Origin: Nitrosopumilaceae archaeon
GTDB lineage: Archaea; Thermoproteota; Nitrososphaeria; Nitrososphaerales; Nitrosopumilaceae
Length of the DNA stretch: 64,000 nt
Direction: 5' to 3'
NCBI GenBank assembly: GCA_965214835.1
Contig: CBDCCK010000002.1
Location: forward strand, 1,344,001 to 1,408,000
Shown: one piece after another, positions 1 to 64,000 of the stretch
How positions within the stretch are numbered: the first letter of the stretch is position 1
Layout of the letters: every line of letters begins with the position of its first letter
The notes under the pieces: model-generated
Databases searched by the model: none
Seen by the model: the letters and a program-made list of their open reading frames with translations, nothing else
Told to the model about the DNA's origin: nothing
Translations under genes and position numbers: made by a program

Positions 1-2
1 CG

Positions 3-173
3 GCACGTGATCAATTGGGAGAACACTTGCGATGCTGGATCGCAGTGGTAGGGGAAGTGATAGTTTCAACAGGCGATAATGCCAAGGAAGTCTATCAAAA
101 AGCAAAAGAACAACACCCGGGCAAAACCCCATTTATCATGAAAATTCCTAAAGAGACCGTAATGCTACTTTAG
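3..173 (+). CDS. 3' part of a small DUF5678-like protein (truncated by window edge)
   Basis: Manual translation ...LGEHLRCWIAVVGEVIVSTGDNAKEVYQKAKEQHPGKTPFIMKIP...; WIAV-x-G-x-IV-x-G pattern. Confidence 0.55.
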   Translation, partial: ARDQLGEHLRCWIAVVGEVIVSTGDNAKEVYQKAKEQHPGKTPFIMKIPKETVMLL

Positions 174-263
174 TCCCAACCCTGTCCTCCCGATTCAGAA
201 ACAGATCCAACATCACATTGCACTACGTCAATTATGATGATCCGATAACAAATTCAACATACA

Positions 264-343
264 AGACTTTATGCGTAATCGACCTGAATGAGATGAATTT
301 GTTCGTAATAATCCCAGATCTAAACCGATTACGCATAAAGTCT
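264..343. mobile_element. 80-bp MITE carrying the TIRs of the IS5-family element at 41665-43199
   Basis: Perfect 18-bp TIR AGACTTTATGCGTAATCG / CGATTACGCATAAAGTCT, identical to the IS ends; no clean TSD. Confidence 0.85.
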
Positions 344-436
344 AACAGGCCAAGATTATGATAATCCAGAAGATTCTTGGCACTACTCAATTCAGTATTC
401 GGCAACGAATATTACATAATCTTTTTTTATTTTGAT

Positions 437-706
437 ATGAAGCGTAAAAAATTGTTTTTTGTAGGGGCAGGATCTATGATAGCTGGAATTATATTTTCTC
501 TTCAACCGTACAATCCGGGCAGATTTCAAACAGTTCATGAGTTTGCCATTCAATGTCATTTACGCTCAGATCATTTTCTTGAGGTATTTGGAGGGTCATT
601 AGCAGAATTAGACTGGTGTCTTCACAATACGGGGTTATCCTTAGCACTATATACGATAATCGGAATAGGTGCATTCTTAATTTACAAATCAGGGATCAGA
701 CAATAA
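437..706 (+). CDS. small membrane protein, unknown function
   Basis: 89-aa ORF from ATG 437 with N- and C-terminal hydrophobic helices. Confidence 0.5.
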   Translation: MKRKKLFFVGAGSMIAGIIFSLQPYNPGRFQTVHEFAIQCHLRSDHFLEVFGGSLAELDWCLHNTGLSLALYTIIGIGAFLIYKSGIRQ

Positions 707-781
707 GACTTCGGATGAATCTGTGAGATCAGCCGACAACCAACACGGAGAAATCAGCCGGAGACGGACACAGGATCTAAA

Positions 782-881
782 CAGTCTTTCCGAAAGTTCC
801 CCCTAAAACGGCTCCAAGTTTGACGCGATTCAGATCATGCCGCCTGCACCGCCGTGAGTCGGGTTGCATCTGGGAAGACTG
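782..881. mobile_element. CAG...CTG-ended MITE, homologous to 60748-60864
   Basis: Ends CAGTCTTTCCGAA / TCTGGGAAGACTG; reverse complement aligns by eye with 60748-60864. Confidence 0.6.
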
Positions 882-926
882 AGCGGATCAGCCATCCTTA
901 AAAGCAGGAAGACCACAACGTAAGGC

Positions 927-1064
927 ATGGCCAGGACAGGGCAGGTCGACGACCTGACCCCGGAGGAGATCAGCGCCATTGACGACTTTTATGCAAGCGA
1001 CGAGGGCAAGGTGACATTCGAGCCTCACGAGGATGTCATAAAGCGGCTACATGATCAAGAGTAA
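927..1064 (+). CDS. putative small acidic antitoxin
   Basis: MARTGQVDDLTPEEISAIDDFYASDEGKVTFEPHEDVIKRLHDQE; TAATG overlap with the next ORF. Confidence 0.45.
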   Translation: MARTGQVDDLTPEEISAIDDFYASDEGKVTFEPHEDVIKRLHDQE

Positions 1065-1222
1065 TGACTCGGTGGAAAACCGTCCTTGGGAAAAGATTCC
1101 CAAAACAGTACAAAAACCCCGATGTGCAGATCAAGCAGAGGGCAGATCACGCGATTGAAGAGCTAAAAAACCCCGATAGCCCGGAGGTGGCGACGTGTGG
1201 ATCTGCAGGCAGCTTGGTTTGA
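1064..1222 (+). pseudogene. truncated RelE/ParE-like toxin (N-terminal half)
   Basis: MTRWKTVLGKRFPKQYKNPDVQIKQRADHAIEELKNPDSP resembles a RelE N-terminus, then degenerates and stops at 52 aa. Confidence 0.4.
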
Positions 1223-1332
1223 GTTGTTTCGAGTTTTAGAATCGCTTTATGGGTTACTTTTGAGAAAGACTGTTAAATTAACACAATTTGTATTTCCTGC
1301 ATTTTTTCATACGACAGTCCAATGACTGCACC

Positions 1333-1515
1333 GTACGAGGTCACGTCCCCCCACTGTCTATAGTGACGATTAAAAGTTTTTGAGCGCATGTGGGCATAAG
1401 CTACGCAGGAAGGCGCCTTTTGATGATCAAAGACTTTCAATCGCCACTATAGGCATGGAAATCATAATTGTACGTGCCAATTTGTGCCTGATTGGCGGGG
1501 CAGGTGACCTCGTAC
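1333..1515. mobile_element. 92-bp MITE with 8-bp TSD, interrupted by a second MITE
   Basis: 12-bp perfect TIR GTACGAGGTCAC/GTGACCTCGTAC; ACTGCACC at 1325-1332 and 1516-1523. Confidence 0.85.
1361..1449. mobile_element. inner MITE with TA target duplication (IS630-like)
   Basis: TIR TAGTGACGATTAAAAGTTTTTGA / TCAAAGACTTTCAATCGCCACTA (3 mismatches); TA at 1359-60 and 1450-51. Confidence 0.8.
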
Positions 1516-1584
1516 ACTGCACCTATCAAAACCAAGGAAAACCTCCACATGCAACCACAATCTCGCTGTGGGTGCCATCTTCAA

Positions 1585-2409
1585 TCAGCCGAGTCCAGCT
1601 GAGGGCGCTTTACCTTTTACCTCTCCTAGGACTTTATCCAAGATTCCCTCGTTGGCAGCTGCGACAAATGACAGCCTGGTCTCGTAGCTCAGATCCGAGT
1701 CAAGCGGCTCAAGGTTCCCGTCCAGAACCAGGCCTCCGGCCTCCTTTGCCAGGATGTATCCTGCCGCCAGATCCTGGACTCTTATCTTCCCGCGAAGGTC
1801 GATGTAGACGTCGATCAGCCCCCTTGCAAACATGGCCATCTCCAGCGCATTGGCGCCAAAGTGTCTCGTGTGGTTGTGGCTCTCAAAGACCGGATCCAGC
1901 ATCCTCATCAGCTCGCCGTTTGCGCCCGACGTGTTTACCCCGACGATCCTGTACACCGGCTCCCCGTCGTGGACCCTGATCTGCTCCCCGTTGAAAAAGC
2001 ATCCCCTGCCCCTTGAGGCCCAGTACGTGTCCCCGTTTGAGAGGTCTGCGACGACCCCGTCCGTAATCGAGCTGAGCCTGTCTTCTGTGGCAAAGGCAAG
2101 CGAGCAGCAAAAAAACGGCACGCCTCTGACTGCGTTTGCAGAGCCGTCGATTGCGTCCATTATTATATATCCACTCGGGTTCTCGGAGAGCTCCACCCTC
2201 CCGCACTCCTCGCCTAGGACCACGCATTCAAGGCCGACCTCTCTTAGATAGTCCAGTACGGTCTTCTCGGCTAGGATGTCGATGTTTCTTGAGACGTCTC
2301 CCCCCGCGCCTATCCCGTTGTGGCCCGCGGCCTCCTCGGTGCCCGCCAGATCCTTTACGCCGTCATAGACCATCCTTGAGGCATTTCTCAGTATCTCGAC
2401 TATCTCCAT
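1585..2409 (-). CDS. inositol monophosphatase / fructose-1,6-bisphosphatase family protein
   Basis: Metal-binding motifs GEE, DAIDGS, and DLAAG. Confidence 0.9.
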   Translation of the reverse strand: MEIVEILRNASRMVYDGVKDLAGTEEAAGHNGIGAGGDVSRNIDILAEKTVLDYLREVGLECVVLGEECGRVELSENPSGYIIMDAIDGSANAVRGVPFFCCSLAFATEDRLSSITDGVVADLSNGDTYWASRGRGCFFNGEQIRVHDGEPVYRIVGVNTSGANGELMRMLDPVFESHNHTRHFGANALEMAMFARGLIDVYIDLRGKIRVQDLAAGYILAKEAGGLVLDGNLEPLDSDLSYETRLSFVAAANEGILDKVLGEVKGKAPSAGLG

Positions 2410-2483
2410 GCCACACCGATTTTTTTTCGTAATTTAAAGTGGAGTTTTTGAAGGCATAAATAACAAGAAGTGGGCCTAGCGTT

Positions 2484-3596
2484 GTGAGCGGCAAGGATCA
2501 GTCGGTTGTAAGCAGGGATGCCCTGATGAGCACAAAGCCCGGAAAGCAGATCATCAGGCAGGGACTGTTCAAGTCAAAGGGCTACAAGATGTTCAGCAAA
2601 TACAAAGAGGAGACCGAGGGCGCATTTCCAGACTTTGCCCGGCGGTTCGCGCGTGACCTGCACAGCGAGATAAGGTCAGACTCCAGCCCCAACTCCACCC
2701 AGCAGGCGTTTGCCGAGGAGGTGGGCTCGACCGAGATCACCCTTCAGGCATCCGAAATCGCCCCAATAAAGTCAAGGCTTGAGGACGCCGAGGTCCTAAT
2801 GGACAGGGTTCAGAGAATACTTGACTCCAACTTTGTAAAAATGACGTTTCCCGTCTTCAATGCGCTCTTTGATGCGGCATCCCGGTATACGGGCAGCCGC
2901 GCAGAGCTAAAGCAGGATGTCGTAGAGGGCCACATCCTTGCAATTGACCTCAGCGAGCCCATGGACAGGATCGTAGACAGGGACGAGGACCTGGACTATC
3001 TGGACGACTACAAGCTGATGAATCCGTACATCCTCAAGCTTGCACGCGATAAAATCTCCCGGGGCGGGGACGCCGTCCTCGGAGAGTTCGAGGAGGGATT
3101 CAGGGACGCGCGTGCCGGCCAGTACCTGGATGAGAAGCTAAAGTCCAAGCCGACTGGCATCACCGAGGAGGAGATGGCCACCTCCTACAAAAAATACCGC
3201 GCCGTAATGGGCACCGCCGGAAGGAACATGGCCCTTGCCGAGCGCCCCCTGGGGGAGATCTTCTACCTGGGCATGGCACGCGCGGCAGAAGGGGTGGGCT
3301 GCGGAAACGAGATCGAGGACTCGATCAAGGGCGGATCTGTAAAGATTCCCTCTTGGCCCCTGTACTATTCCCTCCTGGCAGGCGACGTCCAAAAGGGATT
3401 CGAGCTGACGCTGGAAAAAGGCGGCCTGTACCTGCAGGATGCAAGGCTGGCTGCCAAGCTGCTACCTGATGATTTCTCACATACGGAATTCCTGGAATTC
3501 CTGTTTCTGACCGTGGAGCATTACAACCAGTTCTGGTACAACAAGCTCCAAAAGGCCGGCATGTGGCAGGAGCTTGCCTCGGGGCTTCCCCGGTGA
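2484..3596 (+). CDS. conserved hypothetical protein (thaumarchaeal type)
   Basis: 370-aa ORF with core-like codon usage, directly upstream of rfcL. Confidence 0.8.
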   Translation: MSGKDQSVVSRDALMSTKPGKQIIRQGLFKSKGYKMFSKYKEETEGAFPDFARRFARDLHSEIRSDSSPNSTQQAFAEEVGSTEITLQASEIAPIKSRLEDAEVLMDRVQRILDSNFVKMTFPVFNALFDAASRYTGSRAELKQDVVEGHILAIDLSEPMDRIVDRDEDLDYLDDYKLMNPYILKLARDKISRGGDAVLGEFEEGFRDARAGQYLDEKLKSKPTGITEEEMATSYKKYRAVMGTAGRNMALAERPLGEIFYLGMARAAEGVGCGNEIEDSIKGGSVKIPSWPLYYSLLAGDVQKGFELTLEKGGLYLQDARLAAKLLPDDFSHTEFLEFLFLTVEHYNQFWYNKLQKAGMWQELASGLPR

Positions 3597-3605
3597 TCTG
3601 CCGTG

Positions 3606-4760
3606 ATGTGGTCTGAAAAGCACCGGCCCCAAACCATAAGCGACATGGTGGGAAACGAGGAGGCACGCTCGGCCGTCGTGGAATGGTTTGCCAAATGGAA
3701 AAAGGGGATCCGGCCGATCCTCCTAGTCGGCCCCCCGGGAATAGGCAAGACGACCATTGCAAACATCGCCGCAAGGCAGTTCGGATATGACATGGTCGGC
3801 CTCAACGCCAGCGACGCCAGAAGCAAGTCTAGGATCAACGAAATCCTGTCCCCCGTCCTTGGAAACGTCAGCGTGGTCGGGGTGCCGATGATCTTCGTAG
3901 ACGAGGTCGACGGCATACACGGGCGCTCTGATTATGGCGGAGCCGACGCCCTGATCCGGATTCTAAAGGAGGCGACCGTCCCCATAGTGCTGGCTGCAAA
4001 CCGTGACGACTCTGCAAAGATGAAGGGCATCAAAAAGGCGGCAAAGACGGTCCAGTTCAGGCCGCTTCCGCCCCGGCTCCTGCGCGTATACCTGCAGAGC
4101 GTCCTCAAAAAGGAGGGCGCCACCCTGGGACCCGGGACGCTGATCAGGATTGTCAGCGAGTCGCGCGGGGACATCCGCTCGATCCTCAACTCCGCGCAGG
4201 CGCTAGTCTCCGGGTTTGATCCCCCGACAGAAAAGTCATTTGAGGCCCTCAACGTGGAGGAGGGCGTCAACGCGTTCTTCAAGTCCAGATCAGTCGAGGA
4301 GGCCAGAACCGTCCTGTACTCGCTGAGGATCGATCCCCGGGAAAAAATCAACGCGTTTTACTCCAGTATTATAACAAGCTCCGCTTCAGGCGGCGACATG
4401 CAGAGGATGCTGGGGGTGATATCTGAGGCAGACATGCTGTACGGCAGGATCATCAGAACCCAGAACTGGAGGCTGCTTCGATACCTTGACTCCATCCTGC
4501 TGAACCTGTACAAGGCAGGCACCGCCATACGGTACACGCAGTACAACCTGTCCTGGCCGCTGCTCAACAGGATAAGGTGGGACGGCGCCAAGCTAAGGTC
4601 GCTCTCGCAGGTCCTGGGGAGGATGCTTCATGCATCCCAAAGCTCGATTGCGACGTTTTACCTGCCGTACATCCTGTTCTGCATGAAAAACAAAAGACTA
4701 GAGCTGGACCTGGAGGCATTCGGGGAGCTGCTGGAAAAGGAGATGGAGCTGATAAAGTGA
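3606..4760 (+). CDS. rfcL: replication factor C large subunit
   Basis: WSEKHRP, Walker A GPPGIGKT, LNASD, DEVD, GDIRS. Confidence 0.93.
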   Translation: MWSEKHRPQTISDMVGNEEARSAVVEWFAKWKKGIRPILLVGPPGIGKTTIANIAARQFGYDMVGLNASDARSKSRINEILSPVLGNVSVVGVPMIFVDEVDGIHGRSDYGGADALIRILKEATVPIVLAANRDDSAKMKGIKKAAKTVQFRPLPPRLLRVYLQSVLKKEGATLGPGTLIRIVSESRGDIRSILNSAQALVSGFDPPTEKSFEALNVEEGVNAFFKSRSVEEARTVLYSLRIDPREKINAFYSSIITSSASGGDMQRMLGVISEADMLYGRIIRTQNWRLLRYLDSILLNLYKAGTAIRYTQYNLSWPLLNRIRWDGAKLRSLSQVLGRMLHASQSSIATFYLPYILFCMKNKRLELDLEAFGELLEKEMELIK

Positions 4761-5068
4761 GCTGGCGCAAGATCACCATGAAGTTTCCCGGAACCTGCAC
4801 CGTATGCGGCGAAAAAATCGAGGCCAGTGAAACCGGCCTGTGGGCCAAGGGCCTGGGCGTAAAGCACGAGAGGTGCGCCGAGCCCCGGGAGCTTGCCTGC
4901 ATCGTCTGCGGCGGCCCTGCCGGCTGCGCCGGCTGCGAGCTCAACGAGGACTGTGACCTGGAAAGGGTCTCACAGCTGTGCATGTGCAAGGGATGCAGCG
5001 ATGCCGGGGATCCGTTTTCTGCCTACCTGTCTTCTGTCAAAAAAAAGTTTCACGCTCTTAACACCTAA
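4757..5068 (+). CDS. small Cys-rich zinc-binding protein
   Basis: GTG start overlapping the rfcL stop (GTGA); several CxxC motifs; 103 aa. Confidence 0.75.
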   Translation: MSWRKITMKFPGTCTVCGEKIEASETGLWAKGLGVKHERCAEPRELACIVCGGPAGCAGCELNEDCDLERVSQLCMCKGCSDAGDPFSAYLSSVKKKFHALNT

Positions 5069-5212
5069 AGCCTGCCCTGCGGGAAATCCCCGCACTGGAT
5101 CCCGGCCGTAAAAAAGCAGTTGAAAAAAAAGTTTTCAGGCCAGCTGGAAAACAGGCCGGCTATCCCCCGACTAAAATTAATATAGGATATAGAATGCCTC
5201 AGATCGCGGGGC

Positions 5213-6760
5213 ATGCATTCAGAAAAGATCGACGTCTATTCCAACAAAAAGAAAACCGCCTTGCAGGGGGGCGGACAGGATCGCATCGCCGCACAGCACG
5301 GCAAGGGCAAGCTGACCGCCCGAGAGAGGATCTCCATCCTGCTAGACGAGGGGACCTTTACCGAGGTTGATCCCCTGACAACCCACCACTATCACGAGTA
5401 TGACATGCAGAAGAAAAAGTTCTTCGGGGACGGCGTCGTGGGCGGATACGGCAGGATAAACGGCCGACAGGCCTTCGTTTTTGCATATGATTTTACGGTC
5501 CTAGGAGGCACCCTCAGCCAGATGGGGGCCAGGAAAATCACAAAGCTGATGGATCACGCAGTGAGGACCGGCTGCCCGATTGTCGGCATCATGGACTCGG
5601 GGGGCGCGAGAATCCAGGAGGGAATCATGAGCCTCGACGGGTTTGCAGACATCTTTTACCACAACCAGCTTGCATCCGGCGTAATCCCGCAGATCACCGC
5701 AAGTATAGGGCCCTCGGCAGGCGGCTCGGTATACTCTCCTGCAATGACTGACTTTATCGTGATGGTGGACAAGGCCGCAACGATGTTTGTCACCGGACCC
5801 GACGTCGTAAAGACCGTGCTAGGCGAGGAGATTACCGCAGACGAGCTGGGCGGCGCGGTATCCCACGGCTCCAGGAGCGGCGTTGCCCACTTTGTGGCCC
5901 AAAACGAGTACGAGTGCATGGATTACATCAAAAAACTGCTCTCGTTTATCCCACAGAACAACACCCAGCAGGCCCCTGCCGTAAGGACAGACGACGATCC
6001 CAACCGCCTGGACAACCGGCTCATCGACATCATCCCCGAGAATCCGCTGCATCCGTACGACATGCACGAGATAGTCAGCTCGATCGTCGACAACCACGAG
6101 TTCTTTGAGATACACGAACTGTTTGCACAGAACATCATAGTGGGATATGCAAGGATGGACGGCCAGACAGTCGGCATCGTCGCAAACCAGCCCTCGGCGC
6201 TAGCAGGCGCCCTGGACATAGACTCCTCGAACAAGGCTGCACGCTTTATCAGGTTCTGCGACTCGTTTAACATTCCGATTGTAACGCTTGTAGACACCCC
6301 CGGCTACATGCCCGGCTCCCACCAGGAGCACAACGGCATAATCAGGCACGGAAGCAAGCTCCTCTACGCATACTGCGAGGCGACGGTCCCAAAGATTACG
6401 ATCGTAGTCGGCAAGGCCTATGGGGGCGCATACATTGCAATGGGCAGCAAGAACCTGAGGACCGATGTCAACTATGCGTGGCCTACTGCGCGCTGTGCCG
6501 TGCTCGGCGCCGAGGCCGCAGTCAAAATCATGAGCAGGAAGGATCTTGCACGCGCAGACGACCCCGAGGCGCTAAAAAAGCGGCTGACTGACGAGTTTGC
6601 CGAAAAGTTCGACAACCCGTATGTCGCCGCATCCCACGGGACCGTGGACAACGTAATTGATCCGGCAGAGACCCGGCCCATGATAATCAAGGCCCTGCAC
6701 ATGCTCAAAAACAAGCGTGACAGGCAGCTTCCCCGAAAGCACGGAAACATAAACCTGTGA
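5213..6760 (+). CDS. pccB: acetyl-/propionyl-CoA carboxylase, carboxyltransferase subunit (3HP/4HB cycle)
   Basis: GKLTARERI, DSGGARIQEG, KAYGGAY, KHGNI. Confidence 0.95.
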   Translation: MHSEKIDVYSNKKKTALQGGGQDRIAAQHGKGKLTARERISILLDEGTFTEVDPLTTHHYHEYDMQKKKFFGDGVVGGYGRINGRQAFVFAYDFTVLGGTLSQMGARKITKLMDHAVRTGCPIVGIMDSGGARIQEGIMSLDGFADIFYHNQLASGVIPQITASIGPSAGGSVYSPAMTDFIVMVDKAATMFVTGPDVVKTVLGEEITADELGGAVSHGSRSGVAHFVAQNEYECMDYIKKLLSFIPQNNTQQAPAVRTDDDPNRLDNRLIDIIPENPLHPYDMHEIVSSIVDNHEFFEIHELFAQNIIVGYARMDGQTVGIVANQPSALAGALDIDSSNKAARFIRFCDSFNIPIVTLVDTPGYMPGSHQEHNGIIRHGSKLLYAYCEATVPKITIVVGKAYGGAYIAMGSKNLRTDVNYAWPTARCAVLGAEAAVKIMSRKDLARADDPEALKKRLTDEFAEKFDNPYVAASHGTVDNVIDPAETRPMIIKALHMLKNKRDRQLPRKHGNINL

Positions 6761-6766
6761 TGAGGC

Positions 6767-8251
6767 ATGATAGGCAAGGTACTCATCGCAAACAGGGGGG
6801 AGATAGCACTCAGGGTGATCAGGACGTGCCAGGCGCTTGGAATCAAGACCGTCGCAGTCTACTCGGACGAGGACTATGGTTCACTGCACGTCAAAAAGGC
6901 GACCGAGGCATACCATATAGGCGGGGCGGCCCCCGCAGAGTCCTACCTGAACCAGGAGAAGATCCTCGAGGTAATGCTGTCATCCGGCGCCGATGCCGTG
7001 CATCCCGGCTATGGGTTCCTCTCAGAGAACGACGACTTTGCGCGGCTGTGCGAGAAAAACGGCATCAACTTCATAGGGCCCACCGCGGACTCGATGAACC
7101 TTTGCGGCGACAAGATGCGCTGCAAGGCCGCAATGCTCAAGGCCGACGTCCCTACGGTACCTGGCAGTCCGGGGATAGTGGATACTGCCGAGGGGGCCGA
7201 AAGGGTCGCAAACGAGATAGGCTATCCCGTGCTCCTAAAGTCCGTCTATGGCGGGGGGGGCCGCGGAATCAGGCTGGTCACAAATGATCAGGAGCTGCGG
7301 GAGGGCTTTGCGACGGTGACATCAGAGTCGATATCTGCGGTCGGCAAGTCCGCAATCATAGTGGAAAAGTTCCTTGAAAAGACAAGGCACATAGAGTACC
7401 AGATGTGCAGGGATCACCACGGCAACGCGGTGCACCTCTTTGAGCGAGAGTGCTCCATCCAGAGGAGAAACCAGAAGCTCATAGAGCAGACGCCGTCCCC
7501 CGTCGTGGATGCGGCAAAGAGGGCCGAGATAGGCGAGCTGGTAGTCAGGGCAGCCGAGGCAGTCGACTATACCAACCTGGGCACCGCCGAGTTTCTGAGG
7601 GCCGACTCTGGGGAGTTTTACTTTATCGAGATCAACGCACGGCTGCAGGTGGAGCACCCGATATCTGAGATGGTATCTGGGCTGGACTTTGTAAGGCTCC
7701 AGCTGGACATTGCAAACGGCGAGCCGCTGCCCTTCAAGCAGGGCGATCTGAGGATGAACGGGTACGCCATAGAGTGCAGGATAAACGCAGAGGACACCTT
7801 CCTCGACTTTGCGCCCTCGACGGGGCCCGTACCCGCAGTTACGATTCCGTCAGGGCCAAACGTCCGGTGTGACACATACCTGTATCCGGGATGCACGGTC
7901 TCGCCGTTTTATGACTCCCTGATGGCAAAGCTGTGCACCTGGGGGCCGACCTTTGAGGAGGCCCGCACCCGCATGCTGGCAGCCCTGGGGGACTTTTACA
8001 TCGAGGGCGTCGAGACGTCGATTCCGCTCTACAAGACCATACTGGAGACCGACGAGTACAAAAACGGCCTGCTGTCAACTGACTTTTTGAAGCGATACGG
8101 CATAATCGACAGGCTGGCAGAGGACATAAAGTCCGATCAAAGGGAAAGGCAGGCGGCAGCCCTGGCGGCTGCGATAATGTACAGCGAGTACCTCAAGAGC
8201 AGGGTGACCTCCGGCCCCGACGACGACCACCGGTGGAGGAGCGGACTGTAG
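6767..8251 (+). CDS. accC: acetyl-/propionyl-CoA carboxylase, biotin carboxylase subunit
   Basis: LIANRGEIA, HPGYGFLSEN, GGGGRG, ERECSIQRR, NARLQVEH. Confidence 0.95.
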   Translation: MIGKVLIANRGEIALRVIRTCQALGIKTVAVYSDEDYGSLHVKKATEAYHIGGAAPAESYLNQEKILEVMLSSGADAVHPGYGFLSENDDFARLCEKNGINFIGPTADSMNLCGDKMRCKAAMLKADVPTVPGSPGIVDTAEGAERVANEIGYPVLLKSVYGGGGRGIRLVTNDQELREGFATVTSESISAVGKSAIIVEKFLEKTRHIEYQMCRDHHGNAVHLFERECSIQRRNQKLIEQTPSPVVDAAKRAEIGELVVRAAEAVDYTNLGTAEFLRADSGEFYFIEINARLQVEHPISEMVSGLDFVRLQLDIANGEPLPFKQGDLRMNGYAIECRINAEDTFLDFAPSTGPVPAVTIPSGPNVRCDTYLYPGCTVSPFYDSLMAKLCTWGPTFEEARTRMLAALGDFYIEGVETSIPLYKTILETDEYKNGLLSTDFLKRYGIIDRLAEDIKSDQRERQAAALAAAIMYSEYLKSRVTSGPDDDHRWRSGL

Positions 8252-8261
8252 GCGGGCAATC

Positions 8262-8777
8262 ATGGAGTACGGGATTCAGGACATAGAGGGGGTCTTTGAC
8301 GGGCGGATAGTCAAGAGCTTGGGCAGCTCGGAATATGTCATCAGAATAGACGACCGCGAGCAGGGCCTGAGGATACTATCTGCGGACTCGCGCGGCATCG
8401 AGTTTATCCTAAACGACGAGTTCCACAAGGTAAGGTATCTTCAGGGCGGTACCGCCCAAATCAGCATGGTAGTAGACGGCGTGCCGATGACAGTCAGCAT
8501 GCACCCCGGCATGGACAAAGTCGTCTACAAGAACTCTGGAGGCGCGGGCGGCGCGGGCGGCGCACAGCTTGCCCTGAAGAGCCAGATTCCAGGCAAGGTC
8601 GTATCAGTCGACGTCGAGGAGGGCTCCTCCGTCAAAAAGGGCGACGTTGTATGCACCCTGGAATCGATGAAGATGCAGGTCGGAGTCAAGGCGCACAGGG
8701 ACGGCAGCGTAAAGTCGATCAGGATAAAGCAGGGCGGCAGCGTCGCAAAAAACGATGTCATCCTAGAGATAGAATAG
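8262..8777 (+). CDS. accB: biotin carboxyl carrier protein
   Basis: ESMKM biotinylation motif after a Gly/Ala linker. Confidence 0.93.
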   Translation: MEYGIQDIEGVFDGRIVKSLGSSEYVIRIDDREQGLRILSADSRGIEFILNDEFHKVRYLQGGTAQISMVVDGVPMTVSMHPGMDKVVYKNSGGAGGAGGAQLALKSQIPGKVVSVDVEEGSSVKKGDVVCTLESMKMQVGVKAHRDGSVKSIRIKQGGSVAKNDVILEIE

Positions 8778-8780
8778 GGC

Positions 8781-9251
8781 CTAGTTTTGCCTTATAAAGT
8801 CCTTGATCTCCTCATAGTCAGGCTCCCTTAGCGGATCCTCGGAGACCCACCTGTATCCGATGGTTCCGTCCCCCATGACTACAAACACGGAGCGCTTTGC
8901 GGCGTTGTACCCCTTGATGTGGAGCAGATCCGGCATCAGGACTCCATAGTCCCTGATCGTCTTGCTTGCATAGTCTGCAAGGACCGGGAAGTTATAGTCG
9001 TGCTTTTGGGCAAACGCCTTGTTTGCAAACGGCCCGTCGTTGCTGATTGCAACGACCTGCGCGCCGGCCTCGGAGATCTCCTGTAGCGAGTCCCTGAACG
9101 TGCACAGCTCCGTCTCGCAGACCGGCGAGCTTGCGGCCACAAAGAACGAGATCACTAGTTTTTTGCCCCCAAACTCCCCAAGCCTTCTCATCTTCAGCTC
9201 GGTATCTGGAAGCTCAAAGTCCGGGGCCCTGTCTCCTATTCCTGGTGCCAT
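8781..9251 (-). CDS. peroxiredoxin (AhpC/TSA, BCP-like)
   Basis: GDRAPDF, SPVCETELC, AKRSVFV. Confidence 0.88.
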   Translation of the reverse strand: MAPGIGDRAPDFELPDTELKMRRLGEFGGKKLVISFFVAASSPVCETELCTFRDSLQEISEAGAQVVAISNDGPFANKAFAQKHDYNFPVLADYASKTIRDYGVLMPDLLHIKGYNAAKRSVFVVMGDGTIGYRWVSEDPLREPDYEEIKDFIRQN

Positions 9252-9313
9252 GCAGATCAGGAATCTCTTGTCATATTAAGGACTTTGGAATCCTGCGATC
9301 GAATCTGCATAGT

Positions 9314-9321
9314 TTTATATA
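9314..9321 (+). promoter_or_regulatory. probable TATA box of nuoAB
   Basis: TTTATATA ending 26 nt before the TTG at 9347. Confidence 0.55.
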
Positions 9322-9346
9322 CCAATTCAGGGGTGCAAAAGCTGCT

Positions 9347-9721
9347 TTGGTCGGGGAGGTAGCAGGCAACTACAGTCAGGTACTGCTCATGTTCGGCTTT
9401 GCCGTCGTTGCAACCGCTCCCGCACTGCTGATCTCCCGCATGATCGCCCCCAGAAAACTCAACAACCCAGTCAAGTTCCTGCCCATGGAGTGTGGCCAGG
9501 TTCCAAAGGGCGAGGGGCGCACCCACTTTATGATGCAGTATTATGCGTATATTCTCATGTTCGTGGTATTTGACGTGATGGCGATCTTCCTTTACGCCTG
9601 GGGCAGCACTATTCTCAACCTGCCCAAGGCAGCAACGCTTCCGATCATCGGGTTTCTGGCAGTAATGTTTGCGGCCATGGCATTTGCACTGTACCAGTCA
9701 AGGAGGCGGAACATTTGGTAG
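9347..9721 (+). CDS. nuoA: NADH-quinone oxidoreductase subunit A
   Basis: PMECG and FVVFDV motifs; start moved to TTG 9347. Confidence 0.92.
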   Translation: MVGEVAGNYSQVLLMFGFAVVATAPALLISRMIAPRKLNNPVKFLPMECGQVPKGEGRTHFMMQYYAYILMFVVFDVMAIFLYAWGSTILNLPKAATLPIIGFLAVMFAAMAFALYQSRRRNIW

Positions 9722-9740
9722 GCGGCGGGGAGGCATCCTC

Positions 9741-10271
9741 ATGACTATAAAGGATCTGATTACACCGCAAAACGCCAACGTGTTTGTAGGCAAGCTGGGG
9801 GACATTTTGGAGCGGGCAATCGACAAGCCGCTGGGCTATGCCATCAACTGGGGCAGGATCTGGTCTCTGTGGCCGGTTCATATAGAGACTGCATGCTGCA
9901 GCGTGGAGTTTGGCGCAGCATCAAGTCCTAGGTACGACGTTGAGAGGTTTGGAATCATCGAGGCGTTCGGCTCCCTGAGGCAGTGCGACCTGATAGTCGT
10001 CCAGGGGACCATTACGAGAAAGATGGCCCCGCGGCTCAGACTCGTCTATGATCAGATGCCCGAGCCCAAGTACGTTATTGCCATGGGCGCCTGCGCGATA
10101 ACCGGCGGCCTGTACTTTGACTCGTACAACGTGCTGCCCGGAATCGACGGGGTCATCCCGGTGGACGTATACGTGCCGGGATGCCCGCCCAGGCCCGAGA
10201 CCCTCATCCAGGGCTGCATGCTGCTGCAAGAAAAGATCAAGAGGATGAAGGCCAGAAAGCTTTCGGTCTGA
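9741..10271 (+). CDS. nuoB: NADH-quinone oxidoreductase subunit B
   Basis: TACCSVE, MGACA, VPGCPPRPE. Confidence 0.95.
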   Translation: MTIKDLITPQNANVFVGKLGDILERAIDKPLGYAINWGRIWSLWPVHIETACCSVEFGAASSPRYDVERFGIIEAFGSLRQCDLIVVQGTITRKMAPRLRLVYDQMPEPKYVIAMGACAITGGLYFDSYNVLPGIDGVIPVDVYVPGCPPRPETLIQGCMLLQEKIKRMKARKLSV

Positions 10272-10520
10272 CCAGTCAAACCGTCACCGCCTGTGGAAGG
10301 ACGGGGGTTGTCGCATAACTCCCAGTACTTTGCCGGATATCAGCAGATGTGAGGCGCCGATGCAGGCCTTCTCTGCCAGAGAAGCAACAGACGCGATCAG
10401 GAAAAACGACCCAAAATGGATGGAGAGGGACACAGATGACTAGCGAACCTGATTTTCATATAAGACAACAAACCAGCTCAAGACAAAATAATAAATACCC
10501 ATAAAAAATTGTGACATTAA

Positions 10521-11768
10521 TTGAACAGTAAAATTTTAATCGCGATTGCGGCAATCCTCGTAGCAGCCGGCGGCATATCGTATGCCATGACGCTGGGCGG
10601 CCCGGCCGACCAGCCCACTGAGGCAATGCCTAAAGTCGTAGATATTTTGGATATTGGCGTGCTGCTTCCGGCAACGGGAGACCTGTCAAGCCACGGCCAG
10701 GACAACCATGTTGCCACAAAGCTGGCACTGGAGGACTTTAACGAATACCTGGAATCAAAGGACGCCGACTGGCGCATGAACCTGGTGATTGAGGACACCC
10801 AGACCGATCCGATTATCGCGCTAGAGAAGATCCAGTCGCTAAACGCCAAGGGGGTAAACCTCATACTTGGCACGCAGACAAGTGCCGAGCTGCGCAACGT
10901 AAAGTCCTATGCCGACTCTAACTCGCTAATACTTGTATCGCCCTCATCCACGTCCCCCAAGCTTGCATTTGACGACTCTATATTCCGCCTAGTGCCTGAC
11001 GACACCAAGCAAAGCAAGGCCCTTGCCAGGCTCTTGGATCATCACCAAATCAAGGTCGTGATTCCCGTGTATAGGGCAGACGTGTGGGGAGACGGACTGT
11101 ACGAGGCCACCAAAGACTCTTTTGAGTCAATTGGCGGCATGGTCGATTCGGGACTGAGGTACTCGCCTGAGGTAACGGTATTTTCAACCGAGGCAAGCCT
11201 GCTCTCTGATACGGTGGACTCGTATCTGAGCCAGGGATATGCCAAGGACGATGTTGCCGTCTTGATGATTGGATTTGCAGAGGTCGTCCACTTTATGAAT
11301 TCTGCCAGCTCTTATGATAATCTGTCAGAGGTCAGATGGTTTGGCTCTGATGCCTCCTCCAACGATGACTCGATAACCGATGATCCAATATCCTCGGCAT
11401 TTGCCCAAGAGACGGGGTTTTTGGCAACCCAGTTTTCGGCATCTGATAATGAAACATTTGAACGCGTAAAGGCACATGTAAAACAGCAGATAGGCTCCGA
11501 TCCGTCAAACTATGCCTATTCCTCGTATGACAGCCTGTGGATTCTGGGACTGACCGTAGAGCAGGCGGGATCCGGCGATACGGAGGACGTTTTGAATAAC
11601 ATAGTGTCCGTCGCATCCGATTACGAGGGCGCAATTGGTGATGTGGAACTAAACGAGTATGGGGATTTGGCCATATCCGATTATGAGTTGTGGGCCGTAG
11701 GCGGCGACGGCATGTGGCAGACGGTTGGGCGCTACATGTCAGACTCTGATAGCATAGTTATACGTTGA
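10521..11768 (+). CDS. livK: Liv/HAAT-type ABC transporter substrate-binding protein
   Basis: N-terminal anchor, IGVLLPATG, SPSSTSPKL, FRLVPDD, YSSYD. Confidence 0.85.
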   Translation: MNSKILIAIAAILVAAGGISYAMTLGGPADQPTEAMPKVVDILDIGVLLPATGDLSSHGQDNHVATKLALEDFNEYLESKDADWRMNLVIEDTQTDPIIALEKIQSLNAKGVNLILGTQTSAELRNVKSYADSNSLILVSPSSTSPKLAFDDSIFRLVPDDTKQSKALARLLDHHQIKVVIPVYRADVWGDGLYEATKDSFESIGGMVDSGLRYSPEVTVFSTEASLLSDTVDSYLSQGYAKDDVAVLMIGFAEVVHFMNSASSYDNLSEVRWFGSDASSNDDSITDDPISSAFAQETGFLATQFSASDNETFERVKAHVKQQIGSDPSNYAYSSYDSLWILGLTVEQAGSGDTEDVLNNIVSVASDYEGAIGDVELNEYGDLAISDYELWAVGGDGMWQTVGRYMSDSDSIVIR

Positions 11769-12511
11769 GTCTCTTATCTGTAAACTCTGTCACAAAGTCA
11801 TTTGGCGGAAACAGGGCAGTAGACGACGTTACGCTGGATATCATACCAAACAGGATAAACCTGCTGATCGGCTCCAACGGCTGCGGCAAGACGACGCTGG
11901 TCAACGCGATATCGGGCAACACCAAGGTCGATTCGGGGAGCATAATATACCGCGGAGACGACATTACGCAAAAAAGCATCCACTACAGATTCAGCGTGGG
12001 CATAACCAGGACGTACCAGACCCCGAGGCTCTTCTCCAACCTGTCGGTCCTGGAGAACCTCATGATGGCGCACCGTAACGAGGGCGAGTCGTTCGGATCC
12101 GCACTGCTCTTGAGGCACAAAGGCCAGGAGGACGCAATAAGGAAAAAGGCACTTGACGTCCTGGACTCGCTTGACCTGTCAGGCCTGCAAAACAGACTGG
12201 CATATGATCTCAGCGGGGGCCAGATCAAGCTGTTGGAGATTGCAAAGACCATGATGGGCTCCCCCGGAACAGTGTTGCTTGACGAGCCGATAGCCGGCAT
12301 AGCGCCCAAGCTTGCACACAGAATATTTGGGATAATATCCAAAGTATGCAGGGATCAGGGCACCACCTTTCTGATCATAGAGCACAGGCTGGATATCGCA
12401 CTGCGGTATGCAGACTGGGTATTTGTCATGAACCAGGGCAAGATAATCGCACAGGACTATCCTGACAAGATACTGCACAACAAGACGGTAATAGACTCGT
12501 ACCTGAGGTAA
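11765..12511 (+). CDS. livG: Liv-type ABC ATP-binding protein
   Basis: KSFGG, GSNGCGKT, RTYQ, LSGGQ, LLDEP, EH. Confidence 0.88.
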   Translation: MSLLSVNSVTKSFGGNRAVDDVTLDIIPNRINLLIGSNGCGKTTLVNAISGNTKVDSGSIIYRGDDITQKSIHYRFSVGITRTYQTPRLFSNLSVLENLMMAHRNEGESFGSALLLRHKGQEDAIRKKALDVLDSLDLSGLQNRLAYDLSGGQIKLLEIAKTMMGSPGTVLLDEPIAGIAPKLAHRIFGIISKVCRDQGTTFLIIEHRLDIALRYADWVFVMNQGKIIAQDYPDKILHNKTVIDSYLR

Positions 12512-12518
12512 GTCGCTC

Positions 12519-13205
12519 CTGGCAGTTTCAATAAAGTCCCTGCACTGCGGATATGGAAAGAACCATGTCATACACGACGTTGATTTTTCTGCAGAAAACC
12601 AAATCACCGCGATTGTAGGCGCAAACGGCTCGGGCAAAAGCACGCTGCTCAAGTCAATATGCGGCCTGTGTGACGTGTATGGCGGGACAATCCGCATTGG
12701 CAAAAGAGACATTACAAAAGTCCCGACGCACAAGATAATCCACCTCGGCGTCTCATACATGGCTCAGACAAACAACGTGTTCCCAAACCTCAGCATACGC
12801 GAAAACCTGGTCGCGTCAGGCTCCGACCCCGATGCCGCCTTTAAGCTGTTCCCCGCGCTGCGCGCACACAAGAAAAAAAAGGCAAGCCAGCTCAGCGGGG
12901 GCCTGCGGCAGCTGCTGGCAATGGCAATGATAGTCTCAAAAAGGCCCCGGGTGATACTCTTTGACGAGCCGACTGCCAGCCTGTCACCCAAGAACGCACA
13001 CGCAATACTGGAGAACATACGCAGCATACAAAAAAAACTGGACAACTGCATCATACTGGTGGAGCAAAACGTGCACGGCGCACTGGAGTACAGCGACAAG
13101 GTATACCTCATGGCATCGGGGGCCGTCGTGTACTCGGGCGATCCGAAAAAGCTGTCCTCTGACTCGGATCTCGGCAAGAAATACCTGGGGCTGGATGTGA
13201 AATGA
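12519..13205 (+). CDS. livF: Liv-type ABC ATP-binding protein (probable CTG start)
   Basis: Walker A GANGSGKS lies upstream of the listed GTG 12675; in-frame TGA at 12504; LSGG, FDEP, VEQN. Confidence 0.85.
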   Translation: MAVSIKSLHCGYGKNHVIHDVDFSAENQITAIVGANGSGKSTLLKSICGLCDVYGGTIRIGKRDITKVPTHKIIHLGVSYMAQTNNVFPNLSIRENLVASGSDPDAAFKLFPALRAHKKKKASQLSGGLRQLLAMAMIVSKRPRVILFDEPTASLSPKNAHAILENIRSIQKKLDNCIILVEQNVHGALEYSDKVYLMASGAVVYSGDPKKLSSDSDLGKKYLGLDVK

Positions 13206-14104
13206 CGGTATTGCTGGTCGATGCAGTAATCTACGCATGCGTCCTGTCGGTTCTGTGCGTGGGCCTCACGCTGACGTACAAGATCACAAACGTGCCGAAC
13301 TTTGCACACACCACGTTTGCGGTGCTTGGAATGTACATGGCGCTGGTTACGACCAAGATGTTTGGCTCCACGCCGTACCTGGCAATCCCGCTTGCCTTTG
13401 TCCTGTCGGGTGCCACGGCGCTGTTCCTGTATTACTTTATAATCCGCACGCTGCAGAACAAAAAGGCCTCGTACCTGTCGCTGATCATATCCACGCTGTC
13501 CTTTGATATCTTCATGATCGGAGTCCTCAACATCGTAGCAGACTATATGACAAACGAGCTCCAGATTACCTCTCGTGAGTTTACGCTGAGAAGCTTTGAC
13601 TGGATTGTCATGGACGTGCCGATGGTGCTGCTTGTCTCCTGCGCGGTGCTGGCCTGCGTGGTCCTCGGGCTGTACTACCTGCTGTACTTTACAAAGTTCG
13701 GCATATCCATGAGGGCCACAATAGACAACCCCACGCTTGCATCGGCGTTTGGAATCAACACGAACAGGATCTTTTGCACGTCCTGGTTCCTGTCTGGCGC
13801 CATGGGCGGCATAGCCGGGGTCCTGATGTCCGTGTGGTTTCAGGGGGATCCAAGCCTGTCGGCCATAATGATTCCAAGCGTGTTTGCAGGCAGCATAGTC
13901 GGGGGCTTTTCTAGCATATATGGCGCGATACTTGGCGGAATAGTAATCGGAATATCTGAAATACTGGGCACCAGCTACCTTGCGTCCGTGCTCGGGTACT
14001 GGGTAGTGCCGTACAGGCCGATCATCCCGTTTTTGTTCATCATCGCAACGCTGCTGGTATCACCAAAGGGCATATCCAGCATAATACACAGGATCAGGGA
14101 GTAG
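13202..14104 (+). CDS. livH: Liv-type ABC permease
   Basis: GLTL...NFAH, TKFGISMRA, GGFSSIYG. Confidence 0.87.
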   Translation: MTVLLVDAVIYACVLSVLCVGLTLTYKITNVPNFAHTTFAVLGMYMALVTTKMFGSTPYLAIPLAFVLSGATALFLYYFIIRTLQNKKASYLSLIISTLSFDIFMIGVLNIVADYMTNELQITSREFTLRSFDWIVMDVPMVLLVSCAVLACVVLGLYYLLYFTKFGISMRATIDNPTLASAFGINTNRIFCTSWFLSGAMGGIAGVLMSVWFQGDPSLSAIMIPSVFAGSIVGGFSSIYGAILGGIVIGISEILGTSYLASVLGYWVVPYRPIIPFLFIIATLLVSPKGISSIIHRIRE

Positions 14105-14111
14105 GAGTGGC

Positions 14112-15113
14112 ATGCTGGGCTCGGAGATAATATTCTTTGCAGACCTGATTGCGATATTTTCAATATACCTGGTAATCAACTCCAGCCTGAACCTGGAGTT
14201 CGGCTTTGCGGGGATTCCGAACTTTGGCAAGGTACTGGCGGTGGCAGCCGGCGCCTTTGTCATGGCCATAGTTCCAGCGTACATCTATGGCATGCTGCTT
14301 GACATCGATGCAGATCCGATAGAGGACAACTTTGAGGTAATACACCAGATAAACTCCCACGTGGCCGCGCATCCGGAGACCGCGGCACTCGTGTTTGGGG
14401 CGACAGTTGCCATTGCAATGGCTGTGGGAACGGTGCTAGGTGCCGTATCTGCATATCCTGCAATCAGGCTGCGGGGGGACTATCTGGCAATCACGCTTTT
14501 GGCATTCGGCGAGATAATCAGGATCGTGGGCATGAACCACGAGGGGCTGGTCGGGGGCACCCTCGGCGTGGCAGTGCCGGACTTTGCATCCTTTGTCGCA
14601 GACGAGTACAGGTTCCTGGCGTACAGCCTGTTTTTGCTGGGCGTTGCCATAACCGTGTACTGTGTTGTGCACAGGTTTACGGGCTCCCCGGTGGGGCGCC
14701 TGCTCCGGGCGGTACGGGACGACGAGACTGCACTGCAGTCGCTGGGCAGGGACACCGTACAGATAAAGATAAAGACGCTGATGCTTGCAGGCCTCATCGG
14801 CGCCCTGGGGGGCCTGCTTTACGCGTCATATGTGGAGGGGGTTGTGGCCTTTGGGTACAACAGGCTGAACTGGACGTTTCTGCCCTTTGTCATGGTAATC
14901 GTCGGCGGCATGGCAAACAACAAGGGGATGCTTGTGGGCACGCTGGTCTTCGTCGTGATCAGAAAGCTGATCATATTTTATAACGACTCGTTTTCGGGGT
15001 TTCTGCCCTTTGATATAATATGGCTTGACTATCTGCTGCTGGGGGGCATAATGATCATAGTGCTGATGTTCAGGCCGCGGGGAATAATACCTGAAAGGCC
15101 GGGGCGGGGCTGA
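14112..15113 (+). CDS. livM: Liv-type ABC permease
   Basis: LRGDYLAITLLAFGEIIR, GRLLRAVRDDE, RPRGI. Confidence 0.87.
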   Translation: MLGSEIIFFADLIAIFSIYLVINSSLNLEFGFAGIPNFGKVLAVAAGAFVMAIVPAYIYGMLLDIDADPIEDNFEVIHQINSHVAAHPETAALVFGATVAIAMAVGTVLGAVSAYPAIRLRGDYLAITLLAFGEIIRIVGMNHEGLVGGTLGVAVPDFASFVADEYRFLAYSLFLLGVAITVYCVVHRFTGSPVGRLLRAVRDDETALQSLGRDTVQIKIKTLMLAGLIGALGGLLYASYVEGVVAFGYNRLNWTFLPFVMVIVGGMANNKGMLVGTLVFVVIRKLIIFYNDSFSGFLPFDIIWLDYLLLGGIMIIVLMFRPRGIIPERPGRG

Positions 15114-15260
15114 GTCTGGGGCGCCGACCGGCAGGCACGCGGCACGGCAGGCGGCCCTGCCCCAGTTGATGGTGCAAGCCACCGGAATCCCCCCGATCAG
15201 CTTCACGCCTAAAAACCTAAAATAACGGCTAAAATGACTGGTGGCTAGGAAGACTGCGTA

Positions 15261-16112
15261 ATGAGTTCATCTGATCATGCTAAAGAAACCGAAACTAAAC
15301 CCGAATCCAAGCCTGCACCCGAATCCAAGCCTGAAGCTAAACCCGAGACTAAACCCGAATCCAAGCCTGCACCCGAATCCAAGCCTGAAGCTAAACCCGA
15401 GACTAAACCCGAGACTAAACCCGAGACTAAACCCGAGACTAAACCCGAGACTAAACCCGAGACTAAACCCGAGACTAAACCCGAGACTAAACCCGAGACT
15501 AAACCCGAGACTAAACCCGAGACTAAACCCGAGACTAAACCCGAGACTAAACCCGCAGCAAAACCGGAAACTCCTGCCAAGCCTCCACCCAAGCCTGCAA
15601 AGGAGGAAGAAAAGCCGCTTCCGGAATTTGAAAAAGGACTGTCAGAGAAGGTCGTTTCCCGATTCGGGGAAAGGGTAGAGGTACGCTTTGTAAAGCCTAA
15701 CCGGGTTGGCCTAAAGGCGGCACGCCAGGACGTCAAGGAGGTCGCCCAATATCTTCGTGACGAGCTAAATTTTGATCATGCAGAATCCGTCACCGGCGTT
15801 GACTATCCACAAGGCAAAGAGATTGAGGTCGTGTACCATCTGGGCTCTTATACCGACGATTCCCTGTCCGGGCAGGTTCTGGAATTGGCTACTAGGGCCC
15901 CCAGAGAGGAGGTTCCAAGTCCCGGAAAAGACTCGACGACCCTACCAAGCCTCAGGGAGGTCTTTTACAGCGTAGAGTTCCACGAGAGGGAATGTTTTGA
16001 AATGTTGGGCGTGTTTTTTGAGGGCCATCCAGACAACAGGAGGCTGCTCCTGCCCGAGGACTGGGCAGACCTGCCGCCTCTGAGAAAGGACTTTGCAATC
16101 AAGGGAAGATAA
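15261..16112 (+). CDS. nuoC: NADH-quinone oxidoreductase subunit C with repetitive N-terminal extension
   Basis: HERECFEMLGVFFEGHP...PLRKDF. Confidence 0.93.
   Translation: MSSSDHAKETETKPESKPAPESKPEAKPETKPESKPAPESKPEAKPETKPETKPETKPETKPETKPETKPETKPETKPETKPETKPETKPETKPETKPAAKPETPAKPPPKPAKEEEKPLPEFEKGLSEKVVSRFGERVEVRFVKPNRVGLKAARQDVKEVAQYLRDELNFDHAESVTGVDYPQGKEIEVVYHLGSYTDDSLSGQVLELATRAPREEVPSPGKDSTTLPSLREVFYSVEFHERECFEMLGVFFEGHPDNRRLLLPEDWADLPPLRKDFAIKGR
15297..15548 (+). repeat. coding VNTR: 2 x 54 bp, overlapping 13 x 12 bp (KPET)
   Basis: AAACCCGAGACT x13 at 15393-15548; 54-bp unit at 15297-15350 and 15351-15404. Confidence 0.95.
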
Positions 16113-16113
16113 G

Positions 16114-17247
16114 ATGACAGCCCAGCTACCACCAGGACTTGCACTTGAAAAAGTAGACGAGAGAATCATGACACTCAACGTCGGGCCGCAGCATCCTGGT
16201 TCTGGCCACATGAGGATCATTGTACAGATTGACGGCGACTATATCGTAGCATGCGATCCCGACCCGGGATACGTCCATCGCGGGGAGGAAAAAATGGCCG
16301 AGTACAGAAACTATATCACAAACATCCCGCACCTGGAGAGGCCGGTAATCCACGACTCCTGCAACGTGCTGTACCCCTACTGCCTGGGCGCCGAGGATCT
16401 CCTGGGAATCGAGGTTCCCGAGCGAGCAAAGTATGTCCGGGTTATCGCATCAGAGCTGAACCGCTGCGTCTACATCCTGTACTGGCTTGCAATATACGGG
16501 ATCTTCCTGGGACACTCTACGATGTTCATGTGGCCTGCCGGGGACAGGGAGTTTCTGATTGATCTCCTGGAGAAAATATCCGGCGCAAGGGTCACCCATG
16601 CATACTTTGTTCCAGGCGGCGTCAGAAACGATCTTCCGGCAAACTTTGAGGACGTATGCCTGAGACAAATCAGCTACTTTGAGAAGCGCATCAGGGAATA
16701 TGCAGACATCTTCTATGACAACCCGATATTGATCTCCAGAACCGAGAATACCGGCGTCCTCTCCAGGCAGGACGCCATCCGGCTCGGGACTACAGGCTCT
16801 GTACTGCGCGCAAGCGGCGTTGACTTTGATCTCCGAAAAAAGGAGCCCTATGACGCATACGAAGAGATGGACTTTGTCACCCCCGTGCTCAAGCAGGGCG
16901 ACTCTTACGCAAGATCCAAGATCCCGTGGCTTGACATGCTGGAGAGCTGCAGGATCATCAGGCAGGCACTGCAAAAGATGCCAAAATCCGGCTCTGTACG
17001 CGTAAAGCTAAAGCCAAACCCAAAGGGGGAGCTCGGCTCCGTCTACCGGCGCGTAGAGTCAGGACGCGGCTCGCTGGGCGCCTATATCGTCTCTGACAAA
17101 AAGGCAGAGCCATACCGGGTAAAGCTCAGCGTCGGCTCCTTTAGGAACCTCATTGCAATGCCGTATCTCCTCAAGGGCGAAAAGCTTGGCAACATGCCCT
17201 CGGTTTACTGGAGCCTGAACTACTGGCCGGTGGAGGCAGACAGATAG
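16114..17247 (+). CDS. nuoD: NADH-quinone oxidoreductase subunit D
   Basis: GPQHP, GYVHRGEEK, C-terminal EADR. Confidence 0.95.
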   Translation: MTAQLPPGLALEKVDERIMTLNVGPQHPGSGHMRIIVQIDGDYIVACDPDPGYVHRGEEKMAEYRNYITNIPHLERPVIHDSCNVLYPYCLGAEDLLGIEVPERAKYVRVIASELNRCVYILYWLAIYGIFLGHSTMFMWPAGDREFLIDLLEKISGARVTHAYFVPGGVRNDLPANFEDVCLRQISYFEKRIREYADIFYDNPILISRTENTGVLSRQDAIRLGTTGSVLRASGVDFDLRKKEPYDAYEEMDFVTPVLKQGDSYARSKIPWLDMLESCRIIRQALQKMPKSGSVRVKLKPNPKGELGSVYRRVESGRGSLGAYIVSDKKAEPYRVKLSVGSFRNLIAMPYLLKGEKLGNMPSVYWSLNYWPVEADR

Positions 17248-18549
17248 ATGTCAATCATCGCGCCAAGGTTCAGCCTGGGATACTTTCTAAAGTCCATACT
17301 TGACAACCTGTTTTGGGTCATACTTGTCGTATCACTGATCGGAATCCCGGCAATCCAGGTGGCACTGATCTACATGGAGCTGCCAGTCGTCGGCGGCGAG
17401 CTGGTCTCCCCGTTCCTTGCATTTACGCTGATATCGGATCCGTCCAGGGCGGTTCCGCTGCTCAAGGCAATCATAGAGTCTGACTTTTTCAGGATCGCCG
17501 CGTTCCCCGGATTCGGCTTTGCGGCACTGCTGGCAGCAGGTACCATCTTTGTGGAAAGAAAGATGCTGGCAAAACTGCAGCTCAGGGTGGGGCCCTTTTA
17601 CTGCGGAAAGATCGAGGGCATCTTGCAGCTGATGGGAGACGGCCTAAAGCTGGTCTCCAAGGAGATCATCATCCCCGCCAAGGCAGACAAGCCGATCTTC
17701 TGGACGGCCCCGCTGATGTTTGTAGGTACTGCCGCGGCATTTACCGCACTAATACCTGTCGCCCCCGGCGGCTGGGTGGTCGCAGACCTTGATGTCGGAC
17801 TCCTTGCGGTCTTTGCCATCATTGGGTTCTTCCCGATTATAACAGTCCTGTCTGCGTGGTCTGCAAACAGCAAGTTCCCCTTCATCGGGGGGATCAGGGC
17901 GCTCCACCAGATGGTCTCCTTTGAAATCCCGCTGATACTGTCGCTCTTGGGCGTAGTCATAGTCACGGGAACGCTGAACCTCACCGAGATTGTGCAAAGC
18001 CAGTCCTTTATCCCGTGGATTGTATTTCTGCCGATAGGCGCAATAGTGTTCTTTATAACGATGCTTGCCGAGCTTGAGAGGATCCCCTTTGACCTGCCGG
18101 AGGCAGAAAGCGAGATCGTGGCAGGATGGCTGACAGAGTTCTCCGGCATGATGTACGGCCTAGTCCAGCTTGGAACCTATCTAAAGCTGTACGCGTTTGC
18201 GGCGCTGTTTGTCGTCCTGTTCCTGGGCGGCTGGCAGGGGCCGATGCTGTGGCCGCCGTTCCCCGAGGAGATAATCACCGACGGCATCGAGGCGGGCCCT
18301 GTAACCGTAATAATCCCGGGCCTGCCCGTAGTCAGTCAGGAGATGATCAACGGCACAATCTGGTTTGTGCTCAAGACGGTGGGGGTAATCTTCTTCATAC
18401 TGCTGCCAAGAGGCGTATTCCCGAGAATCAGGATCGACATGCTGCTGCAGCTGGGCTGGTTCAAGCTGATCGGCCTGGCGTTTGTTAACATGTTTATAGC
18501 ACTCGGATTGCTGTACGCTGGAGTCATAGGACCGGGAGGGATGATCTGA
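17248..18549 (+). CDS. nuoH: NADH-quinone oxidoreductase subunit H
   Basis: ERK...QLRVGP, PFDLPEAESE, PRIRID. Confidence 0.95.
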   Translation: MSIIAPRFSLGYFLKSILDNLFWVILVVSLIGIPAIQVALIYMELPVVGGELVSPFLAFTLISDPSRAVPLLKAIIESDFFRIAAFPGFGFAALLAAGTIFVERKMLAKLQLRVGPFYCGKIEGILQLMGDGLKLVSKEIIIPAKADKPIFWTAPLMFVGTAAAFTALIPVAPGGWVVADLDVGLLAVFAIIGFFPIITVLSAWSANSKFPFIGGIRALHQMVSFEIPLILSLLGVVIVTGTLNLTEIVQSQSFIPWIVFLPIGAIVFFITMLAELERIPFDLPEAESEIVAGWLTEFSGMMYGLVQLGTYLKLYAFAALFVVLFLGGWQGPMLWPPFPEEIITDGIEAGPVTVIIPGLPVVSQEMINGTIWFVLKTVGVIFFILLPRGVFPRIRIDMLLQLGWFKLIGLAFVNMFIALGLLYAGVIGPGGMI

Positions 18550-19046
18550 TGGGAACGGCAACGGGAATTATCAAGGCGCTCAACTCCGGGATCAAGCACC
18601 TGGCAGTCAAGCGGTTCACGCTGAGATACCCCGAGGAGAAGCTAAAGTTTGTAGGGGACGGATACCAGTTTGATCCGACCACCGGCGTGGGCATTGCAGG
18701 CCTCAAGGGAAGGCACATGCTGTTCCACGACCACTGCACAGGATGCTCGCTCTGCTCTATTGCGTGCGAGGGCGTGGCCGAGGCAATCGGGATGGTCAAG
18801 GTGCCAGAAAAGTGGGGCCAAAACAAGAAATCAATCATGCCACAGATTGATTATGGAAAGTGCGTCTTCTGCGGGCTGTGTGTTGACGCATGCCCGTTTT
18901 ACGCGCTATACATGAGCAACGACTATGAACTGTCCTCATTCACAAAGGAGGGGCTGATCTACACGCCTGCCCAGCTGCAGGTAAAGCCGAACCTTTCACA
19001 GGACGTGGAAATCAAGATAGATGACAGGGGTGCATCCCATGGCTGA
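18549..19046 (+). CDS. nuoI: NADH-quinone oxidoreductase subunit I
   Basis: Two CxxCxxCxxxC 4Fe-4S motifs. Confidence 0.95.
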   Translation: MGTATGIIKALNSGIKHLAVKRFTLRYPEEKLKFVGDGYQFDPTTGVGIAGLKGRHMLFHDHCTGCSLCSIACEGVAEAIGMVKVPEKWGQNKKSIMPQIDYGKCVFCGLCVDACPFYALYMSNDYELSSFTKEGLIYTPAQLQVKPNLSQDVEIKIDDRGASHG

Positions 19047-19554
19047 TGCGGCGTTTCTGGCGCTGTCCGTCCTTACAATCGGCTCTGCCATAGCCGCACT
19101 CGAGCTGCGCTCGCTCATTTACGGCTCAATCGCACTGATGGGAACCCTGGGAGGCATTGCGGGATTCTTCCTGCTGCTTGACTCCCCCTTTGTAGCAATG
19201 TTTCAGATTGCCGTATACGTCGGCTCCATTGCCGTACTGATTCTGTTTACCGTCATGCTGGTAAAGCGCGAGCTGATCTTCAAGAAGATCGAGGACAGGC
19301 GGAGAAAGTTTGCCGGACTCGGCCTGATGCTGGTCTTCATGGTGTCCCTGGGCGCCGTCATACTGGACTCGGGAATCAAGACCGTCACGACCGACGAGCC
19401 GCCCGTTGACTTTAGGGAGATCGGCGTCGACTTTTTGACCTACTACTGGCCCGCACTGATTCTGATGTCCCTGATACTGGCCGCATCCGTAATCGGCGCA
19501 CTGGTACTTGCTAGAAGAGAGGAGGAGATAGAGACTGGTCAACGAGCTGACTGA
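19039..19554 (+). CDS. nuoJ: NADH-quinone oxidoreductase subunit J
   Basis: QIAVYVGSIAVLILF; operon position. Confidence 0.92.
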   Translation: MADAAFLALSVLTIGSAIAALELRSLIYGSIALMGTLGGIAGFFLLLDSPFVAMFQIAVYVGSIAVLILFTVMLVKRELIFKKIEDRRRKFAGLGLMLVFMVSLGAVILDSGIKTVTTDEPPVDFREIGVDFLTYYWPALILMSLILAASVIGALVLARREEEIETGQRAD

Positions 19555-19840
19555 CTTTGTCATCGTCTCAATAGCCCTTCTGGGAATCGGAATCTACGGG
19601 CTGTCCGTCAAGCGCAATGCAATCAGGATGCTGTTTGCAGTCGAGATCATAATCAACGCGGCAAACCTCAACCTGGTCGCCTTTGGACGGTTTCTGCCAC
19701 ACAGCGGGGGGCAGACCATGGCGCTGTTCTCAATCGCAATCGCCGCAGCAGAGGTCGCCGTGGGACTCTCGCTGATTATTGTCGCCTACAGGATGTACAA
19801 GAATGTCGACATTGCCGAGTTCAGGAGCCTGAAGGGATAA
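19535..19840 (+). CDS. nuoK: NADH-quinone oxidoreductase subunit K (probable CTG start)
   Basis: First helix and KRNAIRML lie upstream of ATG 19628; in-frame TAG at 19529; AAAEVAVGL; 101 aa from CTG. Confidence 0.9.
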   Translation: MVNELTDFVIVSIALLGIGIYGLSVKRNAIRMLFAVEIIINAANLNLVAFGRFLPHSGGQTMALFSIAIAAAEVAVGLSLIIVAYRMYKNVDIAEFRSLKG

Positions 19841-21396
19841 TGGAATACGCATTGCTCCAGGCAGTCTTCTTGCCTCTACTGCTGTCTCCTGTGGCCTACC
19901 TGATCGGACGCAGGGCGGGCCCCGGCCCTGCAATGTGGTTCTCGTTTGCAGTCCTGCTTTACTGCACCGTAATCATCATAGTTCCGGCACTTGACGGAAC
20001 CTACGAGGAGCACTATCCGTGGACGTCGATGTTTGGCGAGTTTGGCCTCCTGCTTGACGGCCTTGCGTCCCCGTTTGCAATCATGATTTACGTCCTGTCT
20101 ACGATACTGGCGCTCTATTCCAGGCCGTACATGATCCACAAGTTCAGGGATCAGTACGAGCAGATGCAGCACGAGCTGGCCGCGTCTGCCGGCCAAGCTA
20201 CTGCCGCAATTGATCAGGCCGACATGGACAGGTACGTCAGCGCAAAGTCCGGCACGTACTTTGCACTGTACCTTGTCTTTGCAATGGGAATGCTGGGAAC
20301 CGTCCTTGCAACCAACCTGATCCAGTTCTACATCTTCTTTGAGGTGATGCTGATTCCCGGCTTTTTCCTGATCGCATTCTGGGGCGACGGTCCTAGGAGA
20401 AGGATAGCACTGATGTTCCTGTTCTGGACCCACGTCGGCGCAGTCGTCCTGCTGCTCGGCTTTCTGATGATAGGCCTCAGCATAGGAAGCTTTGACTTTG
20501 CCGACATCTCCGAGTCGGCGATTCCACAGGACGTCCTGCTGGTGTCCGCAGTTGCCATAGCCATAGGACTCGGCGTAAAGCTTGCGGCGTTTATGTTCCA
20601 CATCTGGCTGCCATACGTCCACGGTGCGGCGCCGACGCCGATAAGCGCGCTCTTGTCCCCTGCCATGATCGGAATCGGGGCATATGGCATCTTTAGGCTG
20701 ATAGTCGAGTTCCTGCCGACCGCGTATGCGGACCTCTCAATCTGGTTCCACGTCTGGGGCCTGGTGACCATGCTGTACGGCGGCGCCATGGCGCTCATGC
20801 AAGACGACATCAAGCGCCTGCTTGCATACTCGAGCATCAGCCAGATGGGATACCTCCTGTTTGGAATCGGCACCTACTCGTCAATGGGACTGGCCGGCGC
20901 CGAGATGATGTACGTCACGCACGCACTTGGAAAGGGTATCCTCTTTATGACTGCCGGAATCCTGATAGTCAGGGTCGGCACGCGCTCGATCTCCAGACTA
21001 GGCGGGCTTGCAGGAAGGATGCCGATAACTGCAGTCTGTGCGGTAATTGGCGCACTGACCATAATGGGCGTCCCGCCGACCAGCGGATTCATGGGGGAGT
21101 GGATCCTGTTTTACGGCGCGCTGGAGACTGCAATCGAGGAGGGCTCGACCCTCAGGATGGTTACATTCGGACTCGGACTGGTCGCGACGGCCCTTACAAT
21201 GTCCTACATGCTGTGGATGTTAAAGCGCGTGTTCTTTGGAAAGACTCCCAGCAATCTGACCGGCGTCAGGGAGGCGCCCTGGTACATGACTGCCCCGATG
21301 ATGGTCCTTGCGGGATTTACAATAGTGCTGGGAATCCATCCGGATATCTTCCTGGAGCAGATAATGCCATACATGAACGGGGTGCTGGGGGCCTAG
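19840..21396 (+). CDS. nuoM: NADH-quinone oxidoreductase subunit M
   Basis: FYIFFE, HIWLPYVH.AAP, DIKRLLAYSSISQMG. Confidence 0.92.
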   Translation: MEYALLQAVFLPLLLSPVAYLIGRRAGPGPAMWFSFAVLLYCTVIIIVPALDGTYEEHYPWTSMFGEFGLLLDGLASPFAIMIYVLSTILALYSRPYMIHKFRDQYEQMQHELAASAGQATAAIDQADMDRYVSAKSGTYFALYLVFAMGMLGTVLATNLIQFYIFFEVMLIPGFFLIAFWGDGPRRRIALMFLFWTHVGAVVLLLGFLMIGLSIGSFDFADISESAIPQDVLLVSAVAIAIGLGVKLAAFMFHIWLPYVHGAAPTPISALLSPAMIGIGAYGIFRLIVEFLPTAYADLSIWFHVWGLVTMLYGGAMALMQDDIKRLLAYSSISQMGYLLFGIGTYSSMGLAGAEMMYVTHALGKGILFMTAGILIVRVGTRSISRLGGLAGRMPITAVCAVIGALTIMGVPPTSGFMGEWILFYGALETAIEEGSTLRMVTFGLGLVATALTMSYMLWMLKRVFFGKTPSNLTGVREAPWYMTAPMMVLAGFTIVLGIHPDIFLEQIMPYMNGVLGA

Positions 21397-21399
21397 ATC

Positions 21400-23478
21400 A
21401 TGGCAGCAGAGACTGTGGCACTGCCCTTTGAGGTGACGGCAAGCGCGGCCTGGGCCGTATGGATCCTTCCGTTTGTCGCGGCGCTAATCATGCCGGCAGT
21501 CGGACGGTTTGCCCGGGCCGGAACCGGATACGTCGCAGTGGCATTTGCACTGATGAGCGCCCTGTCTGCGGCCTCGATGCTTCCGGCCGCACTGTCTGGC
21601 GGCGAGCTGCACGATCAGATTCCGTGGATCAACGCGATTGGCCTTGAGGCAGGCGTCCTGGCAGACCCGCTGGCCGTAATCATGGCAAACGTCGTGGGCT
21701 GGATCTCGTTCCTGATCATGATTTACGGCACCGGCTACATGAAGGGCGACCGGGACATCATGCGGTTCTGGTTCTGGATGATGTTCTTCATTGGCTCCAT
21801 GCAGCTTATCGTGCTTTCGGACAACCTGCTCCAGGTCTTCTTCGGATGGGAGGGCGTGGGGCTTGCGTCGTACATGCTGATCAGCTTTTGGTATCGCGAC
21901 AAAAAGAAGGACTATGTCGGTACCGAGGGCCATACCGCGCTGGGCCTGGCAGCATACTACTCACCGACGCATGCCGGCATGAAGGCGTTCATCATGACCA
22001 AGGTCGGCGACGTGATGATGCTGGCAGGAATGTTCCTGATATTTGCGTATGCCGGGACGTTTGGGTTCAGGGAGCTTGCCGCCGATACTGCCTGGGCAGT
22101 CTCGATGCAGGCAGAAGGGTTCCTTGTACCTGCCGCCGTCCTGCTCTTTGGCGGCGCGATAGGCAAGTCCGCGCAGTTCCCGCTAAACGAGTGGCTGCTA
22201 GAGGCGATGACGGGCCCGACGGCAGTCTCTGCACTCATTCACGCAGCAACGATGGTCAAGGCAGGCGTCTTCCTGGTTGCAAGGATCGGCCCGCTCTTCT
22301 TTGCGCTGGCCGCCGCCGGAATCATGATGGACCAGTTCTTTGAGATCGTCGCCTGGGTTGGAGCCATTACCGCGCTGCTGCTTGCCACCCAGGGCATGGT
22401 CAATCCCGAGATCAAAAAGGTCCTGGCATACTCTACCGGCTCGCAAATCGGCTACATGATGATGGCGCTAGGCGTCGCAGGGCTGTCCCACCAGTACGTC
22501 GACGGCTATACCGCGGGATTCTTCCACCTGATCTCACACGCGATGTTCAAGGCGTCGCTGTTCATGGCAGCAGGCTCGCTGCTGCACGTGGTCGGCTCCC
22601 GGTTCATGACCGACATGGGGGGGCTGCGCAAGCACATGAAAAAGACCTATGCGTTCATGTGGGCTGCAGGCCTTGCCCTGATGGGCGCCCCGTTTATAAC
22701 AACGGGCTTTTGGAGCAAGGATGCAATCTTTGCCGCAGTATATACGTCCGGAAGCGAGTGGGCCCTGCCCCTTTATGCAATCGCCGTACTGACTGCAGTC
22801 ATTACGGCATTTTACACCACTAGGATGATTGGAATGGTCTTCTTTGGCAAGCCCAGCAGGCACATTGAGAGGATGGAGTCAGAGGGGCGCCACATCCATG
22901 AGGCGCCGCTGTCGATGTGGGTGCCGTATGGAATCCTGGCGGCGCTTACAATAGGCATCGGACTGATCGGGCTAGGGTTTGAGCAGGAACTGCACCACCT
23001 GTTTGACGTATACCTTGATGATACGTTCCATATCCACTCCGAGCACCATCCACCCGGGGACTCGATTCTGCCGGGATTCCTGTCGGGCCTCAATCCCGTG
23101 GCCCTAGGCTCCTCGCTTGCCGCGTTTGCCGCCGGGATCGGGCTTGGGTACGTCTTTTATATCGGCAGGCTCGCAGATCCGGCCAGGTTTGTAAACTCTA
23201 ACATATTCTTCTATGCACTGCACAAGCTGATGCTAAACAGATGGTATCTTAACGCCATGGTATACTGGGGATTCGTCGTAGCGCCGCTGTGGCTTGCAAG
23301 GGGCCTGTACAGGTACTTTGAGAGGACCGCCATTGATGCCGGCATGAACCTTGGACTCCAGAGGGCTACCGGCTGGGGCGCAAAGGTCGTGCAGGGAACC
23401 CAGACCGGAGTCGCACAATCTTATCTATTCGTATTTGGAGCAGGACTGCTGTTCGTCGTCCTGATATTGATGATTTAG
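21400..23478 (+). CDS. nuoL: NADH-quinone oxidoreductase subunit L
   Basis: GWEGVG, GKSAQFPL, AMTGPT.VSALIHAATMVKAG, HAMFKA. Confidence 0.95.
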   Translation: MAAETVALPFEVTASAAWAVWILPFVAALIMPAVGRFARAGTGYVAVAFALMSALSAASMLPAALSGGELHDQIPWINAIGLEAGVLADPLAVIMANVVGWISFLIMIYGTGYMKGDRDIMRFWFWMMFFIGSMQLIVLSDNLLQVFFGWEGVGLASYMLISFWYRDKKKDYVGTEGHTALGLAAYYSPTHAGMKAFIMTKVGDVMMLAGMFLIFAYAGTFGFRELAADTAWAVSMQAEGFLVPAAVLLFGGAIGKSAQFPLNEWLLEAMTGPTAVSALIHAATMVKAGVFLVARIGPLFFALAAAGIMMDQFFEIVAWVGAITALLLATQGMVNPEIKKVLAYSTGSQIGYMMMALGVAGLSHQYVDGYTAGFFHLISHAMFKASLFMAAGSLLHVVGSRFMTDMGGLRKHMKKTYAFMWAAGLALMGAPFITTGFWSKDAIFAAVYTSGSEWALPLYAIAVLTAVITAFYTTRMIGMVFFGKPSRHIERMESEGRHIHEAPLSMWVPYGILAALTIGIGLIGLGFEQELHHLFDVYLDDTFHIHSEHHPPGDSILPGFLSGLNPVALGSSLAAFAAGIGLGYVFYIGRLADPARFVNSNIFFYALHKLMLNRWYLNAMVYWGFVVAPLWLARGLYRYFERTAIDAGMNLGLQRATGWGAKVVQGTQTGVAQSYLFVFGAGLLFVVLILMI

Positions 23479-23490
23479 GGGTGCCATGGG

Positions 23491-24972
23491 ATGATAGGGA
23501 TTGACTCAACTCCGATGATTATAGTGGCGATTCTCGGCGCCGTAGGCGTAATCCTGCCCCTGATCAGCATCGCAAGGGGGGAGCGGGGCTCCAACTCGCT
23601 TTATGCCGCAATCGCGTTTGGCGCCCTCATTGCGTCTGTTGCGTTTGTCGGGTACCAGATCATCAGCAACAACGTGGCGCCTGCGGCGCTGTTCTCCGAG
23701 GATGTCATCTCTGATGACATGTTCGGCGGCTTTTTTGCAATCGCAATGCTGATAGTTGCCATCATGACGACCGTCGGCTCCTTTAACTACATGCGCAGGC
23801 ACAGGCATCATGCCGTCTACTATTCGCTGATCCTGCTTTCGGCCATCGGCATGGTCCTGGTCGCCTACTCGACGGATCTGGTTATGCTCTTTGTGGCCTG
23901 GGAGCTGATGAGCATTCCGACATATGTCCTGGCCGGGTTTGCCAAAAAGGATCCGCGCTCCAACGAGGGGGCACTAAAGTACTTTTTGTTTGGGGCCCTG
24001 TCGTCTGCAATCATAGTGTACGGGATATCGCTGGCATACGGAATTACGGGCTCTACCAACATAGCCGATGTCGTCGCAGGCTATGCGGCCGTCGATGCCA
24101 GCATGCTGCCGCTTGCACTGCTTTCGGTCGGGCTGTTCATTGCCGGATTCGGCTTTAAGATGGGCCTGGTCCCGTTCCACATGTGGCTTCCAGACACGTA
24201 CGAGGGGGCGCCGCCGCCCATCACGGCACTGCTTGCGGCAGGCACGAAAAAGGCAGGGTTTGCAGCAGCAATACGGGTTGTGATCCTTGGAACGGCGGCG
24301 CTGCAGGTTGACTGGGCCCTTGCACTGGGAATCATCGCCGTTATGACGATGACGATTGGCAACGTGGCCGCAATCATGCAAAAGAACCTCACGCGAATGC
24401 TGGCCTATTCCAGCATAGGCCATGCGGGCTATCTCCTAATCGGCCTTGCAGTGGCCCCCTTCTCGCCGACCGGCCTTCACGGCTCCCTCCTGCACGTGAT
24501 GAATCACGCCGTCATGAAGGGCGCGGCCTTTATCGCAGTCGGGGGAATCGTGGCGGCCCTGGCAGTCACCCACCTTGACAAGCTCAGGGGACTCGGCAGA
24601 AGGATGCCGATCACCTCGCTCGGCCTGCTGATCTCGCTGTTTGCACTTGCAGGCGTGCCCCCCCTCAACGGGTTCTGGAGCAAGCTCATACTGTTCGGCG
24701 CGGCGCTAGATGCCAGTACCGCGGCGCCATGGACGGCGTGGCTTGCAGTCGCAGGCGTGCTCAACAGCGCGCTGTCCCTGGCATACTATGGCTGGATTAT
24801 GAGAAAGATGTACTTTGAGGGCGAGCGCGAAAAGCGCGTATCTGAGCCCCGGTCCGTCATTGCCGTAATGATCTTCTCGATAATCTTCATGGTGGGATTC
24901 GGCGTATATCCGGAACCGCTGATCCAGTTTGCAGAGATGGCCACCCCCTCGCTGCAGGGCCTCATGCCTTAA
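23491..24972 (+). CDS. nuoN: NADH-quinone oxidoreductase subunit N
   Basis: EGALKYF, FKMGLVPFHMWLPDTYEGAP, RMLAYSSI. Confidence 0.95.
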   Translation: MIGIDSTPMIIVAILGAVGVILPLISIARGERGSNSLYAAIAFGALIASVAFVGYQIISNNVAPAALFSEDVISDDMFGGFFAIAMLIVAIMTTVGSFNYMRRHRHHAVYYSLILLSAIGMVLVAYSTDLVMLFVAWELMSIPTYVLAGFAKKDPRSNEGALKYFLFGALSSAIIVYGISLAYGITGSTNIADVVAGYAAVDASMLPLALLSVGLFIAGFGFKMGLVPFHMWLPDTYEGAPPPITALLAAGTKKAGFAAAIRVVILGTAALQVDWALALGIIAVMTMTIGNVAAIMQKNLTRMLAYSSIGHAGYLLIGLAVAPFSPTGLHGSLLHVMNHAVMKGAAFIAVGGIVAALAVTHLDKLRGLGRRMPITSLGLLISLFALAGVPPLNGFWSKLILFGAALDASTAAPWTAWLAVAGVLNSALSLAYYGWIMRKMYFEGEREKRVSEPRSVIAVMIFSIIFMVGFGVYPEPLIQFAEMATPSLQGLMP

Positions 24973-25813
24973 ACGAGGTAAACTTTATCAGGTTTTCCAG
25001 GTTTATCTTTGCGCCGCTGTCCGGGATTCTTCTCAGTCCGGAGCGCGCCTTTTCGGAGTATTCCTTGAGCAGATCCTCCATCTTGTTGAAGACATCCCTA
25101 GGATCCGCGCTCTTTTTGATTAGCAGGTTGAACAGCTTGTCCTCGTTCTTCCAGTCCAGCAGGTCGTCCCTTATCTGATATGCGATTCCGACGTTTCTTC
25201 CATATCCGGTCAGCGCCTCGATCTGCTCCTCTGCCGCGTCTGCAATGATCGCGCCGGTCCTGGCTGCAACCTCAAATGCCGTCGCAGTCTTGTACTCTAT
25301 GACCCTTAGATAGTCATCAAAGGTAACGTCCTCGCTTGCCTCCAGTCTTGCCTCGATCATCTCGCCCTCGCTCATCAGCATTGCAGTCGTGGCCAGATCC
25401 TTTGTAATCCTTGCATTGTCAAGCCTTGCAGAGATGCCCAGAATCAGCCCCAGGACAAAATCCCCGGTCAGAATGCTCGTGTTGTAGCCGTACTTTATGT
25501 GGAATGGATCCTTTTGCCTTCTAAGGGTCTCCTCGTCAATGATGTCGTCATGAATTATGGACTCCATGTGCAGAAACTCGACTGCACATGCAGCAGAGTA
25601 TACGTTGTCATCCGTCCTTCCCACGCTCTCTGCTGCCAGCACCGAGATTACCGGCCTGATCCGCTTTCCGCCCTCTAGCGAGTACTTTAGGGGCTCGATG
25701 AACTCAGACTCTGAATACAGATCCAGCTCCCTGCCTAGCGCAGTGTTGATTTTGTCAATATACCTTCCATAAGTTTCCAACAGTGGGTTAATCTCGATGT
25801 TTTTCCTGTCCAA
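24962..25813 (-). CDS. polyprenyl diphosphate synthase
   Basis: GGKRIRP, HDDIID, YKTA, QIRDD. Confidence 0.92.
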   Translation of the reverse strand: MDRKNIEINPLLETYGRYIDKINTALGRELDLYSESEFIEPLKYSLEGGKRIRPVISVLAAESVGRTDDNVYSAACAVEFLHMESIIHDDIIDEETLRRQKDPFHIKYGYNTSILTGDFVLGLILGISARLDNARITKDLATTAMLMSEGEMIEARLEASEDVTFDDYLRVIEYKTATAFEVAARTGAIIADAAEEQIEALTGYGRNVGIAYQIRDDLLDWKNEDKLFNLLIKKSADPRDVFNKMEDLLKEYSEKARSGLRRIPDSGAKINLENLIKFTSFKA

Positions 25814-25865
25814 GACTGCCTGATCAAAAAACTCTGTTATTGGTAATTAAATCTTGGCGATCCCG

Positions 25866-25956
25866 CCAGGAGCTTGCCCCCTAGACTGCACTGCAGACCG
25901 GGACACTGATCACCGTGTCCCCCCATGCCGTATCTTCTGTAGGGGTAATCTCTTAC
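25866..25956. mobile_element. degenerate 91-bp MITE (GTAAGAG family)
   Basis: Aligns by eye with 28325-28415 and 60636-60725; right end GGGGTAATCTCTTAC. Confidence 0.7.
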
Positions 25957-26245
25957 CACGCTAATGCTGGCAGATCCGTATGGTGACCCAAATGCGTTTG
26001 TTTCAGGCACAAGGCACGCGCGTGAGTTGATGCAGGATGGCCTGTCTCGTATTATGGGCGGCCTCTTGGCAGCTATGGAAGCCAAAGTCGTCTGGGATAT
26101 CAAGCTGGGAATAAAACCTTCAAAGAGGTTTTGGTCTTTTTTCTTGGAGTGCCTGACCTGCTCGTTAGATCCGAGGCGGGTTGCCATGCCTTGCATTCCA
26201 AAGGTTCCAAAAGATTTTATGGTTAAAACGAATCGTTCAAGCAGC

Positions 26246-26320
26246 GCTCCTGTAGTGTAGTCCGGTCAAGCATTTAGGCCTTTCACGCCTGAGACTCGGG
26301 TTCGAATCCCGACGGGAGCA
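26246..26320 (+). tRNA. tRNA-Glu(TTC)
   Basis: Acceptor GCTCCTG/CGGGAGC-A; anticodon loop CTTTCAC; GGTTCGAATCC. Confidence 0.95.
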
Positions 26321-26591
26321 CACACCAGCTTTTTCAAAAAAACCACCCTTTGATCGATATCTGCGGATTGGGAATGCCGTTGAGTTCATAGAGCGTTTTG
26401 CAGTCTGGCATCGGTTGGAAAGCCCGCAGTGGCCTTACCTTCGGTGGCAAGAGCTTGCCCCAGCCGCCCATTGGGCAAGTTCCTCATGATGCCTCTGATC
26501 CATGAGCCACCGATACCCTAGAAAATGCATGTCATCCGCACAGCCCCGCCGGGCCACAAAGATTTTTTTACCGGCCTCATGGCATAGCCGT

Positions 26592-27227
26592 ATGGACGAA
26601 CTAATACAAAGGATAGATGAAATAATCGAGGAAAAAAGCCTGTTAAAGCATCCGTTTTACGAAATGTGGTCGGCAGGTCAGCTCACACGTGACTCCCTGT
26701 CTGGCTATTCAAAGGAATACTTTCAGCTTGTAAAGGCAGTTCCCGGATTCATGGAGCCGATAATCAGGCAAGCCCCCGAATCCGTTGCCGGGGAGCTAGT
26801 TGAGAACCAGGCAGAGGAGGCCGCCCACATCTTGCCGTGGAAGGACTTTGCTGCATCCTTGGGGGTATCAGAGTCTGAGCTGGACAGCCATGCCGGCCTT
26901 GAGAAAACCAACCGGGCAGTGGACTCTCTGGGCTCCCTCATGACTACCTACGAGGGAGGCGCATGTGCAATGTATGCATTTGAAAAGGAAATCCCGAAAA
27001 TCAGCCAGACCAAGCTTGATGGCCTAGCAGAATTTTACGGGCTGAGCTCAGAGCAGGCTACTGAATACTTTAAACTTCACGCGGAGGCCGACATAAGACA
27101 CGCTGCCTCCTGGCGAAACATTCTGGAATCATCCGTAACTTCTGAGGATCAGCTAATAGAGATTGCAGACAGGTCAATTTCCGCACAGAATCTGCTGCTT
27201 GACGGCTGCCACGAGGCATACTGCTGA
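26592..27227 (+). CDS. TenA/PqqC/CADD-family (heme-oxygenase-like) protein
   Basis: LLKHPFY, EE...H, YFKLH..AD..H. Confidence 0.85.
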   Translation: MDELIQRIDEIIEEKSLLKHPFYEMWSAGQLTRDSLSGYSKEYFQLVKAVPGFMEPIIRQAPESVAGELVENQAEEAAHILPWKDFAASLGVSESELDSHAGLEKTNRAVDSLGSLMTTYEGGACAMYAFEKEIPKISQTKLDGLAEFYGLSSEQATEYFKLHAEADIRHAASWRNILESSVTSEDQLIEIADRSISAQNLLLDGCHEAYC

Positions 27228-27414
27228 CCAGTACTTGAGCATGTACGCTCTGTCACCTGCGTGGTGGCACTTTCACCCATCCATGTCTCTGCACGCATGG
27301 AATTCTGCATTCCGGGGCTGCATGAGACGGCGGCCATAGGGAATGGCAGCACATTTTCAATTTACTGCTGGCCCTCATAACATTTTATACCCAAGGCGGC
27401 AAATCATTTTTCTG

Positions 27415-27488
27415 GGGCCCGTAACTCAGCTTGGTAGAGTGACCGACTCATAATCGGTGAGCCAAGGGATCGAAGCCCTTCGGGCCCA
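27415..27488 (+). tRNA. tRNA with CAT anticodon, probably Ile2 rather than Met
   Basis: Anticodon loop CTCATAA; GGGCCCG/CGGGCCC-A acceptor resembles tRNA-Ile(GAT) and lacks the initiator A1-U72 pair. Confidence 0.9.
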
Positions 27489-27766
27489 TCTGACTCATTC
27501 TCAAATCCGAGAATGAGAAGGCAAAAAAAGATGGAAAAGCGGACAAAAAAGGAAATTTCTTCAAAAAAGGTAGCAATGCAAAAGCAAAGGGGACGAGTCC
27601 CGAAAAAACGATGACGAGTACCGACAAGACTGCAAACAAAAAGGTACAAAGTCAGAGCCGCAAAAGGAACGCCGGCCAGCTCAAAAAAAAAAGACGATAA
27701 AGAATGCACCTAGTGGAACAAGAATAGCTACACAATCCTCAAGATGCCTGTTGGAAGATGACGACG
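27481..27766 (+). pseudogene. decayed copy of the att arm and integrase 5' end seen at 29119-29454
   Basis: Colinear similarity from CGGGCCCATCTGACTC to GAAGATGACGACG, with indels. Confidence 0.88.
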
Positions 27767-27769
27767 GGC

Positions 27770-28110
27770 CGGTCTCTTCTGGGAATGTGGCGTATATGCG
27801 CCTCCACGGGATCGCGACATCGTTCATCTCCAGCAGCTTCTTGACCGGCTTGAAGTACCCGCCAAACGAGACTGGGTTGAGGTATTTGGGATGCTCAGGG
27901 GCAAGCCTGGTACGCTCAAGCAGCTTCGAGAGGCTCAGCATCAGGTCGCGCACCCATGCCGGATCCTCCCGGCCGTACTGTACAAGCTGCTCTGCGCGGC
28001 CCTCAAGGTCTCCCTGCAGTATGTCCTCAAATATACAACAGAGCACCTGATGCAGCGTGCGTGTGTACTTTTCGCGCGTCTCCTCTGTCTTGATCCCCTA
28101 GTTGAACAGG
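27770..28110 (-). pseudogene. N-terminal fragment of a second integrase type beside tRNA-Ala
   Basis: LFN*GIKTEETREKYTRTL...YFKPVKKLLEMNDVAIPWRRIYATFPE; in-frame stop and truncation. Confidence 0.65.
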
Positions 28111-28204
28111 GCCCAGCGGGACCGCCTGTTCCACCAAGTCTTCTAGTGCAAGCTTCATCCCGGTTTACATGTTCCTAGAATGCATAAAAGGTGCAATATT
28201 GTAA

Positions 28205-28278
28205 TGGACTGGACGGGATTTGAACCCATGACCCCCCGCGTGCAAGGCGGGTATACTACCAGGCTATACTACCAGCCC
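28205..28278 (-). tRNA. tRNA-Ala(TGC)
   Basis: Reverse complement GGGCTGG...CCAGTCC-A; loop CTTGCAC; G3.U70. Confidence 0.95.
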
Positions 28279-28324
28279 ACAAGGGTAGTGGACGACGTGT
28301 GGATTTTAATTGTTGTCTTTGAGA

Positions 28325-28415
28325 GTAAGAGTTTGCCCGCTAGGCTACACTGCGGGCTAGGGGCTTGATCACCTGCCATACCATGCCGTATCCTCTAGAG
28401 GGGGTAAACTCTTGC
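28325..28415. mobile_element. 91-bp MITE (GTAAGAG family)
   Basis: TIR GTAAGAGTTTGCCC/GGGTAAACTCTTGC; CTTTGAGA at 28317-24 and 28417-24. Confidence 0.8.
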
Positions 28416-28463
28416 CCTTTGAGAGGCGGTAACGATTTTATTTGAAGTGCCCAAGGGGACTTT

Positions 28464-29018
28464 ATGGTGTTACTAGAATCACAAGTCAAGTTAAAGCCGG
28501 GAGATGCGGCTCCGAGCTTTGAGCTAATGGGAACCGATGACGCAAGACATTCCCTAGACAGCTACGGGGACTATGACGGGCTGTTGATAGTCTTCATGTG
28601 CAATCACTGTCCGTATGTAAAGGCCAAAATAGAGGCCATAAAGGAGATTGACGAGAAGTTCAAGGACAGGGTTGCAGTCGTAGGCATCAACAGCAACGAC
28701 TCTACGGGCTATCCAGAGGACAGCTTTGAGGCAATGAAGGAGATTGTAAGGGAGAAGGGGCTCGGATTTGACTATCTTGTAGACGAGTCACAGGAGATTG
28801 CTAGGAAATACGGCGCCACGTGTACTCCGGATCCGTTCCTGTTTGACAAGGATCGCAGGCTGGTATTTCATGGAAGAATTGATGATGCCATGCGGCCAGA
28901 GGATACGGCCTCTGAGAAGACCATGATTCAGAACATCGAAAGACTCCTGGCCGGCGATGCCATAGAAAAAGAGTTTGATCCCTCCATCGGCTGCTCCATA
29001 AAGTGGAAGGAAAACTAG
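28464..29018 (+). CDS. thioredoxin-fold (AhpC/TSA-like) protein
   Basis: CNHCPYV, ATCTPD, GRIDD, SIGCSIKW. Confidence 0.9.
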   Translation: MVLLESQVKLKPGDAAPSFELMGTDDARHSLDSYGDYDGLLIVFMCNHCPYVKAKIEAIKEIDEKFKDRVAVVGINSNDSTGYPEDSFEAMKEIVREKGLGFDYLVDESQEIARKYGATCTPDPFLFDKDRRLVFHGRIDDAMRPEDTASEKTMIQNIERLLAGDAIEKEFDPSIGCSIKWKEN

Positions 29019-29051
29019 ACTTAAATGACTGCGGACTAGTATCAGTCCTGT

Positions 29052-29126
29052 GGGCTCGTAGCTCAGCTTGGCTGGAGCGTTCGACTGATAATCGAAAGGT
29101 CATGAGTTCGAATCTCATCGGGCCCA
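29052..29126 (+). tRNA. tRNA-Ile(GAT), probable island integration site
   Basis: Loop CTGATAA; GAGTTCGAATCTC T-arm; integrase starts 25 nt downstream. Confidence 0.95.
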
Positions 29127-29150
29127 TCTGACTCGTTCTCAAATCTGAGA

Positions 29151-30755
29151 ATGAGAAGGCAAAAAAAGAAAGAAAAACAGACAAAAAAAGAAATTTCTTC
29201 AAAAAAACACACCAATGCAAAAGCAAAGGGGACGAATCCGAAAAACAGGATGACGAGTCCCAAAAAAACAATGACGAGTACCGACAAGACTGCAAACAAA
29301 AAGGGTACAAAAAGTCAGAGCAGCACAAGGAGCACCAGCCAGCTCAAAGAAAATGAAAATAAAAAAATAAATAAGAAAAAGACGATAAAGAATGCACCTG
29401 GTGGAAGAAGAATAGCTACACAATCCTCAAGATGTCTGTTGGAAGATGACGACGTACGTCGGTGGTACGAAAACATGAAGAGATCCAGCCAGCTTAATGC
29501 CGCCGTACGCCTGAGGAGGCTTAATCTGTTCTGTTACAGGTTGAAGACAACGCCTGCAACCCTTGCCCGGACGGGAAAGGAGGATCCCAAAAGGATAGAG
29601 GACATGCTGATGGATCACGTATCCTGGATGGAATCACAGAATTTCTCTTCCGGATACATAGACGGCATGATAAAGTCAATCAAGGGATGGCTGGTCCACA
29701 ACCGAATAGAAATCAAAAGCAAGATAAAGATATCCAACATGGGAATTTGTCCCACGCTTGAAAAGGAAAAGGTGCCAGAGCAGGAGCAGCTGCACCAGAT
29801 GCTGGAAAACGGCAACGTGCGCCAGAGGGCAATATTGAGCCTCATGGCCTTTTCGGGAGTAAGGCCACAGGTACTGGGACTTGCCGACAGGAGTGACGGG
29901 CTATGTCTCAAGGATCTGCCCGAGCTTGTCATAGAGAATAAGGGAAAAAGAGTCAGATTCACAAACATGCCCACAATGGTGGTGGTCCGACAGTCCCTGA
30001 GCAAGACCAGGAACAAGTACGTGACGTTTTTGATAGAGGAGGGGTGCCAGCACCTGCTGAAATATCTCGAACACAGGATATCTGCCGGGGAAAAACTCTG
30101 TCCGGACTCTCCTGTCATAACGCTTGAGAGGCAAAACTCACGCAAAAGACGCAGGGAGGATCCGGATGTCAAGACATTCGTGGTCACAGCATCCATATCC
30201 CGTACGGCAAAAAAAGCGATGAAGCCGATAGTAGATTCAAGGCCATACACGCTGCGATCCTACTTTGACACCCAGTTACTGCTTGCCGAAAGCCATGGCT
30301 GCATGGCAGATGCCTATCGGGTGTTCTTTATGGGGCACAAGGGGGACATCGAGGCAAGATACACGGTAAACAAGGGCCGTCTTACAGAGCATATGAGAGA
30401 GGACATGCGCAGGGCATATGAGCAGAGCGGACTGTTTCTCTCCACTGACCCTGACAAGACGGATGAAAAGCACAAAAAAGACATGCTTTGTAAGCTATGG
30501 CGCAAGCAGGCAAAGATGTATGGAATCAATCCTGACAACATAATCAATTCAAAGCCGGATGCCCCACAGCCCAATGCTGCAGACAAGCCAAAAGAGTCGG
30601 CTACGGTACCAGGCAATGACGAACCGTCCGAATGCCGGATCATAGGGAGCGATGAGGAACTGGTGTACTATAGCTCAAACGGTTGGGAGATTGTAAAGGA
30701 GCTAAGCGACGGGCGATTCCTCATGCGCAGGTCTGGCAAGGGTTCAGGCAGCTAA
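29151..30755 (+). CDS. tyrosine recombinase / integrase
   Basis: FSGVRP (Arg), YTLRSYF, FFMGHKG...RY; Lys-rich N-terminus, true start uncertain. Confidence 0.9.
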   Translation: MRRQKKKEKQTKKEISSKKHTNAKAKGTNPKNRMTSPKKTMTSTDKTANKKGTKSQSSTRSTSQLKENENKKINKKKTIKNAPGGRRIATQSSRCLLEDDDVRRWYENMKRSSQLNAAVRLRRLNLFCYRLKTTPATLARTGKEDPKRIEDMLMDHVSWMESQNFSSGYIDGMIKSIKGWLVHNRIEIKSKIKISNMGICPTLEKEKVPEQEQLHQMLENGNVRQRAILSLMAFSGVRPQVLGLADRSDGLCLKDLPELVIENKGKRVRFTNMPTMVVVRQSLSKTRNKYVTFLIEEGCQHLLKYLEHRISAGEKLCPDSPVITLERQNSRKRRREDPDVKTFVVTASISRTAKKAMKPIVDSRPYTLRSYFDTQLLLAESHGCMADAYRVFFMGHKGDIEARYTVNKGRLTEHMREDMRRAYEQSGLFLSTDPDKTDEKHKKDMLCKLWRKQAKMYGINPDNIINSKPDAPQPNAADKPKESATVPGNDEPSECRIIGSDEELVYYSSNGWEIVKELSDGRFLMRRSGKGSGS

Positions 30756-30922
30756 CGATGAGCAAACCCCTCTGACTCCTGCCAAGTTCAGACCATCCCA
30801 CGTGTTTTCATGGTTTTGGATCATGTGCGTGGCAGCTTCCACGGTTTGTGAGCCCGCACGGACTTTCATGGCTTTTCAAATCCCCGTAATTCACAGGGTT
30901 TTCATCCCTGTGATCCCATGGG

Positions 30923-31022
30923 ACTTTCACTACTTTTCAAATCCATACTTTCCATACTTTCACTACTTTTCAAATCCATACTTTCCATACTTTCACTACT
31001 TTTCAAATCCATACTTTCACTA
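30923..31022. repeat. 33-bp tandem repeat, about 3 copies
   Basis: Unit ACTTTCACTACTTTTCAAATCCATACTTTCCAT. Confidence 0.9.
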
Positions 31023-31033
31023 TTTCTGATTCA

Positions 31034-31257
31034 ACATAGTGTAACTTTTCACTCCTCCAAAATGTACATAGTGTAACTTTTCACTCCTCCAAAATGTACA
31101 TAGTGTAACTTTTCACTCCTCCAAAATGTACATAGTGTAACTTTTCACTCCTCCAAAATGTACATAGTGTAACTTTTCACTCCTCCAAAATGTACATAGT
31201 GTAACTTTTCACTCCTCCAAAATGTACATAGTGTAACTTTTCACTCCTCCAAAATGT
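31034..31257. repeat. 32-bp tandem repeat, 7 perfect copies
   Basis: Unit ACATAGTGTAACTTTTCACTCCTCCAAAATGT. Confidence 0.97.
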
Positions 31258-31680
31258 AGCTTTTAGCTGTTTTTGGTTCTACAAAATGTAGCTTTTAGCT
31301 GTTTTTGGTTCTACAAAATGTAGCTTTTAGCTGTTTTTGGTTCTACAAAATGTAGCTTTTAGCTGTTTTTGGTTCTACAAAATGTAGCTTTTAGCTGTTT
31401 TTGGTTCTACAAAATGTAGCTTTTAGCTGTTTTTGGTTCTACAAAATGTAGCTTTTAGCTGTTTTTGGTTCTACAAAATGTAGCTTTTAGCTGTTTTTGG
31501 TTCTACAAAATGTAGCTTTTAGCTGTTTTTGGTTCTACAAAATGTAGCTTTTAGCTGTTTTTGGTTCTACAAAATGTAGCTTTTAGCTGTTTTTGGTTCT
31601 ACAAAATGTAGCTTTTAGCTGTTTTTGGTTCTACAAAATGTAGCTTTTAGCTGTTTTTGGTTCTACAAAATGTAGCTTTT
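31250..31680. repeat. 32-bp tandem repeat, 13 perfect copies plus a partial
   Basis: Unit CAAAATGTAGCTTTTAGCTGTTTTTGGTTCTA; inverted core AAAAGCTACATT at 31690-31701. Confidence 0.97.
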
Positions 31681-31940
31681 CACCCACTCAAAAGCTACAT
31701 TCTCACTATTTTTCCCGCATGCAGTTTCCGGCACTCGGCCTCGAACCTCTCGCATTACTTCACTAGACACAAAAACGAGACCAGCCAAGTCTCCTCCGGA
31801 TACCCTTCCGGGTCTCCCATCCACCGTACACGTCAGGCCCCCTCCGGGGCCTGAAACCAAACTCCCCCACAAAGGTCTTGAACGTCACATGTCGGACAGG
31901 CCGGATCAGAAATGTCAAAGTCATGTGTGGTTACCAAAAA

Positions 31941-32101
31941 AACCAAACCATAAACTCCCGGGCCCCCAGCGGGGTTCCTGATCCCCGGCAATCTTCTGGG
32001 ACGTCAGAGTCGTCCCAGTCCCCCATCTTTACCCGAGTGAAGGATTTCCTCAGACTCCATTGAACCAGACGGTCGTTTTTGGATCGACGAGATAAACCAT
32101 C
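31941..32101. repeat. copy 1 of a diverged ~160-nt hairpin-rich element
   Basis: Aligns with 32922-33083; stem CTGGGACG/CGTCCCAG at 31996-32018. Confidence 0.8.
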
Positions 32102-32497
32102 CCACGAACCAGGAAATTACCATGATTAATCACAGATGATTAACCTCAAAACTTCATAATAATCATGTCTGAAGAAGGGGCCGAGACTATCAGAAAATAT
32201 GACAGGAACCAAAAGCATGAAAAACAAAGCTGTAAACAGTCACAGGGAGTACGTAGGGTATAACATGGCAAAGTGGAAAAAGATGGGGTTTGGCAGGTGT
32301 TACGTATGGTCCAAAAGCCTCAAAACACATCAGATTCGCGCCTCCCTTGGGGATGAGGAGAAAAAAGACGAAGGTCGGTGTCTATTTGATACTGAATTTT
32401 CCAGGGCACTCATCTTGTGGGAGGCCTCTCCGGCGGGGAGCCTTCAAGCTTTTGTCTGCATTCCCTCATTGCCTCATCAAAGGCCCGTTCATGCCGG

Positions 32498-32710
32498 TCA
32501 ATGTCTGTAAGGTCCTTTTTTGAGACTCTTTCTACCGGATGTCAGCACGATCTTGTCGCCAAGGTCGTAGAACCGTATGTGCTCGCCTGATCTCAAACCT
32601 AGGCTTTGTACCATCACGGACGGAAAGACCACAAAAAATGAAGAGTTGCCCTTGATGGAGTCTTCGCTCATGTATCTTTTCCATGCCATCCGCAAATGCC
32701 GGAGATTCAT
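32498..32710 (-). CDS. AbrB/MazE/SpoVT-family DNA-binding protein
   Basis: GNSSFFVVFPSVMVQSLGLRSGEHIRFYDLGDKIVL swapped-hairpin pattern. Confidence 0.65.
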   Translation of the reverse strand: MNLRHLRMAWKRYMSEDSIKGNSSFFVVFPSVMVQSLGLRSGEHIRFYDLGDKIVLTSGRKSLKKGPYRH

Positions 32711-32721
32711 AGGACTCTGGT

Positions 32722-32861
32722 GCCAAAGGTGCCAAAAAATGGCGCCAAAGGTGCGTTTGGTACCTGTCACATAGGGGCCAAAGGTGCCAAAAAATGGCGC
32801 CAAAGGTGCGTTTGGTACCTGTCACATAGGGGCCAAAGGTGCCAAAAAATGGCGCCAAAGG
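32722..32861. repeat. 55-bp tandem repeat (about 2.5 copies) built from GCCAAA motifs
   Basis: GCCAAAGGTGCCAAAAAATGGCGCCAAAGG starts at 32722, 32777, 32832. Confidence 0.92.
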
Positions 32862-32921
32862 CCCCAATCTCTGAGGGCCAGTAACGGACTTTCGACTCGC
32901 ATTAATACACAAAACACGAAA

Positions 32922-33083
32922 AACGAAACCAAAAACTCCTGGGCCCCCAGACGGGGGCCCTTGACCCCCCACAACCTTCTGGGACGTGAGTCGTCCCAGT
33001 CCCTTATCTTTACCTGAATGAAAAATTCCCTCATACCCCATTGAACCAAACGACAGTCCACAGATCGACGAGATGAAATCATC
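32922..33083. repeat. copy 2 of the ~160-nt hairpin-rich element
   Basis: Stems GGGCCCCC/GGGGGCCC (32941-32960) and CTGGGACG/CGTCCCAG (32979-32999). Confidence 0.8.
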
Positions 33084-33102
33084 TTCCTGGACTGAAATTA
33101 TT

Positions 33103-33180
33103 AGACCTTGTGCGTATTTGCCAAAAATGACGTAAAAGATGCCTTATTTTTTTGATCTGCACCAATTACACACAAGGTCT
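33103..33180. mobile_element. 78-bp IS5-type MITE with 3-bp TSD
   Basis: TIR AGACCTTGTGCGTATTTG/CAATTACACACAAGGTCT, related to the IS at 41665; ATT on both sides. Confidence 0.8.
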
Positions 33181-33231
33181 ATTGGTGAAAGAATGGTTAA
33201 TTTACTGTTTTAGCCACAAAGCAATACAGGC

Positions 33232-34404
33232 ATGGTGTTCACAAAAGACATTTCCGATCTGACATTTTCAGACATCGAGTCGCTGCAGACCTACAAAATA
33301 GCAGAAAGTCACATGCTTGACTACAAGCAGCAACTCATTGATGACAAGAATCTGGTAAAGCATGTTGCGGCTTTTGCAAACACGGGTGGCGGATACATTG
33401 TATTTGGGATAAAGGAATCGGGTATGGGAGGGCATCCCGAATCAATTCCAGGCATTGATGCGTCTGAGATCAACAAGGAAAAAATGGAGCAAATCATACT
33501 TGGAAATATCTCGCCGCGAATACACGTAAGACTGAACGCAGTGGATCATAAAGAAGACGGAAAGCAGGTACTGGTTCTGCAAATACCAGACAGCCAATAC
33601 AAGCCACACTACAACAATAAAACTAACAAGTTTTACAAGAGGTTTGAGTTTGAGGCGGTCTGTATGATGGAGCAGGAGGTATCTGACGCATACAAGAGCC
33701 GATTTTACACAGCAGAGGAAGTTGAAGGATATCTGGCTAACATAAAGGATCCATTTGATAACGAAATGGGCATACTTGGTGAGATTATTGTAATCCCGTC
33801 TTTAACTGATAGGAGGATGATCGATACGGATGGCTACGAGAGATTCGAATGGCTACGCCCCCAGACTGTCAATCCGGAGCCCTCTGGTTGGAGTTATGCG
33901 CCGTCGTATAGCTTTGTGCCCGGATCCCCCAAACCATTCTCTGACGGCATAGAATGTAGTTCTGAAGCAGCTAAGACTAGGCTTATGCTACATAGGAATG
34001 GCTGTGTGCATTATTCTTTGGACTGTGGACAAAAATATGATGGTAGGATTTGGTTGCATGAGCGCTTGCTTGCTGTCAGAATGCTGCATACACTAAAATT
34101 CGCAGTATTGGCATTATCAAGATACAACTACTTTGGCGACGTAAGAATAAGAGTCAGACTGAGACTCAACTCTAAGCATGTCATGTCTATACGTAATTCT
34201 GAACTTCCCCCTGACGCGTTGGAAAAATTCAAGCAAGATAGAGGCATCCAAGTCAACCGGGAGCTTTCTACAGAGTATCTGGAGTCAAACCCCTCCAAGA
34301 TCACCGCCTCAATCATGAATGAGGTCTACAACAACTTTGGCGTATGGCGATGTCGGCTATTTGATGAAAATGGAGACATCAAGACGGATGCGTTTGATCG
34401 GTGA
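33232..34404 (+). CDS. Schlafen/AlbA_2 domain protein
   Basis: ESHMLDYK, VAAFANTGGGYIVFGI, KPH...FYKR. Confidence 0.88.
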   Translation: MVFTKDISDLTFSDIESLQTYKIAESHMLDYKQQLIDDKNLVKHVAAFANTGGGYIVFGIKESGMGGHPESIPGIDASEINKEKMEQIILGNISPRIHVRLNAVDHKEDGKQVLVLQIPDSQYKPHYNNKTNKFYKRFEFEAVCMMEQEVSDAYKSRFYTAEEVEGYLANIKDPFDNEMGILGEIIVIPSLTDRRMIDTDGYERFEWLRPQTVNPEPSGWSYAPSYSFVPGSPKPFSDGIECSSEAAKTRLMLHRNGCVHYSLDCGQKYDGRIWLHERLLAVRMLHTLKFAVLALSRYNYFGDVRIRVRLRLNSKHVMSIRNSELPPDALEKFKQDRGIQVNRELSTEYLESNPSKITASIMNEVYNNFGVWRCRLFDENGDIKTDAFDR

Positions 34405-34431
34405 TGCATGAGGGAACCAAAATAATTTGAT

Positions 34432-34523
34432 GTGGAAGGGATCTTCCCTTGAACCAATAGGCGTGAGCTTGCGTGCAACTGTGATTTTCGTGCCCAGACA
34501 GTTAGGTAGACGTGACCACATAC
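34432..34523. mobile_element. degenerate inverted copy of the 92-bp MITE
   Basis: Aligns by eye to the reverse complement of 44452-44543; no TSD retained. Confidence 0.55.
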
Positions 34524-34570
34524 TCGACCCACAATTGAAAGGCTATAAGGAACAAGGATTATCCAAATCC

Positions 34571-34738
34571 ATGGTCAAAGAGGTAATCGGCGGCAGGCCC
34601 GTGGATATCGAAAAGGAAGGCAGCGGGATCAAGATAGTCTTTCACCCCATTGCAAAGGGCGCCAAGCACCCTGATGCGGCAGTATTTTCGATAAAGCTAG
34701 GCAAGAAGGATATAGACACGCTCAAAAAACTGCTATAA
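34571..34738 (+). CDS. small basic hypothetical protein (55 aa)
   Basis: MVKEVIGGRPVDIEKEGSGIKIVFHP...; ATG 34571, just upstream of dndB. Confidence 0.65.
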   Translation: MVKEVIGGRPVDIEKEGSGIKIVFHPIAKGAKHPDAAVFSIKLGKKDIDTLKKLL

Positions 34739-34806
34739 ACATACTGCCAAAATCATAAAAGATACTGCAAAATAGGGTTTTTATACGTCCATTTTTTATA
34801 TAATTT

Positions 34807-35889
34807 ATGAGCGAATCTGAGGCAGGCTCGGTAAATTACAGTTTTGATGCCATTCGCGGAGTCCAGGCCAATCGCGTATACTATGTAGCAGTGTGCCCGA
34901 TGAAGACAATCCCGAAACTATTCATATTCAATGAACATGAGATTCCTGCAAAGATACGGGCCCAAAGGACGCTGCGAGAATCTAGGATTCCAGCCCTCAA
35001 GGACTATATTCTGAGCAATCCAGACGAGTACATCTTTTCATCGCTAACGGCATCAGTTGACGGAAACATGAAGTTCATTCCTGCACAGCATCTGGGTCCT
35101 GACGGCAAGATGGGCAAACTGCTCATTGACATGGAGTCGCGACTGCTCATAAACGACGGCCAGCACAGGCGCAAGGCAATAGAGGAGGCACTCAAAGAAA
35201 GGCCCGAGCTTGGAGGCGAGTCGATATCGGTGGTGTTCTTTGAGGACTCGGGGCTAAAACGCTCCCAGCAGATGTTTGCAGACCTGAACAAGAACGCAGT
35301 AAAGCCATCAAAATCACTTAACATTTTGTACGATAATCGTGATAAATATTCCCAGTTCGTTGTGGAAATGGCAGAGAGCCTGGAGATATTCCGAGACAGG
35401 GTTGAGCTTGAAAAAACCACCATAGGAAAACATGCCAAGGAGGTCTTTACACTTGGAGGGATATCCGATGCCACCAGGAAGCTCCTTGGCAAGGAATCAG
35501 TACGACGTCCCAGCAAGGAGCAAAAGGAGACAATCCTGGAATTTTGGAAGACTGTATCTGAGAATCTTCCAGAGTGGCAAATGCTGATCAAGGGCGACAT
35601 ATCCCCGGACGAGCTGAGGGCCAACTATGTCAACGCACACACGAACTGCATGAACTCGCTTGGAATGGCAGGAAAGGAGATAATCAAGCAGTATCCGGAC
35701 AGCTGGAAAAGAAGGCTCCGACCCCTGTCAAAAATCGACTGGTCACGCACAAACCCCATGTGGGACGGCAACCTCATACAAGGAAAAAAGATGGTTCGTA
35801 CGACCATCGGGATCGCGCTGGGAGCATGCGCCATACTTAGGGAATGCGGAGCTAAGATACCAAAGGCACTGGGGCAGTATGAGAAATGA
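34807..35889 (+). CDS. dndB: DNA sulfur modification protein DndB
   Basis: RAQR, YIFSSLTAS, INDGQHR, QQMFADLN. Confidence 0.92.
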   Translation: MSESEAGSVNYSFDAIRGVQANRVYYVAVCPMKTIPKLFIFNEHEIPAKIRAQRTLRESRIPALKDYILSNPDEYIFSSLTASVDGNMKFIPAQHLGPDGKMGKLLIDMESRLLINDGQHRRKAIEEALKERPELGGESISVVFFEDSGLKRSQQMFADLNKNAVKPSKSLNILYDNRDKYSQFVVEMAESLEIFRDRVELEKTTIGKHAKEVFTLGGISDATRKLLGKESVRRPSKEQKETILEFWKTVSENLPEWQMLIKGDISPDELRANYVNAHTNCMNSLGMAGKEIIKQYPDSWKRRLRPLSKIDWSRTNPMWDGNLIQGKKMVRTTIGIALGACAILRECGAKIPKALGQYEK

Positions 35890-37310
35890 CTTCCGTGTTT
35901 GACTCAAAACCACTTGAGAAGATATACGAGGAGATTCGCACTGTATACCTCAACGATTCCCGCCCGTGGGTTTTGGGATTCAGTGGGGGAAAGGACTCGA
36001 CCTGCATGGTGCAGCTTGTCTGGGGGGCTCTATCCGCACTACCTGCAGAAAAACTGGATAAAAAGATCTATGTCGTATCCTCTGATACCCTAGTAGAGTC
36101 GCCACAGATCGTAGAGCGCATAACCACGTCGCTGGACAAGATGGAAAAGGCCGCAAAAAAGTCATCCATTCCGATATCGACCAACCTCCTGAGACCCCCC
36201 ATTACCGACACGTTCTGGGTCAGGATTCTCGGCCTCGGATACCCAGCGCCCACCTCAATGTTTAGGTGGTGTACCGACATGCTCAAGATTGCAAACGCCG
36301 ACCGCTTTATCAAAAACAAGGTATCCGAGTACGGCGAGGTCATAGTGCTGCTGGGAACCCGCAAAAGCGAGAGCTCTACCCGGCAGCAGAGCATGAACCT
36401 GCTGGAGATTGAAAACAGCGTTTTGAGCCACCACAAGAAATTTGCCCAGACGTACGTGTATACCCCCCTGGTGGACTTTGAGACCGACGACGTCTGGAAC
36501 TATCTGCTGCAAAACAGGAATCCATGGGGGGACAACAACAGGGATCTTCTGGCCCTGTACCAGGACGCCAACGCCTCAGAGTGCCCCCTCGTAGTGGATA
36601 CCAGCACGCCGTCGTGCGGCAGCGGCAGGTTTGGCTGCTGGACTTGCACCGTGGTGGACAAGCAAAAGTCGCTTGACAGCATGATTGAGAACGGTCAGGA
36701 ATGGATGGAGCCACTAGCCGAGCTGCGCCACGAGCTAAAGCTTACACAGAATCCCGAGACATGGCCCAAGGTACGCCAGATAACGCGCAGAAACGGCCGG
36801 GTGGATCTGAAAAACGACGGATCCGACTATACGCCGGGCCCATACACGCTTGACTTTAGAAAGGAGTATCTACAAAAGCTGCTCAAGGGCCAGGTCAAGA
36901 TACAGAAGCATGATCCTGACATGGTCCTGATTTCCGAAGAGGAGATACACGAGATACAGCGCATCTGGAGGATGGAAAACGGCGACTGGCAGAACACGGC
37001 ATACGGGATTTACCATGATATAACGGGAATCCAGCTGGAATCCGTCACTGACGACACGGGGGGATTTGGCCACGACGAGCAGGCACTGCTTGAGCAGGTC
37101 TGCACCAAGCACAAGGTCCCGTACAAGATCGTAAGCAGCCTGCTAAATGCCGAGGTAGAGCTGCAGACGGGCTCGACGCACTCCAAGATATTTGATAGAA
37201 TCAAAAAGGAGCTTGCAAAGGAGTGGAGGGAAGACATCGACGAGATAAGGGCAGAGCTGTTCGAGCACAGGGATGCGGAGGCAAGGGTGAGGCCAAATGC
37301 GTTTAACTAG
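35886..37310 (+). CDS. dndC: phosphorothioation protein DndC (PAPS-reductase-like)
   Basis: SGGKDS, GYPAP...FRWCT, ECPLVVD...SCG..RFGCWTCT. Confidence 0.95.
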   Translation: MTSVFDSKPLEKIYEEIRTVYLNDSRPWVLGFSGGKDSTCMVQLVWGALSALPAEKLDKKIYVVSSDTLVESPQIVERITTSLDKMEKAAKKSSIPISTNLLRPPITDTFWVRILGLGYPAPTSMFRWCTDMLKIANADRFIKNKVSEYGEVIVLLGTRKSESSTRQQSMNLLEIENSVLSHHKKFAQTYVYTPLVDFETDDVWNYLLQNRNPWGDNNRDLLALYQDANASECPLVVDTSTPSCGSGRFGCWTCTVVDKQKSLDSMIENGQEWMEPLAELRHELKLTQNPETWPKVRQITRRNGRVDLKNDGSDYTPGPYTLDFRKEYLQKLLKGQVKIQKHDPDMVLISEEEIHEIQRIWRMENGDWQNTAYGIYHDITGIQLESVTDDTGGFGHDEQALLEQVCTKHKVPYKIVSSLLNAEVELQTGSTHSKIFDRIKKELAKEWREDIDEIRAELFEHRDAEARVRPNAFN

Positions 37311-39321
37311 GCTGATACTCGATGACGTTGGCGCCTACGGGGGGCACAACGAGTTCGAGTTTCCTACCACGTCTGACAGGCCCATTGTCCTGTATGGCGG
37401 GACCAACGGCGCCGGCAAGTCCACCCTCTTTGAGGCGATCCCCCTGTGCCTGTACGGACAGAGCAGCATGGATGAAAAGATGACAAAAAAACAGTATAAC
37501 CAGAAGATCAGACGGCTCTTTCACAGACACAAGCACAAAAAGACCCAGGCCGGGGAGGCCTCCGTATCGCTGGAGTTCGAATATGCGCAGAATGGAAGGA
37601 TCCTCCAGTACAAGATAACCCGAAACTGGCAGAACAATGACGGCCGTATTGACGAGTTTCTGGCCCTGTACAAGCAGTCTGATGCAGGCAAGGGATATGT
37701 CAGGGTGGATGCCGTGGGCGACTCCCAGATCCAGATGATGATAAACCAGATGATCCCCAGGGCGGTGGCAGGCATGTTCTTCTTTGACGGGGAAAGAATC
37801 AAGGACATTGCAGAGGAAGGCGACGAGCACCTTTACATAAAATCATCCTTTGACAGCCTGCTGGGACTTGACATATCCGACCGGCTCCGGGATGACATCG
37901 GCACGCACATACTGCGAAACTCGGGCGAGGAGGACAAGGAAGTACTTGCAAGGATCGAGGAGATGAACAGGGAGAAGGACGAGGCCGAAAGAAGGCTGGA
38001 GGAGATGCAACAAAAGCGCACATTTTTGAGCGACGATATCTCCAGCAAGAAAAAGGAACTAGATGGAAAAGAGGAGAAGTTCTTCAGGGCGGGCGGCAGC
38101 CGTGCAAAAGACCGGGAAAGGCTGGTAGACGAGAGAGATGAGATTTCCAAGTCCCTAAATTTTGTGGAATCCCAGATAAGAGACATGATCAAAAAAGACC
38201 TGCCGCTTGCAATAGTGCCAGATCAGCTAAGGCAGGTCAGGGAAAAGATCCAAGAGGACGAGGACAGCATCAAATCCAACCTTTCAGGCGATACGGTGAG
38301 GGCAGCCTATGACCACATGATAGGAGAGTTTGAGGCGCATCTGGACATGGACGACCCGGAGACCAAAAGGGCGCTGGTAAAGAAGCTCCGGGACATTGCA
38401 GATGCAAGGACAAGCTTGCTGTCTGACAAGAGACGCCTCACCTTTGACTTTTCACTGTCTGAGATGGCAGCGATGAGGCAAAGGATTGACAGGATACTGG
38501 ATCAGGATCACGAACGCTGGTCGGCACATCATGAGAGTCACAAGCACTATGCAGACCGGCTAGACAGGATATCTGCGCAGCTGGATGTTGCCCCACAGCA
38601 AGACGAGGTGGGCCCCCTGTATTCGAGTATAAAGGAGATCGCGCTGGAGATGGGGGAGATGGAGCAGGAATGCCATACGCTGGAGATGCTAGAGGTGCAG
38701 GAAAAATCCAAAATCGTCCTGCTAAACAGCAAGATACGAAAGCACCTTGCGGCAAAAAGATCCAACCATAGAAACCAGCTGGGACTGGAGTTGGCCCCGA
38801 GGATACAGGATGTCCTGGAGGAGTATTCTGCCAGGCTGCGGGCAAAGAAGATCACACTACTGGAATCCAACATACTGGAGGGGATCAAAAGATGCTTTCA
38901 CAAGTCAAGGCTCATCACTGCCGTCTCAATTGATCCCCAGACATACAGGATCACGCTATACAGCAGGGAGGACGAGATCTCCCGGGACACCCTGTCGCAG
39001 GGCGAGCTCCAGCTGTACGTGACTGCAATCGTGTGGGGACTGGCCAAGACGTCAGGACGCCCGCTGCCATTGATAGTGGACACGCCGCTTGCCAGGCTGG
39101 ATGTGGAGCACAGGGAGAACCTGATCCGCAACTTTTACCCAGAGGCATCACACCAGATAATCATATTTTCCACAAACACCGAGGTCGTGGACTCGTACTA
39201 TGAGATGATAAGGCCGCATGTCTCACAGGCCATGCTTATCCAGTATGATCCCGGGAGCGATACGAGCGTTGTAAGCGACGGATACTTTGGGAGCAAGGAG
39301 GGCAGCTATGTTGCAGTTTGA
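37297..39321 (+). CDS. dndD: DndD SMC-like ATPase
   Basis: GTNGAGKS, FFFDGE, LSQGE, IVDTPLARLD..HR, ASHQ. Confidence 0.93.
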   Translation: MRLTRLILDDVGAYGGHNEFEFPTTSDRPIVLYGGTNGAGKSTLFEAIPLCLYGQSSMDEKMTKKQYNQKIRRLFHRHKHKKTQAGEASVSLEFEYAQNGRILQYKITRNWQNNDGRIDEFLALYKQSDAGKGYVRVDAVGDSQIQMMINQMIPRAVAGMFFFDGERIKDIAEEGDEHLYIKSSFDSLLGLDISDRLRDDIGTHILRNSGEEDKEVLARIEEMNREKDEAERRLEEMQQKRTFLSDDISSKKKELDGKEEKFFRAGGSRAKDRERLVDERDEISKSLNFVESQIRDMIKKDLPLAIVPDQLRQVREKIQEDEDSIKSNLSGDTVRAAYDHMIGEFEAHLDMDDPETKRALVKKLRDIADARTSLLSDKRRLTFDFSLSEMAAMRQRIDRILDQDHERWSAHHESHKHYADRLDRISAQLDVAPQQDEVGPLYSSIKEIALEMGEMEQECHTLEMLEVQEKSKIVLLNSKIRKHLAAKRSNHRNQLGLELAPRIQDVLEEYSARLRAKKITLLESNILEGIKRCFHKSRLITAVSIDPQTYRITLYSREDEISRDTLSQGELQLYVTAIVWGLAKTSGRPLPLIVDTPLARLDVEHRENLIRNFYPEASHQIIIFSTNTEVVDSYYEMIRPHVSQAMLIQYDPGSDTSVVSDGYFGSKEGSYVAV

Positions 39322-39706
39322 GAACATCAAGGCAAGCTCACGCACGACCCATCTGTTTGGCATGCTCAGGTACAGCACTGCCGTGGAGCCTGAGGCCTGG
39401 GCCCGCCTGTCCCTGTGCCTGTCCATAAAGCAGAGGGGAATTCCCAATCCTGACGAATACAACAAAAAGGGCAGCGAGTTTGAACCGGCAAGGCTGTTTG
39501 CCGGAGATGAAAACATGTACCTTGCCCTCATGATCAACCGCCTAAACCAGGACGGGCTGGATCCGGATACGTATCTCGGAGAGATGACCAGGGCCCATCT
39601 CAACCGGGGGGCCATATCGCTAAAGCAGAGGATCGACGGCCTCTCTGACGTATACGGATTCGTCAGGGAGATGAATCCCGGCAAGTTCCGACTTGCGGAC
39701 GGATAA
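39308..39706 (+). CDS. dndE: DndE
   Basis: ARLSLCLS, RAHLNRG; between dndD and the desulfurase. Confidence 0.85.
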   Translation: MLQFENIKASSRTTHLFGMLRYSTAVEPEAWARLSLCLSIKQRGIPNPDEYNKKGSEFEPARLFAGDENMYLALMINRLNQDGLDPDTYLGEMTRAHLNRGAISLKQRIDGLSDVYGFVREMNPGKFRLADG

Positions 39707-39707
39707 A

Positions 39708-40886
39708 ATGCAGTCTTTCTCCGAGGCCAAGTCCGGTCAACCCGTCTATCTGGACTCGCATGCAACTACGCCGGTGGACCCGCGCGTCCTAGACGAGATG
39801 ATCCCGTATTTTACGCAGGTGTTTGGGAATGCATCAAGCCTGGATCACTCGTACGGCCATGACGCATCACAGATTGTCCAGGCATCTCGGGAGAAGATCG
39901 GCCGTGCAATTAACGCACACATGGATGAGATCATATTCACGTCAGGCGCCACGGAATCAGACAACCTTGCACTGTGCGGCGTCATGATAAAGAATGCGGA
40001 TCGCGGGAACCACCTGATCACGTGCGTTACAGAGCACAAGGCAGTCCTGGATACGGCGAGGCGTCTTGAAGCCGGAGGCATGGATGTGACATACCTGCCC
40101 GTTGACGAGTTTGGCATGGTTGATCCCAAGGCAGTAAATGACGCGATAACGGACAGGACAGTCCTGATTTCGGTGATGTTTGCAAACAATGAGGTTGGAA
40201 CGATTGCAGACATTGGCGAGATCGGCAAGATAGCGCACGACAATAACGTGCTGTTTCACACGGATGCGGCCCAGGCCGTCGGCCACATGGATATCGATGT
40301 GCAAAGACTCAACATTGATCTTATGTCGTTTTCCTCCCACAAGATTTACGGACCCAAGGGAGTTGGCGCACTCTATGCAAGGGGAGTCATGCCGCGCGTA
40401 AGGCTGGATTCGATAATGCACGGCGGTGGACAGGAGAGGGGCATCCGTTCCGGCACGCTAAACGTTCCCGGAATCGTGGGCTTTGCAAAGGCCCTGGAGA
40501 TCGCCAATAAAGAGATGGAGCAGGAAAACGACAGGTTCAGGAGCTGGACAAGTCAGATGAGGGACAGGTTTGCGGAGATTGGCGGGATTCAAAATGGGCA
40601 TCCCACGAATAGGCTGGCCCACAACCTCAATGTCAGGTTTGACGGAATCGATGGCAAGGCCATCATCAACTCTGTATCCAAGAAACTGGCCATCTCTGCA
40701 GGCTCTGCATGCACGACCCAGGCAGTGGAGCCCTCGCACGTCCTCTTGGCACTTGGATTAAGCGAGGAGCAGGCCCACGCCTCGATCCGAATCGGATGTG
40801 GACGGTTCAACACCCAGACTCAGATCGAGGAGGCCATCGATACGATTGATTCATCCGTACGTGCCCTTGCAAAGATTCGAGCCTGA
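39708..40886 (+). CDS. dndA: cysteine desulfurase (DndA/IscS)
   Basis: YLDSHATTP, FTSGATE, HTDAAQ, SSHKIYGPKG, SAGSAC. Confidence 0.93.
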   Translation: MQSFSEAKSGQPVYLDSHATTPVDPRVLDEMIPYFTQVFGNASSLDHSYGHDASQIVQASREKIGRAINAHMDEIIFTSGATESDNLALCGVMIKNADRGNHLITCVTEHKAVLDTARRLEAGGMDVTYLPVDEFGMVDPKAVNDAITDRTVLISVMFANNEVGTIADIGEIGKIAHDNNVLFHTDAAQAVGHMDIDVQRLNIDLMSFSSHKIYGPKGVGALYARGVMPRVRLDSIMHGGGQERGIRSGTLNVPGIVGFAKALEIANKEMEQENDRFRSWTSQMRDRFAEIGGIQNGHPTNRLAHNLNVRFDGIDGKAIINSVSKKLAISAGSACTTQAVEPSHVLLALGLSEEQAHASIRIGCGRFNTQTQIEEAIDTIDSSVRALAKIRA

Positions 40887-41664
40887 TATGAGAGTAAGTG
40901 ATATGGACAAGCGATATCTATACAGATTGACTGTGTGCTCTTTGGCCAAGCGGAACTGAACCTGCTTTTAGCTGTTCACAGTCACCATTCTTCATACTAA
41001 AAGATTATAAAAAAAGGCAGGCACCAATTGTAGGATGGCAACGGACAGCAGCAGATCCTTGTTCAGCAAGCAGATCAATGACATATGCGATCAGGTGGGG
41101 GTATCAAAACCGGACGCCTTTCCAAGATGGATATGCCAGAACATTCTTGGCATTGCTGATGATGAAAAGATTGACGAGGCAGTCTCAATTGGAGGTAAGA
41201 ACGATTACGGAATCGACATATTCCATGCAGAGGAAAGCGGCGACATTACAGAGCAGTACATATGCTGGGTTCAGGCAAAGTTCAGTGAAAACCTGGATCA
41301 TGTTGCCAGGCGGGAGGACATAGAATCGTTTGCAAGTACGCTTGGCCATTTGATGGATTGCCCCCATTCTGCCAATCTAACCTTCAAACAAAAGGCCGTT
41401 GAGTTTGCAAAAATGGTGAAAAAGTATCCCCACATGCGAAAAAAAATGATCTTCGCCGTTGCAGGACATCTAAACAGTCAAGCTCAGGAATTGCTTGGAA
41501 ATTCCAGGTGGAGAGAAGAAAAACTTGGAAATGAGCTGGATTCCAACATTGATCTTGAGATACTTGATTTGGATAAAATTCTCTCTCGTATGACGATTCC
41601 CCATACTCCGACAGTGACGATTAAGTTTGATGGCAATGTGATAGAGCGCATTGATGAGACAACT

Positions 41665-43199
41665 AGACTTTATGCGTAATCGACCGTGATTAAAAATTCC
41701 GTAGGCTTTTCCAAACGCAAATGCGCTGATCGGATCAAATTACCGCATGCATCTCGTGTCATGACGCACGTAAAAGCCAGTTGCGCCAAAAGAACGTGCG
41801 CAACCATGCAGCACGGCAATGTGCCCCGTTGACAAGTCAGAAAGAATGGCGGTCCGTACCGCCGTATGTCATGTGTCTGGCAGCAGATGCAGCTGCTGCA
41901 GCAGCTGGCCATAGTATTTTTTCCTTTTCAACATCGTCTTGAGGTTCTCAAGACCCGTGATTATCTGCATGAAATAATTGAGATCCTTGGCAGTTCCGCC
42001 AAACGGCATGGTAAGAATGCCATATCTTTTGAGCCGCCCTATGTGGTGCTCCACCCTGACGCGAACCCTGCTTATCTGCTTGCGGCGCCTCTTTTGCGTT
42101 GCAGTAAGATCCCCGTCCCTGGGCTTCTTTGGGGGCTGCCTGTGTATGGCGCCCGGAAGCATCTTTTGAATGCCCTCAAATCCCAGGTCGCTGTAAATCA
42201 CAAACGCCTCTTCCGGATCGTCTGCGTTTTTTGCATTCCTCATTGATCCGGTGTGCCTTCCAAAGTCCGGGCCGCCCCCTGCGTTCATCACGCCCTTGTC
42301 GTTGACGCTTCCGTCCACAGTCTTGCCGCAGTGCAGTATGAGGCCGTCCAGGTTCGAGGTAATTATCGTGTTGAACATGTGCCGCTTTTTTCTTCCCGAA
42401 TATCTGGTCTTTCTTGCGGTCCTGTCCCCGGGCCTGTCTACCGGAGTCAGGGTGCCGTCAATCAGGAGCGTCTTTTTTGGGATCAGCACCTCCTCCAGCT
42501 TGCCTGCCGGGGTCTTGCAGATGATGCTTGTTAGCTTTTCGGAGGCAGGCAGGAGCCGGCGCAGTAACACGGCACCGTACCGGAGGTACCTGGACATTGT
42601 GGACTGGTCGACGTCAAACGTTGCGGCCAGATGATGTTGCGTTGCCTTGGTCCTTATGCTCATGAGTACTGCAAGCAGCGCGTGCCTGATGTACAGCTTG
42701 CACCGGTTTCCGGCATCGCCGCCTCTTACGTCGTCCTCCCAGAACAGGGGTCTGTCCTCGTCGTCCATGACTTCTTCCGTAAAGCGCTCCAGTATGATCG
42801 TAAATGACTCCTTTGTGCATCCCGTGACGTTGCGAAGGCGCACCGGATCGCCGATTATGCCGTCTGCAACCTCGATTGCGTGCATCCGCAGAGGCGTCCC
42901 GCCGCGCACGACTCTTTTTGTCTTGTTTTCTTCGGACTGCCACAGTGAGTCCTCAAACGCAAGCTGCTTCCTCATACGCTCGTTTTGCTTGGACATCTGT
43001 TTGTTTTGCTTGGATACCTGCTCGTGTTGCTCGACTAGCATCTCGTGTTGCGCTTGTAACGCTTGAAATGCTTGGAGAGTCTTGTCATTTGAGCCCATAC
43101 AGTTAGGGAATCATACAGATCTTTAGGGTTGTTGGTGTGCAAATAATGATCTATTGTGTCGTATTTTTAGATCAGATGGGCCGATTACGCATAAAGTCT
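41665..43199 (-). mobile_element. IS5-family (DDE_Tnp_4-like) insertion sequence, 1535 bp
   Basis: 18-bp perfect TIRs; ACT at 41662-64 and 43200-02. Confidence 0.93.
41869..43098 (-). CDS. transposase
   Basis: FDVDQSTMSR helix-turn-helix, LIDGT, YSGRKK, SDLGF, RVRVEHHIGRLK. Confidence 0.92.
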   Translation of the reverse strand: MGSNDKTLQAFQALQAQHEMLVEQHEQVSKQNKQMSKQNERMRKQLAFEDSLWQSEENKTKRVVRGGTPLRMHAIEVADGIIGDPVRLRNVTGCTKESFTIILERFTEEVMDDEDRPLFWEDDVRGGDAGNRCKLYIRHALLAVLMSIRTKATQHHLAATFDVDQSTMSRYLRYGAVLLRRLLPASEKLTSIICKTPAGKLEEVLIPKKTLLIDGTLTPVDRPGDRTARKTRYSGRKKRHMFNTIITSNLDGLILHCGKTVDGSVNDKGVMNAGGGPDFGRHTGSMRNAKNADDPEEAFVIYSDLGFEGIQKMLPGAIHRQPPKKPRDGDLTATQKRRRKQISRVRVRVEHHIGRLKRYGILTMPFGGTAKDLNYFMQIITGLENLKTMLKRKKYYGQLLQQLHLLPDT

Positions 43200-44451
43200 A
43201 CTGGCAAAAAGTCAATCATCGGATATGTGGGAGCAAATGATCTGATTGCAATTGCCAAAGACAACAAAGAGATGTTGTTCCTAGAGAACCCGAGACAGAC
43301 GCTTGGAAAAAGTGCTCCGACTCACAAGGCCATACTCAACACCCTAAGTGATCCGGACATGAGAAAGAAGTTTTGGAAGCTAAACAACGGCATTACAACC
43401 ACTTGTACGGGTTATAGCTCTACAGATGACCAGTCCGCATACAGCATAGAAAACTTCAAGGTTGTAAACGGAAGGCAGACACTGTACACACTAGAGAATT
43501 CCACAAAACCGATAGACGACGTGTTTCTGTTGGTTAGCATACATGAAACGGTAGACGCCAAGGAACGCAACCAAATCAGCGAGGCCACAAACACCCAAAA
43601 CCCAATAAAACCAGCAGATCTGGTAACGAACTATCCGGAGATGACAGATCTTGTATTGCAGTGCAGGGAGAACTTCAATGACTTTTACTTTGAGAGGCAA
43701 ACAAAAGGCTTTGCGGCTGCAACAAAATCCACGCAAAACCGCGTTACAAAAAGACGCGTTATGGAGAAAAGCTCCGTTGCAAGGGCATACTATGCGTATG
43801 CGATAGATCCCAACGAGGCGATGATGCCTGACAAGATTCTGTTTTCTGTAACAAGCGATGCCAACTACTATGACAGGATCTTCAAAGACAGGGACATCAG
43901 GGAGTTGATAATACCCCACATATTCTTGAAGATGCTAAGTGAGCTGCATAAAAAGTGGTGCCGCGAACTAAAGGACGACCAGTCAGACAGGATATCAAGG
44001 AACAAGGGAATCATCAGCAAGGACATTGTAAAATACTATATCCTGAGGTTCGTTCACGAATCCATGCTGGATATTGACGAATCGACTAGGCAGTCAGTCA
44101 AGGACAGGCTGATTGAGGAGTTCAGAGGGTTGGAAAAGAGCGATAAGAATCCAGAGATTCTTGAAGGCGTTGCACAACAGGCCTATAACGCATTCATGAC
44201 CAGTTTTGATATGGCCATGGACAAGACATGGCCGCCTGAGCTGCTTGAGAAGGTAAACAGTGACAAGTACAAGAAAGACGAGCGTGACGTACCAAGCCCG
44301 TATGAGATAATGGATGCGTTAAAGCGAAATGGCGAACGGTTGCTTCCGCACCTGCTGCGCATGAGGGAGCATGCAATAAGCCAAGTGGGCGACAAGGTTC
44401 AAGAAGAGCTTCTCAGACTTGTTGAGTAATTTGCCAATCAATCCTGTAAAC

Positions 44452-44543
44452 GTGTGAGGCCACTTCTTCTTACCGGATAGGTGCAGAAATCACAACTCCA
44501 TGCAAACCCATGCATGGTTGGTTAAGGGTGGGCGACCTCACAC
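44452..44543. mobile_element. 92-bp MITE with 8-bp TSD
   Basis: TIR GTGTGAGG/CCTCACAC; CTGTAAAC at 44444-51 and 44544-51; homologous to the outer element at 1333-1515. Confidence 0.85.
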
Positions 44544-44674
44544 CTGTAAACTTTTAGGCCTTTCAAGAATCCCACCTTGATCATGTTACATATCTTCTTG
44601 GACAGCACAGTAAGTATCCGGCTCGTTAGAGATTTTTAAGCTGATTTAATAGCTGGCAGTTGGACTTCTGACAT

Positions 44675-45541
44675 ATGACAAGCTACTTTGTTCTGGTAGA
44701 TAGACGTGACTCTGAAAAATTTCGGCGATTTCAGATGGCACAGTTTACCGAAAATACCAAAAAAATTCTAAATGAACACGATGCTGCATATATCTGGGGA
44801 TTTCATGAAACACAAGTCAGAGATACACTCTGGAAGAGAATCATGCAAGACGATCTCGTATGTTTCACGGTTCCAACAAGCAGCTTTAGGGTAATAGGAC
44901 GCGTCTACAAAAAATTTACAGACAACAATACTGGAAAGCAGATGTGGCCAGATGATCTTCGCGCTCAACAGTTCACGTATTTTTTACTCTTTGACAAGCT
45001 ACAAAAGACTTCACTGCGATATAATGAGGTCACAGATAATGCAATGCCGAAGCTTATCGGGCCATTGACTGGAATATACCAAATTAAAAAAGAGTTTCAA
45101 AATGTTCTAAAAATCCAGATGGGTGAAGCTATTCACAGAACCTCAGCAAAACCTAAAACATTCGTAAATCCCAAGATCCCACAAAAAAGCAAATATGAGG
45201 TAAACAGGTTTCTCCGTAATCCAACAATCGTGAAAAAACTAAAAGAAATTTACCAAAATAGATGCCAGGTATGCGGATTTGGCTTCGAGTATGAAAAAGG
45301 CAAGTTTTACTCCGAGGTTCACCACTACAATCCCTTGGAAGAAAATGGCAACGATGGCATGGATAATATGATAGTAGTATGTCCAAACCACCATGCCCAG
45401 TTTGACTATAAGATGATTGCAATTTCATTGGATGAAAGTAGCATTGTAGATAAGAAGGGAACCAAAATAGGCGAGATACACTTTAAGCAAAACCACAAAC
45501 TAAGCAAACAAAATCTTGCAAGCCAACTAAGGATGGAATAA
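44675..45541 (+). CDS. HNH endonuclease with an EVE/PUA-like N-terminal domain
   Basis: CQVC...EVHH...NMIVVCPNHH; N-terminal WG...W..I...DLVCF pattern. Confidence 0.82.
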   Translation: MTSYFVLVDRRDSEKFRRFQMAQFTENTKKILNEHDAAYIWGFHETQVRDTLWKRIMQDDLVCFTVPTSSFRVIGRVYKKFTDNNTGKQMWPDDLRAQQFTYFLLFDKLQKTSLRYNEVTDNAMPKLIGPLTGIYQIKKEFQNVLKIQMGEAIHRTSAKPKTFVNPKIPQKSKYEVNRFLRNPTIVKKLKEIYQNRCQVCGFGFEYEKGKFYSEVHHYNPLEENGNDGMDNMIVVCPNHHAQFDYKMIAISLDESSIVDKKGTKIGEIHFKQNHKLSKQNLASQLRME

Positions 45542-46642
45542 ACCATGTTGTTTGAAGAGCTGGACATAAAATCATTTTATGATTCTAGAAAGACGGATGT
45601 GTATAATGAATTCTTTAATGCAGTCCTTCCACATTCGAAATACTATAGGAGATTCGGCGGTGTTTTTTCTGCAAAAAGGTTTGCATTAATGGCCGAAGGA
45701 TTACAGGATTTTATCAAGGAAAACAACGGAACTATGGAGCTTGTCATAATACCAATGTTTTCTGAGGAGGACAGGCATGCAATCATGCGCGGTATTGATG
45801 TTCACGACATCATTGCAAAAAACTGGATCAATGATCTTTCAAAAATCAAAGAGAAGTTTCTGGAGGATCATAAAAAAGCATTATCTTGGATGATTGCGAA
45901 TGAATTTCTTACCATAAAATTGATTCTGCCAGAACATGATGATGGAACTATATTTTCCGAGTCGGAAATAAAAGATCAGGCAATATTTAGAAAAGAGATT
46001 GGTATATTGTATAACAAAGACGATGACAGGCCAATCTCTTTTCATGGAACCATAGATAGGGAAGACTCCCAGGTGGGTGAGCTTTACTCAATAGACGTAG
46101 CTAGACACTGGGTTGAAAGTGAGAACGAACAAATTGATTCAGATCATGAGGAATTCACAAACTTTTGGAGCAATGAATCACACCAGCTTGGCTCGATAAA
46201 GTACAAAGTTGTGCCACTATCAAAAAAACTAAACTCGTATTTCAGGCAGATCTCCCCTAAAACCAAGTCCGATATACCTCAACTGAGAAAGCTTCCTGTT
46301 CTAAGAGACTATCAAGAGCAGGCAGCAAAGACGTGGATGAATAGCTCTGGAAAAGGCATTCTTGAGATGGCAACTGGGACGGGCAAGACATTTACTGCAA
46401 TCGAATGTATTAACAAGATAGCAGCCAAAGACGATAAAGCTCTTGTTGTAATCACGGTTCCCTATAGAAATCTTGCAGATCAATGGAAAAAGGAACTATC
46501 CAAATGGGGCATAACATCAACCATTCTTGAATCTAGATCATGGAAGCAGATACTACGTGACGAGGTTTCATACATCAACAAATGATCTGGACCCCGTATT
46601 TTCGAACCACTTTTTGGGCGTTTTTGCGTAGCTCTGGCATCA

Positions 46643-47479
46643 TCATTTGCCTGCCTCCCTTTGGTGCCGTACGACGAACTCCATCGGAGTGAGATATCCA
46701 AGTGAGGAGTGTATTCTGTCATGGTTATAGTCCCTAAATGCCTCCCTTATGACGTCTGAGGCGTCCTGGAAGGAGTCAAATTCATGGGGCCACAGGTATT
46801 CCCTCTTGATGCTTCCGTGAAACGACTCTATGTGGCCGTTTTGTTCTGGCGTCCTGTATGCTATGAGCTCGTGTCTTATTCCCAGCTGTTTCAGGGACTC
46901 CCTGAACATGCGCGACGTATACTGAGAACCGTTGTCTGTCCGCAGGGTCAGCATGCTGCAGTCCGGATCTGCTGCCGATACCGCATCGAGTACGGCCTGA
47001 ACCGCATTCTCCTTTTGCGCCGTGGTATCAAAGGAGTATGCAAGCCACCTGCGCGAAAAGGCATCAAGTACGTTGAAACAGTAGCACCAGCCGTCCCCGC
47101 CGCAGTCCACGTATGTGATGTCTGCCTGCCACAGCCGGTTGGGGGCATCTGGCCTTGTAAGCTTGCGCGAGGCCCGTATTATGTCGTTTTTGGTCTTTTT
47201 GGGCTCGATCCAGCCTATCTGGCGGTAGATTCGCTGTATCTTTTTGCGGTTTACGCGCACGCCAGTCTCGCGCAATATCTGGTTTGCCATCCTCCGGGTT
47301 CCGTACGTCGGCCTTTTCTTGCCTATGGTACGTATGATTGAGACCGTCCCGGGGTCGGCTTTTCTGGCTCGTCTGTCGGCGTCCTTCCTGGCGTAATACC
47401 AGGTGCCCTTTGAGACGCCGCAGTATTCCAGGGCTGTATTGAGGCTCATCTTCTGGTGGCAGATCTGTACGGCATTCAT
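46643..47479 (-). CDS. IS3 OrfB (DDE integrase core)
   Basis: YGTRR, WQADIT, TDNGSQY, NGHIESF, RIHSSLGY; A8 run at 47499-47506 is a candidate -1 frameshift site. Confidence 0.93.
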   Translation of the reverse strand: MNAVQICHQKMSLNTALEYCGVSKGTWYYARKDADRRARKADPGTVSIIRTIGKKRPTYGTRRMANQILRETGVRVNRKKIQRIYRQIGWIEPKKTKNDIIRASRKLTRPDAPNRLWQADITYVDCGGDGWCYCFNVLDAFSRRWLAYSFDTTAQKENAVQAVLDAVSAADPDCSMLTLRTDNGSQYTSRMFRESLKQLGIRHELIAYRTPEQNGHIESFHGSIKREYLWPHEFDSFQDASDVIREAFRDYNHDRIHSSLGYLTPMEFVVRHQREAGK

Positions 47480-47763
47480 CCTTTGCTCAGCTCCATTGTT
47501 TTTTTTAAAGCGTCACAGGCCACTGCATACTCGCCTATGATGCGTTTGAGATTCTGGTTCTCCTTTTGCAGGGCAGCCGCTGCCTTGTCATTCCGGCCCA
47601 GGATGGATGCCTTGCCGCCCTCGACGAACCTGTCCATCCACCTGCCAAACGTGGTGGGCGCGATGTTGTGCTTGCGGCACAGCTCGGCAGTGCTGATGCT
47701 GGTCTTGATGGACTCCATCACTATGTCTGTTTTTTCGGCCAATGTGAACTTTTGTTTTTTCAT
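47476..47763 (-). CDS. IS3 OrfA (helix-turn-helix + leucine zipper)
   Basis: AELCRKHNI...W, LQKENQNLKRII; ATGA overlap with orfB. Confidence 0.9.
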   Translation of the reverse strand: MKKQKFTLAEKTDIVMESIKTSISTAELCRKHNIAPTTFGRWMDRFVEGGKASILGRNDKAAAALQKENQNLKRIIGEYAVACDALKKTMELSKG

Positions 47764-48954
47764 GCCCCGTATGCCCTCCTGTCACATACAAATTCTACGC
47801 ATTTGGGTGGTTCGAATTTTATGGGGTCCTCACCACAAATTTGAAGGTGAAAAAATATCTGTGGCTATTGTTTCACATGATTTATTTTCAAATGATTACT
47901 TTGTCAAACAGATAAAACGTTGTAAGATTACTACAATGCTGGTTGCAGATGAAGCACACCACTTGGGCACCGCCATCGCGCGTAATGGGCTTCTAGAGGA
48001 CTATGTCTACAGGTTAGCGCTTTCGGCCACAATTGAGAGATATTTTGATCAGGACGGAACGGATTTTCTGCGTGAATACTTTAAGGGATCGACTGGAGTG
48101 TCAAGTGTTGCGTCTTACCCACTTGAAAAAGCAATAAAGGAAGACAAGTTGTGTGGATACAACTACTATCCGTTTTTCACAGATTTGACAGAAGATGAAT
48201 ACCATGAATACAGGTCTATCACACATAAAGCAGCTAGGTTGTTAAGTTCAACCGATTTTGAAAAACGGAAGAAGGGCGAGGGGCTCATCAAGATGCGTGC
48301 AAAAATCATAAGAGATGCAACCAACAAGCCCGCAGTTCTTGAGAAAATATTAGCGCAGATGCCTAAAATTAAACATCTACTGATATTCTGTTCTGAGAAA
48401 CAGTACGATACTGTCGAGAAAATCCTGAGCAATTCATCAAAACACAGGAAGGATAACAGAACAACCATGTTCAGGAAAATTACTTATGACAATCCAAAAC
48501 TAAAAAAAGACAGAGTGAAAATTCTTGATGGTTTTGCTAATGAAGACTGGGATGTATTGCTATCTAACCGCGTGTTAGATGAAGGGATGGACATTCCACA
48601 AGCGCGAAGCTGTATTGTCATGGCATCTACTGGAAACCCAACCCAATTTATTCAAAGGCGTGGCCGCGTGTTACGCCCATACAGCGAGCCATACTTGGAT
48701 GGAAGCAGAAAAACACATGCAGACATTTATGACATATTGATCAAACCGCAAATTGACAAGTTTGCCGATCGGGATTCAATCCGGCTTGAGATCAGCATGA
48801 TTCGGAATCAGTTCTCAAGAATAAAAAACATGAGTGAGCTTGCCCTGAATAAGCCACACTGTATGAACGAGATTAAAAAATTTACCTACGGGCTGCCGGC
48901 AGAGTGTTTTTCAGCTACTAATAAATAACTACAACCATTCACGTGTGACACAGC

Positions 48955-49185
48955 ATGGCAAAGATTAATCCGCACATTCTAAATACATTAAAAGAATACC
49001 TCGATGAACATCCTGACATTCCAAGCGAAATGGGTGAGTTGGTTAAAAGGCTGTTAGAAATTGAAAGTACTGTTAGAAGTTATGCAGAAACAGGCGGTAT
49101 TGACAAACTATATGATCAACTGCTAGAAAAGTTTGTAGACAATCAAGATTTTGTAGTATGGTGTAAAAATTATGTCAAGCGATAA
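48955..49185 (+). CDS. pbeB: PbeB-like small protein
   Basis: 76-aa acidic helical ORF between helicase and ATPase, overlapping the ATPase start. Confidence 0.6.
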   Translation: MAKINPHILNTLKEYLDEHPDIPSEMGELVKRLLEIESTVRSYAETGGIDKLYDQLLEKFVDNQDFVVWCKNYVKR

Positions 49186-51271
49186 AGAACAACTATTCAT
49201 AAAAGAAATACAAATTTCCAACTGTGGGAGATATTACGGTGACGGACACACGATTTTATTTTCCAACTCGCCGGGCAAAAACATCAACATAATAATTGGT
49301 TGGAGCGGCAGAGGAAAATCCACAATTTTTGATCTAATTTATTGGTGTTTTTATGGTGAATTTAGAAACAGCAAAGAAGAGCAGAGCACAACAGATTATG
49401 GGCTTGTTAATGACGACGCTTTGAGTAATCTTCCAAAAGGAAAAAGCGTTACAGCTTCTGTCGTGATCTCATTGCATGACAAGCGTGGTGAAAAATATCG
49501 TCTTACCAGAGAAGTCAAAGCAGTCTGCAACAGAGAATCTGGATCCACCAAATTCGAACAGCTAAACAACTCTCGTGTGTCTGACGGAATTGATTTTGAT
49601 ACATCTGCCAAGCTAGTGTTCAAAAATGATCATGGAGATATGCAAATAGAGGATAATCCAAGCACTATTGAAAATAAGATCAGTCAATATTTCCCAAAAC
49701 ACCTGTCCGACTTCTTCCTGTTCGATGGAGAAGATCTGATTAAATTTAGAACCCAAGGACATGCATCTGAATTGATAAAAAATGGAATTACGAAGATATC
49801 AGGTCTTGGTTTGGTAAGCTATCTGATTAAAAACTCAAGCAAAACTGCAGATAACATTCAAAGATCTTATGGCGGCAAAAGCGCACAAGCTGCACCGCAT
49901 CAGGCAGAAGTCGATCGATTGAAAGGAGAAATTAATGACATTAACGAAAAAATAAGAATGAATACTAAGGAGCTTGACAAGCAAACTGTCTTCAAAGACA
50001 AAATCATTGCGTCTATTGCTAAAAGCGAATCTAGCCAGAAATTAGCAAAGGAGAAAAAAAAGAATGAGGCTTCCATAAAACATACAAAGCAAAATATCCG
50101 AGATATAAATCAGGAATTCAAGGAATTTCTCTTTGAGAATATTCCATATGTTCTCCTAAGGGACACACTAAAAAATGCTGAAGATATCTTTGCCCAACTG
50201 GAACGTGAGGATAAGATACCACCATCAATTTCTAGCAGTGCGATTGATAAAATCCTAAACTCTGATCCATTACGATGCGTATGTGGGAGAGAATTTGAGA
50301 AAAAAGACGCAGAGGGTGAACCATGGAGAATATTAAACCAAATGAAAGATACGATCATAGCGGATGACTTGTCACAAGCAATTTCGTTGGGGCGCAACTT
50401 GCTAAGCCAGATAATGGACAATACAGAAAACCAAAAACTAAAAACTAAATTTAGCAAGCATATAGAAAAAAGGAGGCAGGTGAGAGACGAGCTAAACCTA
50501 CTAAAGGAAAAGGATGAAAACTTGGAGCTAAAGATCAAAGAAACTGCAATCATGGAGGGCGGTGACGACCTCATAACTAGAAAGAAGGAATATACTGACA
50601 AAATAGACAAACTGCATGCAGAAATTGTGTTAGATAAAGATAAGCGCGATAATTTAATTGAAGATTTAGATGTTAGCGAACAAAAGCTCCAAAATGCCAT
50701 GGAAAAAGCAGGCAAGTATGATAAGGAGTTAAACAAGATTTCTCTAGGTAAGGCAGTAAGTAAATTTGCCCAACAATTAGAAAAAAGAATTGAAGAGATT
50801 TTGAGAGAAAAGACAGAGCAAGCAACTAGCAAATACTTCCTTGAAAGCGCCCCAGAAAAAGAGACGTTTGATCATGTGGAGATATCACCTAATTATGACA
50901 TTACGGTTAAAGATGAAAAAAACAAAATCCCCTTGCTCTCAAAGGGTCAAGCACACGTACTTGGATTATCATATGTCGCAGGAATCAGAGAAGTTACAAG
51001 CACTAGCACATTTTTAGTTATTGATTCACCACTTCATAACATTTCAGGCTATGCAAGAAATGACATAGCTATGGCATATTCACAGTACCTACCTGGCGTT
51101 CAAATAATTCTGTTAGTTACTGACACAGAATACCTACAAGGTGATTCCAAGGGGGCAGAACCAGTACAAAAAATCTTGCGGAACAAAGGCAATATCGGGC
51201 AAGAGTATGAGATTCAAAAAATCACCACAGAAAATGGAATAGATAGCAGGAAAGTAACGGTGCAAGGATAA
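49172..51271 (+). CDS. pbeC: PbeC-like SMC/DndD-type ATPase with CxC hook
   Basis: GWSGRGKS, FLFDGE, CVCGREF, LSKGQ, VIDSP. Confidence 0.78.
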   Translation: MSSDKEQLFIKEIQISNCGRYYGDGHTILFSNSPGKNINIIIGWSGRGKSTIFDLIYWCFYGEFRNSKEEQSTTDYGLVNDDALSNLPKGKSVTASVVISLHDKRGEKYRLTREVKAVCNRESGSTKFEQLNNSRVSDGIDFDTSAKLVFKNDHGDMQIEDNPSTIENKISQYFPKHLSDFFLFDGEDLIKFRTQGHASELIKNGITKISGLGLVSYLIKNSSKTADNIQRSYGGKSAQAAPHQAEVDRLKGEINDINEKIRMNTKELDKQTVFKDKIIASIAKSESSQKLAKEKKKNEASIKHTKQNIRDINQEFKEFLFENIPYVLLRDTLKNAEDIFAQLEREDKIPPSISSSAIDKILNSDPLRCVCGREFEKKDAEGEPWRILNQMKDTIIADDLSQAISLGRNLLSQIMDNTENQKLKTKFSKHIEKRRQVRDELNLLKEKDENLELKIKETAIMEGGDDLITRKKEYTDKIDKLHAEIVLDKDKRDNLIEDLDVSEQKLQNAMEKAGKYDKELNKISLGKAVSKFAQQLEKRIEEILREKTEQATSKYFLESAPEKETFDHVEISPNYDITVKDEKNKIPLLSKGQAHVLGLSYVAGIREVTSTSTFLVIDSPLHNISGYARNDIAMAYSQYLPGVQIILLVTDTEYLQGDSKGAEPVQKILRNKGNIGQEYEIQKITTENGIDSRKVTVQG

Positions 51272-51783
51272 TGTCAGAAGCAACATCACGGAAAAAAATC
51301 GACTTGTCTGCAAGGAAGATTTCTGCAGGGTGGCCCAAGGTTGGATATGACGGCAACGAGAACAACAAGGCCCTTCAGTTCTATGCAAGAAAATCCGGAA
51401 AGACAAAAGAGAGGAGATCCATGTTTGTCGGCAAGAAACTAGCTGACATCTTTATCTATGCCATGGCGTTAGGCAAACATGCAGGACTGAAAGAAGATTA
51501 TGGAAAACAGGGCGACAGACGAGATTCTATAGACATGGAATACATTGCAATTCATCCCGAATACCTGTGGATGATGTTATCTGTAGCATTAGAGGAGGCG
51601 AAGAATAACGGAGAAAATCCATTGGAAATATTTGATGATCCAAGAAATAAGATAATAGGTGTGTGCGAACAGTATGCAAACTACGGTATCAAGTTGCTAA
51701 TATCTATGGATGAGGGTGCAAGCACAGCAGATCCATACAAGGACTACGAGGAAAAGCTCGAAGAATTACTAGAGAATAATTGA
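51271..51783 (+). CDS. pbeD: PbeD-like protein
   Basis: DIFIYAMALG...EQYANYGIKLL; TAATG coupling to the ATPase. Confidence 0.6.
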   Translation: MSEATSRKKIDLSARKISAGWPKVGYDGNENNKALQFYARKSGKTKERRSMFVGKKLADIFIYAMALGKHAGLKEDYGKQGDRRDSIDMEYIAIHPEYLWMMLSVALEEAKNNGENPLEIFDDPRNKIIGVCEQYANYGIKLLISMDEGASTADPYKDYEEKLEELLENN

Positions 51784-53927
51784 CTGTAACATGTCCTATC
51801 TGTGACGATTCCTTTGAGTCTCAATCCAAGCTCATGTCCCACTTTGAGATACATAAATCCAAGTCAGTTTTGCAGAGAAAACCCGTCGAGACAGACATGG
51901 CCACAAAAAAGCAGAGTTGCAAAAAAATCAACATCCGGAAAATCTTTGGTGAAGAAATCTTCGAGAGATTAATTTCCGATAAAATCAAAAATGTAGAAAA
52001 CACCGAAGAGATGGTTAACAGGAGACAGTTTGTAGAACAGATAAAAAAGATGGTGTCAAAGCACCCTTTTATCTATGCGCCGTATTTTATTGAGGATGTA
52101 TTTGTTGGGCAAAATGCAGCATTCATACTAAAAAAATATGCAATTCCAAATACTGTAGACTGGCAAAACATAATGCAAAAAACGCTAGGATTGAAGGGCA
52201 AAAGGTACCGCCAGCAGGCGTACAGTAATTCGCTTGAAATGAACATGAAAATACCCACATGGAAGAACAAATATGAGACGTTCAGGGATAATTGCACATT
52301 TTTTGCTGGTGAACTTCTTGAGCTTCTTTTTTACAATCTTTTCTGTTCATCAATTCTTGTTATTATGATGGATCATACAAAAACTGGAGCAGAGCATGGT
52401 GATATAATACTGCGAGCTAGAGAAATCCTTGGAGATAACTTTGACATTTACAAAGTTGTTGACGAGCCACTAAAGAAGAGAATAATTGAAAGATATTTTG
52501 GAAGTGATTTTGAACGTATTGGTGAGGAGATTTTATCCGAGATGATTCGCGAGGGAATTCTCCAAAGGAAGCGAGGTAACTGGAAACTGCTGATCGGCAC
52601 GGTTTCAATAGACAAAATAAAAGATGAGATAGTCAACGAGCTTAGGTTCAATCCAGACATCCACAATGAGACACACATCAGGGATAATGTGACGGCTAGG
52701 CATCCTAGCATACGCCTAATCTTGAATTTGGATGTGTGGAAGACGGCATTGTTTGAACTCGAGGATGAAAAATTGATCCGTCTAGAATCTAGGACAACCA
52801 GCAAAAGCTCGGCACTTGTCTTTCTCAATAAAGATTATCTACGAATCCAACAGAAGCTGAGTGGTCTTGACAATCACCTGCCAGAGTTTCATGGTCGAAA
52901 GATCTCTCCACAGGTGTTTATAGACGAGCTACTCGAGCTGGAACGAGGTGACTTTGGCGACAGAGACGATCAAGTAACCCGAATTGCAGGCCTAGTACTT
53001 GCCGAATCGATAAAGATGCGCGCACCACACGAATCCTTACCCGAGTTTGACTTTTCTACCGACATAACAAACTACAATTTCAGGCCCGAGCAGCTCCAAG
53101 TAATGAAAAGGATGAATTTTGTAATGTGGACCAACATATTTCATTGCAAAGTAATGCTGGAAGAAAAGCTTACGGTAAAAAAATACAAGCGTCTCAAACA
53201 TAATCTACCATCAGAGGATCAAGGAATCGTAGTAACGTTTGTAGAGCCCACGTTAGGTGTAAAGCAAATTCTTGAACAGGACAAATCAATTCAAATAATT
53301 GACAAGGATGATCTAAAATCATGGGCATCAATAACGCCTACAATTCCTGCCAGGAAGGGATCGGTTGTCAGGTTACATTACGATCCAGTATCAGACATGG
53401 AAAGAAGAGTAGCCAAAGTAAACATAATAGACTATGAAAGCGGATTGGCATCAGTCACAGTTTTGCCAGAGGTTAAAGAAGTCACAGTTATGGCAAGGGC
53501 GCTTGAGGAAATCGAAGTGTATAGCAACCAAGTTGATGACTTTGCTGTAATTACAGATAATTATTTTGAATTTCTGACCTGGCTTTCTCAACACTCCGAG
53601 AAACGCGATTTTATCGAGGCAATTTTTGACGGGAATGTGAAGGATCTTAGAAAGATCACGCTAGATAAGAAAAACAACATCTGGGAGATCGAGCTAGCTA
53701 ACAACACGGTAACGATCGAGATGGGAGAAAACAACGCAAACAAAATAGCCAAATGTAGTTGTTATCATGGACTTGATTCCGGCATCCCCTATACGTTTTG
53801 TAAGCATCTGATTACCGCACTGGACAAAATAGGACGGGAAAGGAGTTACTTTGACGAAACATGGAATAGTGAGAACAGTTTCAAGAACGCATTAACAAAG
53901 ATCCTCGCAAAAAATTTTCAGTCTTAG
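51780..53927 (+). CDS. unknown 715-aa protein, N-terminal C2H2 finger and C-terminal SWIM-like finger
   Basis: CPIC...HFEIH; CSC...CKH; TTGA overlap with the upstream gene. Confidence 0.8.
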   Translation: MTVTCPICDDSFESQSKLMSHFEIHKSKSVLQRKPVETDMATKKQSCKKINIRKIFGEEIFERLISDKIKNVENTEEMVNRRQFVEQIKKMVSKHPFIYAPYFIEDVFVGQNAAFILKKYAIPNTVDWQNIMQKTLGLKGKRYRQQAYSNSLEMNMKIPTWKNKYETFRDNCTFFAGELLELLFYNLFCSSILVIMMDHTKTGAEHGDIILRAREILGDNFDIYKVVDEPLKKRIIERYFGSDFERIGEEILSEMIREGILQRKRGNWKLLIGTVSIDKIKDEIVNELRFNPDIHNETHIRDNVTARHPSIRLILNLDVWKTALFELEDEKLIRLESRTTSKSSALVFLNKDYLRIQQKLSGLDNHLPEFHGRKISPQVFIDELLELERGDFGDRDDQVTRIAGLVLAESIKMRAPHESLPEFDFSTDITNYNFRPEQLQVMKRMNFVMWTNIFHCKVMLEEKLTVKKYKRLKHNLPSEDQGIVVTFVEPTLGVKQILEQDKSIQIIDKDDLKSWASITPTIPARKGSVVRLHYDPVSDMERRVAKVNIIDYESGLASVTVLPEVKEVTVMARALEEIEVYSNQVDDFAVITDNYFEFLTWLSQHSEKRDFIEAIFDGNVKDLRKITLDKKNNIWEIELANNTVTIEMGENNANKIAKCSCYHGLDSGIPYTFCKHLITALDKIGRERSYFDETWNSENSFKNALTKILAKNFQS

Positions 53928-53947
53928 CACATAGTGAAAAACAAACA

Positions 53948-54088
53948 TTCTTCGACATATATGGGCATGAATTATAGTGAAAAACACAAGTTCGTAAAAA
54001 TCCTAGACTTGGTTAAGACGCTCCATGACATCTTGATCTTCACGAACTTTTGTTTCACACATAGTTCATGCCCACATGTGTTCGAGAA
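53948..54088. repeat. ~55-bp-arm imperfect inverted repeat between convergent operons
   Basis: TGGGCATGAATTAT pairs with ATAGTTCATGCCCA; AAGTTCGT pairs with ACGAACTT. Confidence 0.75.
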
Positions 54089-54257
54089 CTCTTAATCGTT
54101 ACTGCTTTTTGAGAAATTTATTGGTCTTGTAAAACCTCATTCCGATTATGTCGGCTTAATTATTCAAGGGACAAGACATTATGGCTTGCCCGAATCATGG
54201 GCTGAAAAACTAGAGTTGTTTAAGCAAACACCAGAATGAATACTGACTTTTTTGATG

Positions 54258-56207
54258 TTATGGTCCCCTATAGTATTGAATGAGTGGAGGATATTTTGGA
54301 TCATCAGGAGTCATGTGACGCTTGACAATAGGTAATGCCATCTTTCCTTCATAGTATTCTTTGTCAATGATTATGATTTGTCTTCCTTTGAGTTCATCTT
54401 CAGCTAACTCGAAGACAAAGTTGTAAAATCCTTTGAATATGTCCACATTCTCTCGTTCGCTGATGTTTTTCATTGGCGTGTCTATGATCAGAAATGTAGG
54501 AAGTAATGTTCCCTTCTTGGCTGCCAGCCTGTGTATTGCCAACGCATAGCACGATTTGAAGATGGTTTTCTTTCCTCCGCTTCCAAGGTTAGCAAAATGT
54601 GTGGTGGTAGGATCGTCAGGCTTTGTTGACGATATGATTGGAATGTAGTTTTTGGGCGAAATCTCTACTTTATGATCTTCTCGCATCCCAGGAAAGTTCA
54701 CTTGCTTGAGCGTGTCCATGAAAATCTTTTCAAGATCTTTTAGAAGCGATTGTTTTTCTAAGGCCTTTTTCTTTTCGTTGTCCAATTCATCTTTCTGTCT
54801 TTCAATTTTTACGGTTAACTTGCCAGCTTCTTTCTGAAATTCATCCACTTTTTGCGGCAATGGAAGAAGTTGTTTTAGATATTGCAATTTTCCTTCAAGC
54901 ATACTTTTGTTTTTCATCAACTCTTTGGTTTGACTAAGATATTTTGAATCATAATCGTGTTGCAGAGATTCTAATCTATCATCCAACAAAGATTTTTCTT
55001 TTCGCTTGTCTGCTAACTTATTTTCAAGAGTTCTTTTTTCTTGTGTCAGTTGCGCAATTGATGAGTCAATTTCTTTGACTCTTTCAACCAAGTCTGAACC
55101 CATTGTCTTGAGATTTTCTACAGGTTCGCTATTGGGTGGTCTGTGACATAACGAACATATGTCAACTTCTTTGTCGTTGCCTAGATGCTGTCCGCACTGT
55201 GGACAAGTATCAAAGTGCAAGTTTCTGAAAACGCCGCGAGCAGCATTTGTCCTATCAATCTTCATGCTAGCTGTGATGTATTCAGATTTCAGTCTATTTT
55301 GATTTGTGATTTGGAAAGAGAGATCCTCGATCTTTTCCTTTATGCTGTCTGCCAAATTACTTACTTGTCTTGATTGTTCTTTCAATTCATCAATGGGGTG
55401 GCTTTTAACAAAGGTTTTCTTGTGTACGGCAGCAAGTTCCATGTTGATTTTTTTCAAGTCTTTTTCGACGGTTTGAATGTTTGCCTGAAGATCTTTGGTC
55501 AACTCAATTCCCGTTTCTTGCAATATGTCACGTAGTTGATTCATTGTGGAAGTTACCGCAGTTTTTTCACTTCGTAAAGCAGCTATGTCAGTCTCAAGTT
55601 TTGTAACTTTTTCAAAATGAAAACCAAAGATAAATCGAACGGCATCTTGGCTCTTATTGCGTTTGAATTGGTCATCCCCATTGTAAAGATAAAAAAATGA
55701 GCTGTCAATTCGATCTTGATCAAGATAGCAGTACCACATAAGGTCACGGAAACTAAGCCGTACCATCTCGCTCTCTATGTTGTGTTTGCTTTTACGAACA
55801 AATGGAGGCTCAAGGCCTGCTAGATAGAAAAGAAGGTCCGACATTGATTCCACCTTTGTGTCAGGTATGAGGAATTTTTCTTTCTGTCCTCTGATTGGGA
55901 TCTGCATAGCCATAGGTTCTCCTTGTGGAGGTTCTCTCCATGCGGAAATAACGGAGTTTTCTCCTTTCGTTCTGTCTAACCTCACTGAATACTTTCCTAT
56001 ATCAAGTTCGAGACTTACGCTAACAAACTCCTGTTGCATTGCGGGTGTTTCTTTAAGATCTCCGCCAAGACAAAAATTAATCAGTCTTGGCATAGTTGAC
56101 TTTCCTGCTCCAATTTTTCCATAAAAATAAGATATTGAATCAGAGAATGGTATTTCGTAATCTGCTCGTTTGGTTCTAAGAATTAACTTGCGGAATTTTA
56201 TTTTCAT
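54258..56207 (-). CDS. lmuB: Lamassu / ABC-3C SMC-like ATPase
   Basis: GKIGAGKS, LSFRDL..YCYLDQ, CPQC...CSLC, LGSGG, LIIDTP. Confidence 0.82.
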   Translation of the reverse strand: MKIKFRKLILRTKRADYEIPFSDSISYFYGKIGAGKSTMPRLINFCLGGDLKETPAMQQEFVSVSLELDIGKYSVRLDRTKGENSVISAWREPPQGEPMAMQIPIRGQKEKFLIPDTKVESMSDLLFYLAGLEPPFVRKSKHNIESEMVRLSFRDLMWYCYLDQDRIDSSFFYLYNGDDQFKRNKSQDAVRFIFGFHFEKVTKLETDIAALRSEKTAVTSTMNQLRDILQETGIELTKDLQANIQTVEKDLKKINMELAAVHKKTFVKSHPIDELKEQSRQVSNLADSIKEKIEDLSFQITNQNRLKSEYITASMKIDRTNAARGVFRNLHFDTCPQCGQHLGNDKEVDICSLCHRPPNSEPVENLKTMGSDLVERVKEIDSSIAQLTQEKRTLENKLADKRKEKSLLDDRLESLQHDYDSKYLSQTKELMKNKSMLEGKLQYLKQLLPLPQKVDEFQKEAGKLTVKIERQKDELDNEKKKALEKQSLLKDLEKIFMDTLKQVNFPGMREDHKVEISPKNYIPIISSTKPDDPTTTHFANLGSGGKKTIFKSCYALAIHRLAAKKGTLLPTFLIIDTPMKNISERENVDIFKGFYNFVFELAEDELKGRQIIIIDKEYYEGKMALPIVKRHMTPDDPKYPPLIQYYRGP

Positions 56208-56755
56208 AGGTCTATCTTCTCCCCAAATTTCATGTCATGAAGTTCTGGTACTAATTCATACATTAAGTCTTTTAGTCTAGTTGCGCTTAGTCTTCCAAAA
56301 TTTGAGTAGATTATATCAGAACGGTTAACAAAGTCGTCCATTCCTTCATATTCGCCAAGTTTCTCGGCGGTTTCTTTGCCCTTTTGAGTAATTTGTATTT
56401 CGACTGCTTTATTGTTGGTTGCTACTTGTATCAGTCCTTTTGATTCCAGTATTGCAAGATATTGATAGTAACGATGATCCCATGGGCCGTATCGGAATCT
56501 AACCATTTTAGATTCCACACTTGTTTTTTCGTGTGGTCGGATATTTGGATTGTCAGTAGAATTGAATTTACTTAGAGCACACTCCAAAACCGTAGGATAT
56601 CTTAGCAAAAAGTCTAGTTTTACCAATTTTGTTATTCCTTTGACCTGTTTCATGTTACGTCCTCCTAGTTTTGATAGCAGTATCAAGATACGAGATGTAT
56701 GCAGTTCAAAGTTGCTATCCAAGTCAAGAATCTGTTTGATTATCTGAAAGCTCAA
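56204..56755 (-). CDS. lmuC: ABC-3C middle component (LmuC-like)
   Basis: KLVKLDFLLRYP, RFRYGPWD..Y...L..L..KGL; 4-nt overlaps with both neighbours. Confidence 0.75.
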   Translation of the reverse strand: MSFQIIKQILDLDSNFELHTSRILILLSKLGGRNMKQVKGITKLVKLDFLLRYPTVLECALSKFNSTDNPNIRPHEKTSVESKMVRFRYGPWDHRYYQYLAILESKGLIQVATNNKAVEIQITQKGKETAEKLGEYEGMDDFVNRSDIIYSNFGRLSATRLKDLMYELVPELHDMKFGEKIDL

Positions 56756-57972
56756 TTTGCATCCTCCATTTTTTGATTGTTGAACCAGATCTTACAATCT
56801 CCAGTCAAAATGCCGATTATGCCCTTCAATACCTCGTATTTTATTCCAAAAACATCGCGTGCTCTAGTTCTGGCTATGCCTCTGAGCCGGCCCTCTAATG
56901 ATTTTAGCATGTCGGTACCGTATAATGCATCGTCATTTTTTGAATCAGTTTCAGATTCTGCCGCTTCGTTTTCTAATAGGGTTTGCAAATGATCAATTTC
57001 TTGTTTGATTGCTTCTGGTTCACCATTTCTTTTGTTGTATTCCTCAAAGAAGTGATTCTGTGCAGAGTAAGCCAAGTTTTTCATACTGTTGATTTCCATT
57101 ATGCCTATTCCTCCTGCTGCCATTTTTTGTTCCATTAATTCCACGGTTCCAGTCTTTAACTGAAACTCTGTAGGGTTGTTTGACACCAAGTAGACAATCC
57201 GTTCATTCTCTACAATTTCTCCGATTGTTTCAGGGAGGATTTGTTTTGATTTGACTTCCCGCCGTAATTGTTTTCCTTCGCCATCTTCAACAAATGTAAT
57301 ATAGTCTTTGATAGAATTCTCTGTTACCTTGGATGATTTCTTCGAAATAGCTAGGACCAGCATGTTAAGTAAAGAAGATAATTTAGGAACAGAAAGATTA
57401 GAACACTTTTCAATTTTAGACAAATAATCAGTTGTTATTTTACTTTCTATGTCATCAAGTGACGGTCCTTTCAAAATTTCTGTTTTTGACAAAACCGAAA
57501 CTACATCCGTTTTATTTATCGAATTGCTATCAGAGAGTTTTTCAACATACTCCTTGACATCAGAATTCAAATCGTTTGGATTTTCTTGTAATGATTTTAT
57601 TATTCTCTCCAGGTTTTTGGTTTTTTTAAAACCAATATTTGAAACAAAAATAAACTTTTCAAAAGTGTCAGGAAAACCCTGATTTAGGTTAATGAATCTG
57701 TTAAGACTTTTAATTACATCGGGATCATTATAGCTAAATTCTGGTTTTGATTCAGAAGTTTTGATTTGAATTGAAACAAGTTTATCGTTGCATAAAACAC
57801 CTAGAACGTCATCTGCAAGTTCACAAAATAATTGTTTATACGTAATTTCTTTTCTATACATTTGGATAGCAAGTAATATCGTATACAAATGCTGGTATCT
57901 ATATCGTCTTAGAACATCATCGCCGGTTGCAGGAACTTTAGCAATTTCTTCTATTTTGTCCACATCTATCAC
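56752..57972 (-). CDS. lmuA: Lamassu effector with Cap4/DUF4297-like nuclease
   Basis: G....RYRYQ, E..DD...IQIK, FIFVSN; C-terminal LKG....L...CKIWF. Confidence 0.78.
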   Translation of the reverse strand: MIDVDKIEEIAKVPATGDDVLRRYRYQHLYTILLAIQMYRKEITYKQLFCELADDVLGVLCNDKLVSIQIKTSESKPEFSYNDPDVIKSLNRFINLNQGFPDTFEKFIFVSNIGFKKTKNLERIIKSLQENPNDLNSDVKEYVEKLSDSNSINKTDVVSVLSKTEILKGPSLDDIESKITTDYLSKIEKCSNLSVPKLSSLLNMLVLAISKKSSKVTENSIKDYITFVEDGEGKQLRREVKSKQILPETIGEIVENERIVYLVSNNPTEFQLKTGTVELMEQKMAAGGIGIMEINSMKNLAYSAQNHFFEEYNKRNGEPEAIKQEIDHLQTLLENEAAESETDSKNDDALYGTDMLKSLEGRLRGIARTRARDVFGIKYEVLKGIIGILTGDCKIWFNNQKMEDAN

Positions 57973-58351
57973 TCATCAATTACAGGGTAGTTAAAGATAG
58001 ATCCACGATGGAACTGGAACATCTTGGTATATCGTGCATTAGTATCTACCGCAGACGTTCCAGTTCCGGCTACTCAGTAATCTGGGCGTGAAAATTCCAC
58101 TCAAATTTACTACTCGTACCTAATTCTATGGGCGACCTAAACACATGCTGGAGTACATTTGACAAGGTTATTAAAAAATGGGCGATACTGTACTGTAAAT
58201 GACCCTGGAGACGAGCAAGGCACTGTTTCACGATCAGCTGGAGCAGATACGCAACCAGACCGGGCCCTCGCTACGATCAGTGATTTACATGGGGCCATGA
58301 CAGAGAAGCCTGATTCACGCCTAAGACTTGGACTGCAGATGCTGCAACATT

Positions 58352-59666
58352 TTATGACGTTTTTGTTTTTCTGGCCCACTCATTCAACTCTGTTATTACT
58401 GTGTTACGGTAGTTTGTTGCAGGGTTTTCGTGGGATGTTAGCATGTACTCCCCCCACAGGTTGCCGCTGCCTTTTAACACATCGCGTATTGATGAGCTGC
58501 CTCTTTTGTTTTCTGTGTCATATACATATCCCGCATAGGTTGAGTCAGGCTCCAGCCAAGTTATCTGCATATCCGGAATGAACTGTGGCAGGTTTTTGAC
58601 AATGTTCATGCTTGCATCATGGGCTATGCGTCCCAGCATAGAATCGATCACGATAAAATGATTTTTTTCCGCAATGTCACGCATGGCTACAATGCATGAC
58701 ACGGCAAGGCAGTATGTGAGCCCTGCACCGAGCACCGATGGCGGCCTTCCGGGATCCGAGGGACTCTCTGGATCGCATACTGTCACGGTACAGTCTGATC
58801 CGATCTCTACCTTGGAAAAGGGATTATGTGGTGTCAGTCGCAGAAAATACTCGGTGGTTTTGTCAGCAACTGTATTCCTGAACCTCTCTAGCAGGGCATC
58901 CCTGTGCTGACCGAGTATTTTTTCGATGGTTCTTGCCAACGCACTTATGTTGTGACGTGATTGCGACTCTGTTTTTAGATCCATGTCTTTGAGTAGTTCG
59001 TCACGTGTTTCTCTGATGTGTCTTATGGCATCTCCAACAACTGAAAGGCCGGATATCTTTTCCATTCCGACTCTTATCTTGTTTTTGCCATCTGAATCAA
59101 AGAAGGAGCCCAGCAACTCATCGTCAACGAGAAAATACCATGACATGTACTCTGGGAGCACGTCCAGTATGGCATCACAGGCACAAGGCAATTCTGTGCA
59201 CACATCCCATTTGGCAGATTGTTTTGTCCTACGGACAAACTCCAGAGCAGGTGTAATTTCAATGCCTGCAGGCAGGATGCCTCCCACATCGTCCCGGCGA
59301 ACAAGCCGTGAAGATTCCTGCCTCTTGATAAAATGCACCCTGCGTTTTATTGCATATAGCGGCTCGTCCCCCTCGTAAAGATGGACCTCTACAGACGTCT
59401 CGTCCTCATCGCCAGGATTCAGTGACTGCAGCACGTCGCGGTTGATGATGCACATGTCACGAGGGTTTTTCTCAGATCTGAACTTCCCATAAAGGCACCA
59501 GTAAACGGCATCCAATATTGTGGTCTTGCCCCTTCCGTGGGCGCCCGTGATTACCGTAATCGTTTTTTGCGAATCCACGGATAATTCAACTGCAGCAGTG
59601 TCCTTGTATATTCCATAGTTTTTCAGCATGATTTTTCCTAGGCGCACGCCTGTGTTAGGAACCATG
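58352..59666 (-). CDS. short PbeC/DndD-like ABC ATPase with reduced coiled coil (start approximate)
   Basis: LKNYGIY, GAHGRGKT, AVYWCLYG, FLVDDE, IVIDS; aligns by eye with both head halves of 49172-51271. Confidence 0.72.
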
Positions 59667-59861
59667 TTTGTTGCAGAACTCCTGTATGTCTTCATTACCG
59701 GCATGTCTTGTGAGAATTTTGCCCAGATTGGTTTTGTAGTTTTTGCCGTCTGCCAGATCCATCTGTTCCTCTGCCTTGAGAACCTCCTTTAGTATGTCCT
59801 TTATCCTGTCTGGGGCATCGTAGGCATCTATCTCTTTCAGAATGAGATCATTAACGGGCAC
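59655..59861 (-). CDS. PbeB-like small protein, second copy
   Basis: GTG start; MPVNDLILKEI...LKEVLKAE...IQEFC resembles 48955-49185; overlaps the ATPase start. Confidence 0.6.
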   Translation of the reverse strand: MPVNDLILKEIDAYDAPDRIKDILKEVLKAEEQMDLADGKNYKTNLGKILTRHAGNEDIQEFCNKHGS

Positions 59862-59953
59862 AGCATGACTATGCAAGCATGTCTTAAAAACTATAGTCGG
59901 CGCTTGCATAGCCTCCTCCTTGTACCAGATCCGGATTCGGCTCACCCCGGTTT

Positions 59954-60088
59954 TTAACTACCTGTACCTGAATTCTTCCTGATCCGTCTTACGGTTATAT
60001 CCATGGACTCTGCCATCCTAGCGTTGGTGAGGGTGCCCTTTCTCTTTTACCGTACAATCCATCGTACCTAGCTTTCCTTTAGTTTCAT
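59954..60088 (-). pseudogene. transposase N-terminal remnant (IS481-like)
   Basis: MKLKES*VRWIVR*KRKGTLTNARMAESMDITVRRIRK; two in-frame stops. Confidence 0.5.
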
Positions 60089-60747
60089 GCTGTTTGGGCG
60101 CCCAAGGCCCACGTATTTGCGCGGCCTCTGCCGCTAGACCCACACACCCATGCCTCCGCTGCGGGCAGGCTTGCTCATCTTCTCCTGGCCGACCTTGTAT
60201 ACTCGGAAAAGGGATGAACAACTTTTCGGACGAGATAGATTATAATCATGATCTCACTAAATTGAGAAGCAATCATGAAATCTTTTGATGCCAAAAGCAA
60301 GCTTGGAGCGGGAATCCTTTACATCATAAATTCAGGTATTGTATTTGAGACAAAAATCAAGGCTTGATTTTGCAGATTCCATTGACAATTCTTAGAACGC
60401 ACTAGGCTGGGCTCAAGCATGGGGTGATGGCAGAACAGGTAGGGAGAGTAGCCTAATGCTGTGGAAGGCGCTGAAACTCTTGAAATTGCCAGGGAGCTGA
60501 TTCGAAATTAGCAAATTCTGATTATTTGTGAACGGATTTGCATAATGATGGTGCACGAGTACCTTCTGGGATGCCCCTAATTGATCTGTTTCGGTCAAAA
60601 TTGGCTATCCTGGGTTACTTCTGGGAAGACTGCATGTAAGAGTTTACCCCTCAGGCTGTACTGCTGGCCGGAGCCTTCATGGTCACGCCTGCCACGTTGT
60701 ATCTTGGGGGGGGGTAAACTCTTACCAATAAATCAAACTCGGGGGGA

Positions 60748-60864
60748 CAGTCTTCCCAGAAGTACGTGATTCATGACTGTGCAGATGGCAGTGGGCGAAT
60801 CTGCAGGCATCACAATTTGATTTGTTTCAAATCCGGGGCCGTTTTTGGGCTACTGGGAAGACTG
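60748..60864. mobile_element. 117-bp CAG...CTG MITE with 4-bp TSD
   Basis: CAGTCTTCCCAG/CTGGGAAGACTG; GGGA on both sides. Confidence 0.75.
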
Positions 60865-61082
60865 GGGACGGTCATGCCGGCACACATCCTGAATGCGCGG
60901 GGACTGACAATCTAGCAAGTAATTTCATGGATTACGTACGCCTTGCCTGCATTTGGATCGGGTTGGCGTACATTATGTGCCCATTTGATCAAAATTTGCT
61001 AATTTCGAATCAACTCTCAGGGATCGTCGCGTGTCGGTTAGGTGTTGAGAAACCTCAGACAGAGTCGCCGGAGCCCCAGGGA

Positions 61083-61179
61083 AACATGGACAGGGATCGT
61101 CGCGTGTTGGCTAGACTGAGGCGCAAGGGCTGGTCCGTGCTGCGCTTTTGGGAGCATGACATCATGGGCAATCCTGACA
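61083..61179 (+). pseudogene. Vsr-like endonuclease C-terminal fragment
   Basis: NMDRDRRVLARLRRKGWSVLRFWEHDI. Confidence 0.7.
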
Positions 61180-61289
61180 GTAAGAGCTCACCCCCTCCAG
61201 AAAATACGACGTGGTAGGCACGGTGATCAAGGCTCCGACCAGCAGAGTCGCCTGAGGGGTAAACTCTTACGACTGCATAGGGTCTATAA

Positions 61290-61297
61290 TTTATATG
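61290..61297 (+). promoter_or_regulatory. probable TATA box of the Ubl operon
   Basis: TTTATATG ending 24 nt before TTG 61321. Confidence 0.5.
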
Positions 61298-61320
61298 ACA
61301 GCGCAAGAGTTCTGGTTACG

Positions 61321-61584
61321 TTGTATGATAAATCAGATTTTGCAATTACGTTTGTAATACAAGGTAAAGAGTTTGCGATTATAGTCATGCCGGATGAAAT
61401 TATAAAAAATGCTGTAAAAAAAGCACAGGAAAAATCTGGCAATAAAGACAAGCCGGACGATTTGAAGGTTAGAACGGAAGAAGGCAAAATACTCGATCAG
61501 AACAAGAGTTTTAGCGATCAAGGAATCACAAACCCAACAAAACTATTTCTTGATAAAGGTCCGGGCCGCGGTGGAAGAAGATAG
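61321..61584 (+). CDS. bilA: ubiquitin-like protein (DUF2604/BilA-like), pro-form ending GG-RR
   Basis: ITFVIQG...RTEEGKILDQNKSFSDQGI...KLFL..GPGRGGRR, beta-grasp pattern. Confidence 0.8.
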   Translation: MYDKSDFAITFVIQGKEFAIIVMPDEIIKNAVKKAQEKSGNKDKPDDLKVRTEEGKILDQNKSFSDQGITNPTKLFLDKGPGRGGRR

Positions 61585-62012
61585 CGATTTTAGAACCAAA
61601 GGTATCCAGAATAAAATTCACCAAGGCCGTCCAAGAGCTAGAATCTGTACAAAAGACCTATGAGGAAATTTGGAGAGTGCGATATGCGCAATACCCAACA
61701 ATACTGTTAGATGTTCTTTTTGCACGAGGAATCACGCTTTTACTGAATCTGGAAAATTGGGATTTCCTTCCTCCACAAGCTACCTTGATCAGTACGGATC
61801 TGCAAAGTAAGACAACACGGTCGCCCGGACACCACATCGTCCTCAATAAAAACACAGGCCGATTGTGGTTTTGCAGTCCGGGATTCTCTGAGTATCATAC
61901 GCATTACCCGGAAGACAGGTGGGATCTCATAAGGGGGACTTATCTAGGAAGCATAACGGGCATAGTAAAACAGGCATGCAATATGATTGGCAGGACAAAT
62001 CGTAATGAATGA
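61581..62012 (+). CDS. bilB: E2-like CEHH-domain protein (BilB-like), probable ATA start
   Basis: EPKVSRIKF, NWDFLPP, WFCSPGFSEYHTH..DRW. Confidence 0.75.
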   Translation: MAILEPKVSRIKFTKAVQELESVQKTYEEIWRVRYAQYPTILLDVLFARGITLLLNLENWDFLPPQATLISTDLQSKTTRSPGHHIVLNKNTGRLWFCSPGFSEYHTHYPEDRWDLIRGTYLGSITGIVKQACNMIGRTNRNE

Positions 62013-62484
62013 TGCGAGCCTTGCTAAAGTTTCACGGATAAAAATTCCAAGACAGGTCATAAACGAAACCTTTGATTTTTTGCAAAAACACGGTGACAAA
62101 CATGTGGAATCTCACGCGCTGTTGGTTGGAAAAGAAGCGGCGAGGGTGTTCAGCGTGTCTGCCGTATGGTTTCCAAAACAACGCGGGACATCTTGCTCCT
62201 ATGAAGTGCCGGAGGAGGAAGTGTTTCAAATTAACAAACGGCTAAACCTAGAGAGAAAAACGGCAATCTGTCAGGTACACACACATCCCTGCGGTGCGTT
62301 CCACAGCGGCATAGATGATGATGGATCGGCATTAATGTTGCCGGGATCTGTCAGCATCGTGATACCGAATTTCGGGTTTGTTCCACGCGAAGAACTAAAT
62401 CGGTGGGAGGTGTACAGGCTTGAGGACGGCATATGGCAGCACGTATCAGAGCGGGAGGTGAAACGCTTATTTCGCGTCACGTGA
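62005..62484 (+). CDS. bilC: JAB/JAMM peptidase (BilC-like)
   Basis: N-terminal Glu (VES) and QVHTHP....HSGIDD; SIVIPNF. Confidence 0.88.
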   Translation: MNDASLAKVSRIKIPRQVINETFDFLQKHGDKHVESHALLVGKEAARVFSVSAVWFPKQRGTSCSYEVPEEEVFQINKRLNLERKTAICQVHTHPCGAFHSGIDDDGSALMLPGSVSIVIPNFGFVPREELNRWEVYRLEDGIWQHVSEREVKRLFRVT

Positions 62485-63986
62485 CACCCAATGAAGAAGG
62501 CATAGTTCAAAAGAACATTACGGCAATGTCGATGATATCCAAATATGAGTCTGCCAGCATTAGATCGCTGCTAGACTCGTTTAAAGTCAGGGTGGTACTC
62601 TCAGAAAACGACACGAATGAGAATTATGAATGTGCGTGCAATGTCACATTAAACCTCCTTACAAGGTTTTTAAATTCGGTACATTATGCAGGTCCGAAAA
62701 GCATTCTAAGAATGCCGCCGTCTTGCAGGTCAAAGATTCGCTGTGACGACGCGAATGGTGACGACGCGTCCATGCACCTGATATTTGGAAATCACAAACC
62801 AATGCCTAATTCGTTGTATGTTTCGTCCTCTGGCTGGAGCGTTTACCTGTCTCAGGACAGTCCGTGCGGTTGGAAGCCCTTGGTCATAAACCGCCTGGCA
62901 GCAGCGTATGCTGGAGGACTGGCGGTGGGGGAGGTTTTAAAGAATGTCTTGGATGATGCCCCATCTGAAAAAATAGATCGGTTCGAATATGACTTGGTTA
63001 CACACGGCAGGTCGGTGCAGCCCGTTACGAAACCTCCGGTTCCAAAAATCCTGGATCTTGGTGATTTGACGATTGTGGGTTGTGGGGCAATAGGACAGGC
63101 ACTGTGTTTTGGTTTGGAATCCATTACGTCTCTTGCAGGAAGGATGACCCTGATCGATCATGATATGTTGGAGACCTCAAATGAGCAGAGATACGTCCTG
63201 GCGTTCCCAGAGAACCGGAGGGAAAACAAGGCATTGCATATGTGCAAATTCTTGGCCCGCAACAACCCCCTCCTGAACTTGGTTGGGGTTCCAATGAGCT
63301 ATGAGGATCACGCAAATGCCGTCAATATGCCCGTAGGAAGCAGAGCCACGGTGGCTGTGGACAACATTCTTACCAGATTGAACGTGCAGGCGGGATTGCC
63401 AAGAGTACTCTGGAACGCATGGACAGACGTGTCTGACGCAGGGTTGAGATACGGGATTGGCAGGCATGCTCTAGATGACAGGTACGAATGCATCTGGTGT
63501 GCCTATTTTCCCACAGGTAAGCAACCTACGGAAATGGAAATGAATTCAATGCTGACGGGGTTTTCACATAAGGAGATACAACGGAAGCTTGATCAGGGTG
63601 AAAAGTGCACTAGCAAGGATTTGAAACGAATTCACAAACATACTAGCATCCCAATGAACATATTGATCAAAAACAAGAACCGCCCGTTTGCGGACGTGCT
63701 ACACGGGGAGTGCGGCGTATATGCGCTAGGGAATCGAGGAAATGACGCCACAGCCCCTGTGCCACATGTGCCGTTTCTTGCTGGGGTGTTCCTCGCATCC
63801 CAAATCGTACTGGAATCACTACAGCCGTCACCGTCGCAGGCAAGTCCCACCCATCATTATTCCAGCGTGGATTTCGACGGCATGGGGTTTCCAAGACCCG
63901 ATTGCGCGGTAAAAAAACTGAGAAATCCAAAATGCCTATGCAATGATCAAGACTACAAAGACGCCTATGCCGAAAGATGGAACTGA
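62481..63986 (+). CDS. bilD: E1-like ThiF protein with N-terminal extra domain (BilD-like)
   Basis: GCGAIG, DHD, SNEQR, VDN, CIWC, GECG, C-terminal CLC; GTGA overlap with the JAB gene. Confidence 0.87.
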   Translation: MTPNEEGIVQKNITAMSMISKYESASIRSLLDSFKVRVVLSENDTNENYECACNVTLNLLTRFLNSVHYAGPKSILRMPPSCRSKIRCDDANGDDASMHLIFGNHKPMPNSLYVSSSGWSVYLSQDSPCGWKPLVINRLAAAYAGGLAVGEVLKNVLDDAPSEKIDRFEYDLVTHGRSVQPVTKPPVPKILDLGDLTIVGCGAIGQALCFGLESITSLAGRMTLIDHDMLETSNEQRYVLAFPENRRENKALHMCKFLARNNPLLNLVGVPMSYEDHANAVNMPVGSRATVAVDNILTRLNVQAGLPRVLWNAWTDVSDAGLRYGIGRHALDDRYECIWCAYFPTGKQPTEMEMNSMLTGFSHKEIQRKLDQGEKCTSKDLKRIHKHTSIPMNILIKNKNRPFADVLHGECGVYALGNRGNDATAPVPHVPFLAGVFLASQIVLESLQPSPSQASPTHHYSSVDFDGMGFPRPDCAVKKLRNPKCLCNDQDYKDAYAERWN

Positions 63987-64000
63987 TATGTTCTTGTACC

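Follow-up and report, generated by a model that had tools for sequence, protein, structure and literature searches.

A probable type II BilABCD ubiquitination operon, on a rare archaeal branch, in a defense island of an ammonia-oxidizing archaeon

Relation to described conjugation systems

Among prokaryotic systems, Bil is the clearest counterpart to ubiquitination in eukaryotes, and work on it has so far been confined to bacteria. Operons of the order Ubl-CEHH/E2-DUB-E1, described as CEHH/6C, have been renamed type II BilABCD (Chambers et al., bioRxiv 10.1101/2023.09.26.559546); in the available part of that preprint, H151 of the Ensifer aridi E2 is called highly conserved in types I and II and possibly catalytic, a loop of the E2 is proposed to recognize targets, and complete ubiquitination is argued to have arisen in bacteria. 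For type I Bil, phage defense and the tagging of a phage tail fiber protein have been reported, as far as the accessible text of the 2 sources goes (10.1101/2022.05.11.491447; 10.1101/2023.09.04.556158).

The window, by which we mean the whole stretch of 64,000 nucleotides of a Nitrosopumilaceae contig that was analyzed, contains four co-directional, tightly packed genes at 61321-63986 on the plus strand (Table 1), as read from its open reading frames. The sequence-only reading had called them Ubl-E2-JAB-E1 and BilABCD-like; all four reading frames are present where it first put them, and the description was correct and can be refined. The system is of a known kind ("CEHH/6C", type II Bil) because its proteins match those of Ensifer aridi type II BilABCD (8TYX-8TZ0), which gives the best solved-structure match by sequence for 3 of the 4. 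We regard it as quite likely that this is an archaeal member of type II BilABCD, a minimal ubiquitination pathway that operates without an E3, with an antiviral function as its likeliest role. What is new is the lineage, a distinct, rare archaeal branch of type II Bil.

With the type II Bil of Ensifer aridi TW10 and Sinorhizobium fredii pNGR234a the locus shares the same four genes in the same order, as had been proposed for bacterial Bil operons at large, and the absence of an E3; it also shares a single beta-grasp DUF2604 Ubl (the S. fredii BilA is annotated DUF2604), an E2 with Cys-x5-Glu-x-His, the JAMM spacing H-x-H-x6-S-x2-D, an E1 with N-terminal and adenylation domains, CxxC/CxC zinc ligands and a catalytic Cys at the aligned position, and a location in a defense island. 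The differences are considerable. The host is an archaeon; the archaeal E1 shares about 25% identity with the copies on rhizobial plasmids; the Ubl ends in G-R-G-G here but in G-V-A-G in S. fredii; no CapH/CapP-type regulator was seen at the archaeal operon; and the archaeal clade is barely detected by Pfam models. Thus Pfam Prok-E2_C (PF14459), which scores 258 bits on the S. fredii protein, misses the N-terminal domain of this E1 altogether and gives 13 bits on a relative (P0039). The archaeal E2s have 143-160 residues, compared with 204-205, and their central loop, the one proposed to recognize targets, is much shorter, in this genome by a further 12 residues. Moreover, in two independent alignments, the column of the fourth motif His (E. 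aridi H151) appears to be occupied in the archaeal clade by a nearly invariant Tyr, Tyr109 here. A compact E2 of this kind, which has neither the proposed target-recognition loop nor the conserved His, offers a test of what both features do.

Type I Bil (Collimonas and others) has the same gene order, but its BilA is made up of two ubiquitin-like domains fused together, whereas the Ubl here has one. A check of the four proteins with PADLOC, which the sequence-only reading had suggested, gave a divided outcome: the BilC and BilD models match, but the BilA and BilB models find nothing in the operon at E values up to 1. The archaeal SAMP/UbaA system and the ubiquitin systems of the Caldiarchaeum/Asgard type also have a beta-grasp modifier with Gly-Gly, a ThiF-type E1 and a JAMM peptidase. 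We know of no E2 in the SAMP system, and the Caldiarchaeum-type operon of Nunoura et al. reportedly includes a RING E3 and a canonical UBC E2. The present locus had been set apart from both, and the distinction stands: its E1 scores 16.5 bits on NCBIfam NF047750, far under the cut-off of 450, a gene for an E2-fold protein is present, and the open reading frames and their domains show no E3-like gene within or beside the operon.

The operon and its four proteins

Table 1. Positions of the operon features in the window
Feature	Coordinates	Strand	Basis
Putative archaeal promoter, A/T-rich TATA-box-like stretch	61283..61296	+	Read by eye, about 25-35 nt 5' of TTG 61321
bilA-like, single beta-grasp Ubl, 87 aa from TTG, end GRGG + RR	61321..61584	+	DUF2604, BilA match
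bilB-like, CEHH-type E2, 143 aa if from ATA 61581	61581..62012	+	BilB profile match, AF2 model
bilC-like, JAB/JAMM metallopeptidase, 159 aa	62005..62484	+	BilC matches (PADLOC, PDB), Prok-JAB
bilD-like, E1: N-terminal domain + active adenylation domain	62433..63986	+	BilD matches, ThiF

The genes overlap throughout, by 4 nt between Ubl and E2 if the E2 starts at ATA 61581, by 8 nt between E2 and JAB, and by 4 nt (GTGA) or 52 nt between JAB and E1, according to the E1 start chosen. The TATA-like box noticed ahead of the operon can be retained as a putative element. The operon sequence is not an assembly artifact, since a contig from another study's run spans 61208-61693 and differs there by 4 substitutions, without any indel. 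A related, diverged strain from another study has all frames open and no indel in any contig or gene; its E1 piece differs by 64 substitutions in 1,623 nt, and its Ubl/E2 junction is identical.

The Ubl frame is open from 61120 to a TAG stop at 61582-61584, and the likely start is TTG 61321, which gives an N-terminus that agrees in length with the homologue in G338. The protein had been taken for a beta-grasp protein ending PGRGG-RR, and both points hold: Pfam DUF2604 matches with E 9.4e-12 and 45.6 bits (cut-off 25), and the C-terminus reads KGPGRGG-RR. Against the PDB it shows weak sequence similarity to ubiquitin; BilA (8tyx_A) is matched with E 3.8e-4, and poly-ubiquitin chains score higher. 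A literature search on the family name DUF2604 gave no paper. The idea that maturation by JAB is obligatory fails as a rule for the clade, in which the Ubls carry 0 to 6 residues after GG and 3 of 7 distinct ones end exactly at GG.

The JAMM peptidase has the active-site residues E35, H92-x-H94, S101 and D104, and E35 aligns with E33, the residue mutated in BilC (8tyx_B). This BilC is also the best PDB match, over the full length, with E 3.9e-13; PADLOC BilC gives E 9.4e-14 and Pfam Prok-JAB 25.6 bits. The E1, with its stop ending at 63986, may start at ATG 62433 (517 aa) or at GTG 62481 (501 aa), and the latter, which overlaps the JAB stop, is the more likely. Its expected motifs are all there: G216-x-G218-x-x-G221, C353-x2-C356, C501-x-C503 and G-E-C427-G, the Cys427 codon being 63711-63713. 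Among 47 relatives, G216, G218, R253, D310, C353, C356, C427, C501 and C503 are invariant. The best PDB match is BilD (8tyz_A, E 1.2e-34; residues 88-516 onto 80-506), and Cys427 falls on BilD C417; PADLOC BilD matches with E 1.1e-12 and Pfam ThiF with 37 bits. The extra N-terminal domain noted at the outset appears from the alignment to correspond to the region that serves BilD as an inactive adenylation domain. A fused E2, as in CBASS Cap2, was considered for this domain and rejected: the PADLOC E1-E2 models cover only residues ~207-329, the adenylation core, and the BilD alignment begins at residue 45/88.

For the E2, phmmer against the PDB with the single sequence gave nothing meaningful; a family profile was required. 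With that profile the sole significant PDB match is BilB (8tyz_C, E 1.8e-4), and hhalign against the S. fredii CEHH protein gives 94% probability. Pfam Metal_CEHH (PF14455) scores 22.5 bits on the E2, under its cut-off of 25, compared with 35.7 bits on a relative (P0007) and 327 bits on the S. fredii protein. The open frame spans 61557-62012, and the motif, numbered from ATA 61581, reads C98-x5-E104-Y-H106-T-H108, with the Cys98 codon at 61872-61874. The C-x5-EYHxH (CEHH) signature first proposed survives in part: C98, E104 and H106 do not vary among 21 relatives and line up with their counterparts C, E and H in BilB and in the S. fredii protein, but H108 is not conserved across the family. 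An AF2 model of moderate confidence (pLDDT 73) has BilB as its top Foldseek hits (8tz0_C and 8tyz_C, E ~2e-4, TM ~0.6), followed by canonical UBC E2s, so that the question of a UBC fold, which the sequence-only reading had made decisive, is answered in its favor as far as a model can. Family alignment and predicted structure identify the CEHH protein as the type II Bil E2, with a UBC-like fold. The E1-E2 complex was modeled at 0.65, against 0.00 for the best control, with a tool in which 58 of 80 solved complexes, and 2 of 110 mismatched pairs, attain the mark; the runs gave 0.65, 0.01 and 0.75, with partner pLDDT of 40-75 and a between-run agreement of at least 0%. Since a like complex (8TYZ) is already solved, this pass may mirror likeness and not binding.

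The E2 start codon

The operon had been described as complete and intact, and this holds for the coding sequences but not for translation, because the E2 open reading frame has no ATG, GTG or TTG before GTG 61677. This sole canonical start is 32 codons inside the conserved E2, and in the model a product begun there would miss residues 1-32, which include most of the predicted E1 contact. At the homologous N-terminus there is only ATA 61581, overlapping the Ubl stop. Of the 8 distinct loci whose 5' region is complete, 3 have no canonical E2 start (this genome, G338 and a locus from a groundwater metagenome), a count that omits L033 (in G581, a weak CEHH match, E 2.7e-11), L034 and L039 (cut by contig ends) and G003 (truncated). 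Each of the 3 has an ATA in the corresponding place, separated from the Ubl stop by 0-2 nt, and an E2 frame that is open and full-length. Translation of the E2 probably begins at AUA 61581 through coupling to termination of the Ubl gene, and if this is real, AUA-at-stop would be a case of non-canonical, termination-coupled initiation in archaea. A programmed -1 frameshift fusing Ubl and E2 was put aside, as reading of the 3 ATA-type loci found no X-XXY-YYZ slippery site before the stop; such a fusion would also destroy the GG end.

The same facts could be read as decay, in that loss of the start codon would have silenced or crippled the E2, leaving a remnant incapable of conjugation, like the IS-damaged genes around it. 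We consider this unlikely. The absence of an in-frame ATG, GTG or TTG before codon 33 of a conserved E2 is what the decay reading starts from, and the GTG that serves G394 as the homologous start is out of the E2 frame here, where there are 4 nt more than in G394; yet the stretch of 32 codons that precedes GTG 61677 is conserved, its identity to homologues being 44-64% and that of the remainder of the E2 55-59%, and the ATA is shared by loci whose E2 frames are full-length. Transposase genes do indeed split PbeA and PDC-S68 in this island, and the sole congener with the operon, G003, has a decayed remnant in which the E1 matches in three frames, the E2 match spans only positions 75-154 of the model and no Ubl motif turned up. 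In this genome, on the other hand, the catalytic motifs of the other three genes are intact, and the diverged strain has preserved the junction without an indel in any gene.

Distribution, setting and probable role

In the E1 tree, the six archaeal sequences that bear a name or could be traced by handle form one well-supported clade, from three Nitrosopumilaceae genomes, this genome and one MAG each of Nitrososphaera and of an Asgard archaeon, set apart from the bacterial sequences on a long, well-supported branch; most rows of the tree, including the 20-row sister group, are without taxon labels. The survey of archaeal genomes that had been called for found the operon, and found it rare: with the query genome counted each time, the CEHH gene occurs in 5 of 401 genomes sampled from the family, in 7 of 401 from the class and in 2 of 301 from the Asgard phylum. 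A scan of JGI/ENA metagenomes with the E2 alignment gave 3 loci only, two of them identical. Gene order is identical in every complete locus checked (3 Nitrosopumilaceae, 1 Nitrososphaera MAG, 1 Asgard MAG and 1 groundwater metagenome) and likewise in S. fredii pNGR234a. Archaeal copies are under-counted in surveys, because half of the genes escape the PADLOC and Pfam models now in use. The earlier remark that there is no characterized archaeal example holds for characterized systems, but an ISG15-like system in one archaeal taxon already appears in a survey preprint of 2024.

The archaeal branch provides material for rooting the Bil family. A bolder proposal, which we think improbable, is that archaea (ammonia oxidizers and Asgard) keep an old lineage of their own of E3-less ubiquitination operons, with an RGG-ended Ubl of detectable similarity to ubiquitin, a compact Cys/Tyr E2 and, in several lineages, AUA-only translation of the E2 at the Ubl stop. 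If true, rooting of the clade outside bacterial type II would bear on whether complete ubiquitination originated in bacteria or was shared early, and the AUA-only start would make E2 output strictly dependent on Ubl synthesis.

The host encodes an archaeal AmoA, in keeping with its identification as an ammonia oxidizer, and the neighbors of the operon, a split PbeA, PbeC, LmuACB (Lamassu), PDC-S68, AbiU and a PemK toxin, bear out the claim of a defense island. Homology of the four proteins, conservation of the catalytic residues, the UBC-like fold model, this context and the distribution are what the analysis shows. The chemistry of each step, the target and an antiviral role we infer, the mechanism by homology with the Ensifer aridi system. 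The JAMM peptidase would cut off the two C-terminal Arg of the Ubl to expose Gly-Gly; the E1 adenylation domain would adenylate the terminal Gly, with the Ubl then held as a thioester on Cys427; it would be handed to Cys98 of the CEHH-type E2, whose N-terminal segment would dock on the E1; and the E2 would link it to lysines of target proteins, a conjugation that the JAMM peptidase may also undo. The most likely role, given that the operon lies in a defense island and is patchily distributed, would be defense against archaeal viruses by tagging of a viral protein, probably a structural one. This would be a first lead on how ammonia-oxidizing archaea might tag viruses. Of the claim that the system is antiviral, the setting thus stands, but phage defense has been demonstrated for type I Bil, and the accessible parts of the literature on Bil offered neither a demonstration nor an antiviral test for type II.

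A working system might instead modify host proteins for regulation, proteostasis or stress, as is thought for SAMPs and Caldiarchaeum-type ubiquitin. In E. coli, according to the available part of the preprint, the E. aridi enzymes put Ubl non-specifically on cellular proteins and on Ubl itself (10.1101/2023.09.26.559546), and a scan of IMG/VR with the E1 alignment returned 28 pattern matches, among which no viral contig encodes a relative, and no virus link. A housekeeping role is nevertheless ill suited to the few class and family genomes that have the gene, and there are defense genes around the operon here, a type I restriction-modification system beside it in G070 and transposases bordering it in G394 and G070, so that we hold a purely host-directed function to be very unlikely. 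That Ubl and E1 are just a sulfur-carrier pair of the ThiS/MoaD type, without protein conjugation, an alternative raised in the sequence-only reading, is exceedingly improbable: the E1 does match ThiF weakly and NCBIfam MoeB at 22-23 bits (cut-offs 266-376), but all NCBIfam sulfur-carrier and SAMP E1 models stay far under their cut-offs, the nearest structural relatives are BilD and BilA, the operon also encodes an E2-fold protein and a JAMM peptidase, and the E1 has, like BilD, the extra N-terminal domain and an inserted Cys427 region.

Identity of the four-gene operon

The operon is a known kind of system, type II BilABCD (CEHH/6C), and its archaeal form is a real variant of that type. Four co-directional, closely packed genes follow an A/T-rich TATA-like stretch on the forward strand (61283-63986), in a genome of 3.2 Mb and 2 contigs that encodes an archaeal AmoA (384 bits), and thus the host is an ammonia-oxidising archaeon. 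No further co-directional gene lies 3' of the E1 gene, the next being a PemK/MazF-type toxin gene on the opposite strand.

Features of the operon, its surroundings and comparison loci (window positions unless a locus is named; L002 is the stretch running past the window's end)
Feature	Position	Strand	Remarks
Ubl (gene 1)	TTG 61321 to TAG 61584	+	87 residues, C-terminus KGPGRGG-RR
CEHH/E2 (gene 2)	frame open 61557-62012	+	C98-x5-E104-Y-H106
JAMM peptidase (gene 3)	62005-62484	+	E35, H92, H94, S101, D104
E1 (gene 4)	ATG 62433 or GTG 62481 to 63986	+	GxGxxG, CxxC, CxC, G-E-C427-G
HNH/type IV restriction-like gene	within window, upstream of operon
PbeA helicase	45545-48928		two ORFs, interrupted by rve-family IS at 46643-47479, other strand
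PbeC	within window, upstream of operon
ORFs directly after PbeC	51271-53927		170 and 715 aa, co-directional
Lamassu LmuA (Cap4 nuclease)-LmuC-LmuB set	within window, upstream of operon
Truncated PbeC-like (PbeC/DndD-like ATPase) gene	58352-59704	-	upstream of operon; 450 aa
Second copy of the same	L002 15064-16000	-	window 75064 onward
ORF upstream of repeat	60777-61217
Dispersed repeat	61205-61272		~65 nt
PemK/MazF	beyond window's end, downstream of operon
PDC-S68	beyond window's end, downstream		interrupted by IS4-type transposase, L002 10889-12172
AbiU/AIPR	beyond window's end, downstream of operon
Operon remnant, congener G003	L013 (G003:C1:634001-648000) ~5580-7800		locus 66% G+C
E2, Asgard MAG	L028 2971-3579
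E2, second Asgard-phylum locus	L036 1327-1956
Small ORF, Asgard MAG	L028 1736-2014	+	directly upstream of Bil locus
Small ORF, Nitrososphaera MAG	L029 1975-2289	-	directly upstream of Bil locus

In Pfam, the Ubl is DUF2604 (E 9.4e-12), the JAMM protein Prok-JAB and the E1 ThiF; the gene 2 product scores 22.5 bits against Metal_CEHH, slightly below the cut-off of 25. PADLOC matches BilC (9.4e-14) and BilD (1.1e-12), and its BilA and BilB models match none of the operon proteins. Among PDB sequences, the top matches come from the Ensifer aridi type II Bil structures: E1(BilD) 8tyz_A for the E1 (E 1.2e-34, residues 88-516), with Cys427 in the column of BilD C417, and DUB(BilC) 8tyx_B for the JAMM protein over its full length (E 3.9e-13), with E35 aligned to the mutated E33 of BilC. 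The Ubl matches Ubl(BilA) at E 3.8e-4 and, weakly, single ubiquitins. The E2 as a single sequence has no match in the PDB; the sole significant match of its family profile (21 relatives) is E2(BilB) 8tyz_C, almost end to end (E 1.8e-4), and hhalign pairs the family with the CEHH protein encoded on S. fredii pNGR234a at 94% probability. Foldseek with the AF2 model of the E2 (pLDDT 73, pTM 0.71) finds BilB chains best (E ~2e-4, TM ~0.6), then many canonical UBC/UEV proteins. The available text of Chambers et al. (bioRxiv 10.1101/2023.09.26.559546) treats CEHH as a diverged E2, gives the order of CEHH/6C operons as Ubl-CEHH/E2-DUB-E1, renames them type II BilABCD, and counts 162, Rhizobiaceae for the most part. 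The matches and that description together support the sequence-only reading, which had called the four genes a BilABCD-like Ubl-E2-JAB-E1 operon and had named PADLOC and Foldseek as checks. No paper describing an archaeal Bil operon was found in the literature; the word "archaea" appears nowhere in the text of the Hor et al. preprint on Bil (10.1101/2023.09.04.556158), and the available part of a survey preprint (10.1101/2024.10.26.620412) reports ISG15-like systems in one archaeal taxon.

The archaeal branch departs from rhizobial type II Bil in several respects. Its E2s have 143-160 residues, as against 204-205 in the rhizobial proteins, because the central loop, a proposed target-recognition element according to the same portions of Chambers et al., is much reduced; in the query and in a metagenome relative of 91% identity it is shorter by another 12 residues. 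Where E. aridi has H151, the fourth CEHH residue, the archaeal family has a near-invariant Tyr109 (HMMER and hhalign alignments), and His108 of the query E2 is not conserved among relatives. The archaeal-branch Ubls end in G-(P/A)-G-R-G-G plus a tail of 0 to 6 residues (RR in the query; ITNP, none, Q, FTNSKD, none and none in the others), and Pfam Prok-E2_C, which scores 258 bits on S. fredii, leaves the archaeal-branch E1 N-domain undetected.

The conjugation mechanism that we propose takes every one of its biochemical steps from homology. In E. aridi, as far as the accessible text of Chambers et al. goes, an E1-E2-Ubl complex forms, the DUB cuts back the tail of the Ubl, and the Ubl is attached to lysines. 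Our E1-E2 complex model scored 0.65 against 0.00 for the best control (runs 0.65, 0.01 and 0.75; partner's pLDDT 40-75). The mark that it passed was attained by 58 of 80 complexes of solved structure, as against 2 of 110 mismatched pairs; since a like complex has already been solved, this pass speaks for likeness rather than binding.

Initiation of E2 translation

The E2 homologues begin M-(V/A)-E-L-P-I-L-E-P..., and in comparison genome G394 the start is a GTG within the Ubl GRGG codons, in the +1 frame. The query has 4 nt more than G394 at the Ubl/E2 junction, its E2 body reads in the +2 frame, and the equivalent GTG (61571-61573) is out of frame. No in-frame ATG, GTG or TTG precedes GTG 61677, 32 codons inside the conserved protein, and this favours the main rival reading, that the E2 start has been lost to decay. 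We hold decay to be unlikely, given that the 32 residues upstream of that GTG are as conserved as the rest of the protein (44-64% identity to homologues vs 55-59% for the remaining E2), and that the junction is identical, without indel, in contigs from another study's runs. Moreover, most of the E1 contact in the complex model comes from the upstream segment of E2 (residues 1-8, 11, 12 and 15), and the remaining operon junctions are classic overlaps, ATG...TGA (8 nt) and GTGA. These four arguments suggest that the 32 upstream codons are still coding, and thus AUA-initiated, termination-coupled translation of E2 is judged more likely than decay. Eight distinct loci are complete at the 5' end, and three of them (the query, G338 and the groundwater locus) have no canonical E2 start; in all three, ATA stands at the homologous place, overlapping the Ubl stop (ATAG, in the query) or 2 nt past it.

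Distribution and E1 phylogeny

The whole operon, its four genes in unchanged order, is present in G394, G338, G070, a Nitrososphaera MAG, an Asgard MAG and a locus of a groundwater metagenome. The CEHH profile, with starting genomes counted, hits 5 of the 401 genomes sampled from the host's family, 7 of 401 from the class (three families) and 2 of 301 from the phylum of the Asgard MAG; since these sets are samples, the gene is not found in the others searched, rather than absent from their groups. The congener G003 carries only a remnant, in which the E1 match runs through three frames, the E2 match is limited to model positions 75-154 (the N-terminal half is missing), the JAB is apparently intact, and a search for the Ubl motif found none. 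At the expected place of the Ubl lies, on the other strand, a gene that by eye is putatively OLD/TOPRIM-like. In the Asgard phylum, the two E2s have in common an N-terminal extension of ~60 residues that the Nitrososphaeria copies are without. The small ORFs upstream of the Asgard and Nitrososphaera loci have, by eye, a putative GIY-YIG-like motif, GVY...G.T.NL..R..EH.

In IMG/VR, scanned with the E1 alignment, no contig encodes a relative. Against plasmids, tblastn with the E1 gives 12 records at ~25% identity, all Sinorhizobium/Rhizobium/Mesorhizobium; the annotations on the pNGR234a copy read DUF2604, putative metal-binding protein, Mov34 and "E2 ligase fold family C protein". An E1 profile search of 1.84 billion representatives returned 2,463, 827 and 276 proteins at E <=1e-3, 1e-10 and 1e-30. 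The FastTree tree has 150 rows: 9 locus sequences and, of the 150 listed representatives, the 141 that are 460-600 aa long. A minority of the rows carry taxon names, and the midpoint root serves the drawing alone. All six archaeal E1s, from the query genome, three Nitrosopumilaceae genomes, the Nitrososphaera MAG and the Promethearchaeota (Asgard) MAG, fall within one 17-row clade (support 99). The 38-row group that encloses it has a branch 0.73 long (support 100) and is separate, in the midpoint-rooted tree, from a 108-row group containing S. fredii and Saccharothrix. The lone "bacterial" row in the archaeal clade is an Alphaproteobacteria MAG contig of 2.7 kb and 31% G+C, of doubtful binning, whose sister in the tree is G070 (the "Cenarchaeum symbiont", 34% G+C).

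The defence island

The operon is located in a defence island, as had been proposed from the sequence, and the Pbe, Lamassu, PDC-S68 and AbiU/AIPR genes around it bear this out. The island is under erosion by IS elements, PbeA and PDC-S68 both being interrupted. In G070 the operon adjoins a type I restriction-modification system, and transposases flank it in both G394 and G070. Genomic context and patchy distribution point to a probable antiviral role; in the Bil texts considered, as far as those were available, type I is the only form with reported protection against phage.

Several minor features of the island were seen. The two ORFs after PbeC match nothing in Pfam or PADLOC and may be unrecognised Pbe partners. 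The two truncated PbeC/DndD-like copies are near-identical, and the ~16 kb between them contains PemK, PDC-S68, AbiU and a NifS-like gene besides the Bil operon; a duplication, or a composite mobile segment with a copy at each end, could account for the pair. Directly upstream of the operon's TATA-like box is the dispersed repeat, a MITE-like or REP-like candidate with 41 matches across the host chromosome (77-90% identity); many Logan contigs break there, at ~61229 and ~61270, and their summed depth is ~4,700 in its bin vs 18.6 for the operon. The ORF directly upstream of the repeat ends ...RRVLARLRRKGWSVLRFWEHD, which we take to resemble the C-terminus of a Vsr/DUF559-type endonuclease, and is probably a gene fragment.
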